Below are positions 1 through 64,000 of a stretch of 64,000 nucleotides of DNA, piece by piece. Below the pieces are notes generated by a model. That model saw nothing but the letters and a program-made list of their open reading frames with translations, did no database searches and was not told the DNA's origin. Position numbers and translations under genes: made by a program. The DNA lies in assembly GCA_963663405.2 (NCBI GenBank), contig CAXXSM010000088.1, positions 1 through 64,000 of the forward strand, written 5' to 3'. How positions within the stretch are numbered: position 1 is the first letter of the stretch; every line of letters starts with the position of its first letter. The DNA is from a bacterium (GTDB taxonomy: Bacteria > Hinthialibacterota > Hinthialibacteria > Hinthialibacterales > Hinthialibacteraceae).

Positions 1-3000
1 AATGATTCGCGTCCACTAACGGCCATTTTGAGAGAAGCGTATCATCTTTCGAAAATCCCTCAAAAGCCAGGACGGATTGATTAAACTGAAGGTCAAATGT
101 AATGGCTTTCGTCTCCGGCATATTCTCTACGCGAATGGGGATCATGAATGATGAGGCGCCATATCCATTGAACGTACCTCCACCTAAAATGAAATCCGTT
201 GTTGGCGGTTCGGTTGGAACCGGTGTCTTTGTCGGAATCTTTGTTGGAGTCGGCGTTGGAATATACGTCGGGGTTTCCGTGGGTACTATTGTCTTGGTTG
301 GACGTGGAGTTTTTGTCGGAATTTTCGTTGGAATTTCTGTGGGATCGGGCAGCGTGTTCTGCAAAAGTTTTACCCCCGATCGAATCTTAAATCGCGCGTT
401 AGTAGTATGCCGTTCCGCGTAGTAGATGTCCAATGTATTGTATTGATTGGTATTTAATCCCAGATCTTCTAGATTGATTCTTATTGTTTGTACGGGATGC
501 GCGCCCCCCAAATCAACCGCCAATAAGTTGTTTATGAAAACCCACATGTCATCATCCGATGAGACTTCTAACATAGCTGGTTGTGTATACTTAAATTTCG
601 CATGGAGTTCATAGGTAAAATGGAAATTATGATCGCGTTCCTGATTGCCGAATAACTCATCATCAATCGGGAAGAACTCATCCATCTCACATAAATAGAC
701 AGGATTCGCATTCGTAGAACTGGGATCAAGGTAAAAGTTTATGATATGCCGTTTTGAAAGGTTGATTCCATTCACATCGTTGAACCATTGATCAAAGTTC
801 TGTTTATTCGATACGGTTTGGTGTTCAATTAATGTGTTAAAAACGGGTTTCCCGTCATTCCCCAGTTGAAATTTGACGATTCCAGTTTCTGGATCGCTGC
901 CGGTGTAACTTTCAAAGTCCGCATGTGTGTCTTTGAAGTCGCGAATCGTTCCATAAATCCTTGAAACCGGTACCGGAACGGCCGTTGGTTCGAGAGTAGG
1001 CACAACTGTCGGGGTTTCCGTAGGCGTTTCCGTAGGGATGGGAGTGGGTGGTATTTGCTGCCCTTGCGCGTATATCGCATAGATTGTGACATTATCAAGC
1101 CCCCAGCTTTCATCCGCCAGACCTTGCATCCCTGATCCAGCGAAATTGATTACAATGGAATCGCCCTGGTGGGGAATCCGTTCTCCAAGCCGGTAGACCG
1201 AATCCATCGGCTCCTCATTAAAATAATACCCCAGTGTGTTATTCTCCGCGGCGTTCCAACGTCCAGGGAATTCACCTTCGGGATGGTTCCTTGGATATGC
1301 TTGTGGAAATTCATCGTGCTCTTCCTCGTGATATGAATTCACATACCGTCCATGATCGTTGCTGAATGTTGTATGAAGGACGCTATAGAGATCACTGGAA
1401 ACCGCTGTCGCAACCGTATCAGCCGCTACTCCACCTGGCACGTATAAATCCCATAAGTCCGGCCCTAAGCCTTCATAGGAATTATTCCCATCCAATGAAC
1501 GGATGGCGAAAAGATCGAAACAAACGAGTATATCCGTATGTTCCGGAAGATTGTTGAGTTTCAAACTAACAGTGTCGTTCCCAAACTGACCGAGAAACGC
1601 CCGGTCTCCTATTGGCGTGTGATCTACGGATTGATTCGACCATTCTGAACCGGCTCCGTCTTCAAAATCTTCACTATAAACCGATTCGGAGATCAATGGG
1701 CCTAAATATGGATCTTCAAAAAGACCCACGGCCATCGCTCCTGTCTCATTCGATGTCACCGCCACGCCTAGGTAGAGCGGATCCTCCATGGGAACGGAAT
1801 GAACGTAATGGATATTCTCTTCCCCCGACGGCTCGATCAACGTCACGATAAAACAATCGCCGACACGCCGCATACAGAGAGTCTGCTGGCGGTCAAAGAT
1901 CCGGCTGGCGCCCAGTTTTTCATCGTAATCCGCTTCCGCTCCATCTTTGTGGCGCCATTGCATGCCCAACGCTTGATCAAAACTTCGGATATTTGCGAAC
2001 ACGAACGCTGAAGACGGTTCGAGACTCTGACGGGCCATGATTCCCATTCGGGCTAATGGACTTGAGGTCGGATTGTCACCATACGGCATTACATAGGGTC
2101 TCTTGATTTCGATCTTGAAATCACCCCAGACAACTTTATAAATGAAATGACAATGATCGGCGGAATTTCCAATGTCTTGACCGCTTCCGATCACAGATAA
2201 TTGTGCGCCCACTATTGACGCGCCGCCTTCTGCGCCGGGTTTTCCGATATCGAGATGACCATCAAATCCGCCGATTCCTGGATACAGGGCGTTCAGCTGA
2301 TCATCTCCACGGATCACTTCGCTCTCGATTGCGCCTCCCCATTCCGCTACGCCATCAACGGTTCCCGGCGCAACAGCCGTGTAACTGATTTGCGTTGTTC
2401 CCGGCTCAAAGGACACTTCCCATAGGATTGAATTGCCCGAGATCAATCCCCCATTGCTGGTGTTTTTAGCCGTCCAACCATCTGGCAGAAGTTCCGCGAT
2501 TCTCCAGTTCTGTTTTTCATCGCTGGAATTGATTACATCGAGAGTCACTTGAATTTTATCATTTTTGTCGTAATAACTCTGTGAAAACGATCGTGACGCG
2601 ACGGGTGGAATCGAGGGTCCGGAACTTTGCGTCACAAGCCCTGTCTGGAATTTTAAAAACGATTCTGTGATATGCCTTTCCGCGAAAAACAGATCCAGTG
2701 GATAGGTTTCACCAATATCCAGCCCTAAGGCGCCCGTATTGATGATTTGCTCCGTCCGCCGGTGAACGCCACCCAAATCAACCACAAGATGGTTATTGAT
2801 AAAAACAAAAAGATCGTCGTCACTGATAAATATCAAATCCTGTGGGCCTTCATACGTGAATTCGGCATGCAGTTCATACGTGAAATGATAATTATGAATC
2901 CTCCCTTCATTGCCCCACAAAAGCCTATCGATAGGAAAAAAGGAATCGTTTTTAAATGTATAAACCGGTATGGAACTTGATGAAAGAAATCCGCGTTTTA

Positions 3001-3376
3001 AGACAATTTCAAATGGCGCCGATTGATTCACTCCATCCACATCTCGGAACCACTGCGCAAAACTCTCGACGCTTTCAATCGATGGAACACCCGAATCCGG
3101 ATTAAAAACCGGTTTCCCATCCTCATCCAATTCATCCAACACACTTCCCTGGTTCCAACCGGTGACATCTGATAGGATGTCATGCTCGAAGTCTGGATGC
3201 GAGGCCTGAAAATCCCGAATGACGCCACTCAGAACGATATCGGCTGGATATTTATCTGTCACCTTTGATGTATTTCTTCCTGCGGCGGGAAAAACAAACG
3301 ATCCAACGAGTAAAAAAATGGTTAGACTTTGGAGTAACACTTTGTTGTTGTCATAAAAATGACACTCTTTCATCAT
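1..3376 (-). CDS. Large secreted protein with two fibro-slime (PA14-like) domains, Pro/Thr linkers and a cohesin-like domain; several frameshifts; runs off the left edge
   Basis: Manual minus-strand translation: GGGAGG then ATG 3376 and a hydrophobic leader. Domain 1 has IRDFQASHPDFE and HNYHFTYELH..DDDLFVFINNHLVVDLGGVH..LDLFFAERH. Domain 2 has TIRDFKDTHADFE and FFPIDDELFGN..HNFHFTYELH..DDDMWVFINNLLAVDLGGAH..DIYYAERHT. A PT-rich linker lies at ~200-350, followed by IPIRVEN..ITFDLQFNNQSVLAF. Missing from the ORF track because of indels. Confidence 0.8.
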   Translation of the reverse strand, partial: MMKECHFYDNNKVLLQSLTIFLLVGSFVFPAAGRNTSKVTDKYPADIVLSGVIRDFQASHPDFEHDILSDVTGWNQGSVLDELDEDGKPVFNPDSGVPSIESVESFAQWFRDVDGVNQSAPFEIVLKRGFLSSSSIPVYTFKNDSFFPIDRLLWGNEGRIHNYHFTYELHAEFTYEGPQDLIFISDDDLFVFINNHLVVDLGGVHRRTEQIINTGALGLDIGETYPLDLFFAERHITESFLKFQTGLVTQSSGPSIPPVASRSFSQSYYDKNDKIQVTLDVINSSDEKQNWRIAELLPDGWTAKNTSNGGLISGNSILWEVSFEPGTTQISYTAVAPGTVDGVAEWGGAIESEVIRGDDQLNALYPGIGGFDGHLDIGKPGAEGGASIVGAQLSVIGSGQDIGNSADHCHFIYKVVWGDFKIEIKRPYVMPYGDNPTSSPLARMGIMARQSLEPSSAFVFANIRSFDQALGMQWRHKDGAEADYDEKLGASRIFDRQQTLCMRRVGDCFIVTLIEPSGEENIHYVHSVPMEDPLYLGVAVTSNETGAMAVGLFEDPYLGPLISESVYSEDFEDGAGSEWSNQSVDHTPIGDRAFLGQFGNDTVSLKLNNLPEHTDILVCFDLFAIRSLDGNNSYEGLGPDLWDLYVPGGVAADTVATAVSSDLYSVLHTTFSNDHGRYVNSYHEEEHDEFPQAYPRNHPEGEFPGRWNAAENNTLGYYFNEEPMDSVYRLGERIPHQGDSIVINFAGSGMQGLADESWGLDNVTIYAIYAQGQQIPPTPIPTETPTETPTVVPTLEPTAVPVPVSRIYGTIRDFKDTHADFESYTGSDPETGIVKFQLGNDGKPVFNTLIEHQTVSNKQNFDQWFNDVNGINLSKRHIINFYLDPSSTNANPVYLCEMDEFFPIDDELFGNQERDHNFHFTYELHAKFKYTQPAMLEVSSDDDMWVFINNLLAVDLGGAHPVQTIRINLEDLGLNTNQYNTLDIYYAERHTTNARFKIRSGVKLLQNTLPDPTEIPTKIPTKTPRPTKTIVPTETPTYIPTPTPTKIPTKTPVPTEPPTTDFILGGGTFNGYGASSFMIPIRVENMPETKAITFDLQFNQSVLAFEGFSKDDTLLSKWPLVDANH

Positions 3377-3670
3377 ATTCCTCCCAATTCATGTATTTAT
3401 TTGTATTTATTAATTTTAGATAAATTAATCAATTACAAACCAACACATAAAAAAAATAATATCGCATAAAATATAATAATATCAATACAAGAACATACGT
3501 TCATAGAGAAAACATATATTAAGAATAGTCTTTATCGCCATCTCTCTACGATTCTTCATCACCGAACATTCATATCAAAATGTCTTTATATCAACGGTTC
3601 AAAATAATGTCAGATATTTTTTAATTCCAACGGTTAGAAATCCTTACTTAAAACAGTAAACCTAATTGTA

Positions 3671-3699
3671 AATATAATTATCTTTTTGTAAACTGTCAA
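3671..3699 (-). promoter_or_regulatory. Putative sigma70 promoter for the fibro-slime gene
   Basis: Minus strand TTGACA-N17-TATATT in an AT-rich intergenic region. Confidence 0.45.
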
Positions 3700-3873
3700 C
3701 ACAATTTATAAATTATATTTATTATTTTGATTAACAAAATTGGAGAAATTGAAGATCAGATGATGCTTTCACAAAAGAATGCATTCACAAACCAACGAGA
3801 TATAGGAAGATTTATATTAGTGGAAAGAATGAAGGAAAAGTATGTAAGTTAAATAAAATAAGATGATTATATA

Positions 3874-6258
3874 CTAGTATACACTCCAGTTAAACACAGG
3901 CGTCGCGCAGTCGAATGGATCCATATCATTTTGTGGCGAATAGGCGAATCCAGATGCAAATCCTTCCCACTCATCTAAAATGATCTGACCGATTCGTTCT
4001 CTCAGGATAACAACGTCTCCCCAATCGCCGCAATCGAGATTATTGTATCTTACATCAACAATTCCACCGGTCCCAAAGTTCTGATTGGCGGCCATGCTGG
4101 AAAGACTTGTCAACTGATTATAAGGGCATGATAAGAAAAGCAATTGTTGGTTCTGAGATACATCCAAATCCGTCAACAAGTTCTCCTCACAATATAGATA
4201 TTCCAGAACAAGATTCTTTGACACATCCAACGCCGTCAACTCATTGTAGGAACAACTTAGAAAACTTAAAGACGTCAAAGGAGAAACATCCAGAGCCTTC
4301 AATCCGGTTCCATCACATGCAAGTTCAATTAAACCAGGATTATGCGATAAATCCAAATTGCCGAATGGATTGTCTCCGCAGTATAACATGGTAAGAGCGG
4401 CGTTTTTTGAAATATCTAAAGCCGTAAGTTCATTTCCATCGCAATATAATTCGGTTAAAGCGGTATTTTTTGAAATATCCAGGCTGGTTAGCAAATTATA
4501 TGGACAATAAAGCAATTCAAGAACGGTATTCTTGGATACATCCAGTGTCTGTAACTGGTTTTCCCCGCAGGATAGCCAACTTAAAGCGATATTGTTTGAC
4601 AGATTCAAATTCGATAATTCACACCCATCGCAATAGAGTTCTTCAAGCGCGGGATTATTCGAAAGATCTATTGTGGCGATTGGATTGTAACTACAGCCAA
4701 ATATAACTAAGTCAGTACATTGTGAAACATCAACACTCGTTAATTGATTCTCATCGCAGAATAAATATTCCAAAGCAGGATTCTGAGTTACGTCGATATT
4801 TGTTAATTCATTCGCCCAGCAACTCAGATCAATTAATGATGGATTTTTTGATATATCGAGAAGCGTTAAAGAATTTGCGCCGCAGTTAAGCCATATTAAT
4901 TCAGGATTGTTCGATACATCTAAAACCGTCAACCTATTCGCCCCACAATAGAGGCCATTTAAAGCAGTATTGTTGGATAGATCAAGCGCAGTCAGAGAAT
5001 TATCATCACAACCGAATTCAAGCAAAGCCGTATTCTTCGAAACGTCGATACTCGTAAGAGAATTATACGAGCAATACAGATATTCCAAGGCGGTATTATT
5101 CGAAACATCTAAGAGGGTCAGTTGGTTTTCATAACAACTGAGTGTATTGAGCGCCGTGTTCTTGGATATATCCAATGCGGTTAGTTGATTTCCATCACAC
5201 GCCAAACCTGTCAACCGGGTGAAAAACTCTAATCCTTTCATGTTTTCAATATTCCGATAGGAACAATCGAACCAATCACCCATACCAGCCGCTTGGGCCG
5301 CTGTGATTGTCCCATTCAGTGCGATTCCCATCCATTCCGCCACCGCGGCTCTGAAATTGGGGTCGGGAAAATTCGCTTCCGTAAAGATGTTTTCCTGAGG
5401 GACAATACTTGGATTCCAGTCTACTAGTTCAGCCATCAGGCGCCAGAACGCGCGGCCTTTTAGAATACAATTCAAACATTGAGAATGCGCGCATTCCGAT
5501 TGACAGGATGGACAGGCGCCTGGATTTGCGGCGCACCATTCCTGCGCCCAATTTCGTTCTTGTCCATCCTGGATGTAATCACAGTTGTCATTCGCATAGA
5601 GACTGAGAAACTCATTCCCATCCGGATCGTAGCTCTCGATGTCCGCAAAATCAAACAAGACTTTCTGATACTCACGGCAAAATTCACGGATCTGGTCGTT
5701 GTTGGCGTGCAGATCCCCCTCTAATCCAGAGCCGTCTAAATGCCCGGTCATATAGACAAAAATGACATTGGGATAATCACGCTCGAGTTGATCCATCGCC
5801 TGGAGATACGTATTGATTCCCTGCGGCGTGTTACCGGATACACCCCCACACCAGGACCATAATATTACGTTTCTGTCATTATCCGGCCGGTCTAAAATCT
5901 CTCTTGTGATACTCACCCAACCCAGATTACCATCTTCACCGAGATCAACTCCGTCATTTTCCTGGTAAGACAGCGCGCCTCCAATCCCGTCCTCATTGTA
6001 GGTGAACGGATCGGCGTTCATCGCCTCGATTCCTGTCGTGATTTGACTGCCGTGTGAGGTATGCCCGTACCAGATCCGGAATTTTGTTTTCGCTTCTTCT
6101 ACAGCAGAGACATCAACTTGCGAGATATCCGTGCAAGTGTGATCAATCACGATCTGCGCTTGACAGGCTGGTCCAAACAGCGCTGCCACTACGTACACGA
6201 ATATGGATATAAAGACGGAATTCAAGATTGATGAGAGCGGGGAGTTAGTTTTCAGCAT
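3874..6258 (-). CDS. Secreted protein: uncharacterised N-terminal alpha/beta domain plus 18 x 21-aa leucine-rich repeats
   Basis: Signal peptide; GHTSHGSQ, WSWCG, YMTGH and FDFADIES motifs; N-cap NFPDPNFRAAV; LxxLxCxxNxLTxLDxSxNxA repeats; ends TPVFNWSVY. Start moved to ATG 6258. Confidence 0.85.
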   Translation of the reverse strand: MLKTNSPLSSILNSVFISIFVYVVAALFGPACQAQIVIDHTCTDISQVDVSAVEEAKTKFRIWYGHTSHGSQITTGIEAMNADPFTYNEDGIGGALSYQENDGVDLGEDGNLGWVSITREILDRPDNDRNVILWSWCGGVSGNTPQGINTYLQAMDQLERDYPNVIFVYMTGHLDGSGLEGDLHANNDQIREFCREYQKVLFDFADIESYDPDGNEFLSLYANDNCDYIQDGQERNWAQEWCAANPGACPSCQSECAHSQCLNCILKGRAFWRLMAELVDWNPSIVPQENIFTEANFPDPNFRAAVAEWMGIALNGTITAAQAAGMGDWFDCSYRNIENMKGLEFFTRLTGLACDGNQLTALDISKNTALNTLSCYENQLTLLDVSNNTALEYLYCSYNSLTSIDVSKNTALLEFGCDDNSLTALDLSNNTALNGLYCGANRLTVLDVSNNPELIWLNCGANSLTLLDISKNPSLIDLSCWANELTNIDVTQNPALEYLFCDENQLTSVDVSQCTDLVIFGCSYNPIATIDLSNNPALEELYCDGCELSNLNLSNNIALSWLSCGENQLQTLDVSKNTVLELLYCPYNLLTSLDISKNTALTELYCDGNELTALDISKNAALTMLYCGDNPFGNLDLSHNPGLIELACDGTGLKALDVSPLTSLSFLSCSYNELTALDVSKNLVLEYLYCEENLLTDLDVSQNQQLLFLSCPYNQLTSLSSMAANQNFGTGGIVDVRYNNLDCGDWGDVVILRERIGQIILDEWEGFASGFAYSPQNDMDPFDCATPVFNWSVY

Positions 6259-6430
6259 GATGAAAATCCTCTTGGAAGTAAGATGGTCGAAACAACTACA
6301 CTCCAGCGTCTTATCATTACACACGCCTCTCGAATAAACAAGTATTTTTTTATTTTGTCCTATGGGAAAATCCCAAATTTAGGGATTCTCTAAATGAATA
6401 AATGTGAGGATATAAAATGAATGGAAAGGA

Positions 6431-7831
6431 TTAATGATTGTCCATCCGGCGGAGGATATCCCAGTGCGCGCCGCGCATCCCATTTTGGATCGCTTCGGCC
6501 AGTTTTTGGTTGGCGTTATAGTTGTAACTCCGGTCTGGACATGTGGGATCGCTGAAGAAAAAGCGATCGTCATCCTGAATTTGATCGTGGATTAATTGGG
6601 CGGCGGATGAAGCGATTTCTGGTTCGATAAAAAAAACAGGATGAGTGAGATCATCGCCGCCGATCCAATCCTCTTTCCGGTTTTTTACCATCTTTTCCAA
6701 CTCGGTTCCGGGATAAATCCGCGCCCCCAGGGACACGCCAACTTTCTCCGCGCTTGTTTGGCGCATAAACTCAATCGAACGAACAAGACTCTCCCGGCTT
6801 TCTCCCGGCGCGCCGAGAAGCAGATCGAGCATGACAACAATCCCCTCGTCTTTGCAAGCGCGAACCGCGTTGGCGATCGCATCCGGCGGGTAATCCCTTC
6901 TAAGGTGTTTCAACATATCTTCATCCCCGCTGTCTACACCAAAGTTGATCCCCACACATCCAGCGCGGCGCATAGTCGACGCCAATTCGTGTGAAAATGG
7001 ATGAGGGGAACAATAGGCGTACCAGCGGATTCGATCACCGAGTTTACGCTGGATTATCTCTTCGCATACAGCGAACGCATGTTGTATGGGGATATTAAAT
7101 TCACTGTCGCACGTATGGAAATGATCGATTCCCTGTTTCAGAAGATTTTCCATTTCATCCACAACGGTTTGTGGTGAACGAAGCCTTGGTCTCCTTCCCT
7201 TTGCGAGAGGTTCAGCGCAATAGACACACTGTCCTGGACAGCCCCGTTTCATCTCCACACCCGCTTGTCCACCCTTTTCAAAATAGGCGGTGTTATTGAT
7301 AAAACTTCGGCTCATAGGAGGCAGACGATCGAGAGAGGAAAAGGAGATTGGATTGGAGATAAACTGGCCGTCACGGAAAAACACTAAGTTTGATAAATCG
7401 GTCCAATTTTCGTTTCGTTCGATCCGCTCTGCGATCAATGGGAAGAAAAACTCGCCATCCCCACGAATTCCCGCATCCGCTCCACTAAGAATTAACACCT
7501 CTTTGGGCATGATAGAAAAACCAACACCACCCAAAATGACCGTCGCGCCGGATTGCTTCTTGATGGCGTTGACCATCCTAGCAAATTCAGTCAAAAACGA
7601 GTGCCGGCTGGAGATAAAACAGTCATCAATGTTCCTCAGCGTAACGCCGATCAATCCATATTCATTTTTCTCAAAGAATCTTTGTATCGCCGATTCCCAA
7701 TCTTCTTCCCAGCAGAGATCGAGAATGTTCACATCATAGCCAGCGGCCTGGACCGCTTCCGCCACATAATCCAATCCAATCGGCGCGATGGGGGGAATGA
7801 TCCGGTTTGTGTTGATTAAGGCGATTCGCAT
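6431..7831 (-). CDS. Cobalamin-binding (class B) radical SAM protein
   Basis: N-terminal B12-binding region (PIGLDYVA..ILDLC..ILGG); RGCPGQCVYC CxxxCxxC motif. Confidence 0.9.
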   Translation of the reverse strand: MRIALINTNRIIPPIAPIGLDYVAEAVQAAGYDVNILDLCWEEDWESAIQRFFEKNEYGLIGVTLRNIDDCFISSRHSFLTEFARMVNAIKKQSGATVILGGVGFSIMPKEVLILSGADAGIRGDGEFFFPLIAERIERNENWTDLSNLVFFRDGQFISNPISFSSLDRLPPMSRSFINNTAYFEKGGQAGVEMKRGCPGQCVYCAEPLAKGRRPRLRSPQTVVDEMENLLKQGIDHFHTCDSEFNIPIQHAFAVCEEIIQRKLGDRIRWYAYCSPHPFSHELASTMRRAGCVGINFGVDSGDEDMLKHLRRDYPPDAIANAVRACKDEGIVVMLDLLLGAPGESRESLVRSIEFMRQTSAEKVGVSLGARIYPGTELEKMVKNRKEDWIGGDDLTHPVFFIEPEIASSAAQLIHDQIQDDDRFFFSDPTCPDRSYNYNANQKLAEAIQNGMRGAHWDILRRMDNH

Positions 7832-7852
7832 GGGGCTCCTAAAAATCGCTTT

Positions 7853-7940
7853 TTGTCAGAATCGGGATGGACAGGATGAGCAGGATAAGTAATTTAAAAT
7901 CCTGAGTATCCTTCCATTCTGGATATCCAGATTCTGACAA
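7853..7940. repeat. Intergenic palindromic element with 11-bp terminal inverted repeats
   Basis: TTGTCAGAATC ... GATTCTGACAA enclosing CAGGAT/ATCCTG sub-repeats. Confidence 0.55.
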
Positions 7941-7987
7941 ATACCAGTCAAATATATTTGAAACTCAGGTTTGTACAAATTCTAATC

Positions 7988-8025
7988 CAGCTGGGCGCCA
8001 TGCCAATAGACAAAGCGCCCAGCTG
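7988..8025 (-). terminator. Stem-loop downstream of tricorn paralog A
   Basis: CAGCTGGGCGC...GCGCCCAGCTG 11-bp stem just after the stop; no strong U-tract on the minus strand. Confidence 0.4.
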
Positions 8026-8037
8026 TAAAAAGCAGAC

Positions 8038-11000
8038 TTATTTATATTCCTCCCGAATCCCCATGCCGCTTCGGTCGGGATAGGCGGGGCGGGCGGGGGG
8101 TGAGTATGGATTGGTTTCGATCTCCTCCAGCATGTGCTTGATCGCCGCATCCAGCTGGGGATCGCCCCCATCAACCATGAGCGCGGGATCATCGATCACT
8201 TCGATATCGGGATCAACGCCGTGTCCTTCCATGGTGAGAGTGCCGTCGTTTTCGTACATGGTGATATTGGGCGCGGTCAGGTATGCGCCGTCGATCAATC
8301 GGGGATTGCCGAAGACGCCGATTACGCCGCCCCACGTTCTCGTTCCGATCAGTTTGCCCACCTTCGCGTGTTTGAACAAGAAGGGGAAGAGATCGCCGCC
8401 GGATCCCGCTGCGCCATTGATTAACATGCACTTTGGACCTTGGTGACTGACTTCCGGAACGCGCCAGTTCTTTTCGTGACGTTTGAATAGATGGAGGGAA
8501 ACTGGCCGGTTGAGCAGTTGGACGAAGCGGTCCGGCATCTGGCCGCCGCCGTTCCAACGTTCATCAATGATCAACGCTTCTTTGGTCATCTGACCGTAGA
8601 ACTGCCGGTATAGATCGTTTTGACCATTGATTGAAGTGTTGACAACGTAGATATAGCCGACTTTCCCATCCGTCTTTTTATCCACATAAGCCCGGTTCGC
8701 TTCGATCCAAGATCGGAAACGCAGATTGCTTTCTGAACCTTGGAGTTGAATGACAATGTCCGTGGCGCTTTCCACGCAGGGGGACGCGCTAACGGTCAAT
8801 GTGGCGGTTTGCCCTGATAAGCCAAGGAACGCCGCCCAAGGATCTTTTTTCGTATCGACGGGAACGCCGTTGACTGCGAAGAGATATTGACACTGCTCTA
8901 ATTGTTTTTCATCGAGAGCATCCAAGAGATTGCGCGCGTCGGTGTCCCAGACGGCCCCTTCGTAGCGTTTCGCAATTTTGTAGAAGCCTTGATCCAACTC
9001 GAAGTCAACGCCCATGAACCCTACTGATTCAGAAGGCCCATACTCGATGTCCCCTCCACCATAATACGTGTGGCTGGAGTTCATCTCACCGATCATTTCG
9101 CCGATGATATAGCCGACGTCTTCACGATTGACACAGTCAACCAGCATTTTCTCATATTGCTCACGGACCGCAGGCCAATCGACGCCGTGTATATTGGGAT
9201 CGAAGAAGAAGTCTCGTTCGATCCGCCAGGCGTCAGTGAAGATCTGTTTCCATTCTTCTCTCGGTTCAATCATGGTCTGCATGGGGGAAGTGGGAATCCG
9301 GTCTTCGATTTTCTGACTCGCTGCGGCTTTAATGATCGAATAACCGCCTCCTGAACTGACCAATAGTTGTTTCCCGTCCGCTGTAATCATCGCAAAGCCA
9401 ACATTATCGATTACGGTATTTTCCTTCTTCTCATCGTCTTTCAGGTCAAAGATTTTAAGCGATCGGCTATCATCATCCCTTACATAAATTAAATGTCCTT
9501 TGTCATTCACCATCAGGTTGGATAGACTTCCCCGGCCGACAGGCAGGCGGAACGCCCTATATTCGAAATTCTCCAGATCGATAACAAGTGGTTTCTTTTC
9601 TTCTTTTTCCAGTTTTTTTTCACCCGTCGCACAGGTCACAGTCGCGGACACAACGGCGGCGCAGGTCGCTCCGGTGATTTCGCACGTAGCGGATTTACAA
9701 CATTCACATGTAGCCGATTCGACCGATTCGCAGACTTCACACGTGGCGGATTCAACTTCATCGCTGCATTCTTTTTTGTCATCCTTTTCTTCTTTGGATT
9801 TTTCTTTATCCTGCTCCTCTTTCCAGGTTTCCTCGTCGCTTTTTGTTTGATACGGATTGGAAACATCTTTGCGTAAAGGAACCGCGTGGAGGACATCAGA
9901 ATTTTCGTAGATGAAGTTATACCCCATATCATCATATTGCGGTGAATTATAAGATCGCTGACTCACGAAGAAGAGGTAGTCTCCTTTTCGATCGAAGGTC
10001 GGTTCGCGATCGTTGAACATACCGCTGGTGACTTGGTGGGATTTCTCTTCTTTCACGTTATAAAGCCAGATTGCCGCAATTACGCTATCGGTTCGTTTCG
10101 TGTAGGCCAGCCAGGATGAATCATGAGACCAACTAAAATTGAATGAGGGGATCCCACCGAGCATGGTATTTTTGTCAACAAATTTTGTTTCTTCTTTATC
10201 AATGTCATGAATGTAGAACGCGTCTTCGCTGTCTTGGAATACCAGTTTTTTTGAATCCGGCGACCACGATGGGGTGAATCGATAGCCTTTTCCGAGTTCG
10301 GTCAATTTGCGCGGTTTTTCCCGATTGTCGGCGGATCGAATGTACAATTCATATTCACCGGATTCGTCGGAGAAGCAGGCGATCCAATGGCCGTCTGGGC
10401 TCCAGGTGGGATACCGTTCCGCCGCGCCGCTGGTTTGAGTCAAATTGCGGGGTGAGCCGTCTTTGGCAGGTAAAGACCAGATATCCCCTCGCGCTTCTAC
10501 TAAAGCGCGTTTTCCGGTTGGAGACACAAACCAATTTCCCATATTTCTATTCACATCTTTACGTTGAGGACGTAGAGAGGGTCTTGCGCCGGGAATCGTA
10601 ATCTCCACATCACGGATTTTACCTGTAATCAGATTAAGAAGTTTCAATGCGGCGCCTTGTTGAAAGACGATCTCTCCTTCTCCATTGGCGCCCGGTCCGA
10701 TGGACGGCCATTTGACGTCGTAGTCTTTGTACTCGGTCAACGACTGCCTCTGTCCAGTTAAAGTGTTGTATGACCAAATATTAAGACGGTGATTGGGGCC
10801 TGCGTCAGAGAGGTAATAGACTGTTTTATCATGCCACATGGGGATGGTGTCGGTTCCTTCCCAATCCGTAATCTTTTTGGAGGTATGTTCTTTCAGATGA
10901 AACAGCCAAATGTCCGAAGCAAGACCACCCCGATACCGTTTCCAAGTGCGAAAATCCCGGTCGTATGGCGTATACGCGAGCCATTCGTTATCCGGGCCAA

Positions 11001-11514
11001 TCGCTCCGAATCCACCATAAGGAACCGGTAGGCGTTCCGGCATACCTCCATCCGGAGAAATAGTAAATAACTGCGTCTGCCGTCCTAGGCCGGCCAATCC
11101 ACTCATAGCGATCACGATCTTTCCATCCACCGTCCAACCGCATAAACGTTCCGTGTATGGATGATACGTCAATCGTTTGGGAATACCACCTTTTACCGGC
11201 AATGTGTATATATCTGTGCCACCGTCATAATTCCCCATAAACGCAATCGTTTTTCCGTCAGGACTGAAACAGGGAAACAATTCCGCCCCTGGAGGGCTGG
11301 CCAAAGGCGAGGCGATCCCTCCTTCGCGGGGAACGAGCCAGATATCATTCGCATAGACAAAGGCGATAGATTCAGCGCTTAGACCTGGATACCGGAGCAT
11401 GCCTGGATGAGGGCTTATACTTTCCTCTTCAGATGCGGACAGAGGGATTCCTGAGACAAGGAATACGATTTGGGTGAGTCCTATTAGAAATAGGATTTTA
11501 GAATTTATTTTCAT
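8038..11514 (-). CDS. Tricorn protease homolog (peptidase S41), paralog A, with a Cys-rich insert
   Basis: Signal peptide, PD40 beta-propeller repeats (FSPDGKTIAF), PDZ-like region, IIDERWNGGG, GSGGDLFP, IGTRTWGG. SD AGGAG supports ATG 11514. Confidence 0.93.
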   Translation of the reverse strand: MKINSKILFLIGLTQIVFLVSGIPLSASEEESISPHPGMLRYPGLSAESIAFVYANDIWLVPREGGIASPLASPPGAELFPCFSPDGKTIAFMGNYDGGTDIYTLPVKGGIPKRLTYHPYTERLCGWTVDGKIVIAMSGLAGLGRQTQLFTISPDGGMPERLPVPYGGFGAIGPDNEWLAYTPYDRDFRTWKRYRGGLASDIWLFHLKEHTSKKITDWEGTDTIPMWHDKTVYYLSDAGPNHRLNIWSYNTLTGQRQSLTEYKDYDVKWPSIGPGANGEGEIVFQQGAALKLLNLITGKIRDVEITIPGARPSLRPQRKDVNRNMGNWFVSPTGKRALVEARGDIWSLPAKDGSPRNLTQTSGAAERYPTWSPDGHWIACFSDESGEYELYIRSADNREKPRKLTELGKGYRFTPSWSPDSKKLVFQDSEDAFYIHDIDKEETKFVDKNTMLGGIPSFNFSWSHDSSWLAYTKRTDSVIAAIWLYNVKEEKSHQVTSGMFNDREPTFDRKGDYLFFVSQRSYNSPQYDDMGYNFIYENSDVLHAVPLRKDVSNPYQTKSDEETWKEEQDKEKSKEEKDDKKECSDEVESATCEVCESVESATCECCKSATCEITGATCAAVVSATVTCATGEKKLEKEEKKPLVIDLENFEYRAFRLPVGRGSLSNLMVNDKGHLIYVRDDDSRSLKIFDLKDDEKKENTVIDNVGFAMITADGKQLLVSSGGGYSIIKAAASQKIEDRIPTSPMQTMIEPREEWKQIFTDAWRIERDFFFDPNIHGVDWPAVREQYEKMLVDCVNREDVGYIIGEMIGEMNSSHTYYGGGDIEYGPSESVGFMGVDFELDQGFYKIAKRYEGAVWDTDARNLLDALDEKQLEQCQYLFAVNGVPVDTKKDPWAAFLGLSGQTATLTVSASPCVESATDIVIQLQGSESNLRFRSWIEANRAYVDKKTDGKVGYIYVVNTSINGQNDLYRQFYGQMTKEALIIDERWNGGGQMPDRFVQLLNRPVSLHLFKRHEKNWRVPEVSHQGPKCMLINGAAGSGGDLFPFLFKHAKVGKLIGTRTWGGVIGVFGNPRLIDGAYLTAPNITMYENDGTLTMEGHGVDPDIEVIDDPALMVDGGDPQLDAAIKHMLEEIETNPYSPPARPAYPDRSGMGIREEYK

Positions 11515-11541
11515 TGTGGTTTCTCCTGTTTTGATTTCCAT

Positions 11542-11599
11542 GGTGGGCTACGCTTCGCTTAAGGCTCCGGCGCGAGCGCCGGTATTTAGCCCACCCTAC
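11542..11599 (-). repeat. GTAG-type REP-like palindrome
   Basis: Minus strand GTAG-GGTGGGCTA...TAGCCCACC with inner stem CCGGCGC/GCGCCGG, between the two tricorn genes. Confidence 0.6.
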
Positions 11600-11621
11600 A
11601 ATTTGACTTTATTTAATTCCC

Positions 11622-14600
11622 TTATTTATCTTCTTCGCGGATTCCCATGCCGCTGCGGTCGGGATATTTGGGACGCGCGGGGGGGGTGTAGGGATTCGTT
11701 TTGATCTCTTCCAGCATGAGATCGATGGCGGCTTCTAATTGAGGATCACCTCCATTGACCATGAGTGATGGATCGTCGATCACTTCGATGTCGGGATCCA
11801 CTCCGTGGCCCTCGATTCCCCAGGTTCCATCCACGTCGTAATAGGCGAACGAAGGCGCGGTTGTGTATCCGCCATCGATCAAACCTGGATTGCCGGACAT
11901 ACCGACCAAGCCGCCCCAGGTACGCATACCGACGAGTTTTCCGAGTTTGGCGTGCCGGAAAAGCGCGGGGAACATATCGCCGCCCGATCCAGCAAGCCCA
12001 TTAATCAACATGCACTTGGGACCGAAATGCGCCAGTGTCGGCCAGGGGATGCTTTCTCCATCCCGGATCGCCCAGTAGTTGGAAATGGGACGATTGAGGA
12101 GTTCAATGAAACGGCTGGGGCCTTGGCCACCACCGTTCCAGCGTTCATCGATGATTAACGCATCCTTTTCGAGTTGACCGGTGAACTGCCGAAATAGATC
12201 GTTTTGGCCGTTCGTGGAAGTGTTTGTCACATAAATATAGCCGACTTTCCCCCCTGATTTCTTTTCTACATACGCCCGATTTTTCTCGATCCAGGCCCGG
12301 AAACGTAAATTATATTCATTGCCGAGAAGCCGGATAACGACATCACGGGCGCCGTCTCCACATTCCGGTTTATCGCTGACGGTGAGCACGACCGTCTGAT
12401 TTGCGAGACCAATGAACGCGGACCAGGGATCTTTGGATGTATCGATGGGAACCCCGTTCACCGCATGAATGTAATCACCTTCATCCAGTTCCTCTTTCGG
12501 AATACGGTTGAAGGGACTGCGGGCGTCGGCGTCCCAGACCGCGCCCTGGTAGATTTTCGCGATACGGTACGCGCCTTCATGCAGTTCGAAATCCACGCCT
12601 AACATGCCCACCGATTCGCTGGGTTGGCTTTCCTCGTCTCCTCCATAATAGTAGGTGTGACCGACGTTGATTTCGGAGATTAGTTCCCGGATCACATAAC
12701 TGAGATCTTCACGGGACGCGCAGTCTTCGACCATCTCCGCATAATGCTTGCGAACGGCATCCCAATCGACGCCATGCATATTGGGATCGTAGAAGAAGTC
12801 CCGTTGAATCCGCCATGCTTCCGTGAAAATTTGCCGCCACTCTTCTTTAGGATTGATAGTCGTCATGAGCCCCGACACGGAGATCCTGTCTTCGACTTTC
12901 TGACCGGCCGCGGCATTGATAATGGCGAAACCATTTCCTTCCCTGACCAGCAGTTTTTTGCCATCAGCAGAGATTTGGAAACTGCCTTTATCCGCGATGA
13001 CAGTTTTTTCTTCTTTCTTTTCATCGTTGAGATCAAAGATTTTGATTTCGGTTTTGCCGCCGGCTTGACGCGACGGTCTTCGGACGTAGATCAGATTTCC
13101 TTTATCATTGACAGCCAACGAGCCAAAGGCGCCATGATCGACGGGCACTAAAAACGCTCGCTGTTCAAAACCTTCAAGATCAATTTCAAGGGGCTTTTCC
13201 TCTTCTTTATCTTCTTTTTTACTGGATTCATCCTTAGAATCCTTCTCGTCCTTTTTCTCTTCTTGATCTTTAGATTCTTTTTCCGACTTGTCAGATTTTT
13301 CGGTATCTTCCCCGTCTTTTTTAACCTTTTCTTCTTTCTTCCATTCTTCTTCATCGCTTTTATAGAGGTAGGGATCTTTTACATCGTTGCGAAGGGGGAC
13401 GGCGAGTAATACTTCGGTGTCCGTATACACAAAAGAACGTCCTAATCCCCAACCCGCGTTTTCATAGACCGGTGAATTGAAATAACGGGCGCTAGTAAAG
13501 TAGAGAAAATCCCCCTTCCGATCGAAAGTGGGAGTATAATCATCGAACATTGGACTCGTCACTTGTGTTGATTCTTCTTTCTCTAAGTTATAGAGCCAAA
13601 TCGAAGACTGCCATTTCAGATCGGATTTCGAATAGGTGATCCATGATGAGTCGTGGGACCAAGAGACTTGGAAGGAGAAACCACCTAATGGGAACGGTTC
13701 TTTGTCGATGAACTTGGATTCTTTTGTTTCTATCGTATGAATGTACAGTGAACCGTCTTTACTTGTAAACGCGATGCGTTTCGAATCGGGCGACCAGATG
13801 GGATCGAAGCGGAACGCTTTCCCACCAGAGGTTAGCTGACGGAGATCACCTTTGCCGTCGGATTGCTGCAGCACCAATTCATATTCACCCGTTCGATCGG
13901 TGAAGTAAGCGATCCATCGTCCATCAGGGCTCCAAGAAGGATCTCGTTCCGCCGATCCACTGGTTCGAGTCAGATTGCGTTTCGAACCTTCTTTGGCGGG
14001 AAGGCTCCAAATATCTCCCCGCGCTTCGATAAGCATGCGCTTACCTGTGGGGGAGATTTTCATATTCGATAAATTCCGGCTTGCATCTACGCGCTTGGGA
14101 CGGATTTTCGGACGCGCGCCAGGGATCATTACCATCACTGGACGCGCTCGGTCCGTGGAGAGATTGAGTAGATAGAGATTCGTTCCGTTTTGGAAAACAA
14201 TCTCCCCTTCCCCATTCGCGCCGGGTCCGGCGGATGGGAACTTGCAATCGAATTCTTTGAATTCGGTGACTTGGCGTCTCTCTTTACTCACGGTGTCGTA
14301 CGCCCAAATATTCAACCGGTGATTCGGTCCTTCATCGGAGAGGTAATACAGCCGGTTGCCGTACCACATGGGATAGGTGTCAGTGCCATCGAAATCCGTA
14401 ATTTTTTCGGATTGATAGGTCGATAGATTGAAAAGCCAGATATCCGTCGCCATGCCTCCACGATAGCGTTTCCATGTGCGGAAATCTCGGCTGTGGGGCG
14501 TGTAGGCGAGCCATTCACCGCTGGCGTTGATGGCGCCATTCGCGCCATAGGGAACGGGCAGTTTTTCCGGGAAACCTCCTTTGGGAGAGATCGTAAAGAG

Positions 14601-15056
14601 ATGCGTTTGACGGCCCAATCCCATGACTCCTCCCGCGTAATAGAGAAGTTTGTTTTGCGGGGTCCAATCGCATAGCGTTTCGTTGGCGGGATGATGGGTG
14701 AGCCGCATGGGAACTCCACCCTTTGTTGGGAGAATGTATATATCCCGATTCCCGTCGTAATTGCCGATAAACGCGATCGATTCGCCATCAGGACTGAAGC
14801 GGGGAAAGAGTTCTTCTCCCGGCGGACTGGCGAGTGGAGAAGCGATCCCCCCTTCGCGGGAAACCAGCCATAAATCGTTGGCGTACATAAATACAATTTG
14901 ACGAGAACTGACATCGGGGTATCGAAGCATGCCCGCATGGGGACGCGTCAGACTGGATTCGCCGCCCTCTCCGGCTTCGATACCTAAAACCGCGAGTAAT
15001 GATACTGCTACGATCATCAATCCGAACATCCATCGCCCTTCAATGATCCTCATCAT
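11622..15056 (-). CDS. Tricorn protease homolog (peptidase S41), paralog B
   Basis: Same architecture as paralog A; GSGGDMFP, VGMRTWGG; K/E-rich linker. Confidence 0.93.
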   Translation of the reverse strand: MMRIIEGRWMFGLMIVAVSLLAVLGIEAGEGGESSLTRPHAGMLRYPDVSSRQIVFMYANDLWLVSREGGIASPLASPPGEELFPRFSPDGESIAFIGNYDGNRDIYILPTKGGVPMRLTHHPANETLCDWTPQNKLLYYAGGVMGLGRQTHLFTISPKGGFPEKLPVPYGANGAINASGEWLAYTPHSRDFRTWKRYRGGMATDIWLFNLSTYQSEKITDFDGTDTYPMWYGNRLYYLSDEGPNHRLNIWAYDTVSKERRQVTEFKEFDCKFPSAGPGANGEGEIVFQNGTNLYLLNLSTDRARPVMVMIPGARPKIRPKRVDASRNLSNMKISPTGKRMLIEARGDIWSLPAKEGSKRNLTRTSGSAERDPSWSPDGRWIAYFTDRTGEYELVLQQSDGKGDLRQLTSGGKAFRFDPIWSPDSKRIAFTSKDGSLYIHTIETKESKFIDKEPFPLGGFSFQVSWSHDSSWITYSKSDLKWQSSIWLYNLEKEESTQVTSPMFDDYTPTFDRKGDFLYFTSARYFNSPVYENAGWGLGRSFVYTDTEVLLAVPLRNDVKDPYLYKSDEEEWKKEEKVKKDGEDTEKSDKSEKESKDQEEKKDEKDSKDESSKKEDKEEEKPLEIDLEGFEQRAFLVPVDHGAFGSLAVNDKGNLIYVRRPSRQAGGKTEIKIFDLNDEKKEEKTVIADKGSFQISADGKKLLVREGNGFAIINAAAGQKVEDRISVSGLMTTINPKEEWRQIFTEAWRIQRDFFYDPNMHGVDWDAVRKHYAEMVEDCASREDLSYVIRELISEINVGHTYYYGGDEESQPSESVGMLGVDFELHEGAYRIAKIYQGAVWDADARSPFNRIPKEELDEGDYIHAVNGVPIDTSKDPWSAFIGLANQTVVLTVSDKPECGDGARDVVIRLLGNEYNLRFRAWIEKNRAYVEKKSGGKVGYIYVTNTSTNGQNDLFRQFTGQLEKDALIIDERWNGGGQGPSRFIELLNRPISNYWAIRDGESIPWPTLAHFGPKCMLINGLAGSGGDMFPALFRHAKLGKLVGMRTWGGLVGMSGNPGLIDGGYTTAPSFAYYDVDGTWGIEGHGVDPDIEVIDDPSLMVNGGDPQLEAAIDLMLEEIKTNPYTPPARPKYPDRSGMGIREEDK

Positions 15057-15256
15057 ACTCTCCTTCCTATCTTTATAAACAGTGAGTTAAAATGGTGGGT
15101 GAACATTCCCCTCCTATTACTAATTACGATCAATAATAAAAAAGTTTCAAATTATTTCATTGTCTTGTATTTTTTATATGTTGTATAGTGAGAGCCAGTC
15201 AATTCCGGGTAGGATTGAATCAAGCATCGATTCGTCGATTCTTTGCATTCAATTTA

Positions 15257-15664
15257 TCAATGAGGAAAATCCTTGACGTATTTTTGGATCCATTCGATCG
15301 CGGCTTCTTCACTGGTGAGTTCGCGCCCCTCATTTTCCAACATGTCTTTCTTGTACTTTTCTATATGACAAACCTCTTCAACTATACGAAGCCGGGTACC
15401 GGTTTTCACATCCGAAAATTCGACGGCCACATCGTAATGGCTGTTGGTTTTATGGTTCCATACGACAATCCCCACCGCTTCAAACATAGGATCGCGTATT
15501 GGGATCTGTATCAAGATCGATGAGCCGGGTTCGATCGGCGCGTTCGCGCTAAAGCAGAGTCCCCCCTGGCTGATATTTTTTAGATACTCCTTTTCATGAG
15601 CGACAACGTCCGCGAGAGTATAGTGAATTGGTACATTCGAAGGATGGCGGATATATTTTCTCAT
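15257..15664 (-). CDS. PilZ domain protein
   Basis: RKYIRHP (RxxxR) and NISQGG (N/DxSxxG) c-di-GMP-binding motifs. Confidence 0.85.
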   Translation of the reverse strand: MRKYIRHPSNVPIHYTLADVVAHEKEYLKNISQGGLCFSANAPIEPGSSILIQIPIRDPMFEAVGIVVWNHKTNSHYDVAVEFSDVKTGTRLRIVEEVCHIEKYKKDMLENEGRELTSEEAAIEWIQKYVKDFPH

Positions 15665-15845
15665 AGTCGCATACCTCCAATCCTATAATTCCCAGCGAGA
15701 ATCGTTATACGAACAATATCGACTATGCTCAACTTAGCAAAATTCCACTAGGATTGTCAACCTGAAAAATGGAATAAAAAATGGGGATTGATACGTTGGT
15801 AAGATTCGGTTATATAGGTTGTACAGGGCCGGAGAAATCGATTAT

Positions 15846-16610
15846 CTATAGTTCCTGGCGGGTGGGACGGAACAGGATCTCGTTTACATCCATATCCTCC
15901 GGCTGACTGATGGCGAAGGCGACTGTTCGCGCGAAAGAATCGGCTGGAATCGCAATCTCTTCAACAAATTTACGGAGGTTCTCTGCAATGTCAGGCTCGG
16001 TGATGCTGTTGATCAGCTCGGTGGCAACCGCGCCCGGTGAAATTATCGTCGTTCGGATGTTGTAAGGCTTTACTTCCTGACGCAGCCCTTCAGAGAGAGC
16101 TCTCACGGCATGTTTAGTCGCCGAATAGACCGCAAAGTTAGGCCTGACTATATGGCCAGCGACCGAGGAGACATTGATAATATGCCCGGATTTCTGCTGC
16201 TTCATGTACGGCAACACTGCAGCGATGCCGTATAGCACGCCTTTGATATTCACGTCAATCATTTGATCCCACTCGCCGATCTTAAGGCGCTCGAGTGGCG
16301 ATTGCGGCATCAGCCCGGCGTTGTTGATTATAACATCAATACGCCCATAGGTCTGCACAGCTATATCAGCCAATTTTTTTACCTGACCGCAATCGGTGAC
16401 GTCCGTAGCGACAGCGATCGCTTTCCCGCCGTTTCCATTCAACTCGTCCGCCAATGACTCAAGACGATCGATGCGCCGCGCGCCCAGCGCAAGGCTTGCG
16501 CCCTGCGCGGAAAGCAGCCGGGCCGACGCCTCACCCAGTCCACTGCTCGCGCCCGTAATCACAATGACTTTTCCTTTAATGTTGTCGCTCATAATATTTC
16601 CTCTCTTCAT
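15846..16610 (-). CDS. SDR family oxidoreductase
   Basis: [18 protein letters not shown] motifs. Confidence 0.92.
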
Positions 16611-16686
16611 TTATTGTTGATCTGCAAGTGATTCAATCCTGAGGCCATGATGGACCATCCAGCATAAAAGGCAATCATCCGGCCAA

Positions 16687-16758
16687 TCAGCGGTTAGTCA
16701 TTTTCTCCAAGTGTTCGGGATATCGCGCCCCTTGTATTGTGATCTTTGAAGCGGCGCT
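16687..16758 (-). pseudogene. 3' remnant of an aldo/keto reductase gene
   Basis: [23 protein letters not shown] resembles a common AKR C-terminus; an in-frame stop lies immediately upstream and no gene body is visible. Confidence 0.55.
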
Positions 16759-17035
16759 TCAATCCGGCTACGAGAGTCTTTCACAGTTCAGCCGTGAGTA
16801 TAGCCGCCTGTTCGGCGCGCCTCCGTTGCGTGATATCACAAATTTACGTCAAATTACTACAGATGAGATCGTGTAACCAGCATTCCCCATTCTGATGACC
16901 AGGCTCTACACATTCACCGCTAAGGCATTTATGTATACGGGGATTGCTCAAGTAAATCTTGACAACAATTCTTGTTTACGCAATATTTTTTACTAACCGC
17001 ATCATTCCATTCAAAATATCTGAGGGGGGCTCGTT

Positions 17036-18755
17036 ATGATATCAACGAAATATAAGTCTTGTATCAAAGCCGACACATTGCGCTTTATTATTCTCAATAT
17101 TTTCATGCTGTCACTTAGTATCAATGTTTTCGCCTTGCCCGATGGTTCCACGATAATACGTGTGGGTGAGATTCGGTTAGGGATGTTGAACAGCGCCGGA
17201 GAAATCGATTATTATGAAATTGACCCATCCTATCCAACACCCATGATGAGCGCCGCTTTATTCGGCCATATCCACACACCTGAAGAACCCGGTTTTCGTT
17301 ATCTTACTTCTCCTGTATTGGTATTAGAACGGCGCAGCATTGGAGACACGTCCGGAAATTGGACCCGTGTTGTGTCCGCGCAATCGCCCGGCTCGCAGAT
17401 TGAGATCGCCCGGATTCAAAATTACCGCTTTGAACCGAATTACCGGTACCGGCTTGGCGCCGGCACGGATTCTTCTCGTGGAGGCCGGTACGCGCTTGTG
17501 GTTGATCCCGCAATGGAAGGCTGTGAGTTTGAAGTGGAGGATCTCGATTTGGGTAAAGACGCGTTTGACCGGCACTATTCGCTTTACACCGCCTATACTG
17601 TCCCGGATCCGAATTCACCTTATGGAGAACGAGTCTATGCGGGCACGGAATATGGTTACATACTCTGCAGCGATGACGACGCTCAAACCTGGCGGCAAAT
17701 CTACCCACCCGATCCTTTCGGCGAGCCGTTGCATGGAACAGTCTTTGGTATATTCGTTGATTCGCAGGGAATTATATACGCCAGTCCTTGGACCTCTGCG
17801 GATCAGGCGCTGAATGAAAATATTCATGGTTTAGTCATTGAAAGCCGGGACGGCGGCGCCACATGGTCGACAGCCATTACGCTCGGAGGCGCGACAGGGG
17901 TCGCTTGGCGATTCGCGGAGGACCGTTTTGGCAATGTATTTGTTGGAGAATACTGCGCTGTGATCAAAGATGAGAACGCTCCCCTTACCCCAGGAAACGT
18001 ATGGCGGCGGCAAAATCATGGCAACGGAGGGGAAGCGTTTGAGGTTGTTTACGCCAATCCGCGAATCAATCCCGATACGATGCTTAATCATACACATTTT
18101 GTCGGCGTTGATCCATACACGGATGAAGTGTACGCCGCCATTGGAGATGGAGCGGTCGGCCGATTCATCCGCTCCCGCAGCCAGGGCGATCCCGGCACAT
18201 GGGAAACATTGGAACGCGGTGTCGACTCGCAATACACCGCAATTGCGTTCACTTCCCCAATATCTTTATTTAGGGACGGATACTGACAAACAATTCAAGA
18301 AAATTGTCCGGTGGGATAAAACAAAGGATTCCGTTGAAGGTAATGAACCGTTCTGGACGACAACAATGATGGAAAATGAACCCGGCGCGCCGATTCCGTG
18401 GGCTGACAAAGGCAATTGGTTTTGGGGGTATTACCTCGATGAGCGAGTCTTGGTCTTTCAATACATGGCGTATGGTCTGCCGATGGAGAATGGGCAAATG
18501 CAGCCACCGCGCATGTACGCCACATGCGATCATGGGGAGACTTGGCACCGGGCCATCACATTTCCTCCGAATCCAATCCGTGAAGTTCTCCGGTTCGGCG
18601 AAAGCGGTCCAAAATTATCGTCAAATGTCAGTCCATCGGGTTGGATCTACGCGACGTGGGGAACCGCGACTCAAGAAATTCACCGCGGCTTCCGTTTTCG
18701 CTTAAAACCACAAAGGAACAGTGGTTTAGATAAAGGTTGGATGGAGATGAAATAA
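17036..18755 (+). CDS. Secreted Asp-box/BNR beta-propeller protein (frameshift near 18258)
   Basis: Signal peptide; SDDDAQTW, SRDGGATW and TCDHGETW Asp-boxes; ORFs 17036 and 17970 join at YTAIAFT..YLYLGTD; ends SGLDKGWMEMK. Confidence 0.75.
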
Positions 18756-18927
18756 ACTGTACTCGTGGATTAAATTCCTCCTAACAAATTACAAGATGAT
18801 TCTCCTTTTTTATTCCTTGAAAAAAATTGTTCGATCCTATTCAATTAAGATTACTTTCTTAATGTATCATAGTTTGGCGTGGATTTTCTTTCAAAAACGG
18901 TTGGCGCTCCAACCAGGGAGAATGGTT

Positions 18928-19479
18928 ATGTACGAACGAGGATTTACACTGATTGAATTGCTGATTGTTGTGGCGATTATCGGGATTCTAGCCGCGATCG
19001 CGGTTCCGAACTTTTTGAACGCGCAGCTGCGGGCAAAGATCGCGCGTGTCGAAGGGGATCTACGGGCTATGAAAACGGCGATTGAAATGTACCGCGCCGA
19101 TCAGAGCGGGTATCCGCCCGCGTGTACACTGGAGCGCGTGGGGGATGTGCAGTTCCGAGCGGGTGAGATCTTCAGTCCGGTCGCCTATGCGAATGTGCCC
19201 GCGATTGATCCTTTTAACACGGAGGAAGGCAGCCGCACGAGCACCTTCGATGATAAAGAATATTTTTATGTCAACCTTGATGAAACCTGCGGCTGGCCGA
19301 TCACGTTGCTCAATTGGACTCTTGATAATGACTTATCCGCGCCCCGTCATGCGCAGTATCTTGTTTCCAGCCAGGGACCGGATAATCTCTCTGAAATCCA
19401 GGATCAGCGAGTGTCGCCGCGATTTGATGTCACGAACGGACTGATCAGTCAGGGAGATATCATCGTTTATGGTCCTTGA
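18928..19479 (+). CDS. Prepilin-type (GspG-like) protein, copy 1
   Basis: RG|FTLIELLIVVAIIGILAAIAVPNFLNAQ N-methylation motif; GPD and TNGLISQGDI near the C-terminus. Confidence 0.88.
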   Translation: MYERGFTLIELLIVVAIIGILAAIAVPNFLNAQLRAKIARVEGDLRAMKTAIEMYRADQSGYPPACTLERVGDVQFRAGEIFSPVAYANVPAIDPFNTEEGSRTSTFDDKEYFYVNLDETCGWPITLLNWTLDNDLSAPRHAQYLVSSQGPDNLSEIQDQRVSPRFDVTNGLISQGDIIVYGP

Positions 19480-19626
19480 ATTCTTTCCGGCGTCAGCCGC
19501 ATTCACTCGGTCTTCAATTCTTACACTACAATATGAAAGCCTTGTTCAAATTTAGGGGAAGGCTAGGCTTTTCTTGCGCGGCAAATCAACCACAAAATAA
19601 CATTTCCGTGGCTTCCTCCGCCACGA

Positions 19627-20560
19627 ATGATAGGAGAAATGACTATGTCCAATCACAAAGACACATTTGGACCGAAGGGTTTATTCGGCTCGTTCGGAGC
19701 GGGAATCGGCGCGCCTTTGGAACTGGCTGTAAATGTTCCTGGGGTAGAATGTTTTCAATTGCACGTCCCGGAGGAGAAGGATCTGACCGCGGACTGGGCC
19801 CGGCGTGTGAAGGAACTAATTGAGCCGAATAACATTCAGATCGCCCGGTTTGTCGTTGGTTATTCGGGGCCGGATGGGGATCAATACGACAATCCACAGC
19901 GGGTAGTGGAGACGGTCGGTTTCGGCGTTCCCGATCACGCGAAACGGCAGGCCCGGTTGGCGCTAACCAAGAGATATATTGAATTTGGACATGAACAATT
20001 GGGCGTCAAGGATTTCAACGCTCATTTAGGACACATCGATCCGGAGAATGAATTTTTCACGCCCATGGTGGAAACGGTGCGTGAAGTGTGCGATCTCGTG
20101 AACACGTGGGGTGGACATTACGATGTGGAAACCGGTCCAGAACGATTTGAAGAACTGAACACGTTCATGAAAGCGGTTGATAGGCCGGATATTTTCCGAG
20201 TCAATCTTGATTTAGCCAACATTGTTCTTTACCACGGCGAATGGGAGCCGATCGGCTTCCTGCGCAAGTTACTCGGCGCTTGGGATCAAAATCGGCGGCG
20301 TCCATCTCAAAGAAGCGATTCCGATAACAGTTCATCCTTCCATGTCACAATGGAACGGCGAAGAAGTTCATCCTGGCAACGGCGTGGTGAATTTCCCCTT
20401 ACTGCTGAAAACACTATTTGAAAGTGGTTACCGGGACGCAATTGTCGTAGAACGTGAAGTGTTGGGAGAGAATGGTCTGCAAAAAGTGCGGGGGATGTCG
20501 GAAACCTTGATCTGGGTATACCGGTTGTGCCGTGATATTGAAGCGGCCTTCGCCGTTTAA
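19627..20560 (+). CDS. Sugar-phosphate isomerase/epimerase, TIM barrel (frameshift near 20275)
   Basis: ETGPE, VNLDLAN, VHLKE, PGNGVVNF and VERE metal-binding motifs across two frames. Confidence 0.75.
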
Positions 20561-20585
20561 ACGTCGACGCCTATTAACTTACTAC

Positions 20586-21870
20586 TCATAGCATTTTCTC
20601 TTCGTTCGAGTCAAAATGATACATTTTTCCATCCCGGTATGAGCGCACAGATAGATCGATTGTTGTCATCACTTTATAAGCCAAGTCTGGATGGCAATTC
20701 GGTTGTTTGCGGCTGCGGACGCAGTCAAAGAAATTGTCTACGTGTTTGTGATCTCCCTTCATCTTCGATGTTGGGGATGATGTATTCTTCCTTCTCCCAC
20801 CGCTTTTTGAATTCATCCTTGAAAGGTTCTTCGGGAACCACCCGCAGGACGCCATAGGATTCCCCTTCCCAGTCGGCTCCACCGTAAAGTGTGGCTTTCT
20901 CACCTCGGATTAATGTGCGGATACCTAGAGCGTTGGCTTGCGAGGAGTGGACATTAAGGGAGTATTCACCGGGATAATCCGCCGCAGTGAGAAAGGTATC
21001 GGGTACTTCGCGTTCATCTTTATGTACCCATATCCCTCCCAGGCCAGCTACCCGTGTGGGATGATCGTTTTTTACGGCCAAGTGGAACGGGGCGACTGTG
21101 TGATAATGCAAGTCAGTCGCGATCCCACCGGAATAATCCCAATATTTCCGGAAGCGAAAAAAACGGTCCGCGTTGAAATCACGTTCAGGGGCAGGACCTA
21201 ACCATTGCTTCCATTCAATACAATTAGCGCCTTTCCCATCAGGTCCTGCGTGTTGATCGACAGGCCAATTCCAATCCCCACCTGGAGCGTTGCGGCTGTA
21301 GGTTCCTTGGCAGATCACAACTTTTCCCCAGCATACCCCGGTCGACAAGTTCTTTCGCCTTATGCCATTTCGTCCATGACAATGCCTGGACACCAATTTG
21401 TAGGATACGATTCAATCGTCTGGCTTGTTGGGTGACCACTTTTGCTTCTTCCCAGTGGAGCGTCATGGGTTTTTCACAGTAGACGTCTTTTCCGGATTTC
21501 ATCGCCGCCAGTGTTATGGGCGCGTGCCAGTGATCGGGTGTGGCGATGAAGACCGCGTCAATATCCTTACGATTGATGAGTTCTTGATGATAGATATATG
21601 TTTTGGAGCCGGGTACGCGTTCGGCGGCCGCTTCAAGACGTTTTTGATAAACATCGCAAAGCGCCACAACTTCAATATCCTCTCTCTCGCTTTGGCGCCT
21701 TTGAACTAGATGGAGAAGATGACTTCCACGTCCACCCAAGCCGATCATCCCACTCGAATCCGATCGTTCGCACCCAGAACTGATGAGGATGCTTGGACTC
21801 TGGTCAGCGCCCCCATTCCCGAAGCGGATGATATTATAAACGACCTTCGTGAAATCGATTTTTTATCCAT
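20586..21870 (-). CDS. Tat-exported Gfo/Idh/MocA oxidoreductase (two frameshifts)
   Basis: MDKKSISRRSF, GANDRIRVGMIGLGGRG, ATPDHWH, YCEKP, WDYSGG across ORFs 21239, 20725 and 20586. Confidence 0.85.
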
Positions 21871-22078
21871 TTTCGTATCCTCTCCTTCGATGGTAAGAGT
21901 TTTCAAAAAAACTTCCGATCAAAATTATATGTTTGCATCATAAGCCCATTTTTAAGTGGTTTGAAGCGGTCGAATGAACAAATGTGGAGGACTGGGAATT
22001 GACTGATAGAGTGGATACAATTCAAATTTGAGATTGATAGATTATTATTGTCTTTCCATCAAACAGGCCGTGATCTCA

Positions 22079-23872
22079 ATGAATGATAACAAATCAAAAT
22101 CTTTTACATCTAAATCGAATATTATCACTCCTTTGATGATTACTCTTACCCTATGTGGTGTCTTTTGGGCGGGATTGTTCCCCATTCGAGGCAGCAACGA
22201 TCCTTGGTGGCATCTCAAAACGGGAAAGATTTTGTGGGAGTATTTCCAAACGCACGGCTTCACGTTCCCACCCTATGATGTGTTCACCTTTACAGGAGCG
22301 GAAACACCGTGGGTTAACCATGAATGGCTCGCGGATCTGATCTTCTATATGGCCTATATGGCAGGTGGATTTCAAGGGGCGATCGTTCTCAAATCGATTG
22401 TACTGACGCTTACGTTTGGATTATTGGCGGCGTACATTCACAGGCGTGGAGCGAGTTGGGAGATCGCATGTCTTGGTTCTCTGATCGCGTTGCTTGCGTC
22501 GCATCGTACGTTCTTTCTCCGGCCACCGGTTTTTACGTATCTTTTTATCGTAATTTTTTTTCACTTATTGGAAAGTTTTCAGACGGGCGGGCGGTACAAA
22601 CGCACGTTGTTGGCAGCTATCGCTGTGGAAATTCTCTGGATCAATTTGCATGGTGGCGCCATTATTGGTTTCATTTTGATATTCTTTTGGTGTTTGAGCG
22701 AATGGCTGCAATTTTCTGGCAGTTGGCTAAAGGGCGCTGACAGGACTTCTTCATTCAAGCGGGTCAAGCAAAGTTCATTCGCCTTTCTTGCTGTTACAAT
22801 CTCATCATTTATTAATCCATTCACTTATCATATCCATTTATTGCCCTATACAGTAATGAGTGATAAATGGCTGGTTAGCGTGATTGGGGAAATGCAGTCC
22901 CCTAACTTGAATATCCACCTTTTGACCAAATTAATAATAATAGGACTGGCTTTCCTGCCTATGCTGCGTATCTCCCGCATCCGCTTGACGGAAGGACTTA
23001 TCATAGTTTTTTTCTTGAGCCAGGCGTTGAGCCATGAACGCCACATTCCACTTTTTGCGATATCGGCTATCCCTTTAGTAATGCTCGCTTTTTCTGAATG
23101 GCGGAATGGATGGAAACTTGCTTGTGAGCAGACCAATACTCAGAATTCCTTTCAGAAAAAAGTGACTGCATGGACAACGGTTTGTCTTCGAGATCACATT
23201 GATGTGATACTGATTTTCTTAATCGCCGCATACATCTTCGGTGTGGGAATGGGAACTCCCGAAATATGGCGGAGAAATAGCCATGATTTCATCATATTCC
23301 TTAAGAAAGGCTATATTCCAGAAGCCTATCCAGAAAAAGCGGCGGACTTTATTTTGGACAACAACATCCAAGGACCGATGTTCAATCACGATAACTACGC
23401 CGGATACTTGATTTGGCGTTTTTCACCTGAGATTATGAAGGTCTTCACGGACAGCCGTTACGATCTTTGGGGCGGCCGATACGCCGAAGAGGAAATCGGC
23501 GCCTTTGGTGTACGGAAATATCCATTGCGATTCCGGGATGCGGATGGACAACCGCATGAAATTGATCCTTACCGTGTACAAAGCCGGGAACATCTCTTCT
23601 ATGAAGTAGGTGATATCGATCCGGAAATCAAGCGATGGTACGTAAGCGGGAAAGAATATTGGGAATACATACTAGATAAATATAAGGTCAATTTTATCAT
23701 TTGTGAGGATATCAGGGGGTTGCATTATTTGCTGGACGAGACCTTTCATGGCTGGTTTATGGTCTATAGTGATGGAGACTATGTTGTCCATCTACGTGAC
23801 GCGCCGCAGAATGCGGAACTTATCCGGAAATATGCCTTGAATCACAGAGAACATATTCCAGACAAGGAATAG
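22079..23872 (+). CDS. Polytopic membrane protein, possible GT-C-fold glycosyltransferase
   Basis: NDPWWHLKTG and WVNHEWL in the first loop, many TM helices, WINLHGG, FTDSRYDLW. Confidence 0.6.
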   Translation: MNDNKSKSFTSKSNIITPLMITLTLCGVFWAGLFPIRGSNDPWWHLKTGKILWEYFQTHGFTFPPYDVFTFTGAETPWVNHEWLADLIFYMAYMAGGFQGAIVLKSIVLTLTFGLLAAYIHRRGASWEIACLGSLIALLASHRTFFLRPPVFTYLFIVIFFHLLESFQTGGRYKRTLLAAIAVEILWINLHGGAIIGFILIFFWCLSEWLQFSGSWLKGADRTSSFKRVKQSSFAFLAVTISSFINPFTYHIHLLPYTVMSDKWLVSVIGEMQSPNLNIHLLTKLIIIGLAFLPMLRISRIRLTEGLIIVFFLSQALSHERHIPLFAISAIPLVMLAFSEWRNGWKLACEQTNTQNSFQKKVTAWTTVCLRDHIDVILIFLIAAYIFGVGMGTPEIWRRNSHDFIIFLKKGYIPEAYPEKAADFILDNNIQGPMFNHDNYAGYLIWRFSPEIMKVFTDSRYDLWGGRYAEEEIGAFGVRKYPLRFRDADGQPHEIDPYRVQSREHLFYEVGDIDPEIKRWYVSGKEYWEYILDKYKVNFIICEDIRGLHYLLDETFHGWFMVYSDGDYVVHLRDAPQNAELIRKYALNHREHIPDKE

Positions 23873-23877
23873 GTCTC

Positions 23878-24588
23878 TCAATCCCGCCGTTCGTACCAGA
23901 GACTCAAGCGGGACCGGTCGCGGAGCGTGCGGGAGGGAGAGAAGATCATCCGTGTGAGTAACAGCAGGATCTCTCCAAACGAGAATTGGTATAATTTCCG
24001 GGATGACGTATGCACAGACGATGACAAGATCTTCAACCGGCCGTATTGTTTCAATTTCGCGGCCAAACCGATTTCTTCCGTCGCATAGACCTCTTCATTG
24101 AATCCTCCCGCCTGTTGAAATGGCTCCCGTTTGGTAAAGAAAAATGAACCAGCGGGAAGCCGGAAAAGTTTTGTGAATCCATTCCATATATAAATAAAAG
24201 GGTGTGCCCACCAAGGCGCCGGATTAGAGAAATGAACAAACGCTCCACCCCCTACAAATCCATTCTCAAACGCCTGCGTCATATCCATTACAACGCGTGG
24301 ATTTATGATTGTATCCGCGTCAACGAAAAGAAGGCGTTCACTCTCAGCCGCCGCCGCTCCACGATTCCGGGTTGCGGCTATATTACGTTTGCCTGAGTGA
24401 ACGACTCGCGCGCCGAGAGAGCGCGCAATATCCGCTGTGTCATCGGTTGAATCGTCATCTACGACGATGATCTCATAGGGAGAAATTACAGCTTCACGCA
24501 TAGAGTGTTGGATGGATTCAAGGCAGGCGCGAATCTGTTTCGCTTCATTAAACGCGGGGATTATTATCGATAATTTCATTTCGTTCAC
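23878..24588 (-). CDS. GT2 glycosyltransferase
   Basis: SIIIPAFNE, VVDDDSTD, FVDAD motifs. Confidence 0.9.
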   Translation of the reverse strand: MNEMKLSIIIPAFNEAKQIRACLESIQHSMREAVISPYEIIVVDDDSTDDTADIARSLGARVVHSGKRNIAATRNRGAAAAESERLLFVDADTIINPRVVMDMTQAFENGFVGGGAFVHFSNPAPWWAHPFIYIWNGFTKLFRLPAGSFFFTKREPFQQAGGFNEEVYATEEIGLAAKLKQYGRLKILSSSVHTSSRKLYQFSFGEILLLLTRMIFSPSRTLRDRSRLSLWYERRD

Positions 24589-24811
24589 TTGTAATCAAAT
24601 AGGATGAATCCAGCGCCGACTCCTACTATCACTTCTTTTATTGTATGGTTTAAACGGATGGCGGCAAGAGAATGTATCATTACTCTCAATAATTGAATTT
24701 TATGCGAGTCATCACAAACGATTAGACGCGTTCAATTTTCGTTGAAATCTCCTAGCAATTTCTTTACAATGTATCTCTATCATTGGACGAAAACGCCGAG
24801 AGGAGTCAAAT

Positions 24812-25465
24812 ATGCAAGGTTCAATAAGGCAAAGAAATGCGTTCACACTGATCGAATTATTAATTGTTGTCGCGATTATCGGGATTCTGGCGGCGATCGC
24901 CGTTCCAAACTTTTTGAATGCGCAAGTTCGGGCGAAAGCCGCGCGTACATTTGCTGATATACGAATGCTCTTCGAACAAAATACGATCCGTAAACTTGAC
25001 TGTAACCATTGGATGACAGATGGGAATGACGCGGGTGTGGGCCCGGCGGAGGTTTGTTCACTGGAGCATTTGGGATCGTTTTGGGGAGTGACCTGTGAAG
25101 ACGCCGGAATGGATCCCTGTTATACAACCAACCATGATGGGCGAATCTATGCGCAGCTCACCACACCCGTAAATTATATCGGCGCGGTTCCTGTCGATCC
25201 ATTCGCCAACGGCCTGTTCTACGAATATGGAACCAGTCACTGCCCGAATACGGAACTGGGAGCGTATTGGGTCTTTATCGCCGCCGGACCGGATCACGAT
25301 CTGGACGACGTGCGCTGGTTGATCTCACAAGGCCATTCCACCGCCTACCAACCTTCAAATGGAACAACATCCAGTGGAGATATCTGGAAAGCGTATAAAC
25401 TAAAATCACAGACTGACCGTGATTTCGACGTCGCGTTCGGTCCCGAAGGGACATCATTTTTTTAG
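24812..25465 (+). CDS. Prepilin-type (GspG-like) protein, copy 2
   Basis: A|FTLIELLIVVAIIGILAAIAVPNFLNAQ; LTTPVNY..PVDPF; AGPD; SNGTTSSGDI. Confidence 0.88.
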   Translation: MQGSIRQRNAFTLIELLIVVAIIGILAAIAVPNFLNAQVRAKAARTFADIRMLFEQNTIRKLDCNHWMTDGNDAGVGPAEVCSLEHLGSFWGVTCEDAGMDPCYTTNHDGRIYAQLTTPVNYIGAVPVDPFANGLFYEYGTSHCPNTELGAYWVFIAAGPDHDLDDVRWLISQGHSTAYQPSNGTTSSGDIWKAYKLKSQTDRDFDVAFGPEGTSFF

Positions 25466-25592
25466 GGGATTAGGTTGAAGGCTGAAGACTGAAGGTTAAT
25501 TATACTGTTTTTAAAAGATATTCGGTTCATTCCAGAAAGTGCGTACGTTACTTAATAAAAACGATTCATATTTATAGAAAAAACAAGAGGGT

Positions 25593-25624
25593 GGCAAAGG
25601 CAAGGTTTTTCATCTGCCTTTGCC
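25593..25624. terminator. Stem-loop between convergent genes
   Basis: GGCAAAGGCA...TGCCTTTGCC 10-bp stem. Confidence 0.5.
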
Positions 25625-25638
25625 TTATTCTAAATCTG

Positions 25639-26802
25639 TTACGTCGTTGAGCCCAATTCTTCCCATGTGACGACTGTGGGTTCGAAGGATTTGGTTTTTC
25701 GCTTATACATGGCTTTTCGGCCCATGAGAGACATAAGCGTTGAGACGCGGCCGGTTTCCTGATCGCTGAGTGGTTTTTTATTGTTCCGGATCTGATCGAC
25801 GAAGGCGGCCAATTCTTCGTAGGTGCCGTGATCCCAATCGGGGCTTTCGGGGCCAAGGCGTTCCGGATCACCCATACCGGCGCGGGGGTATTTCATCGCT
25901 TGAGGCAAGTCAACGCCTCCCTTTTCCGTATAAACCCAGAGTTTTTCCCCACAGAACTGTTCGCAGCAATAGAATAAGTGCGTATAGGAAAATGTAACTC
26001 CACCGGGAAATTCAAACATTACGGCGGAGTGATCTTCTGAAAGATGTTCGATTTTCTGTTCATACGGTTCCGTGTGAGGAACGGTGATCGCTCCCATTGC
26101 GGCGCAACGGACAGGGGGCGTGTTATTCATAACCCAATTCATGACGTCCATGTGATGGCAGGCTTGTTCGGCCAATTCCCCTCCGGACATGTCCACATCT
26201 AAAACCCATCCACCAACGGACCAGGTCCATTGCCACTGGCCTTGGAGAAATGTGATTTTCCCCATTTCCCCATTGTGAATATGTTCGATGCTTTTCATAA
26301 ATCCAGGATTGTACCGGCGCTGGAATCCAACCTGATAGAATCCCTTGGCTTTGCGGGCGGCTTTAACGATGCGGTCAACTTTTTCAACGGTGCAGTCCAT
26401 CGGTTTTTCACTGAAACAGTTCAGACCGGTTTCAAGGACGGGAACGACGCAGTGGGCGTGATTGCCGACTTCGGTGGCTACGATGCAACCATCGAGTTTT
26501 TCTTTATCAAGCATATCACGGAACTCACTATATAACTTAGGCTTAGGGTTATAGTCTTCACAAATCACCGCAGCCTGTTCACGGCGATTTTCTCGCAGGT
26601 CACAAATGCAGGCGATCCGGACATTGGGAATATTGGTAATACGTTTCAACAGAGATTGACCACGTCCTCCTGTGCCAATAATACCCAAAACGACTTCATC
26701 ATTTGCGCCAAGAACATTTCGAGCCGATCCAGCGGCGATAACGGATGCGCCGATGGACGTAGTCTGTATAAAAGAACGCCGGTTAACATCTTTGTTAGTC
26801 AT
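25639..26802 (-). CDS. Tat-exported Gfo/Idh/MocA oxidoreductase
   Basis: NRRSFI twin-Arg motif, GIIGTGGRG, FSEKP, QACHHMD. Confidence 0.9.
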   Translation of the reverse strand: MTNKDVNRRSFIQTTSIGASVIAAGSARNVLGANDEVVLGIIGTGGRGQSLLKRITNIPNVRIACICDLRENRREQAAVICEDYNPKPKLYSEFRDMLDKEKLDGCIVATEVGNHAHCVVPVLETGLNCFSEKPMDCTVEKVDRIVKAARKAKGFYQVGFQRRYNPGFMKSIEHIHNGEMGKITFLQGQWQWTWSVGGWVLDVDMSGGELAEQACHHMDVMNWVMNNTPPVRCAAMGAITVPHTEPYEQKIEHLSEDHSAVMFEFPGGVTFSYTHLFYCCEQFCGEKLWVYTEKGGVDLPQAMKYPRAGMGDPERLGPESPDWDHGTYEELAAFVDQIRNNKKPLSDQETGRVSTLMSLMGRKAMYKRKTKSFEPTVVTWEELGSTT

Positions 26803-26819
26803 ATTTATCTCCTGTGGGA

Positions 26820-27959
26820 TCAAGTGGTTGAACCTAAATCGTCCCAGGTGACAATCGAGGGTTCAAATTGTTTTTTCTTCCAGTTGTACATGGCTTTTCC
26901 ACCCATGATTCCCGTGAGTGTGGCAAGCCGCCCAACCTCAACATTTGATAGTGGTTTTTCGTGGTTGCGGATATGCTTGGCGAAGGCTTCCAATTCCTGG
27001 TAGGTGCCCTCATCCCAATCGGGGCTTTCTTCACCCAAGCGTTCTGGCTCACCCATACCTGGACGTGGATAGCGCATCCCTTTAATCAAGTCGATGCCCG
27101 CTTTTTCCGCATACACCCAGAGTTTCTCGCCACAAAATTGATCGCAGCAGTTCATCAAGTGGGTATAGGAGAAGATAACGTTTCCAGGAAATTCGAACGC
27201 GATCGCGGAATGATCTTCGGCGCAGTATTCAGGGGGGTTTTCGTATTCTTCCATTCGGGATCCCATGGCGACACAACGAAGAGGATTTCCATTCATCACC
27301 CAGGTCATCACATCGGCGTGATGGCAAGCCTGAGCCAAGAACCAGCATCCGGAGATTTCCATATCCCGATAGCGTCCTCCGACACCGTAAGCCCACTGCC
27401 ACATGCCTTGCAGAAATGTGACTTTGCCGACTCCGCCATTGTGGATGTGTTTGATACTTTGTTGGAAGGAGGGCACGTAATGGCGTTGATAGCCGATCTG
27501 GTAGACGCCTTTGGCTTTCCGGGCGGCGCGGGTAATTTGATCGACCTTTTCGACAGTCGTGTCCATTGGTTTTTCGCTGAAACAATGGAGACCGGCTTCC
27601 AGAACGGGGATGACGCATTTTCCATGATTGGCTTCTTCCGTCGTTACAATCACAGCGTCGAGTTTTTCCCGGCGCAGCATCTGTCGGAAGTCGATATACG
27701 TTTTCACTTTCGGTTTATACTGCTCGCAGATTTGAGCGGCGGTATCAGCCCGGTCTTGGATCAAGTCACAAGCGGCGACGACACGATAGGCGGGGATATT
27801 CGTGATCGCCTTTAATAAACGCTGCCCCCGTCCACCACATCCGATGATACCAAGCGTAATGGAATCATTCGCGCCTAAAATCCGGCGGGGCGTTCCAACG
27901 GCGATCGCCGCCGCGCCGGTTCCGATGAACGACCTTCTTGAAATAGTGATTTTACCCAT
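26820..27959 (-). CDS. Tat-exported Gfo/Idh/MocA oxidoreductase (tandem paralog)
   Basis: SRRSFI, GIIGCGGRG, FSEKP, QACHHAD. Confidence 0.9.
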   Translation of the reverse strand: MGKITISRRSFIGTGAAAIAVGTPRRILGANDSITLGIIGCGGRGQRLLKAITNIPAYRVVAACDLIQDRADTAAQICEQYKPKVKTYIDFRQMLRREKLDAVIVTTEEANHGKCVIPVLEAGLHCFSEKPMDTTVEKVDQITRAARKAKGVYQIGYQRHYVPSFQQSIKHIHNGGVGKVTFLQGMWQWAYGVGGRYRDMEISGCWFLAQACHHADVMTWVMNGNPLRCVAMGSRMEEYENPPEYCAEDHSAIAFEFPGNVIFSYTHLMNCCDQFCGEKLWVYAEKAGIDLIKGMRYPRPGMGEPERLGEESPDWDEGTYQELEAFAKHIRNHEKPLSNVEVGRLATLTGIMGGKAMYNWKKKQFEPSIVTWDDLGSTT

Positions 27960-28186
27960 AATGATCTCCTACTCGTTATGCGGAATACGAACTATTATTT
28001 CTTACTATGTCTCTTCCGAATATACCTCGATCATTGAAGGTTTATTCTCGAAAGTCAAGTTGGACCGGAGAAGAACCGAATTGATTAAGGGATAAAATGC
28101 GGATTTTCTCATACTACATTCGATGTAATCTACCATGAAGAAAAGACGGGAACAAATTGGAAGTATCTTTTATTAAGAGGACAAAA

Positions 28187-29470
28187 ATGGATGAATCTTC
28201 CCTGCCCCACATTGACAACGTGGCTGGATATGTAAACGCCACCGCGCAAGAAGCCAAAAAGGCGTCCCGGAAAATCGCCACCGCCTCCACAGCCATTAAA
28301 AATCACGTTCTATTCAGCGCCGCGAAACGGATTCGGAAGCAGAAAGAGCTGATTCAGGAACAGAATCAACTCGATCTCAACGCTGGCAAAGAAAAAGGAT
28401 TGACGGAGGCTATGCTGGATCGTTTAGCTCTCACGGATACCCGGATTGAGGGAATCGCGAAGATGTTGGAAGAAGTCGCCACATTGCCGGATCCCGTCGG
28501 TGAGATCACGATTCTATTAACCCGCCCGAATGGGATGCAAGTGGGGCGGATGCGCGTCCCATTGGGTGTGATCGGCATGATCTACGAATCCAGACCGAAT
28601 GTGACCGCGGACGCGTCGGCGCTCTGTCTGAAATCCGGGAACGCGTGTCTTTTGCGCGGCGGATCGGAAGCGATTCATTCCAACCGGATTTTGTCCCGGA
28701 TCATCCAGGAATCACTAGAAGAAAGTGGACTGCCGAAGGCGGTGGCTTCCTTGATCGAAACCACAGACCGGGAGGCGGTGCGCCATATGTGCCGCCTGCG
28801 GGGACTAGTGGATGTGCTGATCCCCCGCGGGGGACGTTCATTGATCGAATCGGTTGTGGAATACGCGACTGTTCCCGTATTGAAGCATTATGATGGAAAC
28901 TGTCACGTTTACGTCGATGAATTCGCGAACGCGAAGATGGCGCATGAGATTTGCATGAACGCCAAAATCCAGCGCCCTGGTGTATGCAACGCAGCGGAAA
29001 CGTTTCTGATTCATGAAAAAATGACGGGCGCCTTCCTTAAGAATCTGTTGGATGATTTAGTAAAGAACGGAGTAGAAGTGCGCGGCTGTGAAGAGACCTT
29101 AAAACTTTACCCCCATGTCAAAGCGGCGGTGGAGAAAGATTGGTCCACTGAATATCTAGATTTAATCATCGCCATTAAGATTGTGAAATCATTCGATGAA
29201 GTTTTAGAACATCTTGATCACTATTCCTCGGGTCATACCGAGGCGATTGTAACGGATAGCCATCAAAACGCTCAGCGGTTTTTAAGAGAAGTGGATTCTT
29301 CGTCCGTCATGGTAAATGCGTCGACTCGTTTTTCGGATGGGGGCGAGTACGGCCTTGGCGCAGAAATGGGCATCTCAACGGATAAACTCCACGCCCGTGG
29401 ACCGATGGGTTTAAAAGAACTGACTTGCGAGAAATTCATAGTTTTAGGCAATGGGCACATCCGGGAATGA
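28187..29470 (+). CDS. proA: Gamma-glutamyl phosphate reductase
   Basis: VPLGVIGMIYESRPNVT, CNAAETFL, NASTRFSDGGEYGLGAEMGISTDKLHARGPMGL. Confidence 0.97.
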   Translation: MDESSLPHIDNVAGYVNATAQEAKKASRKIATASTAIKNHVLFSAAKRIRKQKELIQEQNQLDLNAGKEKGLTEAMLDRLALTDTRIEGIAKMLEEVATLPDPVGEITILLTRPNGMQVGRMRVPLGVIGMIYESRPNVTADASALCLKSGNACLLRGGSEAIHSNRILSRIIQESLEESGLPKAVASLIETTDREAVRHMCRLRGLVDVLIPRGGRSLIESVVEYATVPVLKHYDGNCHVYVDEFANAKMAHEICMNAKIQRPGVCNAAETFLIHEKMTGAFLKNLLDDLVKNGVEVRGCEETLKLYPHVKAAVEKDWSTEYLDLIIAIKIVKSFDEVLEHLDHYSSGHTEAIVTDSHQNAQRFLREVDSSSVMVNASTRFSDGGEYGLGAEMGISTDKLHARGPMGLKELTCEKFIVLGNGHIRE

Positions 29471-29744
29471 TTTTTTACAATTCTATTCTTATCAGTCTGA
29501 CATAACTCTTCATCAATCAGCGTATTCCTCTTTAAGACGTAGTAGTTCAACGGTTTCTATAAGAAAAACTGATTCCCCCCCTTTGATGAAAGCGTGTTCC
29601 GGGCCAAAGTATGAGGAAGCAGACGGCGAATTGTAAAAATGTTACTCTGGCCCAATAGAACGGGATATATTTACGTCTTTAAAATAGCGGACTTATAACG
29701 CAGAATGATGGATCGACAAATATAGAACCATTTGGAGGAACTGG

Positions 29745-30941
29745 ATGGATCGTACAAATCTCCCCAATGAGATCGTGGACCGGGGTAAAACGATAGCCCA
29801 ACAGCCAGAGGAAGGTTATCTGACTTTCCTTGTCTCTCTCTGTGTGGCGGCGCTATCGTTTATGATAATTCAGCAAGAATATATGAGTGGTTGGCTTCTT
29901 TATATCCTTCAAACCGTGATGCTGGTGGCCATCATTTGCTTGATCGGAGTGGGGGCGGATTGGCTTGTCACTTCAGCCTGCCGTATCGCCCGGTTTTTTG
30001 GTGTCTCCTACCTTGTCATTGGATTGACCGTAGTCGCGTTTGGCACGAGCGCGCCTGAGATGGCGGCTTCGTTAGTGGCGGGTTTTAAAGGAAACGTTCA
30101 TATCACGGTGGCCAATGTTGTGGGATCCAATATCTTCAATCAATGCTTCATTTTGGGTAGTGTAGTTTTGATTGTAAAAGGGATCAAAGTGGATCGTGAA
30201 TTATTCACACGTGACGGGCCCATTCTAATCGCTGGAACGATACTCTTATTTTTCTTTATTGGCTCGCTTTCAACCCAGGCGCCTGTGGAAACCTCTACAA
30301 ATTCATCTTTTCTTCAGCCACTGAATATGCGTTTGGAATGGGGAGAAGGACTGATCCTGGTTTCTCTTTTAATTGTATATCTATACGTGCTTTACCGCAC
30401 AGGGAAAAGTGAAAGTGAAGAGGATGAAAATTCGGAAAAACCCGCGCAGTGGTTTGACGCTGTATTCTTTCTCGCAGGGCTGGCGCTGGTTGTCGGCGGC
30501 TGTCATTTTCTTGTTGGAGACGCGAGTGAATCGAATGGGATTGTGAAGGGCTATGGCGCGCTCTGGTTTGCCCGTCTCTGGCAGATTCCGGATCATGTCA
30601 TTGGAGGAACGATCGTCGCGGCGGGCACGTCGGCGCCGGAATTTGTGATTTCACTGGTAGCGGCGCGTAAGGGGGCGGTCGGGCTCTCAGCCGGGAATCT
30701 TCTAGGCAGCGACATATTCAACCTCTTCGCAATTGTCGGCGTAGCCGGACTTGTACTGCAACCGCCTTTGGCCGGACCGGTTGAGATCTCGGCTCCTATG
30801 CTCCCGGGATTACTAGGTTTTACGCTCATTGTGACGATCACAACCTTTTTCATGTGGACGGGAAGTCGAATTTCACGAAAGGAAGGCGCGATTCTTCTTT
30901 CCATCGGTGTATTACGCTGGATTTTCGAATTTGTATCATGA
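29745..30941 (+). CDS. Calcium/sodium antiporter (CaCA, YrbG-like)
   Basis: Two alpha repeats: GTSAPE..NVVGSNIFN and GTSAPE..GNLLGSDIFN. Confidence 0.92.
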   Translation: MDRTNLPNEIVDRGKTIAQQPEEGYLTFLVSLCVAALSFMIIQQEYMSGWLLYILQTVMLVAIICLIGVGADWLVTSACRIARFFGVSYLVIGLTVVAFGTSAPEMAASLVAGFKGNVHITVANVVGSNIFNQCFILGSVVLIVKGIKVDRELFTRDGPILIAGTILLFFFIGSLSTQAPVETSTNSSFLQPLNMRLEWGEGLILVSLLIVYLYVLYRTGKSESEEDENSEKPAQWFDAVFFLAGLALVVGGCHFLVGDASESNGIVKGYGALWFARLWQIPDHVIGGTIVAAGTSAPEFVISLVAARKGAVGLSAGNLLGSDIFNLFAIVGVAGLVLQPPLAGPVEISAPMLPGLLGFTLIVTITTFFMWTGSRISRKEGAILLSIGVLRWIFEFVS

Positions 30942-31258
30942 AGAGAGAATGATCCACAGGTTTTTCTGCCAGGAGTTCCAATAGCGAATCTAAGAAATTC
31001 AATTTATCTTCCACTTCATGAATCCATAAGGCTATGGAATATCTTCCACAATCATTATATTTAGATTAAATTATACACTGTTTCTTTTCGCGTGAGATTT
31101 CCCTCGGTGATTCGAACAGGAACCATCATGATTGAGATTATAACATCTAAATGAATATGAATCGCGGCCGGAATTACGAATGAGTCAGTTTTTGAAACTC
31201 ATTTTCACATGAAGAGACATATGTATTTTGCGTGTAGAGATGAAAGGAAGATTCGAGA

Positions 31259-32746
31259 TTGTATAATTCACCATCCTCCAAAAAACCGGGTAAACCCCAA
31301 TCCTATAGAAATTCCATTCGCGCAGGTGATTTTTTTATTGAGTATGAATTACAGCCCTTAGCGACGGAATGGTCAGTTCCCAATCTGATGCAACATGGAT
31401 TCCGCGTGCTTGCCGAAGTGACGGAATATGACGATGTCGAATTGAATCTATCGATTCCGAAACGGATCCCCTCTGTTAACATCGTTTCGGCGCATTTTGA
31501 AAATGATCTACAGACGTTTACGTTTTCAGTCTATCGAGGGGATGATAAGCTGAAGAGCGAAGAAACGATTCTGCTGACCGAAGAAGAGCCGGAGGTGAAT
31601 GGCTCCGTGTATGTGGAAGCGGTTGTGTTAAAAAATTCTTATATGTATAAATACAAATTTCACGCCGCATTAAAACGGAAGGCGAAAACACGTCCCCAAA
31701 ATAGACCGGCGCCCCAACAGCATAAACCATCGTATACCGAAACCAATCGAGGCGCCGAATCGAAATCGTTCCAATCCTTTGATGAACTCAAAGCCGCAAT
31801 GGAACAAGCTAAGAAATTGGAAGGCTCATCGGATAAAATCATGGCGGCGATTGAACAATTGAATGAACGAATGGATCAGCTTGTCCAACGGCTTGATTCT
31901 TTTGAGCGCCCACAAACCGAAGAACAAGAGAACTCGTCTCCTTTTGCTTTTGAATACGGTGAATACACACAGATTCTGCGCCGCCGGTTTTCAGAACAAG
32001 CGGATCACATCATCGAACAAGCGAAAGAAACCATTCCACCGGAATTGACGAACGATCCAATTTATAACACGCTGCAGAAGCTGCTGGGGGCTCTCTCCTC
32101 CAGTTGTAAAACTGTGCAAGAGATCAAACAGGCCGGTCCCAATTTCCGTTTTCCGATTCTTCAATTCAGCGCCTTGGTGAATGAGAAACTGAAAAACATG
32201 ATCGTACCCGGTCAAGCGCCTGATTTTCACAGCGTATCGGTTCTACCGTACCAAGAATTTCTCCGCTCGGAATACATGGATGGTTTGTGTCAAAATTTAA
32301 GCGCCGTGTTGGAACCGCCAGTGGAGGTGTTTGATCCGGAAATCGCATATAGGCGTTATATCTTTCGGACGTTCCAGAATCATCTCTTGGAGACGGAGAC
32401 GGAAGGGATTGTGAAAGTTCTGCCCGAAGTAGAGCGTCAGGAGATCCTCCAGCAAATCTCTCGACGGGATGTTCCGCAGCATATTGATGAAATTGAAAAA
32501 CTGGAGAAATCCGATTCTTCTGGGCGGTCTGATTTTTCCGCTGTCATTGACCGCTACATAACGGGTATCCTGCAACCATTGGGGATGCAATTAATGGCGG
32601 TGAAGCCAGGGGATCTATTCGATCCAAAACGGCATGAAAATCAAAACACTACCGGTCAGACTGGATCCTCGATTCAACAAGTGATTCAACGTGGTATGCA
32701 AACGGCGGATGGGCAGCTTGTTAGAGCGGCGAAAGTAATCGCCTAA
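31259..32746 (+). CDS. Hypothetical protein with coiled coil and C-terminal GrpE-like beta domain
   Basis: C-terminus GDLFDPKRHE..IQQVIQRG..LVRAAKV; start codon uncertain. Confidence 0.6.
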   Translation: MYNSPSSKKPGKPQSYRNSIRAGDFFIEYELQPLATEWSVPNLMQHGFRVLAEVTEYDDVELNLSIPKRIPSVNIVSAHFENDLQTFTFSVYRGDDKLKSEETILLTEEEPEVNGSVYVEAVVLKNSYMYKYKFHAALKRKAKTRPQNRPAPQQHKPSYTETNRGAESKSFQSFDELKAAMEQAKKLEGSSDKIMAAIEQLNERMDQLVQRLDSFERPQTEEQENSSPFAFEYGEYTQILRRRFSEQADHIIEQAKETIPPELTNDPIYNTLQKLLGALSSSCKTVQEIKQAGPNFRFPILQFSALVNEKLKNMIVPGQAPDFHSVSVLPYQEFLRSEYMDGLCQNLSAVLEPPVEVFDPEIAYRRYIFRTFQNHLLETETEGIVKVLPEVERQEILQQISRRDVPQHIDEIEKLEKSDSSGRSDFSAVIDRYITGILQPLGMQLMAVKPGDLFDPKRHENQNTTGQTGSSIQQVIQRGMQTADGQLVRAAKVIA

Positions 32747-32950
32747 ATGGCCATTGTTCCGGCGCCGAACAGGAAAATATGAAAACATTGATAAGATAAA
32801 GTTCGTCTTCCCTCCCCTTTTAATATAGAAAATTCCAAACAAGCGCTACACTATACCAAATCGTCTATAGTTTCATCGTTCCATCTGGAATAGACGCTTA
32901 CGATAATGCGATCGATGTCAAGGCGATAAATCTTGATAGGAAGGTATTCA

Positions 32951-33860
32951 TCATTTTTCAGATCCGAAGATCTTGATAAGCGCGTCATCAATACTTGTCA
33001 GATGGATCGAATAGTGATTTTGAATAAGTTGGCTGTTAAGCGAAACATCTTTAACCCGGATGTAACCGACATCGTGTTGGTCTCTCCGGATGGATTTGAT
33101 TTTGGCTGTGTCATACCCCCTCAACGTCGCCAGGCGGGTTCCAAATTCCACTCTGGTAATCTTTTCAGGACCTCCAAGATGAAAGAGGCGGGGCGCCGGA
33201 GGATGTTGAATGAGGAGGCGCATCGCTTGAGTGATATCTTCTACATAGACCGGCGTACGATACTCATCATTGAATAGGGGAATTTCTTCCCGTTCCTGAA
33301 ACGCTTTATCCACCCACTGCGCGAATGAACCGTTTCCTGGATAGGCTTCCGGGCCAATCATCAATGAGGATCGGACAATGATACAATTGGGGCAGAGGCG
33401 CTGGACAACGATTTCCCCCTCTCTTTTTGTTTTGCCGTAAAACGTGAGGGGTTCCGGTTCCGTGGTTTCGTCATATGGCGCATTCTCGCCATTAAACACT
33501 AAGTCCGTGGATATATAAATGAATAAAGTATCTTGATCCGGAAGCGATTGGACTAGGAATTTAGTTCCCGTAACATTTATTTCCCGGGCGATTTCATGGC
33601 TCTTTTCGCACTTTGATGGATCAGCCAATGCGGCGCAATGGATGACGATGTGTGGTTGAAATTCTTTCAAAGCGGATTCTATTGTATCGCGCCGCATCAA
33701 TTCCATATGGATCGCTTCACAATCAGGAATTTGAATCCGCCTGCTGGCGTATGTGAACGCGGTTTTATGATCGATTCCCAATTCACGGGCAATAAAATAG
33801 CCTAAGTAACCACTGCCTCCAGTGACAAGAACCTCTCTTTTTTTCTTCTGATTGTCCCAC
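32951..33860 (-). CDS. dTDP-4-dehydrorhamnose reductase-like SDR (RmlD family)
   Basis: VLVTGGSGYLG upstream of the called start, IHCAA, YISTDLVF, YGKTK. Probable GTG start at 33860 with a 1-nt indel. Confidence 0.85.
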
Positions 33861-33888
33861 GTTGGTTCTCTTCCCCCCTTGTTTATAG

Positions 33889-34689
33889 TTATTTATTACT
33901 TTCCATGTTCTTCGCTTCTTCCCAAAGGGCGTCCATCTCTTCTAATGAAGCCTCATCGAGCGATCGATCGTTCTTTTCCATCGTTGATTCGATATGATGA
34001 AATCGGCGCTTGAATTTTTTATTGGTGCGCGAGAGCGCTTGTTCGGGATCAATATCGAGATATCGCGCAAGATTGACTAATGCGAATAACAGGTCACCGA
34101 ACTCATCTTCTACCCGTTCATGATTTTCATTCGACTTGGCGTGACGGAACTCGCGCCATTCCTCTTCGAATTTGTCGAAAACCTCTTCGATACGATTCCA
34201 ATCGAATCCAACGCGGGACGCCCGGTCTTGGATTTGATAAGCGTGCATCAACGCCGGGAGTGAGAGAGCGACACCATCAAGAATCGATTTGCGGTGCGGC
34301 TTTTCTTTCTTCTTATCCGCCTCCCAATTCCGAAGCACTTCATCAGCGGTCCGGGCGTCGCGATCACCAAAGACGTGTGGGTGTCTTCGCAGTAATTTAT
34401 CACAGATATTATTCAATACATCTAGAATATCAAAACGGTTATCCTCTTCTGCGACGCAGGCGTGGAAAACCACTTGGAGGAGCACATCGCCGCATTCTTC
34501 CGCAAGGGCTTTGTCATCACCTTCATCCACACTTTCGACCAGTTCGTACGCTTCTTCAATCATGTATTTTTTCAAAGTCTCATGGGTCTGTTTCCGATCC
34601 CAGGGACATCCATCGGGAGCGCGCAACCTCGCCATGATATCCACCAGCTCTATAAATTTCTCTGCGATCATTTTTTTTCGATCGATCAT
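33889..34689 (-). CDS. mazG: Nucleoside triphosphate pyrophosphohydrolase
   Basis: LRAPDGCPWDRKQT, EEAYE, EECGDVLLQVVFH, RRHPHVF, EFGDLLF. Confidence 0.95.
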   Translation of the reverse strand: MIDRKKMIAEKFIELVDIMARLRAPDGCPWDRKQTHETLKKYMIEEAYELVESVDEGDDKALAEECGDVLLQVVFHACVAEEDNRFDILDVLNNICDKLLRRHPHVFGDRDARTADEVLRNWEADKKKEKPHRKSILDGVALSLPALMHAYQIQDRASRVGFDWNRIEEVFDKFEEEWREFRHAKSNENHERVEDEFGDLLFALVNLARYLDIDPEQALSRTNKKFKRRFHHIESTMEKNDRSLDEASLEEMDALWEEAKNMESNK

Positions 34690-34766
34690 CAAACTCTCCT
34701 GCACAGATTTAAGGTATAATGAATCATAGCATGACCCGGCTGATTTCGAATGTAGAGAGAAAGAGA

Positions 34767-35451
34767 ATGACACAGCGATTTCTATTCTATTCTATAGTCA
34801 TCATGTGTGGATTAATCGCGAACCAGACGGCGGCGGATGTGGTTATCTTCCATAACGGGGATTTTAAATATGGGGATGCGAATGTTTTACCGAACGGGGA
34901 TGTGATTTTGACTGTAAAAGGAGTTTCAAAAGTCTTCAAAGCCACACAAGTAAAGGACGTGGTTAAGGGGATCAACAAACCCGCTCCTGGGGAGGTTGTC
35001 CGGGCGACGGATTTCGTCCATGCAGCGACATCTCAAATATTGGATATCACGGGTTGGATCACTCATCGCACAACCATGACAAATTATGATCAAAAGAAAT
35101 TCACTATCGACGTGGAAGATGGTTTTGAGATTCCCATCATAAGCGTGTATCCAACCCACTACACTTTCTTCAAACGGCAGGGAACATTCATGAAAGCCGC
35201 GCTGATCAATTCTTCTTCGGATACCTTCAGGGCAGTCCATTTCCGTGTATTCATTTTATGATCTGCTTGATGAGGAAGAGAAGAAAATATGGGGGGATAC
35301 GCCTGAAATTCTTCTTGGATCGAAAGATCTATATTTCCGGACTTTCCCAGGCCGAACCAAGGAGGGACCTTATCGCCTTAAAGTGGAAGTGGATATGCCT
35401 GATGTGCCCTATGAGCGGATCGATCGGATTCGGGTGATTCGGCGGTATTGA
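34767..35451 (+). CDS. Secreted hypothetical protein (frameshift near 35255)
   Basis: Signal peptide ending AA|DVVIFHNGD; continues into ORF 35245. Confidence 0.55.
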
Positions 35452-35595
35452 CCGGGGATTTTCGTTTGAAGATTCACACGGCATCAAAAAACGCAATCTC
35501 TAAACCTTTTTCGTTTGAATCACGAAGCGCCCGGGAATATACAGATTTCATGGAAATATTTCGTAGCCATCGCGCCTTTTCCGTGGCATCCGTGA

Positions 35596-36624
35596 TTAAA
35601 AATCCACCCCGATTCGAATCGCGGCGAAGGGGCCGTCGTCCAATTCAATCCGGTTATCGTTCCGGTCATCGTAATCTTCCCCTTCAAAGAAAAACCGGTC
35701 GAAGGCGAATCCACCGGATAAATCAAGATAGACATTTCTTGCCAATTCGATCTTGACACCGCCTCCAATGCGCTTTTCGTAGAAAAAGAGCCGGTCATCG
35801 TCATCAAGCCGGTCCGCAAGGAAGAAGCGGTCATTATCCCAATCGAACCGTGTATAGAGACTCACCGGTTTCATCATTTCATAGGTGACCTGCGCGTGGA
35901 CTTTCCGGAGCGCGAAGTAATTCATTTCAATCCGCAATTCTTCAAACGGGCTGGCGTCTAAGAAAAGAAATGGAATGCCAACGGCGGCGCGGCAATATTC
36001 AGTGGGCTGAAAATAGTATCCGGCGCCGGGAAGAGGGATATTGTTCAAATATTCGCGGTTGTTGGAATAATGAAGAAACAAGAGCCAGGCGTTATCATCC
36101 GCGCTGGGGATTCGTAGAAATCCAGTCGCTCGTGTTTCCATCTCATCCCCACTATCAAAAAGTTCGTCGCTGGCCGAACCGAATTGAAGGTTTCCTCCTC
36201 CGATCCAATCATTGTCGAAAAGCCGCCGGTATGTCGTCCCAAATTGCAGAGACGTAAGATCATCAGGAAATCGCCGCCCCGAATCAGGGAAGATGGCGCG
36301 GGTGTCAAAATCGATATAATCGATTGATGTATTGAGTGTCCATTCATTCTCCGCATTCTGCCAGGCCGGATAGATCAAACCCGCGTTGTGCCGGGTGAAT
36401 TCCATATCCGCCGCCTGATGGCGGATACTTTCTTCGGCGAAGTATCCAGCCTCATAGAATGGAATCGGTTTTAGATCGCCCATGGATGGTTTGAACCAGA
36501 GTTTCAGATCGCTCTGCGCCTCTGTGTTTGAAGGGATTGCGATCATCACAAGAAATCCTGCTCCAATCCAACAAGCGAAGGTATATAATAACCGAAAACT
36601 CATCAGATATTTTTTCCTTTTCAC
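35596..36624 (-). CDS. Probable outer-membrane beta-barrel protein
   Basis: Signal peptide, alternating aromatic beta-strands, C-terminal AIRIGVDF. Confidence 0.65.
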   Translation of the reverse strand: MKRKKYLMSFRLLYTFACWIGAGFLVMIAIPSNTEAQSDLKLWFKPSMGDLKPIPFYEAGYFAEESIRHQAADMEFTRHNAGLIYPAWQNAENEWTLNTSIDYIDFDTRAIFPDSGRRFPDDLTSLQFGTTYRRLFDNDWIGGGNLQFGSASDELFDSGDEMETRATGFLRIPSADDNAWLLFLHYSNNREYLNNIPLPGAGYYFQPTEYCRAAVGIPFLFLDASPFEELRIEMNYFALRKVHAQVTYEMMKPVSLYTRFDWDNDRFFLADRLDDDDRLFFYEKRIGGGVKIELARNVYLDLSGGFAFDRFFFEGEDYDDRNDNRIELDDGPFAAIRIGVDF

Positions 36625-36755
36625 TTTTCCATCCCCTATTCTTTCTTGTCTATTTTTGGTTAAGTATAGTTATACCCCATCTGTTGATTGAAAAAAAGAG
36701 AGCGGTTCTCTTTCCCAGAATAATAATAGAATAGCCGATTGGAGGGAAACAAAAA

Positions 36756-38809
36756 ATGAAGTGGAAAACCTTATTGTTAATTGTCAGCGGCATTGGACTT
36801 CTGTGGATGAGTACAGGCGCTTTTGCTGATACCTATCCCATTCAAACGGCGCCCGCCTTGGATCAGAGTAATAATATTCGAAACTATCTGATGCGCGTAG
36901 CGAGTGATGTGACCCATCACTCATTGGATGGAATCGAGACTCTTGACGATTGGAAAAAGATCCGAAGTCAGCGCTATCAACAATACCTCGAAATGATGAG
37001 TCTGACAGATGTGCCCTTAGAAGGAGAACGTCCCGCCGCTTAATGTTCATATTGTTGACACGATCCAGCAGGATGGATTTCGTATTCAGAAACTCTGGTA
37101 TGAATCTTTGCCGAAATTGTACGTTCCAGCGGATCTGTATATTCCCGATGGGATAACCGATCCGGTTCCAGGAGTGATCTATGTCTGCGGTCATTCACGC
37201 ACACAGAAAGTCCATTATCAAGGCTATCCAAGGAAATTCGCGCAGTTGGGATTTGTTTGTCTAATTATTGAAACCATTCAATGGGGCGAAGTGAAAGGAT
37301 CGCACTGGGGATGCTATGCCGAAGGGCGTTTCAATTGGTACAGCCGGGGATACATGCCGGGTGGAGTGGAATTATGGAACGCCATTCGTGGATTGGATCT
37401 TCTCTGTTCGTTGGATGAAGTGAATCCGGACAAACTGGGCGTGACTGGCATATCGGGTGGAGGCACTCAGAGCTGGTACATCGCCGCCGCCGATCCACGG
37501 ATTAAAGTATCCGCGCCGGTTTGTGGAACGTCGACTGTTGAATCTCATATCCACCAGCGCACCATTGATGGGCACTGCGATTGTATGATGCCGATCAACA
37601 CCTACCTTCAGGATTTCCATGACATTGGCGCGTTAATCGCTCCCCGGCCTTTGATGATCGCATCCGCCGATCGGGATGGGCTTAATTCGATTGAAGCGGC
37701 CCATCAATGTCATGATTACATCAAGAAGATTTACGATCTGTATGGCGCGGGAGATAATCTGTATTTTGTTGAAACACCAGGAGGACATTCCTATCATGAA
37801 AGTTCCCGCACCAAAATCTTCTCCCTTTTTATGAAGGAACTTATGGGGAAAGATGTTCCTCCGGAAGAAGTTGGGGACATTGATCTGACTCAAGAATCGT
37901 TTCTCTCCGTTGAAGAATTGCAGATCTATGTTGATGGCCCTCCAACGGACGACCGCACGACAACGATTCAAGATTCGTTTCAGAAAATGGCGGAACCGCC
38001 CTCGATTAAAACAACGGAGGATTTAAAACAATACCGGGGATCAAACCATTGCTCTATTAAAGGAAAAAACGTTTCGGGCGTTTCCAAAAGATCCTTGCGA
38101 TTTATCGATCCGTCAGGAATTCAGAGCGCGTAATGGCAATGGAGGCTACCGTGATTACAGTTTTGTTCCGGAAGAAGGTTTCCGGCTACGTGTGAGAGTG
38201 CATTGGAGAGACAATCCAGACGCGAAACGGCCGTTATTGCTGGTCCTGCGCAATCCCAACGAAGAACGCTGGGCGTCGGAAGGTTTCTCCAGTGGAGCGC
38301 CCTGGAACCAAGCGTATTTCGAGGCGCGCGGCATCGGCGCGACAAGCTGGAGTCAAGGATTGCAATGGCACCTCCGGCGCGCGTCCGCTTGGACGGGGAG
38401 GACCATCGCTTCAATGCGTGTGTATGATGTGTTGCGGTGTCTGGAAACGCTTCGAAAACTGGATGGAGTGGATGGTGATAAAATTGCGATCGCCGCGCGG
38501 GGAGAAATGGCGGCGGTAGCGCTATATGCGGCGTTATTGGACGGGAAAGTTCATACTGTTCTGCTCGCCGATCCTCCCGCGACACAGAATGCGGAAAGCG
38601 CGAAAGACGGACGGGGTGAAGCGATTGAAATGCTCAATTGCTTGCGCATAACGGATCTCCCTCAAACCGCCGCCGCGATCTGGCCGGCGCATGTTCGTTT
38701 TCTCGGAACTCCACCTTCCACATACAACTGGGCGTTAAATGTATCTGAAACGATTGGAGATAAAAATAGAATACAAGTCATAAACCGCATGGCCGATTGG
38801 AGACCGTGA
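36756..38809 (+). CDS. Secreted two-domain alpha/beta hydrolase (acetylxylan-esterase-like), frameshifted
   Basis: YVCGH, GVTGISGGG nucleophile elbow, DGHCDC, second domain MRVYDVLR; three ORFs in register. Confidence 0.8.
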
Positions 38810-38865
38810 TAAATACACATTAAATGTAAGTTTTTCAGCCGTATAAAAATATAAAGGATAAAATA

Positions 38866-40320
38866 ATGAGAATACGATTGTTTTGCTTATTACTATTCAT
38901 TGTCATCAATTCACCTGTGAACGCAGGCACAATCACAGTGGCGCAGGATGGATCTAGGGATGTGAACAGTGTCCAAGCCGCTGTGGCCACCGTGGATAAT
39001 GGAGACGAGATCGTTATTTTGGACAGCGCTGTGTATGAAGAAGATTTAATCGCCGGCGCCGCCGCTGAATTTGCCTCTCAGTTCACCTTGAAAGCGGCCG
39101 AGGGACAGACGCCTGTAATCCGCGCTTTGAATGCTTCTTCGCGGTTGGAACCATATGGCGTTCCTAGCACGGATCTCCTTGGCGCGATCTTTTTTGGATG
39201 CGTGGGAGTCTTGATCGAAGGAATTACATTCGAGAATCAGACCACGGATGTCAATGCTAATACAATCTCCAGCGCAATTGCTTTATTGGATTGCAATAAC
39301 GTCACTCTCCGAAATTGCACGATCCGGGGCGCGGGGGGACCGGGAACGGGATACGCCGCATTCAATTTCGGCATTCTTGTCTATGGACTATCTTTGGCTC
39401 CCACCGGAATCCTTCTTGAGGACTGTGTTGTCGAGGAATGTCATTTTGGCGTACAGTTTTTAAAAGCGGAAGCGGGCGCTCCAACAGATCCATCCGTCAC
39501 ACTCCGACGATGCGTAATTCAGAACTGCAATGGAAATGGGATCGAAATGGATTGCGCGTCAACGCCTGAACCCGTAGATCCCAACCGCCAGGCTATAGGC
39601 GAGGGCCATCTCATCGAAGACACTCAGATCATTAATTGTCAAAATCCCGCGACATTGGGTGGTGGAAAAATCGTGTTTCGGAACTGTGATTTACTTGGCA
39701 ATCGCGGTTATATGAATATCGATAAACAAGACACGGGTGAATTGCCTGTCCTGGCTGAATTAGATAATGTTGCGATTATCGGTTCAGAAAATATGGGGAT
39801 ACGAGTCATCGATGGGATTGTGAATATGACCCGCTGCATCATCGCCGGATGCGCGAATGAAGGTCTTTATGTTAGAGAGAACGCGGATGAGGCTCTGGTC
39901 ACGGTCGATCATTGCGATTTCTATCAAAACCTTGTCAATACGCCTGAATCATTTGAAATCCGTCTTGATCCGGCTACGGTGCTCGATCGGATTATCAATG
40001 TAAGCAATACCAACGTCATTGGCGTGGCGGGGATCATCAACGGCAATCCTGATGCGCCGGACTTTTACGATGACGACGCGGTGACGGCGTCATATTGCAA
40101 TGTGCAGGCCGAGTTCGAAACCTACCTGAACGTCACCGTGGACCATGATGTGTCTCTTGATCCAATGTATGTCAATCCCAGCGCCGATCCAGAAACCTTC
40201 ACCCGTGAAGGATTTCAACTGCAGGAAGATTCACCGATCGCCACCGCTGGGAGTGATGGTGGTTATATTGGTTCGCAAGGACTTGTTCCTGTTGGAATTT
40301 TACATTGGATGATGTATTGA
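38866..40320 (+). CDS. Secreted right-handed beta-helix protein
   Basis: Signal peptide, TITVAQDG..SVQAAV, IEGITF, beta-helix repeats; ends VGILHWMMY. Confidence 0.78.
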   Translation: MRIRLFCLLLFIVINSPVNAGTITVAQDGSRDVNSVQAAVATVDNGDEIVILDSAVYEEDLIAGAAAEFASQFTLKAAEGQTPVIRALNASSRLEPYGVPSTDLLGAIFFGCVGVLIEGITFENQTTDVNANTISSAIALLDCNNVTLRNCTIRGAGGPGTGYAAFNFGILVYGLSLAPTGILLEDCVVEECHFGVQFLKAEAGAPTDPSVTLRRCVIQNCNGNGIEMDCASTPEPVDPNRQAIGEGHLIEDTQIINCQNPATLGGGKIVFRNCDLLGNRGYMNIDKQDTGELPVLAELDNVAIIGSENMGIRVIDGIVNMTRCIIAGCANEGLYVRENADEALVTVDHCDFYQNLVNTPESFEIRLDPATVLDRIINVSNTNVIGVAGIINGNPDAPDFYDDDAVTASYCNVQAEFETYLNVTVDHDVSLDPMYVNPSADPETFTREGFQLQEDSPIATAGSDGGYIGSQGLVPVGILHWMMY

Positions 40321-40454
40321 TATCGCGCCATCCACCAACATATTAACTACACACTTGTTATTCTTCCTTACGTGATAATTTATCGTGTCCAGGTGTAAAC
40401 GGCGCCCCACACATTCTTGTCCCACCCTTTTTTAATCCATAGGAGAGTGTCACT

Positions 40455-41126
40455 ATGAAATCCAGTCAAATGCCATTTAGCATAATCCATACTACATTGA
40501 AAGCGTTGCTTGTATTGTTAGCAATTCCAGTGAGTATTGACATAGCGCAGTCCAGCGATTCGTCTGATGGATTGGATTTAAAAGGCGCGCGGATCGCTAT
40601 CATTGTGGCGGAAGGGTATCACGATCATGAATTCTGGTTTCCCTATTACCGGTTCAAGGAAGAAGGCGCGGAAGTGATTGTGGCCGGTCCAAAAAAGGGA
40701 ACGATTTATGGGGAGGGATTGCATGGGAAAGATGGCTTGCCTGCTAATATTCCTCATACGGTCGAAGAGATCATGGATCAGGAATTCGATCTCATTTATC
40801 TCCCCGGCGGTTTATGGGCGCCGATGACCTTGCGCGTCCACCGTCCAACAATTGAATTGGTGAAGAAAGCGATGAAAGAAGATACACTCGTTGCGGCGAT
40901 CTGTCATGCGTCATGGATTCTTGTCTCAGCGGATGAGGTGAAAGATCGAAAGATCGCCTGCCCATCCGACATGGCGGTGGATGTGACTAACGCGGGTGGG
41001 ATCTATGTCAAAGACCGCTGTGTTCGAGATGGTAATCTAATCACAGCCGTTTACTTTGGTTATCTACCAGAGCATTTTCGCGTATTGATGCCTGCGCTTA
41101 GAGGAAAAATCTTAAAAAAAGAATGA
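40455..41126 (+). CDS. DJ-1/PfpI family protein with N-terminal signal
   Basis: AIIVAEGYHDHE, LPGG, AAICHA, RDGNLIT. Confidence 0.9.
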   Translation: MKSSQMPFSIIHTTLKALLVLLAIPVSIDIAQSSDSSDGLDLKGARIAIIVAEGYHDHEFWFPYYRFKEEGAEVIVAGPKKGTIYGEGLHGKDGLPANIPHTVEEIMDQEFDLIYLPGGLWAPMTLRVHRPTIELVKKAMKEDTLVAAICHASWILVSADEVKDRKIACPSDMAVDVTNAGGIYVKDRCVRDGNLITAVYFGYLPEHFRVLMPALRGKILKKE

Positions 41127-41263
41127 TAGGGTGTACAATGTAAGGAATTTATGAAAAATATCTGGAAAAGATAGACTGAAATTTACTATATTCTACAATT
41201 TAATAATACCCCGTGTGACGAGAACTTACTAAACTCTATCAGTAGCATGAAAGTGAGTGAGCG

Positions 41264-41857
41264 ATGTTATCTGATCAGGAAAAGAAACAAAGCGCGTTTA
41301 CGCTGATCGAGTTGTTGATTGTCGTGGCGATCATCGGCATTTTGGCGGCGATCGCCGTTCCAAACATGCTGAACGCGCAGATGAAAGCCCGCATCAGCCG
41401 CGTACACGCCGACCAGAAAGCCGTCAGCGACGCGTTGGAGATGTATTACATCGATTGGAATACATATGTGGAAGACCACGATTACCCTTCGGACACGTCA
41501 CAACGTGGATTATTCCGCTTGACCTCACCGATGGCGTATATGTCCTCCCTGCCCAGAGATCCATTCATCCCTTCCTACAAAGAGGGGAACGAGGAAGACA
41601 ATCCGACCTTTGAATTCGGTTCCGGCCACGCTACGCAATCCAAGCAATGGCCCGCGCAAGCGTATATTATCATATCACCCGGCCCGGATTTAGAAGAACA
41701 AGTCAGTGGAAACGACGGATTCCCCCGGAACGTAAAAATTTACCGCTATTCGATCACCAACGGAACCATGAGCAGTGGGGATATCGTCCGATTGGGAGGA
41801 AATTACAATTCCGGCGTCATTGTGATGGATGGTAAGTATTTCGTCGGTTCTCCATAA
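41264..41857 (+). CDS. Prepilin-type (GspG-like) protein, copy 3
   Basis: A|FTLIELLIVVAIIGILAAIAVPNMLNAQ; LTSPMAY..PRDPF; PGPD; TNGTMSSGDI. Confidence 0.88.
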   Translation: MLSDQEKKQSAFTLIELLIVVAIIGILAAIAVPNMLNAQMKARISRVHADQKAVSDALEMYYIDWNTYVEDHDYPSDTSQRGLFRLTSPMAYMSSLPRDPFIPSYKEGNEEDNPTFEFGSGHATQSKQWPAQAYIIISPGPDLEEQVSGNDGFPRNVKIYRYSITNGTMSSGDIVRLGGNYNSGVIVMDGKYFVGSP

Positions 41858-41883
41858 AGTATAAGCGTTTATATGATTTCAAT

Positions 41884-41928
41884 AGATGGTGGGCTGCAAT
41901 TTGTGTCAGCCCACCATCTTTTATTTTT
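41884..41928 (+). terminator. Rho-independent terminator
   Basis: AGATGGTGGGCTG/CAGCCCACCATCT 13-bp stem followed by a T-rich tract. Confidence 0.7.
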
Positions 41929-42011
41929 AGCTATTGATAAAAAAGAAAATGAATCGTATGATGTGAATAGATGTGGACATTCGATTAATAATGATGAAGG
42001 ATTGTATAGTC

Positions 42012-42158
42012 ATGTTAAAACAATTTACTTTAGAGTACTGGCTTGATGATGATTGGTATGTAGGACGATTAAAAGAAGTCCCCGGCGTATTTAGCCAAGG
42101 AGAAACTCTTGAGGAACTGGAAGAGAATATACTTTACGCAAATCAGATTACTTTGTAA
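42012..42158 (+). pseudogene. hicB: Truncated HicB-family antitoxin (48 aa)
   Basis: MLKQFTLEYWLDDDWYVGRLKEVPGVFSQGETLEELEENI, then diverges and stops. Confidence 0.75.
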
Positions 42159-42194
42159 TATATAGATAACCGTTTTTAATAAAGAGAGAATATC

Positions 42195-44408
42195 ATGGTA
42201 GATCCAGTAATGAGTATCGCTTCTGACACAGCAGTTGGGATTATCTCTGAATTATTCAAAAAAAGTCTCAGCACATTTAAAGACGCTAAAATATTGATTC
42301 GTAGTAAATATCAGAAAAGCAATTCAATTGGAATGAATGCTCGGAATTATGCAAATCAAATGGAAATACGATATAACTCTATGCGTATCTTCGGAATGAG
42401 CGAACCACGACCTTTGCGCAATATATACGTAAGAGTAAATATCCTGGAGAAAATCCGCGCGCGAATGAGAATTTCTATTGAAGAATTAGAAAAAGCCGTG
42501 GATTGCGACAGGCTAGGTTTTGGAAATGTGTTGGAAACCAAGGCTGGTTTGAATGTGATAGACGAGATTGAGAAAGTGATCGTTCTTGGGAAACCGGGAG
42601 CTGGTAAAACTACCTTTTTGAAATACATCGCTTTAATGGCGATGGATGGGAAACTGAAAAAAAACCGTATTCCCGTTTTTGTTGGTCTAAAAGAATGGTC
42701 GGATACGAAATTGGCTTTACTCGATTTTATAGTTGAACAGTTTGATATCTGTGGTTTTCCAGAAGCGAAACCTTATATCGAACATGTATTAAAACAAGGA
42801 AACTGCATTCTTCTTTTAGATGGTTTTGATGAAATAACGGTAGACCTTGATAAGGCGATTAAAGAAATTCTTGATTTTTCGGACAAATACAGTAAAAACC
42901 AATTTGTTCTCAGTTGTCGTATCGCCGCGTTTAATTATGTATTTGAAAAATTTACTGAAGTCGAGATGGCAGATTTTGATGACGAACAGATCGAAGCGTT
43001 TATTAAAAACTGGTTTGGGAAAGATATAAAGACAGCGCATGAGTGTTGGAAGAAAATGGAAGAAAATAAATTCATTAAGGAGATCGCGTCTATTCCCCTT
43101 TTACTCACTTTACTCTGTCTGGCATATGATGAAAATTTGGATTTTTCTTCGAATCGCGCAGAATTATATGGTGATGGGATTGACACTCTTCTTAAAAAAT
43201 GGGATAAATCGAGAAGAATCAAACGGCAGGAAATATACAAAAATCTCTTGCCTGATAGAAAAAAGAGTATGCTTGGAAAAATCGCTGCAAAGTCCTTTCA
43301 GGATAACCATTATTTTCTACCGAAGCGGACACTAGAAAATTATATCGCTGATTATATTCAACATCTTCCGGAAGCGAATATAGATTCCCTTCAATTGGAT
43401 AGCGAAGCCGAATTAAAAGCGATTGAAGCGCAACATGGTTTACTCGTAGAACGTGCAAAAGGTATCTATTCATTCTCCCATTTAACTTTTCAGGAATATT
43501 TTACTGCGTATTATATAGTTGAAAACAAAGAAAAAGGAAGTTTTGAGATTCTTGCGAATCATTTAAATGAAGATAAATGGAGAGAGGTTTTTCTTCTAAC
43601 AGTGGGTATGTTGCCCGAAGCGGATGACTTTCTTTTATACGTACGAAAGAAAATCCATGAATTCACAAATCAGAGAATCTCATTATTCCTTGATACTGCA
43701 ACTCAGTGTATAAAGGAAACATCCAATTACCCCCCTCATATTTGTAAAGTATTGTCAATCAATATTGTTCTTTTTATTGTCAACTCTCTTCATTTACCTT
43801 ATACCCATCGACGTGTTAATGATCGTGACCAAGCCTTTGATCTTGCTCATACGTGTGAACTTATCCTAAACCTTGATCGTAACTTTTCTAGTATTCATTC
43901 TAGTATTATTAATCGTTCTCATGTGCGTGCATTTGCTTTTGATCTTGCCAATGACCTAGATGTTAAGTTAAAAAATAATCAAATTGAAAAACTCGTTTTC
44001 GATTTTTTCTCTGATTTAAATAAAAAAGATATATCTTCTCTCTATCTCTACATACACAGTACTCATTTATTGGTGGAATGCCTTGATATAGGTTGTTATA
44101 TTTCGAAAGAGACTCGGCAAGAATTGTTGGATAGTCTTTTAACGGAAACTTGGAAAGAAAAGGGAGTTATGTATGACCTTGAAAAGAAAGTAAATTTAAT
44201 CTTCTTAAAACATTTTACTTTAGAGTATTGGATTGATGATAGTTGGTATATTGGACGATTGCTGGAAATTCCCGGAGTATTTAGCCAAGGAAAAACTCTG
44301 AATGAATTGGAAGATAACATAATAGACGCTTTTAATATGATGTATGAAGAAGAGGAATATACACCACAAAAAGATATTCACACTAAGAAACTAGGAGTCG
44401 CAGTGTGA
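42195..44408 (+). CDS. NACHT (STAND) NTPase with C-terminal in-frame HicB antitoxin domain
   Basis: Walker A GKPGAGKTT, Walker B LLLDGFDE, SCR, PLLL, FSHLTFQEYFTA, WREVFLL, NCH2-like LLVECL..CYIS..RQEL. The last ~68 aa are HicB (FTLEYW..WYIGRL.EIPGVFSQGKTLNELEDNIIDAF). Confidence 0.9.
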   Translation: MVDPVMSIASDTAVGIISELFKKSLSTFKDAKILIRSKYQKSNSIGMNARNYANQMEIRYNSMRIFGMSEPRPLRNIYVRVNILEKIRARMRISIEELEKAVDCDRLGFGNVLETKAGLNVIDEIEKVIVLGKPGAGKTTFLKYIALMAMDGKLKKNRIPVFVGLKEWSDTKLALLDFIVEQFDICGFPEAKPYIEHVLKQGNCILLLDGFDEITVDLDKAIKEILDFSDKYSKNQFVLSCRIAAFNYVFEKFTEVEMADFDDEQIEAFIKNWFGKDIKTAHECWKKMEENKFIKEIASIPLLLTLLCLAYDENLDFSSNRAELYGDGIDTLLKKWDKSRRIKRQEIYKNLLPDRKKSMLGKIAAKSFQDNHYFLPKRTLENYIADYIQHLPEANIDSLQLDSEAELKAIEAQHGLLVERAKGIYSFSHLTFQEYFTAYYIVENKEKGSFEILANHLNEDKWREVFLLTVGMLPEADDFLLYVRKKIHEFTNQRISLFLDTATQCIKETSNYPPHICKVLSINIVLFIVNSLHLPYTHRRVNDRDQAFDLAHTCELILNLDRNFSSIHSSIINRSHVRAFAFDLANDLDVKLKNNQIEKLVFDFFSDLNKKDISSLYLYIHSTHLLVECLDIGCYISKETRQELLDSLLTETWKEKGVMYDLEKKVNLIFLKHFTLEYWIDDSWYIGRLLEIPGVFSQGKTLNELEDNIIDAFNMMYEEEEYTPQKDIHTKKLGVAV

Positions 44409-44581
44409 AGCGAAAAGAATTTATTCGCGAATTGAATGCGGCTGGCTGTTATTTGAAACGTCATGGGAACCGACATGATATTTATGAAAATCCAAAAAAT
44501 GGGAATAAAGCCCCAGTGCCACGACACAATGAAATTAAAAATGATCTCTGTGATTTGATACGCAAGCAACTAAGAATTTAA
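44405..44581 (+). CDS. hicA: HicA-family mRNA interferase toxin (58 aa)
   Basis: GTG start overlaps the upstream stop (GTGA), SD AGGAG; MKRKEFIRELNAAGCYLKRHGNRHDIYENPKNGNKAPVPRHNEIKNDLCDLIRKQLRI. Below the ORF-track length cutoff. Confidence 0.9.
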   Translation: MKRKEFIRELNAAGCYLKRHGNRHDIYENPKNGNKAPVPRHNEIKNDLCDLIRKQLRI

Positions 44582-44602
44582 AGTTATACTTTTTTAATCT
44601 CC

Positions 44603-46201
44603 CTACCGATACACCCGATAATCAATCTCCTGAAAGATCGTATCTTTCCATTCAAGGCCGTTGAGGTAATCTTCGTCGATGGTGTTGGATTGTATTTGGC
44701 CATAGAGGGTGTTGAAGCGGTGGACGTGGTCGCGGGTGCGGCGGTTGGCGTAGGGGACGGCGGTGTTGGTGGTCATGATGAACGCCCAATCGCTGCTCTG
44801 GGCTAGAAGGAGTTCACGGGCGGCCTGGTTGAGGGCGCGTTTCTTTTTACCGCGCGCGTTTGGATTCGCTTCGGCGAGTTCGACCATGCGCGTTTCGCAT
44901 TCATGCAGGTGCCGGTAGATCCAATCGTTGCTGCCATTGAGCCAAACCTCGTAATACCCCTTGTCGCCCCAAGACGAGGGCGCGGGTTGGATTGACTGCA
45001 ACAATGGATGCGCCTTCAAATATTCGCTGGGTGTGATGGGACGGATCTCATCCTGATCCCACGCCATCTTGCGGAAGAGATATTCGATAAACATCGGCCC
45101 CTCAAACCACCAATGCCCAAACAACTCCGCGTCATACGGCGCGACGACGATCGGCGGACGATCAAGGAACTTGCGAAGATACTGGACCTGCTGCTGCCGG
45201 TTGAAAAGAAAATTCCCAGCGTGACTCGCCGCTTTCTCGCGGGCGGCTTCGGGATTGTATGGCTGTTTCTGGGATAGATCGATCCCGTTCCCCGTGATGC
45301 GGTGATACTTGAAACCAATGTTGCGGCGCACGCCATCGCCGTGCAGATAGGGTTTGATATAGTTATAAGGCGCGTCGTATCCCAGATCGCGGTAAAACTC
45401 GCGGTAATCGAAATCGCCTGGATACCCCGAATCGCGGCTCCAGACCTGTTTGGAGGATTCCATATCCCGCGCGAACGCGGCTACATTCGCCGGGGCTAAA
45501 ACCGGCGCGTAGACGCCATACTTGGGCCGGGGCGCGCCAAAGAGAATCCCATGCGAATCCATGAAGAAAAAGTCGATCCCCGCTTCGGAAAGGTAATCGT
45601 CTACTCCCAAATCGTACGCGCACTCCGCCAGCCAGATCCCGCGCGGCGGCCGTCCAAAGTGTTTTTGATAGTTGTTCTTGGCCACCATAATCTGCGCCCG
45701 GATCGCGTTCGGCGTCAGCATCAAGGGCAGAAATCCATGCGTGGCGCAGCAGGTGATGATTTCAAGAACGCCCTCGTCCTGAAAACGCTTGAACGCTTCG
45801 GTGAGATTACGATGATAAGTCTCCCGGAAGACGGAGAGAGAGCGCTGGATGATGTGTTGTTGCATCTTCGCGCTTTCATGAAACTCCGCGTGGGCTTTCT
45901 TAGAGGTGCGCTGGACTTCCTTCTCGGCCAACTCCGCGTATTTTTCGAGAATGCGCTCATACCGGTCCTGCAGCAACGGATCGGCCAGCATCTCCGAAAG
46001 CGTCGGCGTGACCGTCATGGTGACGCGGAAATTCGTGTTATCGTTGACCATGCGGTCAAACGCGTCCAAAAGTGGAATGTACGTTTCCGTCATGGCTTCG
46101 AACAGCCAGTCTTCCTCCAAGAACTCCTCATGTTCTGGATGGCGGATGAAAGGTAAATGGGCGTGAAGGACTAAGTTTAAATAGCCGGCCGGTTCGGACA
46201 T
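44603..46201 (-). CDS. GH57 1,4-alpha-glucan branching enzyme (DUF1957)
   Basis: LHAHLPF, ETYIPLL, GIWLAEC, PYDAELFGHWWFEG, LAQSSDWAF. Confidence 0.93.
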   Translation of the reverse strand: MSEPAGYLNLVLHAHLPFIRHPEHEEFLEEDWLFEAMTETYIPLLDAFDRMVNDNTNFRVTMTVTPTLSEMLADPLLQDRYERILEKYAELAEKEVQRTSKKAHAEFHESAKMQQHIIQRSLSVFRETYHRNLTEAFKRFQDEGVLEIITCCATHGFLPLMLTPNAIRAQIMVAKNNYQKHFGRPPRGIWLAECAYDLGVDDYLSEAGIDFFFMDSHGILFGAPRPKYGVYAPVLAPANVAAFARDMESSKQVWSRDSGYPGDFDYREFYRDLGYDAPYNYIKPYLHGDGVRRNIGFKYHRITGNGIDLSQKQPYNPEAAREKAASHAGNFLFNRQQQVQYLRKFLDRPPIVVAPYDAELFGHWWFEGPMFIEYLFRKMAWDQDEIRPITPSEYLKAHPLLQSIQPAPSSWGDKGYYEVWLNGSNDWIYRHLHECETRMVELAEANPNARGKKKRALNQAARELLLAQSSDWAFIMTTNTAVPYANRRTRDHVHRFNTLYGQIQSNTIDEDYLNGLEWKDTIFQEIDYRVYR

Positions 46202-46204
46202 AAT

Positions 46205-46873
46205 CTACGCCTTCTCTTCCTTTGAGAACTTGATGTAACGCATCGCGAAAAATCCCACCGCGACGAGGACTAACATTCCTAATAAGAATTTATCAAAATG
46301 TTTCAACAGGGGCTGCGCCTGCTCACCAAAGAAATACAACACCGTTCCAACGAGAAAAAAGCGTCCCGCGCGGCCAACGATCGAGATGAGGATGAACGGC
46401 CAGAAGCGGATCCGGCATAACCCACCGGCGATGGTGAATATCTTGTAAGGCAATGGCGTAAACGCCGCGACCAGCACCGCCCATACATCATATTTTTGAT
46501 AATAGGACTCCACCATCTCAAATTTCTCGCGGTCAAAGATCCAACGGAACCAGCGGACCGAAACCAGCCATTCCACAATCGGACGGCCGCCGTACATTCC
46601 AATCGCGTAACCCAGCATAGCGCCCAACACAGAACCGATCGTGCAGATCAGCGCCAATTGATACGCCATGGACGGCTTGGCGACGGCCATTAAGATCATC
46701 GGGATATCGGGAGGAATCAAAAAGAAAGACGACTCAGTGAACGCGATCGCCCACAAAGCCCATAACGCATGTTGGGTGAATTCCCCTCCTGCATCACTAA
46801 AGAATTCGTCCATTCCACCAAACCAGAAAACAAGAGATTCTCTCCTTTCGGTATTCGCCGTCAGATTGGGCAA
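46205..46873 (-). CDS. DedA/YqaA (VTT) family membrane protein
   Basis: AFTESSFFLIPPD, FTPLPYKIFTI, GRAGRF. Confidence 0.9.
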   Translation of the reverse strand: MPNLTANTERRESLVFWFGGMDEFFSDAGGEFTQHALWALWAIAFTESSFFLIPPDIPMILMAVAKPSMAYQLALICTIGSVLGAMLGYAIGMYGGRPIVEWLVSVRWFRWIFDREKFEMVESYYQKYDVWAVLVAAFTPLPYKIFTIAGGLCRIRFWPFILISIVGRAGRFFLVGTVLYFFGEQAQPLLKHFDKFLLGMLVLVAVGFFAMRYIKFSKEEKA

Positions 46874-46952
46874 TTAAACGTTAAGTGTAATGCGCGTGGA
46901 TCGAAACGCTAACCCCTAGCGCAATATTGGATGGATGGAATAAATTGGGCGG

Positions 46953-49448
46953 CTAGAAAAGGTTCCACATATCAATTGACGTTGCGGGAGGATGGTCAGA
47001 ATTATTGTTGTTGTGGATGGATAAGGTGATCCTCTTTTGGCTGGACACTCCCTGAGTATCTGTTACCTCAGTTTCTAACAAACACTCACCATCATTCAGC
47101 AATTGTGTATTTAAATCAAAAAAGTAAACGGCTTCTCGCAGGGGTGGATCAAAAATGAATTCCCCATCGATCCCCTCTGTTTCCGGATTGTCAAAAACCA
47201 TCCCATTCACCTTACAAGTAATGCGGGACACATCATTCACGCTGGCTCCATAGATTTGAATCGGAATCGTTCCAGAGAGATCTTCCGTGTTGTATGGCGA
47301 AAGAAAAAACGCGCGTGGTATTCCACTGGGAAATCGCATTCCAGTGGCGCAGAGCGCGAATAACTGAGACGGTCCTTGGTTAACTTGGCCATTGACTTGA
47401 ATCGTATAGGTTCCTGGCTGGGGAATCTCGATATACACCTGCTCTATATTATCTCGATGGTTTTCTTGGTTCTGACGCGCCGATTGGGAAGGATTGGAAG
47501 GATCGAGAGTCCAAGGATAATGGATTCCTTCCGGCCCGATGATAGAAAGGTCGAGATCGTTGATTAAATTACCCGTGTTATCATCGACTCCTCCCGCTAT
47601 AGGAATCGCAGGGGGATCGCTCCAAGCGATTGTCACTTTGATAGGGCCGGAGCCAACATAATCACCAGTATATTCCAACGGTGTCTCTCGGTACGAATCG
47701 AGTTCAATCCGGCGCCCATACCGGCTATGCTCGCTCAGGAAATCAGCCGCCGCCCGCGCGTCGAGTAATCCCCAACCAAAGCGGTAATCCGGACCCGGTT
47801 TAGCGAAACCGGAATAAATCGCGGTATGGATCATCAAGCATTTAATAAACGCCGCGCTGGGATCCATGTTCTCGAATTTCTGACGGAACAACTGAACAAG
47901 ACAAGCGGCCGCTCCAGTCACGACGGGAGCGGAAGAAGAGGTTCCGGATAGCCGATCATAATGAGTGTCCGAATCAGCGCCCATTGATAGAAGCTTATAT
48001 CCATTCGCGGTCAGATCCGGTTTGATCCGTCCATCATCGGTAGGCCCCCAGCTGGAGAACGAAGTCATCGTTGAATCATACGGAGCCGGGGGTTCGTGCG
48101 TCAGATCAACGACAGCGCCAACCGTGATGATGTTTTTAGCGACGCCGATTGGATTGATTGTATCGTATCCAAGATCGTTATAGGGAATGACCGTTTGTGA
48201 ATCAGCGCTGGATTGCATTGCGCCACCCAGCGATCCCATCGGGAATGCCCCCAAACTGTTTCGCTGATTTCCCGCCGCCGCAATGGAGATGATATTATGT
48301 TCTCGAACAATCTGGTCGAAGGCGCCGTTTTTGTATTGATAGCGGCCCAAGAGATGCGATTCGTATGGGCTGAGTTTCGGGTTTCCGTACCAGTTCCATT
48401 GCATCGACAATTCGTTGTAATTCCACCCCACACTGGTCGCGTAAGAATGGTTGGATACGGAAATCAGATCTGCGTTCTGTTCCATCTCATTCAAATCATT
48501 ATGATATGACCAGCAGTATAACATCGCGTTTGGGGCCATACCCTGCGCTTGAAGATTCCCCGCCCCGCTTCCAGCAATGGTTCCCGCCACGTGAGTTGAG
48601 TGAAAAAAAGGCCCTGTGTCTCTATCAATATTGACGGCGCGCCCACGGATCTGTTCGTGAGTGCTTCGTATTGTTCCGGTATCCCATAAGCCGATATTGA
48701 CGCCGGTTCCATCCAAATCATATCCGCTAATGCCTCCAGGATGGATTTCATCGATATTTGACGTGTCTTGCGCGTCCAGGTTACAAGGCCGGAGAGGGGG
48801 ATCGGTTTCAGTAATGAGAAATATAGACTCTTCCACCGCCAATCCACGTATGTTTTGTGAGTGAATGGAGACAGAATTCAGAGTTTGATGATAATCGAAT
48901 GTATCGCGCGTTGTTTCTATTATGGCTCCATACGTTTGAAGAACCGCTGAGGCATCTGAAAAAGACGTGTCAGAAAAGAACAGAATTTTCACATTAATCG
49001 GATTAGTGTTTTGAGGATACAAAGAACTAGAAGATGCTGATTCTTCGATCTCAGACCGTAAAGAGGCGTCTATTTTCGCTTCTAAAGGGATCTCAATAAT
49101 TCCATTTAGCAAATCAAATTGCTCTAAAGAGTAAAGCGCGTTTTCATCGGCCCAGATGAAATACGCGTTTGTGGGGATATATTGAATGAAGCGGATACCT
49201 GCATCTATAAGTGGTTTCCGATCGCTTGGCGTTAAGGGACGTTTGAATTGAACGAGAAAATGATGGGTACTGGATTTGGCTTGAAACGATCGCAATGACG
49301 TTTTTTGAGTAATAGAGAAATTCTTCCCCGCTAATCGAATCGATTCCTCTTTCGCCATAATCCCACTCGGAACGAGAGCGATCAGGAAAATAGAAAGCAG
49401 ATAATGAATCGATAAATGCCAAACTTGTGTTGGCCATGTTTGTTTCAT
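46953..49448 (-). CDS. Secreted subtilisin-family (S8) serine protease
   Basis: WDTG, HSTHVAGTI, SGTSSSAPVV catalytic triad; GPTDDGRIKPD; ends TSIDMWNLF. Confidence 0.92.
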   Translation of the reverse strand: MKQTWPTQVWHLSIHYLLSIFLIALVPSGIMAKEESIRLAGKNFSITQKTSLRSFQAKSSTHHFLVQFKRPLTPSDRKPLIDAGIRFIQYIPTNAYFIWADENALYSLEQFDLLNGIIEIPLEAKIDASLRSEIEESASSSSLYPQNTNPINVKILFFSDTSFSDASAVLQTYGAIIETTRDTFDYHQTLNSVSIHSQNIRGLAVEESIFLITETDPPLRPCNLDAQDTSNIDEIHPGGISGYDLDGTGVNIGLWDTGTIRSTHEQIRGRAVNIDRDTGPFFHSTHVAGTIAGSGAGNLQAQGMAPNAMLYCWSYHNDLNEMEQNADLISVSNHSYATSVGWNYNELSMQWNWYGNPKLSPYESHLLGRYQYKNGAFDQIVREHNIISIAAAGNQRNSLGAFPMGSLGGAMQSSADSQTVIPYNDLGYDTINPIGVAKNIITVGAVVDLTHEPPAPYDSTMTSFSSWGPTDDGRIKPDLTANGYKLLSMGADSDTHYDRLSGTSSSAPVVTGAAACLVQLFRQKFENMDPSAAFIKCLMIHTAIYSGFAKPGPDYRFGWGLLDARAAADFLSEHSRYGRRIELDSYRETPLEYTGDYVGSGPIKVTIAWSDPPAIPIAGGVDDNTGNLINDLDLSIIGPEGIHYPWTLDPSNPSQSARQNQENHRDNIEQVYIEIPQPGTYTIQVNGQVNQGPSQLFALCATGMRFPSGIPRAFFLSPYNTEDLSGTIPIQIYGASVNDVSRITCKVNGMVFDNPETEGIDGEFIFDPPLREAVYFFDLNTQLLNDGECLLETEVTDTQGVSSQKRITLSIHNNNNSDHPPATSIDMWNLF

Positions 49449-49453
49449 ATAAA

Positions 49454-49540
49454 CCATCATGAGTGAGATCACAATGCATAAATGAAAATGAGTTGCAGTA
49501 AATATCTCGAAAGAGTAAGCCTTAGGAACTCATTTTTATA
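49454..49540 (-). repeat. ~88-bp palindromic leader element, copy 1
   Basis: Matches 51675-51762 and the reverse complement of 55297-55383. Confidence 0.8.
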
Positions 49541-49690
49541 TAAAGGATTAACACTTCTCTTCTTGTTTTAAGAAAAAGATTTTAGTATAAGGGTTATTAG
49601 TGAAGTATATCAAATTAATAGTTTTGCGCCAAAACGGTGGAAGGGATTTTACAAATGCTTACAAAAGCAGGAAGAAGTTAAAATATACAT

Positions 49691-51571
49691 TTAGACGGAG
49701 GGCATGGACAAGACTTTATCACGGGCGTCGGCAATTTTGCGCAGGTCATCGGTTAGCATTAAACCCAAGCCGGTTAGCGCGTCTCGAATCGACTCGAAAT
49801 CAGTTGACGTAAGATGAATAATATTAGGAAGGTTCTTAACGCTTGAACGAATTGAATTTGACATATCCGCCACGCTTTGACTCATCTTGTCCGCATAGGT
49901 TTTCAAGAGTTCGTGACTGGGGAGCAAGACAATCACATCGGCGTCGAATTTCACATATTCCATGAGCTGACGCAACGAATCCCCCATGCTTTTCCCTTTT
50001 TCTGTAATGTACTTGCGTCCATCAGCGACGGCAGTGGATATTTTTTCCGATGTGTCAACAACATTCGCGCCAAGCTCACTAAGGAAGGTTTCGAGCATCT
50101 GCTGAAGCCGTTTAGACGCTCCGATCGACGAAACAGTTATCCGTTTTCCAAGAAGTGAATGCAGACTCTTGGGTAAATCGGTTTGCAACGGCTGCAATAA
50201 AGCCTGACGCAGTTCCTCTTCATATGGTTTGTTTTTCTTATGCCAATTCCGAAGAACGTAATGGCCCGCGCCGCGAAGAAAAAATTCCATCCAATCCCCA
50301 CGGATTAACCGTGCGAACGCCCGCTTCAAGGAATAGAAATCTCTCATGGCCACCATACTTTCTACCTGGAGCTCATACGGGGTCATTTTGGCGGGAACGT
50401 GGACGACGTGGTGACCATCATATTTAGTCCAATCCCTCGTTATCAAGGCGCGTTTATTATCCTGAAAGGCCTTAAAATCTCTCGATCCAGGAATCGGGGT
50501 CAACACCATCAATTGAAGAGTATCAATATGATGTTTTTTCGCAAACTTGAGTGTTTCCCTGATGGTCGCCACATCATCTTCATCAGAGCCTAGAACAAAC
50601 ATCCCATGAATTTTCACATTATAACTGTGGAATGTTTCGATCGCTTCAACAATGTTGTCTAAGGTTTCTTTTTTATTATACAATTCAAGCGTTTTGGGAT
50701 TAATAGATTCAAAACCGACGTAAACACGGTCGCAATTGGAGCGGCGCATCAATTCAAGCATTTCCTTGTCGCGGCAGGCTTCATGCCGCACTTGCGCCCC
50801 CCAGCTTGGTGTCAGTTTATTTTCAATCATCCCACGAAGGATCTGTTTCACCCGTTGACGGTTCCAATTGAAACAATCATCGACGAAGAACAAGTAATGC
50901 GCCCGGCTATTATGAGTATAATGAAACTCCACCTCTTTCAGTACCCGTTCAACGGACATGGCCCTGTATTTTCTGCCATTAAAAGCAGTCACCGAACAGA
51001 ATGAACAGTCACAGGGACATCCCCGGCTGGTACAAACACAGACGACACTCATATTCGGAACTCCGCGCGCCAAGCGGAAATCCGGAATGGGATTTTTATT
51101 GAGATCGTGTGGCAATGGACAGTCTAGATTGTGTTGTATCTTCCCCTCTTTCCAATAGGAGAGTCCTGGAATCTTCTCGTAATCCCCATCACTTGAGAAG
51201 GCTTGCATGAAATCAACGATAGATTCATCCGCCTCCCCGCGAAGAATGAAATCCGCATGTTCGAGCGCTTCTTCCGCCAGGAACGTCACATGCGTGCCTC
51301 CCATGATGACAGGAATTCCCATGGCCCGGATCCGGTCGGCGAGGGCGTATGAATACGGGGCTGTGGAACTTAACGCCGAAATTCCAACTAAATCGGCATT
51401 CTTAACGATATCAAAATCGAGCGGCGCAATATCTTCGATGTATACATCAACATGGTACCCGAGTTCGTGGAGAATTGAACCAAGCTGAATTGATCCCAGG
51501 CGGGGTATATGAACATCGCTGAAAACATGGTAATTCGGGGCTTTTGTTTCGATAAGAACAATTCGTTTCAT
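49691..51571 (-). CDS. Cobalamin-binding radical SAM protein with C-terminal extension
   Basis: B12 domain (MGGTHVT..RGEAD), TSRGCPCDCSFC, GFES, TPIPGS. Confidence 0.9.
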   Translation of the reverse strand: MKRIVLIETKAPNYHVFSDVHIPRLGSIQLGSILHELGYHVDVYIEDIAPLDFDIVKNADLVGISALSSTAPYSYALADRIRAMGIPVIMGGTHVTFLAEEALEHADFILRGEADESIVDFMQAFSSDGDYEKIPGLSYWKEGKIQHNLDCPLPHDLNKNPIPDFRLARGVPNMSVVCVCTSRGCPCDCSFCSVTAFNGRKYRAMSVERVLKEVEFHYTHNSRAHYLFFVDDCFNWNRQRVKQILRGMIENKLTPSWGAQVRHEACRDKEMLELMRRSNCDRVYVGFESINPKTLELYNKKETLDNIVEAIETFHSYNVKIHGMFVLGSDEDDVATIRETLKFAKKHHIDTLQLMVLTPIPGSRDFKAFQDNKRALITRDWTKYDGHHVVHVPAKMTPYELQVESMVAMRDFYSLKRAFARLIRGDWMEFFLRGAGHYVLRNWHKKNKPYEEELRQALLQPLQTDLPKSLHSLLGKRITVSSIGASKRLQQMLETFLSELGANVVDTSEKISTAVADGRKYITEKGKSMGDSLRQLMEYVKFDADVIVLLPSHELLKTYADKMSQSVADMSNSIRSSVKNLPNIIHLTSTDFESIRDALTGLGLMLTDDLRKIADARDKVLSMPSV

Positions 51572-51674
51572 GGGATCGATTTCCTTTTACCAATTACAGA
51601 GTGAATATAACTATGTCTGGTCATCATTAAGCGGTGGGCGCCGCGTTTCCCACATACATACCAAGACAAGCCAA

Positions 51675-51762
51675 CCATCATGATTTGAGATCACAACTGC
51701 AAATGAAAATGAGTTGCGGGAGAAATCTCGAACAAGAAATCCTTCTAATTTCATTTTCATAT
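51675..51762 (-). repeat. ~88-bp palindromic leader element, copy 2
   Basis: CATGA..TGAGATCACAA..AAATGAAAATGAGTTGC...TCATTTTCATA. Confidence 0.8.
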
Positions 51763-51835
51763 AATAGATATTTCATTTTGAATGATTCAGGAAGAGAATT
51801 CAATGGGACTAGAGGTGGGTTTTTAGCAAAGGATC

Positions 51836-52501
51836 TCAGGACGCTGCGCGTTTATAGAGAATCGTTTTCAGAGCGTATCGGCCAAAAATAGAATCGATTT
51901 TGATCTCATCGCCTTCGATTCCGTCGAGTTGGTTCAAGAAATCGAAGAGTTCCGGTTGATGTTTAACATGAAATTTGGAGAGCCACCATGTCAACAATTT
52001 CCGGAACCAAGCGGGGAGATCCTGCTGATCCCAAAAATCAACGATGCCTAATTGACCGCCTGATTTCAGATTGGCCAGCGCCGTTTGGATGGCTTCCCGC
52101 CAGGGAGGAATCATGGAGAGCGAATAAGAAAAAAAGATACTATCAAACGGCGCGTCAAGACCAAAGGTTTTCTTGTAATCCAACTGTTCCGCCAAGCACG
52201 GTTGAAGATGAATCCGATGATCCATCCCCGCGCGGACAGCCATTTTTTCGGCTGTTTTCAACATTTCTTCGGACGCGTCTAAGCCATACAGCTCTATATC
52301 CGGATGCATCTTTCCAAGAAGAATCAGATTGCGCGCCGTCCCGCAACCCATCTCAAGAATCCGGTCGCCGGGTTTCACATCCATCTCACGAATCAACGCA
52401 TCCCGGCCCAAAAGATAGTATTTCCTCGTGAGATCGTAGAAATACCGCTGATAGCGGTACATTCGATCCATTTTTTCAGATTGATCGGTTGTTTTGTTCA
52501 T
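51836..52501 (-). CDS. btaB: SAM-dependent diacylglyceryl-homoserine N-methyltransferase
   Basis: MDRMYRYQRYFYDLTRKYYLLGRD, LEMGCGTARNL, SYSLSMIPPW; directly downstream of btaA. Confidence 0.85.
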   Translation of the reverse strand: MNKTTDQSEKMDRMYRYQRYFYDLTRKYYLLGRDALIREMDVKPGDRILEMGCGTARNLILLGKMHPDIELYGLDASEEMLKTAEKMAVRAGMDHRIHLQPCLAEQLDYKKTFGLDAPFDSIFFSYSLSMIPPWREAIQTALANLKSGGQLGIVDFWDQQDLPAWFRKLLTWWLSKFHVKHQPELFDFLNQLDGIEGDEIKIDSIFGRYALKTILYKRAAS

Positions 52502-52543
52502 GTTCTACGATTCACAATTTTTTCTATTAATTGGGATTTATTA

Positions 52544-53764
52544 TTAATTCGTTTTGACATAGAGATGAAATCCACCATAAATCGCGGAGCGGTCTTTTTG
52601 GAAAAGTTCTTGGGAACGTTCTTCTTCGTAGGTGAATTGTTTCCTCAATTCATAGGGCAACGCTGTTTCGACAGGAGATTGATCGGAAGCGGTGCGAAAG
52701 ATGATGCGGCTTCCCAATTGACCGGTTCTTGCGACTTCGGCCCATAATTCCGTTATTGTATCCGCGTCCATCCAATCCTGTGAATCCAAAAAGATGAACC
52801 GGTTGACACTATCATCCGGCTGACTTTTTAGAAACTCCGTAGTGGAGATCAGCTGCAATGTCACTCGATTTATATTCTCTTTGATTGTTTCGTAATACTC
52901 TTCTTTCAGATAATCAGGAACCGCGATCCGCCGTTCGGTGTCGTATTTCAGCGCGAACGCTTGCCATGCGTAGTAATTTTCTTCGATTGGAAATTGGAAA
53001 GTAAGACGTTTAATCCGCTCTCGATAGAGTTCGTTCAACCGGCCGTTCGATTCTCTTTTCATGGCTTCAAACTGTCGGGGAGGGATGCCAAGGCTGTAGA
53101 ATAGAAACGGCATTCGGCCTAGTGATTTCACAAACCAATGGTCGAAGAAGGGAGCGATCTTGTTGAAGACCTCTTCCCGTGTTTCGGCGTCGGGCGCTTC
53201 GAGAAGAAGTTGGGGATCGTCTCCAAATTGTTTGGCGGCCCAATGCGCGAAACGGATGAAATACCCCATCGCGCCAAACCGGTAGACGTTTTTGCTGAAA
53301 TAATTGATGCGCGCTTTCCAGAACCAACCCTCTCTATCCCAATACCGGCGCGTGGCGGCGTCCAGATGGGGTTGGATGTACATATAATAATTATCTAAGT
53401 TATTCCGCTTATCCGCATGCCCATAAAAATCGAAAAAATCCTCATAGGTTGGAAGATATTTCAACGCGGTCAGTTTTAATCTTGTAAAATAGATATGGTA
53501 TTGATTGAGATCGACCGCGCAGATTTGATGGGGTACGGCAGTTAAATAGTTGAGGATGTTGCAACCCCCGGAAGAGATCGTTAATAGGCGGCTTTTAGAA
53601 TCAAGTTCCATTGCTTTCAAATCGACTCGCGGATCTTCCCATATTTGAGTGTAGACCAATCCGTCAAACCAATACGCAAATAAACGTTCTAAGATTCCTT
53701 CTTTACTCGTGATCTGGCTGTGCTCGACAGCCTGCCTAATCATACTCGAAGAATTCACATTCAT
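52544..53764 (-). CDS. btaA: SAM:diacylglycerol 3-amino-3-carboxypropyl transferase (DUF3419)
   Basis: GLVYTQIWEDPRVD, ISSGGCN, VDLN, LDSQDWM, DRSAIYGGFHLY. Confidence 0.9.
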   Translation of the reverse strand: MNVNSSSMIRQAVEHSQITSKEGILERLFAYWFDGLVYTQIWEDPRVDLKAMELDSKSRLLTISSGGCNILNYLTAVPHQICAVDLNQYHIYFTRLKLTALKYLPTYEDFFDFYGHADKRNNLDNYYMYIQPHLDAATRRYWDREGWFWKARINYFSKNVYRFGAMGYFIRFAHWAAKQFGDDPQLLLEAPDAETREEVFNKIAPFFDHWFVKSLGRMPFLFYSLGIPPRQFEAMKRESNGRLNELYRERIKRLTFQFPIEENYYAWQAFALKYDTERRIAVPDYLKEEYYETIKENINRVTLQLISTTEFLKSQPDDSVNRFIFLDSQDWMDADTITELWAEVARTGQLGSRIIFRTASDQSPVETALPYELRKQFTYEEERSQELFQKDRSAIYGGFHLYVKTN

Positions 53765-53825
53765 GACTCATCCTTATACTGAATCTGGAGTGCATAAAAG
53801 AAGTAATTTCAATCGTTAATTCAAT

Positions 53826-54825
53826 CTAGGCGAGGTTTGGATTCTGCAATAATTTTTCAATTTTATGCGCCATTCTATTCTGTGAGCGAAGGTATAGATA
53901 GGAGCAGATACCGGTTTTGGCGAGTTTAAGTGAAAACGATTCCAAAACGGGGAAAATCTTAGGATAATCCTGAGATGTGTTATTGGCAAGAAAATTAATT
54001 CCTCCATCCACAAGGCGGATACCCGTGATCCGTGTTTTCTCCCATGTGCTGTCATCCAAACTGAAAAGAATATCGATCCAACAAGCGATTTCATTGTTTA
54101 AATTCTTGAGAGTGAGATCTTGTGGAACGATCATCGAATGGCCTTCCACGATATTGTTGAAATACTCTTGGAACGTATCCCCTTTCGAAAGAGTATACGC
54201 GGCGCCGATATTTCCAATGTGCGTATCGGTCGCGGGCCATAATCCCCTTATTGTATTTCGAAGCCAGCCAGAGGGCCAGCATGTTTTTCTTCCGTACCCG
54301 TTTCATGTTGTATTCAACAACGGGAAACAGTTCGATAATATCTTCCGGCGCGCGGTAATTCGGCTTGTCCTTCGCAGCGAACCAGAAAGGATGATTGTAG
54401 ACATAAGGAAGATTTTGATCTTGAAGATAGGCGATAAAGGTTTCGATATTTCGATCGGTTTGGGCGATGCGCTTCAATTCATTGAACTGGGATTTATCAA
54501 GTTGATAGACATTGATATGCAACGTATGTCCCACTCGAATGGGATCGTTGAAACTGATTTCGACTCCCGTAATCAGCCGTTCCCGTTCCCAACCTATGAT
54601 ATCATACGCTTTCATCGTATCATGATCGGTAATAGCGATATATCGAAATTCTTTTTTCTTCGCTTTTTGATAAATGGCTTCCGGGTGGAATTCAGGCGCG
54701 GGAAGAACGTCATTCGAACATGAGGAATGAACATGCAAATCGGCGGCTTGCCATCCTTCCTGGATCAAATTGTTGCCTCCTTCATGATCCAGCATCCGGT
54801 CTCGATATGTTTTCGGAAGGAACAT
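53826..54825 (-). CDS. PHP-domain metallophosphoesterase (frameshift near 54235)
   Basis: DLHVHS, AITDHD, GVEI, NHPF and, after the frameshift, TDTH. Confidence 0.8.
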
Positions 54826-55296
54826 AATCAGCCAGTCGTACTCCTTTTTGAGATTTGGTAACTCAAAAAATAAAATACCCTATACGTGTGATAATAAAGA
54901 AAAACTCGAAATCATATGGCGGCTCATGGCAACATAACCGATTACTATAAATGTAACCTTATTATTCAAGAGGAATTTGAACGATGAGTCAAGAAGTGGA
55001 TTCATTTATTTTTTGTTAGAACAACGAGTCAATAATCAAGATTGAATAAACCGAAAGCACTCAATAATTGTACCAATTAAATTCAATTTTTGAAGTTATA
55101 AATCTCATTTTATCTTGATTCCACAAAAATAATATCTCAACTCCATCTTCGATTTTTTTTTCGTGGGATATCGAGATAAACATAATTTTTTTGAATACGA
55201 TATTCCATCATCCGCGCTATAGCACTATGATTTAACTATCCGGCTTAAAATATTTGTTGTTATCCCATCGAAAATAAAGGATCATTTATCATCTTC

Positions 55297-55383
55297 TATG
55301 AAAATGAATTTCCGAGACGTTCTCGTTCAAGATTTCTATCGCAATTCATTTTCATTTGCTGGTTGTGATCTCAATCATGATAG
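55297..55383 (+). repeat. ~88-bp palindromic leader element, copy 3
   Basis: ATGAAAATGAATT...AATTCATTTTCAT perfect 13-bp stem, then TTGTGATCTCAATCATGAT. Confidence 0.8.
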
Positions 55384-55399
55384 TATATGAGGTAAACAG

Positions 55400-55665
55400 A
55401 TGAAATATGAATATGCGAGCGTCCGAATCACGAGTAAAGATAGCTATGAATTACCCATGTGGAGCAAAACGACCAAGATTCACGTAGTCACACCCGATCG
55501 ACATTTTTCGGGGATCGCTTGATAACGTCTATAATGAGATGAAAGTAGGGGGGCGAACCTTGTCTGGTTGGCATATTCAGTTATTTAGGATCACATGGAT
55601 GGCGATTATGCGAACTCAGCAAAACCGATATCTATTTTTTCGAGCGCTTGATCGAAGAAAATTGA
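55400..55665 (+). CDS. Small hypothetical protein, DUF4177-like (two apparent frameshifts)
   Basis: SD GAGGT; MKYEY...YLGSHGWRL...IYFFER pattern assembled by hand. Confidence 0.45.
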
Positions 55666-55812
55666 TGGTTATTCGATATTCCGAAGAAGGTGGATGAATT
55701 TACATGAATAAACCTGACGATATCTTCCCCCTTTCTCGTAAGGACCGTATACCATCACCTTTATTCATGAAATACAAAACTCTAAAATATTGAAAAAAGG
55801 AATTAGCGGGGG

Positions 55813-56016
55813 ATGAAACCTTCTTCCGTAGTACACTGCCCATCGTGTAATAAAATTCTAACGCAAGGCAAAGAAACACCCACATTTCCATTTTGCAGCA
55901 AACGCTGTAAATTGATTGATCTTGGCCGCTGGCTTTCAGGAGATTACCGCATCCGTGAACCGTTCCCGCGTAATGAGGATGATTATTGGGATGAAACCGG
56001 CGCTGAACCGGATTGA
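55813..56016 (+). CDS. yacG: DNA gyrase inhibitor YacG
   Basis: CPSC...FPFCSKRCKLIDLGRWLSGDYRI. Confidence 0.93.
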   Translation: MKPSSVVHCPSCNKILTQGKETPTFPFCSKRCKLIDLGRWLSGDYRIREPFPRNEDDYWDETGAEPD

Positions 56017-57530
56017 GTGGCTGGCCTGCGGCGCCTCTGGTCCTCTTGCTCGCTCTCTGTTTCCCCCCCTGGGAATGGGACGTTTCTCGTTTGGTTCGCT
56101 TTGGCGCCGATGGTTTTACGCATCCAGCCTGGGCGGCGCCGGTTGAATTTCTGGATTGGTTTTATCTGGGGAAGGAGTGTACCACCTCGCCTTGCTGCAC
56201 TGGCTGATTCACGTCTCCATCCCAGGCCTGATCGGTCTGTCTCTGTTGCTATTGGGCTCCTTTTACGGATTACTCCTCATTTTCATCGGCTGGATACGTG
56301 ACCGGCCCTATTGGATACCGGTGTCCGCGTTCGCGTGGGGCGTTGGTGGAATATGCGCGTTCGCTGGGCGTGTCTGTCCTTCTCGTGGGGGTATGCCGGT
56401 CATGCGTTTTATCAAATGGGAATCGCTTCTGCAAGGCGCCTATTGGATCGGGAGCGCCTGGATTGTCATTTCTCGCGGTGGGGATCAATTTCACCCTCAG
56501 TGAATGGATCGATGATACGGGTACCACCGCATCCGGAAAATGCCGCAGCCAACGTACCGTTTGAATATCCCTGTATCTCGCCTCGTACACCGCTTTCTTT
56601 CTCGTTTCCGTTCTTGCGGTCCATCATTTATGGATGCGCGTGTCATCGATTTCATGGAACGCGAAAAAGAGAACGCGCGGTCTTTCCGGGCCGCGTTGAT
56701 CCAAGGGAATTTCTCGCAAGACGCGAAAGAGAGCCTGCCGTCTGAATGAAGCGCTGACGGTGTATCTCGATCTTGTCCGCCGAAGCCATGAAGGAACGGC
56801 CGGACTTGATCGTCTGGCCCGGAGAGCGCCATTACCGCCTCGTTGAATTTCTGGCCATCCCTAGTGGAGAGGATCGTTGCGTTCGTGGAAATCCACCAGG
56901 TGGATCTGCTTGGCCGGCGCCGTCTACGGGGAATACCGTGGCGAGGGAGAAATGGCGATTATTACAATCGCGCTTTTCTTCTTCTCTCCCGGACAAGCGA
57001 AATCAATCTGACGGGGGATACGGTCGATCTTTCACAAGGTTCCTTTCGTACGACAAGATGCACCTGGTTCCCTATGGGGAATGGATCCCCTTGGAGATCG
57101 TACTGGCCTTTTTACTACATCGAAACCTTAATCGAGGAAGCGGGGGCGGGCATATTCCAACCGGGCGTGAGATCCCACCATCTTCGAAACGAACCACGGC
57201 GCCCGGTTCGCCGCCGCGACGTGCTTCGAATCGACGCTCGCCGCTCAATGGAGCGCCAAACAAAAATTGGGCGCTGATTTTTTTATTAATATCACCAACG
57301 ACGCCTGGTTTAAACGGTCGGCGGGATTGAAGCAGCATTTTCTCCACTGCGTCTTTCGAGCGGCGGAAAACCGGCGCTGGGTTCTTCGCGTAAGGCAACA
57401 CGGGACTCACCGGCGTCATCAATCCCACAGGGACGAATCATGGGCGTCCTGCCCGATAATGAAAGGACGTATGGGATCTACGAATCTGCGTCTCTGCAAA
57501 ATAAGGGGCGCGCGGGTATCTTGCCCGTGA
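55991..57530 (+). CDS. lnt: Apolipoprotein N-acyltransferase, heavily frameshifted
   Basis: Fragments LIQGN, PDLIVWP, YDKMHLVPYGEWIP, NITNDAWF..QHF..FRAAENRRW; ends approximate. Confidence 0.8.
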
Positions 57531-57558
57531 ACATGGGAATTGAAGGAATGAATCTACT

Positions 57559-59100
57559 ATGAGTAACGCGAATGGTTGGAATACGTTACTGGGCCGCGGG
57601 GCTGTGTCTCTGCCTATCACTGTTTCGCACTAATAACAAACGCGGGGGAACCGGCGATGGGACCGTTGATCGGTTCATCCCGAAAATCCCCGTTATTTCT
57701 CCGATCCTTCAGGCAAGGTTAGTCTATTTAACCGGTTCCCATACGTGGGCCTGCATCCAGGGAACGGGGGCATCGAAGGCGTGACGCCGGATTTTGAGTA
57801 TCCCAGCGTTTTTGGATTTCTTTACCCAGAGCGCAATCATAATTTCATACGGATGTGGACGTGGGAGCATGCCGCGTGGATGCAATTTCGTGACGCGGAT
57901 ACGCGAATTCGCTATACAAGCCAATCCCATCTATGCGCGGACCGGGCCGGGAACGGCGATTGACGGCGGCCCGCGATTATGATCTCACCCAATTCAATCC
58001 CGATTTCTTTACCCGGCTTCGCGAACGCATATCCGCCGCGCGGGAAAAAGGATTGTACGCCAGCGTCATGCTCTTTCAGGGATTCAGCATGTCGAACAAA
58101 AAGGAACGGCCGGCGTGGATCCCAAAAAAGGAAATCCTTGGGACGGCCATCCATACAATAGAAAAGAACAATGTCAACCGCGTATCAATGGCGATCGAAA
58201 CGGCAATGGGGAAGGCGAAGAGATACACACAATGTCCCATCCCGCGATTGACGAAACTGCAGGAACAATATGTCAAAAAGATGATTGACACGTTGAATGA
58301 TTTTGATAACATTCATTTGGGAAATCAGCAATGAAAGTCATGGGACAGTCGACGGAATGGCAGTATCATTTTATCCGCTTCATCAAAGACTATGAAAAGA
58401 CCAAACCATTTCAACACCCCGTTTGGATGACCTTTCAATATTCTAAATATACACCGGGAACCAACGCCGATCTATTCAACAGTCCGGCGGGAGGCGGTCT
58501 CGCCCAATGACGCAGGTGGTTATACATGGATGATCCACCCGCCGCGGACGGTTCGAAAGTCGTGATTCTCGACACCGATCATATCGATCCGCCGGATCAA
58601 GACAGATCAAACCAACGTGGATTTGGAAAGCCTTCACGCGGGGATTGAATCCGATTTTAATGGACTATCTATCAAGACGTTCGAAACTTTGGCTCCCCCA
58701 GCGAACCCCTCGCTGAGTTTGAGGCTTTCCGCCAAAGCGATGGGGCAGACGCGCTCGTTCGCCGAAGGCGATCGATTTGGCGAAAATGACGCCTCAAAAC
58801 GAGCTTGTGTTCCACTGGCTACTGCCTGGCGAATCCCGAAGAAGAATATCTGGCGTATCCAGCCGGCTTCGGAAAAATTGTTTTGGGTGGATTTACCCGC
58901 AGGGTTCGTACCGCGTGGATTTATACAGCCCTGAAAAAGGCGCGATTCAAACCTCCATTGGTCTGCAGAGCGCGGAACGCAAGAAAGCAGCTCATCCCGA
59001 TATTCTTTCTACGGCGCCGTCGTGGCCCATATCAAAAAAACCGATCCATCGTATGGGATCAATCACAACCAGGCGGATTTAAAAATCAGGAAATCCAGGG
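57559..59100 (+). CDS. Secreted glycoside-hydrolase-like TIM-barrel protein (DUF6298-like), heavily frameshifted
   Basis: NPRYF, VYLTGSHTW, HNFIRMWTWE, YDLTQFNPDFFTRLRERI, WEISNE fragments; end approximate. Confidence 0.55.
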
Positions 59101-59197
59101 TAGACAATACGGATTGTTGACTATGAGATAAATCGCCTGTGTAAGATTGGCTTCTCATTTCCAGATCAAAACAACTATTGTATAGCGGGGAGGGAAA

Positions 59198-59781
59198 ATG
59201 AACATGTATGTGGAAAAGGATTTACATCTGATCGAGCTGTTGATCGTCGTGGCGATTATTGGGATATTAGCATCGATTGCAGTACCGAATTTTCTCAATG
59301 CGCAGGCGCGCGCGAAAGTGACACGCACCGTCGCGGATCTGAAAGCGCTGCATTCGGGAATGGAGATGTACCGCCTAGACAATAACGTTTTTCCACCCGA
59401 TTATCGACAGTGGGAACGCGTGCCCGGCGTAACGATTCGAGATAACGAAATTCTTACCTACGTTCGCTTAACCACGCCGGTTTCGCATATATGAGTTCGA
59501 TTCCTCTCGATCCGTATTTTCTGGGCTCGGTGGGACGAATGGAGCACGTGAAAGAGATGCCCCTATTTCAATACGCCGGGCCGCCAGGTTCACTGGCAGA
59601 GACCGCGCTGGCGTAGCAACAAATACGCATTATACGATCACCAGTTTAGGGCCGGATAAAATCGATCAACAAATATGGGCGGTGGCGCTATCCCGACGCA
59701 GATTCACTACTTTATCAAATGTCGAACGGACTCACTTCGCTGGGAGATCTTTATCTTTCGAACCAAGGTTTGAAGTTTTAA
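59198..59781 (+). CDS. Prepilin-type (GspG-like) protein, copy 4 (frameshifted)
   Basis: LIELLIVVAIIGILASIAVPNFLNAQARAK; LTTPVSH..IPLDPY; SLGPD; YQMSNGLTSLGDL. Confidence 0.8.
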
Positions 59782-59929
59782 ACTATAGTAACCGCCGTAT
59801 ATATTTGGAGAAAGAACAGAAAATTCGTCATAAACTGATATGTCATAATCTACAGTAAGGAGATCTTTGAGTAATGCGGAAACCACTACTGATTCAACAT
59901 TATTAAATCCTCGTTGGCGAAAGATAGTT

Positions 59930-61397
59930 ATGTAGAATTCATTCCATTCTTTCTTTGTCTTGCGGCTCATGGGCGCCGTGGCGCAGGAGAGCGCGGTTTT
60001 GCACAATCCCCCTCTTCCCTGCCCTTCCAGATCAACGGTGTCTTTCCAGAGATGACCACCATCGCCGGTCAGCCGAGAATATGTCCGAAGCCGGCTTTCG
60101 GCGCCCTGCTACCCTGGGCGGACCGGTTATGGGCCGTTTCCTACGTTTCTCACATTCGCGGCTCCGGCACGGGCTTGTACGAAAATCGATGAGAACCATG
60201 CGGATGCGGCAGAACGTCCGGAGGAGTGTCGTAGGGACATACGCCAACCGGATGATTCACTATCCCTCCTCTCAGGGGATCATTGGTCCGCATATCATTG
60301 ACGCGGATGGGAACGTGCGAACGATCGAGGCCATTCAGGGGTATCGTCTTGACGGCGACAATCTGATCATCTCACCGATCCGGAAAACAAAGTCTATTTT
60401 CTCTCGATGGAAGGCCCCCCTTCTTTGAAGTGGACGTACATAGCTCTGGAAGCGAAGCGGCTCTTGCAATCTGGCCGAAGTATTGAGATCTGCCTGAAAG
60501 GAATGAATCCACATTTCAAAGGCGCGTATACCGCCAATGGCCGCGTAGTGGTTGCGAACAACAGCTACCACGAACAAGAACACCTAGGCGCTCGCGACGC
60601 AGGGAGGACGGCTGGCGGAATGGGATGGGAAGGAATGGACGATCCTGGAGCGGAAACCATTTCGTGGAGGTTTACGGGAAAGGCCCTCGTGGAGAACGAG
60701 TATGGGAATCCAATCTTCGCGCTGGGTTGGGACAAGGCTTCGGTGATCTTGAAATTATTCGCGGATGGGCCGAATGGAAGACCTACCGGCTTCCCAAAGG
60801 CAGTCATTCATTCGACCACGCCTGGAAACACGGAATGGTTCCGGATTCGAGAAGCGCAGACTGAACGCTTCCTGATGGACGCGCATGGGATTTATTATGA
60901 ACTGCCCGCGCAAGTCTATGAGGATAAAACCTGGGGGATCATCCCCATTTCCAACCATCTCCGGATCACGCCCGATTTCTGCCATTGGCGTGGATTGTTT
61001 GTCATGGCCTGCAACCAAACCGATCTCGCAGTGGGCCAGCCACAATCCGGCCTCTGGTTTGGGAATGTGGAAGATCTATGGCAATTTGGGAAAACCTAAA
61101 GGATGGGGAGGCCCCTGGTGGGAAGAAACCGTCCAAGCGGGAACCGTATCGGATCCATTCCTGATGACAGGTTTCGACAAAAAATGCGTTCATCTCAGCC
61201 ACGACTCGTCTCAAGAAGTGAAATTTACAATCGAAGTCGATTTCCTGGGTAATGGAACATGGAAAACGTACAAGGAAATCACCGTGCCTCCAAAAGGATA
61301 CACTCACCACGAATTCCCCACCAGTTTCAGCGCCCATTGGGTTCGCGTGACTGTCGATACGGGTTGTAAAGTGTCTGTTTACTTTGTTTATACTTGA
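59930..61397 (+). CDS. Secreted hypothetical protein, frameshifted
   Basis: Consecutive + strand fragments: INGVFP, PWADRLWAVSY, GTYANRMIH, EWFRIRE, GQPQSGLWFG, GWGGPW, SDPFLMTGFD. Confidence 0.6.
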
Positions 61398-61421
61398 TAT
61401 AAGAAATTAATAACTATCTTT

Positions 61422-62837
61422 TCACCTTACCTCACTTTCAGCGGAAAAATTTCTGATTCCGTCCGAGCTATTTGCAGATAGGATCTCGATTGTTTTTATA
61501 ATATCTGGATGGCTATCCGCGACGTTATGCTCTTCCCCAATATCTTCCTTTAGATTATATAGCTCCAGCGGTTTCCCAAGCGCGGTGCGGACGGCTTTCC
61601 AATCGCCCATACGCACGGCTTGCTTGATGCCGCCGCTTCCGGCGACATGAAATTCCCAATAGAGGAACTCATGTTTCTTCTGCGCGTCATCCCGGCCCAG
61701 CAGTGTCGGCGCCATGGAAATCGCCATCAATCCCACTGGGGGAATCAATACCGGCCAATTCCGCGCAAGTCGGAAGGATATCCCAAAACGCGGGAGATGT
61801 GATCGTTTTCGCTTCCTGGTTTGATCTTGCTGGGCCAACGCGCGATCATCGGGGCGCGAATCCCGCCTTCATACAAGTCCCGTTTGATTCCCCGAAGCGG
61901 GCCAATTGCTATCGAAATAACTTGGATCGTTCCCACCTTCAATGATGCGGACCATTGTCGCTTGTAAACATGACTATTGTGTTTTCGTCGATTTCCAATA
62001 ATTTCAGGAGTTCGATGATTTGACCGACATCGCGATCGAGTCTTGATATCATTCCCGCCAGCGCGGCGCGCGGTGTCTTCTGCGGACCGTAATTGCCCTG
62101 GCCTTCAAACGGCTTTTCTTCGAACTGGCCTTCATAGGGCCGCATCGAGTCTTCGGGACAACTAATTCCGCGTGAGGGATGGTATAGGGCAGATAGAGGA
62201 AAAATGGATTGTTCTTATTCTTTTTAATGAAATTGAGCGCTTCTTGCGTGAGTAAATCGTGCGAGTATTCTTTCCTGTCAAGCACGATTTTCTCTTCATT
62301 CCGCCAAAGATGCGTTGGATAATAGCGATGCGCCTGTCGTTGGCAGAGATATCCAAACCAATGATCGAATCCCTGCCGGTTGGGAACACCGGTCGAGAAT
62401 GGGCCGCCCAGCCCCCATTTACCGATACAACCTGTTTTATACCCCGCTTTCTTGAGAAGTTTAGCGACCGTGAGGGTATCTGCTGGAATCGGGTGTTGGC
62501 CTTCCGGTTGAATTTCGCGATTGCCCCGGATGTAGGTATGGCCCGTATGCAGGCCAGTCATCAAACTGCAGCGGGATGGGGCGCAGACCGTGCTGCCGAA
62601 TAATGTTGTGTGAAACGCATCCCTTCCGCCGCCATAGCGTCGAGACAGGGGGTTTTAATTTTCTTCTGTCCATAACAGCCGAGATCGCCATATCCCAAAT
62701 CATCGGCCATAATGAAAAGTAATATTCGGTTTCTCTTTTTTAGCCGCGTTCGCAATCGTCTGCCGGCCGGAAGCCAGCGCCGCCGCTGTTAGAGCGGCTG
62801 TTTTACAAAAATCACGCCGTTGTATCAATGAATTCAT
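61422..62837 (-). CDS. Tat-exported arylsulfatase, frameshifted
   Basis: QRRDF leader, [19 protein letters not shown] (FGly motif), GKWGLG, FTSDNG, YEGGIR, VRMGDWK. Confidence 0.88.
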
Positions 62838-63244
62838 TTCCTCCTTCTCTCCTTTACATTCATTTTATCTTGTTGACATCAACACTTTTAATTACTGTAC
62901 AAAAAAAACTTACATTGCAATGAATTCAAATATTCATTCCTCATGTTTTCTACAATCGTTAAGTCATTGATTACACAAGCGCCGGTTTAGATCAATGATG
63001 AAAAAGAAGTAGAAGGATTCAATCTCGAGAGTAGGATTGTATTTTATAAAGGGGATATTGGGGAACCTAAGTCAACCTTTTATCATCTGTCTTCGGGATC
63101 ATACCCTTGAAGGAATCTTGTATTCTTCTACGCGGACTTTCGTTGATTGAGAAAAGAAACTCGTGTTTAATGATATAGTAAAGAAACATCAACTTGAAAC
63201 AGAAACGCTCGTTTTTTCATTCTAACACAACATGGAGTTTTAAC

Positions 63245-64000
63245 ATGACGGATCGATATACTTTGGGGATTGATTTTGGCACGGAATCAGGCCGCGCATT
63301 ATTGGTGAACGCCGCTACGGGAGAAGAGGTGGCGTCGTGTGTGTATACCTATTCCAATGGCGTCATCGATGAACGGCTGCCCGATGGGACGGAATTAGGG
63401 CCGGACTGGGCGCTGCAAGATCCTGAGGATTGGATTCAAACACTCAAAATCACGATCCCCAATGTTCTGCGAATGGCAAACGTCTCCCCTCAATCTGTGA
63501 TCGGCGTGGGAAGTGGATTTCACATCCTGTACCGTCCTGCCTATTAAAAATGATTTAAGCCCATTGTGCAAACTGGAGCCGTTCCGCTAACGTCCACACG
63601 CCTGGCCCAAACTTTGGAAGCATCACGCCGCCCAACCTGAAGCGGATAAAATCACGCGAGCGATTCGTGACTGTGGCGATCCAATTCTTGAACGTTACGG
63701 TGGAAAGATGTCGTCGGAATGGATCGTGCCCCAAGATCTGGCAAGTCCTTGATGAAGACGAGGAGATTTACGACGCCGCCGACCGCTTTATTGAAGGCGG
63801 CGATTGGATCGTTGAATGGCTCTGTGGCAAAGAAGCCCGCAGTTCCTGCATGGCGGGATACAAGGGGATGTGGGATAAAGAAGAAGGCTTCCCTTCCCCT
63901 GAATTGCTCAAAGCCCTGCATCCAAAACTCGCCAATCTCGTAGAACAAAACTCTCCGCCGACATCCGCCCGCTTGGAGAGAAAGCGGGTGGACAACGCCG
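63245..64000 (+). CDS. araB: Ribulokinase (FGGY family), frameshifted, truncated by the window edge
   Basis: YTLGIDFGTESGRA, DWALQDP, HAWPKLWKHHAAQPEA, RYGGKMSSEW, AGYKGMW. Confidence 0.85.

Follow-up and report, generated by a model that had tools for sequence, protein, structure and literature searches.

A NACHT-HicB fusion ORF in an AT-rich islet

The locus described here lies in a 64,000-nucleotide stretch of bacterial DNA (the window), within an AT-rich islet whose sliding GC fraction is 0.31-0.41 as against 0.45-0.58 outside; its parts have GC contents of 32-37% and the genome 46.9%. A single uninterrupted ORF encodes 737 residues comprising a NACHT module and a C-terminal HicB domain, and its stop codon overlaps the start of hicA. 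The single-ORF observation at 42195-44408 is confirmed, with coordinates and features as an earlier sequence-only reading had described them. The locus comprises:

41870..44600, no strand: AT-rich islet of ~2.7 kb containing the whole locus, delimited by the GC profile
Ending at 41857 and at 44603: the neighbours of the islet, a prepilin-type gene and a convergent GH57-like gene, respectively
41881..41922, + strand: inverted repeat (16-nt arms, 94% complementary, 10-nt loop) with a T-run
41934..41962, + strand: sigma-70-like site TTGATA-17-TATGAT, 10/12 match, 50 nt upstream of the hicB fragment
42007..42139, + strand: left copy of a 133-nt direct repeat (80% identity), -5 to +128 of the hicB start codon
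42012..42158, + strand: truncated hicB paralogue, 48 aa (UPF0150, E 7.9e-6, 26.1 bits)
42195..44408, + strand: NACHT-NCH2-HicB fusion ORF, 737 aa, no internal stop
42195..42575, + strand: N-terminal region, residues 1-127, family-conserved, helices 4-25, 29-38 and 44-60
42576..43022, + strand: NACHT NTPase domain, residues 128-276 (Pfam 53.5 bits, cut-off 26.7)
43968..44144, + strand: NCH2 (NACHT C-terminal helical domain 2), residues 592-650 (Pfam 29.9 bits, cut-off 27)
44145..44201, + strand: linker, residues 651-669, of which 659-669 are predicted to be disordered
44169..44171, + strand: in-frame ATG, Met659, with AAGGGAG 2 nt before it
44197..44329, + strand: right copy of the direct repeat, the start-codon position now TTC
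44202..44405, + strand: small HicB domain, residues 670-737, complete and with no DNA-binding domain (alignment, AF2 and profile)
44405..44581, + strand: hicA toxin gene, 58 aa, GTG start (Pfam HicA_toxin, E 4.8e-10, 39.8 bits, cut-off 27)

The inverted repeat, judging from its sequence, probably terminates the upstream gene and would mark the left edge of the islet. The sigma-70-like site is the best of the region and, as a consensus match, could serve as promoter to the entire operon; the scan that found it gave 10 such sites in the region versus 10.6 in shuffled sequences, which is no excess. An Rfam scan of the window gave no matches.

The source genome is a metagenome-assembled genome (MAG), 82% complete, in 170 contigs. 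It carries another hicBA pair on contig C130 and a hicB-like ORF on contig C82, as well as a paralogous NACHT gene on contig C100 that is broken into several ORFs; a further NACHT gene (L009, in the relative G012) is also broken. Synteny was compared across 30 relatives, all of another genus, 18 of the same family and the rest sharing only order or class; among these the GH57 gene alone is conserved, and there is no definable empty site.

The NACHT, HicB and HicA components

The NACHT domain carries a Walker A motif GKPGAGKT (residues 132-139) and a Walker B motif LLLDGFDE (with D209, G210, D212 and E213), the family being defined by GxxxxGK[ST] and D[GAS]hDE in the available text of Kibby 2022 (10.1101/2022.07.19.500537). 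Further motifs are IPLLLTLLC and FSHLTFQEYF. In an alignment of the protein with 30 homologues the Walker residues are invariant throughout all 31 sequences, and the query keeps 64/64 invariant columns. It deviates at 17 of the 171 columns conserved at >=90%, fourth of 31 by leave-one-out and within the range of 3-23, which gives no sign of decay in the NACHT part. An AF2 model of the full-length protein (pLDDT 74.9, pTM 0.73) has the fold order NBD-HD1-WHD-HD2 of animal NLRs, its HicB tail being unreliable since the alignment has no depth there. Foldseek placed the predicted fold nearest to NLRC4 (4kxf, E 3.7e-12), followed by NLRP3, NOD2 and NAIP; in all, 144 matches had E<=0.001. The protein is thus an intact short-type NACHT+NCH2 STAND NTPase, from a poorly sampled lineage in which its nearest NACHT relative is 55% identical.

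A Pfam scan of residues 1-127 gave no domain match. The sequence-only reading had remarked on the missing effector in the ~100 N-terminal residues; since the first ~100 residues persist behind the TIR domain in TIR-bearing relatives (e.g. P0048), this region belongs to the NACHT module itself. Short members of this NACHT family have no recognisable effector domain, and Pfam finds no EAD domain in the fusion protein. Profile searches lent nothing to the proposed identity as a defence system, giving generic NACHT-level matches alone: EruA (NCBIfam NF058535) scored 50.7 bits, far under its cut-off of 1000, and PADLOC PDC-S60 matched only the NTPase core, residues 121-447 corresponding to profile positions 384-703 of 1027.

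The HicB tail keeps 11/11 invariant columns in an alignment of its clade (37 sequences) and is 52-72% identical to the HicB of free-standing pairs. It scores below the Pfam UPF0150 cut-off of 27.3 (16.7 bits in the whole protein, 21.0 bits alone), as do free-standing members of the same clade (L010 and L091, 25.6-26.8 bits). An AF2 model of the tail (pLDDT 77.6) has strands at 18-23, 26-31 and 38-41 and a helix at 44-61, the last strand not being predicted, and a profile search retrieved TTHA0281 (2dsy, E 4e-4) and HicB (6g1c, E 0.17). The fused tail is the sole complete cognate HicB within the locus. As for hicA, its overlap with the fusion's stop (GTGA), the AGGAG 7 nt upstream and the HGNRHD motif with its conserved His are all present. 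His24 is invariant in 10/10 aligned sequences, nine other invariant columns are kept, and the protein is 66-76% identical to the hicA products of free-standing hicBA loci; a profile search found E. coli HicA (6hpb, E 0.0025).

We then have a predicted complex of the tail with HicA. The model reached an ipSAE of 0.77 (runs 0.77, 0.76 and 0.88), as against 0.01 for the best of three controls, and a mark of 0.77 is reached by 58/80 solved complexes and by 2/110 mismatched pairs, although the score may mirror likeness to already solved HicAB complexes. The runs have >=98% of contacts in common, with partner pLDDT >=90 and HicA His24 in the interface. The proposal that the tail binds HicA is hence borne out at the level of modelling, with the tail predicted to cover the catalytic His24.

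The junction and its occurrence elsewhere

All 30 aligned NACHT homologues have their last residue opposite query residues 650-664, and by this sequence comparison the in-frame join is at the family's natural C-terminus. The linker appears to be about 11-19 residues long, with pLDDT <50 at tail-model residues 1-11, and the 11-residue extension before HicB has no counterpart in the aligned HicB relatives. At the HicB start, TTC 44202-44204 (Phe670) stands in the column of the upstream paralogue's ATG (42012-42014), where 22/36 aligned relatives have their start Met. The sequence-only reading took this Met to Phe change to argue for a true fusion; the canonical start is indeed lost, but free HicB could still be made from the in-frame ATG at 44169, and Phe670 is thus not by itself proof of a fusion-only antitoxin. 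Met659 is a possible internal or ancestral hicB start that would give a free 79-aa HicB; SD-like matches of this kind also precede several others among the 40 in-frame start-type codons.

Both other frames are closed within 25 nt of the junction, by TGA 44174-44176 and TAA 44191-44193, so that one 1-nt indel would be enough to part NACHT and hicB. Such an indel between 44154 and 44174 would bring back a stop at 44174-44176, overlapping the ATG at 44169. We checked the sequence against assembled contigs rather than raw reads: a single Logan contig from run X1 (11,918 nt, depth 4.28) covers 41800-44700 (2,901 nt) with 0 differences and 0 gaps, and as it is probably from the source sample it represents an independent assembler, not independent data. 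For RNA, no run is listed as covering the stretch, and runs X2 and X3 gave two short unrelated pieces or nothing against it. ORFs of >=200 aa make up 68% of the window, many of them >800 aa, and these long intact ORFs imply that the assembly is not riddled with indels.

The fusion was sought in several ways. No homologue carries it among 119 listed NACHT homologues (coverage <=90%), nor is it present in 80 genomic NACHT loci, 55 viral NACHT loci or 15 HicB loci, so the expectation of recurrence in other genomes failed. Among 24 candidates of 405-1290 aa it was found in the query protein alone, and a search for HicB run-ons returned the query plus 14 proteins of 125-253 aa. Of 807 HicB hits, the best 150 representatives, each of 58-119 aa, include no fusion to a STAND protein, and a scan of viral contigs with the HicB profile found no relative. 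Divergent HicB tails escape the word-based searches, and precomputed Pfam annotation is a weak test for such tails because the query's own tail goes unflagged there; a combined NACHT and HicB alignment pulled NACHT C-termini onto the tail and was set aside. The architecture is a singleton in the data searched and hence does not establish that the fusion itself is under selection. That no NACHT-HicB system had been described holds for the literature searched, in which we found no account of such a protein.

A co-oriented hicA lies directly downstream in 1/69 NACHT loci with enough 3' flank and a convergent one in one more locus of the 80, with none beside NACHT in the 55 viral loci; this frequency is not clearly above chance. 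One distant relative (L055) has the same order unfused, namely NACHT+NCH2 (E 4e-38), which stops at 2611, followed by a HicB-like ORF (2642-2914) that HicA (E 4e-17) overlaps, an arrangement that by its gene order resembles a precursor state. Another homologue (L018) ends in EAD11 (E 1.7e-12, residues 647-721). Upstream ORFs running in frame into hicB are known from the 14 database proteins of 125-253 aa; five of the eight examined are not hicB-hicA frame joins, and all five keep the canonical HicB Met.

The locus can be set beside several known systems. In common with the bNACHT proteins, as far as they are described in the available text of Kibby 2022 (10.1101/2022.07.19.500537), it has a central NACHT with a D[GAS]hDE Walker B, NCH domains, relatives with N-terminal TIR, a short repeat-free C-terminal region and a low-GC islet. 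It differs in its C-terminal antitoxin domain, which is absent from the domain list as far as that text gives it, in having no recognisable N-terminal effector, and in being known from sequence alone. From the sections of Gerdes 2024 (mBio, PMC10865869) that treat them, class 2 hicBA modules share with it a small HicB without DNA-binding domain, the order hicB then hicA and the stop-start overlap. In class 2, hicB is a separate small gene of 63-103 codons, whereas here it lacks a canonical start and forms the last 68 codons of a 737-codon ORF, with a truncated second hicB upstream. In classes 7 and 8 of the same source the HicB fold is at the C-terminus of a larger protein with hicA overlapping, and class 8 gives a precedent for this arrangement upstream of hicA; those HicBs are conserved classes of 216-356 residues with DUF1902 or lysyl-tRNA-synthetase-like domains, in contrast to the 650-residue STAND NTPase added in this single case. 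CapRelSJ46, as relayed in Gerdes 2024 (PMC10865869), likewise has an antitoxin moiety covalently placed in a larger defence polypeptide, which might also act as a sensor; there toxin and antitoxin form one chain and the antitoxin domain binds a phage capsid protein, whereas the present locus encodes its toxin as a chain of its own and adds a NACHT module. For EADs, Kaur 2020 (PMC7159879, available text) proposes the recruitment of trans effectors, and in both cases a small N- or C-terminal adaptor on a core NTPase would dock a separate effector. EADs, however, pair homotypically, with the same domain on core and effector, whereas HicB and HicA are different folds forming a heterotypic inhibitor-enzyme pair, so that docking and inhibition would be one contact.

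Origin and possible roles of the fusion

The hicB fragment upstream is homologous to HicB over its first 41-45 codons, then diverges and stops, and no hicA follows it. The two repeat copies bracket 42140-44196, i.e. the NACHT ORF, and this hicB 5' repeat on both sides suggests that the NACHT ORF inserted into a hicBA operon. The copies have dS 0.59, dN 0.16 and omega 0.27 over 41 codons only; in comparisons with four other hicB genes the synonymous sites are saturated, and the two copies are each other's closest relatives. The idea that an incoming cassette cut a resident hicB is weakened, since the fragment is as AT-rich as the islet and its nearest kin is the tail.

The explanation we favour, with about even confidence, is that the fusion is real and lineage-specific, that a NACHT ORF entered a hicBA operon, and that the tail serves as antitoxin to HicA and keeps it attached to the NLR-like protein, loss of whose supply would free the toxin. 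A small, horizontally acquired islet of defence or addiction type would carry the fusion, with HicA, from a class-2 hicBA module, translationally coupled to the end of the fusion ORF. The tail would neutralise the HicA RNase by covering His24, and one HicA would thereby be docked on the C-terminal, sensor-side end of each protomer. As in ordinary type II systems, HicA would become free once the antitoxin-bearing protein is degraded or no longer supplied, for example because infection brings host shut-off or because the islet is lost. The sensing and oligomerising role of its family, whatever that is, would stay with the NACHT part. We infer that the NACHT ORF inserted into, or recombined with, the hicBA operon, so that a copy of the hicB 5' end now flanks it on either side; as HicA would kill cells that have no HicB, only in-frame outcomes regenerating a full HicB should survive.

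Several points count against this explanation. The fusion is found nowhere else; the second assembly amounts to one contig at a depth of 4.28, probably of the source sample; and one indel in 44154-44174 would restore a stop. If free HicB is made from Met659, the fused tail may not be the acting antitoxin. The tail is under the Pfam cut-off, the dS comes from 41 codons, and the C130 hicBA pair or the C82 hicB-like ORF might cross-neutralise the HicA of the locus.

Some of these points bear on rival explanations. It is fairly unlikely that the fusion is a neutral accident, in which a recent 1-nt or small deletion lost the NACHT stop while a free 79-aa HicB from Met659 does the work and the fusion is tolerated. 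The ATG at 44169 lies in frame 2 nt past AAGGGAG, and the shifted frame reads ATGTATGA, a classical stop-start overlap with which NACHT would end ...WKEKGSYV*, a length within the tail range of its homologues. That the fusion is a singleton and that hicB run-ons are known fit as well, but the five comparable run-ons keep the canonical HicB Met where here there is Phe, the N-terminal extension is unseen in relatives, the SD-like match is no better than several others at a short 2-nt spacing, and NACHT is without decay. An assembly or consensus error, with NACHT and hicB separate and overlapping in the true genome, is very unlikely. A MAG in 170 contigs, the low contig depth, the sufficiency of one indel and the split NACHT paralogue on C100 would allow it; against this stand the identical, gap-free contig from a second assembler, an A-run of just four bases at the critical place, the long ORFs intact across the window and the loss of the canonical hicB ATG, which no indel explains.

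The sequence-only reading had the NACHT protein hold HicA through its tail and release it on a phage cue, as a sensor-gated toxin-antitoxin defence with the effector supplied in trans; release would come by nucleotide switch or oligomerisation, and HicA would act in abortive infection. We judge this unlikely, and sensor-gated release of HicA is possible but unsupported. In its favour, NACHT, HicB and HicA are all intact, the tail is modelled over His24 at 0.77 versus 0.01 for the control, short family members have no visible effector, the family tolerates a C-terminal adaptor (EAD11 in L018), and L055 has the matching gene order. If dS 0.59 dates the fusion, an unconstrained, AT-rich ORF of 669 codons would stay stop-free with P ~2e-13 at d=0.3, which would argue for long-term selection; the link from dS to fusion age is, however, an assumption. 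No second fusion was found, and hicA beside NACHT is confined to 1/69 loci and one convergent case in 80 (0/55 viral). In the available text of Kibby 2022 (10.1101/2022.07.19.500537) the C-terminus of STAND proteins is the sensor side and effectors are N-terminal. Nothing points to an ability of NACHT modules to separate an antitoxin and a toxin that are tightly bound to each other. What stands of the proposed NACHT-HicB/HicA arrangement is thus the in-frame fusion, its intact parts and the modelled binding; its conservation as a system does not. Most unlikely, in our view, is that the tail serves NACHT, either because HicA addiction polices the 2.2-kb NLR ORF, where an upstream nonsense or frameshift mutation would remove HicB and kill the cell, or because HicB/HicA is the NLR's C-terminal sensor or decoy. 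This copy is intact while other NACHT copies of the lineage (C100 and L009 in G012) are broken, and the tail is at the sensor-side position, but the case is a single one (n=1) and translation starting internally at Met659 would undo such policing. Plant NLRs of the integrated-domain type have taken up a domain from a different pathway, placed elsewhere than at the effector position; the likeness is an analogy only, and the HicB tail as a target mimic is without support.

Bacterial NLR-like proteins and toxin-antitoxin modules each have a recognised place in anti-phage immunity but are regarded as distinct devices. An NLR joined covalently to an antitoxin, with the toxin translationally coupled to it, would raise the question of whether effector-less short NACHTs borrow effectors and of what liberates a type II toxin during infection. 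As the fusion has been seen once, any role as a new phage-defence design is unproven; were it a one-off accident, it would still be a clean natural construct for the function of an N-terminally loaded HicB. In evolutionary terms, a toxin-antitoxin operon can 'capture' a gene inserted in its antitoxin, only in-frame outcomes that regenerate the antitoxin surviving. There is a small chance that the fusion is old and selected, its age given by the hicB 5' duplication around the NACHT ORF (dS about 0.6), and that it looks like a singleton only through missing close relatives. The tail would then be a heterotypic adaptor holding an RNase toxin at the C-terminal end of a bacterial NLR until NACHT activation or destruction frees it. 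If true, this would be a new wiring of a STAND switch to a trans effector in which docking is inhibition, HicA addiction would also guard the receptor gene from decay, and freed HicA would abort infection.

Organisation of the locus and its NACHT module

An earlier sequence-only reading had described a NACHT ORF that ends in a HicB antitoxin and is followed by a hicA toxin gene. ORF, domain and alignment evidence confirms this observation, and re-reading of the sequence and its ORFs gave the same coordinates for the fusion and hicA:

42012..42158, upstream of the fusion: hicB fragment, 48 aa
42195..44408, + strand: NACHT-HicB fusion ORF, 737 aa
44405..44581, + strand: hicA, 58 aa; its GTG start overlaps the TGA of the fusion (GTGA), with AGGAG 7 nt upstream

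Pfam assigns a NACHT domain to residues 128-276 of the fusion (53.5 bits, cut-off 26.7), NCH2 to residues 592-650 (29.9 bits, cut-off 27) and HicA_toxin to the 58-aa HicA (39.8 bits, cut-off 27). UPF0150 on the tail is sub-threshold, at 16.7 bits within the fusion and 21.0 bits for the isolated tail. PADLOC PDC-S60 matches the fusion over residues 121-447 (E 1.5e-15) and NCBIfam EruA reaches 50.7 bits where its cut-off is 1000; likeness to the NTPase core is all that PADLOC and NCBIfam show.

The whole locus is spanned by an AT-rich islet (about 41870-44600), whose parts have 32-37% GC against 46.9% for the genome and 50-55% for the neighbouring genes. The best promoter-like site (41934-41962, a consensus match only) precedes the hicB fragment, so the operon may be driven by the old hicB promoter. 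Elsewhere in the window, 41264-41400 holds the 5′ end of a prepilin-type gene with an N-terminal FTLIELLIVVAIIGILA motif; copies of this 5′ end, 75-90% identical in nucleotide sequence, occur dozens of times across the organism's own genome and those of the relatives searched, and point to a putative, very large pseudopilin-like gene family. Positions 54825-60400 contain no ORF of at least 200 aa, with several overlapping 90-185-aa ORFs in different frames and one weak apiosidase-like match as the only Pfam hit, and may represent decayed genes. Rfam gave no family in the window.

The NACHT module is intact and genuinely belongs to a large protein family. Scoring of 8,000 candidate proteins yielded 7,482 relatives, and the 119 among the matches listed, the query aside, are 41-55% identical. 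In an alignment with 30 relatives, none of the 64 invariant columns is changed in the query, GKPGAGKT and DGFDE among them. It departs from consensus at 17 of 171 columns of at least 90% conservation, which in a leave-one-out count ranks it 4th of 31 (range 3-23) in deviation, and hence it is not an outlier. The AlphaFold2 model of the fusion (pLDDT 74.9, pTM 0.73) finds its best solved matches in NLRC4, NLRP3, NOD2 and NAIP (E 3.7e-12 and weaker). The first ~100 residues had been noted as lacking a known effector, and we too recognise none; however, these three helices are conserved family-wide and are retained after a TIR domain in relatives such as the protein P0048, so that they belong to the NACHT module and are not an empty effector slot.

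Two other NACHT homologues show disrupted reading frames. The organism's own genome carries a second homologue of low GC (34%) outside the window (contig C100:30321-33399, - strand); read by eye, its N-terminus is TIR-like and its C-terminal part resembles formylglycine-generating-enzyme/sulfatase domains. It is divided into four or more consecutive ORFs (519, 104, 160 and 184 aa) and is apparently a pseudogene. At locus L009 in a relative's genome (G012:C79, 2484-4860, - strand) a homologue 58% identical over the core lies in three ORFs, has nothing corresponding to residues 489-612 and continues into a sulfatase-modifying-factor-like domain.

The HicB tail, its toxin and the origin of the join

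The join falls exactly at the natural end of the NACHT family: counted from the column of query Ser647, all 30 aligned homologues end after a further 4-18 residues, at positions 650-664. Beyond this end the query reads ...TETWKEKGVMYDLEKKVNLI, then FLKHFTLEYW... and a complete HicB. The proposed replacement of the HicB start Met by Phe is borne out, as the column of Phe670 (TTC, 44202) holds the start Met in 22 of 36 aligned HicB relatives and in the upstream paralogue. The tail retains 11 of 11 invariant clade columns, and its model, folded with a HicB-clade alignment, consists of three strands plus one helix (pLDDT 77.6; the 11 linker residues below 50). The tail profile matches TTHA0281 (2dsy, E 4e-4) and, weakly, HicB 6g1c. 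His24 and the other invariant positions are conserved in the window's HicA, whose profile matches E. coli HicA 6hpb (E 0.0025).

Complex modelling, for which AlphaFold-Multimer had been suggested, gave a favourable prediction for the 79-residue tail with HicA. The modelled pair scored 0.77 (runs 0.77, 0.76 and 0.88) versus 0.01 for the best of three controls, passing a mark that 58 of the 80 solved complexes and 2 of the 110 mismatched pairs also attained. At least 98% of contacts were common to the runs, partner pLDDT was at least 90 and His24 lay in the interface. Since HicAB complexes have already been solved, the model expresses likeness to the textbook pair and is not proof that this copy binds.

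HicB genes also occur elsewhere. Contig C130 of the same genome (113415-113803, - strand) carries a canonical free-standing class-2 hicBA with a 71-aa HicB, a 58-aa HicA and a 4-nt overlap, at a genome-like GC of 48%; its HicA is 54% identical to that of the window, and the pair could conceivably cross-neutralise the latter. In a family-level relative (L010, G012:C17, 2678-2881, - strand) a hicB of 67 aa stands alone, with no hicA, and appears to be an orphan antitoxin; it has 33% GC versus 47% for its locus, shares 73% identity with the fragment in the window and adjoins a DJ-1/PfpI-like gene. Proteins P0271-P0275 (139-153 aa, one named Candidatus Poribacteria) share a recurrent form in which a helical N-terminal extension of ~70 residues is in frame with a HicB whose Met is retained, being either a real enlarged HicB or a small upstream gene without a stop.

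A direct repeat of 133 nt, with copies at 42007-42139 and 44197-44329 (80% identical) and equivalent to hicB -5 to +128, brackets exactly a 55-nt leader and the stop-less NACHT ORF. Across 41 codons, the copies give dN 0.16, dS 0.59 and omega 0.27, whereas synonymous sites are saturated against four other hicB genes, including a low-GC one; the copies are thus mutual closest relatives that diverged mostly under purifying selection. In one scenario a hicBA operon received the NACHT gene by insertion and the 5′ end of hicB was duplicated; since HicA is lethal to cells that lack HicB, the only products to survive would have been those that stayed in frame and restored HicB. In another, NACHT lay between two paralogous hicBA modules, the first hicB lost its 3′ end, along with its hicA, by deletion, and the NACHT stop was lost separately. 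On the assumption that the duplication dates the fusion, a neutral 669-codon ORF of the same composition would have stayed open with P ~2e-13 at d=0.3, or 0.008 at d=0.05, and long selection on the ORF would follow.

Search for the architecture in other genomes

The fusion failed to recur in other genomes: none was found among the 119 listed NACHT homologues (none covering more than 90% of the query), 80 NACHT genomic loci, the best 150 of 807 HicB matches or 15 metagenomic HicB loci. With residues 655-737 as query against proteins of 405-1290 aa, the query stood alone among 24 candidates. A search of 120-2000-aa proteins with the 68-aa HicB domain gave, besides the query, 14 proteins of 125-253 aa; the eight fetched comprise five upstream run-ons with a canonical Met, two hicB-hicA frame joins and one protein with an N-terminal HicB, and no STAND domain was present in these eight. 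HMMER with HicB against 1.84 billion representatives gave the 807 matches, the best 150 of which are all 58-119 aa long. The best 80 of 479 confirmed NACHT loci carry no HicB tail; in the 50 with alignment to at least residue 642, the ORF ends 0-23 codons further on in 49 and 106 codons on in L018.

At the 15 metagenomic loci, whose HicB is 52-72% identical, hicB is never joined to a NACHT gene and no NACHT lies upstream of it (upstream sequence extends to 1 kb or more at 11 of the 15). Twelve have an adjacent hicA, 66-75% identical to the window's. Two of these hicA copies (L092:643-816 and L104:3211-3378) contain an in-frame stop, which suggests toxin decay with the antitoxin kept. Word-based searches are blind to divergent HicB tails, and the lineage is so barely sampled that a fusion common to close relatives would be missed; the nearest relatives are 55% identical for NACHT, 72% over part of the domain or 65% at full length for HicB, and 76% for HicA.

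A scan downstream of NACHT took in the 69 loci whose 3′ flank extends to 250 nt or more, with 109 ORFs in the orientation of NACHT; HicA directly follows NACHT in one of the 69, L055. Here an 810-aa NACHT+NCH2 protein (NCH2 E 4e-38) stops at 2611, followed by a UPF0150-like ORF (2642-2914) and an overlapping HicA (2907-3131, E 4e-17). Both are only distantly related to the window's pair, so the juxtaposition, in the same order, is an independent one, and one in 69 is not clearly above chance in toxin-antitoxin-rich genomes. At locus L022 a convergent hicA-like ORF lies 46 nt beyond the NACHT stop; neither hicA nor hicB was found at 55 distant NACHT loci on viral contigs. Toxin-antitoxin-like pairs directly follow co-oriented cyanobacterial NACHT homologues at L084:2544-3175 (antitoxin and PIN), L085:4720-5348 (RHH-like and Fic/Doc) and L072:4666-5408 (antitoxin and HNH).

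The family is able to carry a C-terminal adaptor, as judged from L018 (17-2221, Saprospiraceae MAG), a homologue with a C-terminal EAD11 (E 1.7e-12), together with the proposal of Kaur et al. (2020) that EADs are adaptors recruiting effectors in trans to core NTPases and fused at either terminus. No partner effector is visible beside L018 on its short contig. The protein P0114 has a weak N-terminal EAD11 match.

Full-text literature searches gave no relevant paper for NACHT with HicB and nothing for HicA with 'STAND NTPase'. In Gerdes (2024, mBio, PMC10865869), HicA contexts are sorted into 14 classes. The window's hicB-hicA pair corresponds to class 2, with a small HicB without a DNA-binding domain and hicB first; classes 7 and 8 comprise enlarged HicBs of 216-356 residues with a C-terminal HicB fold, class 14 is SMC-HicA, and NACHT, STAND and NTPase each occur nowhere in the text of that paper. 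The accessible part of a 2026 Nature survey of prokaryotic STANDs carries no mention of antitoxins or HicA.

Competing readings of the fusion

An assembly error at the join is very unlikely in our estimation. A Logan contig of the public sequencing run X1 (11,918 nt, depth 4.28) shows no differences and no gaps against 41800-44700 in a comparison of contigs, not reads; as X1 probably represents the source sample, the match adds another assembler but no new data. ORFs of at least 200 aa cover 68% of the window, several exceed 800 aa, and the window is not indel-ridden. The alternative frames at the junction shut immediately (TGA 44174-44176, TAA 44191-44193), which makes the join fragile. One added base within 44154-44174 would end NACHT at ...WKEKGSYV*, with its TGA overlapping an in-frame ATG at 44169 (Met659), a plausible ancestral stop-start overlap. 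This ATG is preceded by AAGGGAG, an SD-like match at a spacing of 2 nt that is not unique among 40 in-frame start-type codons, and a free 79-aa HicB may still be produced from it. A join that came about by neutral accident, with Met659 as the start of a free HicB, we consider unlikely.

The interpretation offered by the sequence-only reading, a sensor-gated release of HicA in defence, stands in part: the fusion appears true, the toxin is intact and the tail is able in silico to hold it, but recurrence and gated release found no support, and we judge gated release to be quite unlikely. A role of the tail in gene policing or as a sensor is very unlikely and the least probable of these readings. 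We favour, at about even confidence, a real lineage-specific fusion with the tail as acting antitoxin and HicA riding on the NLR-like protein.
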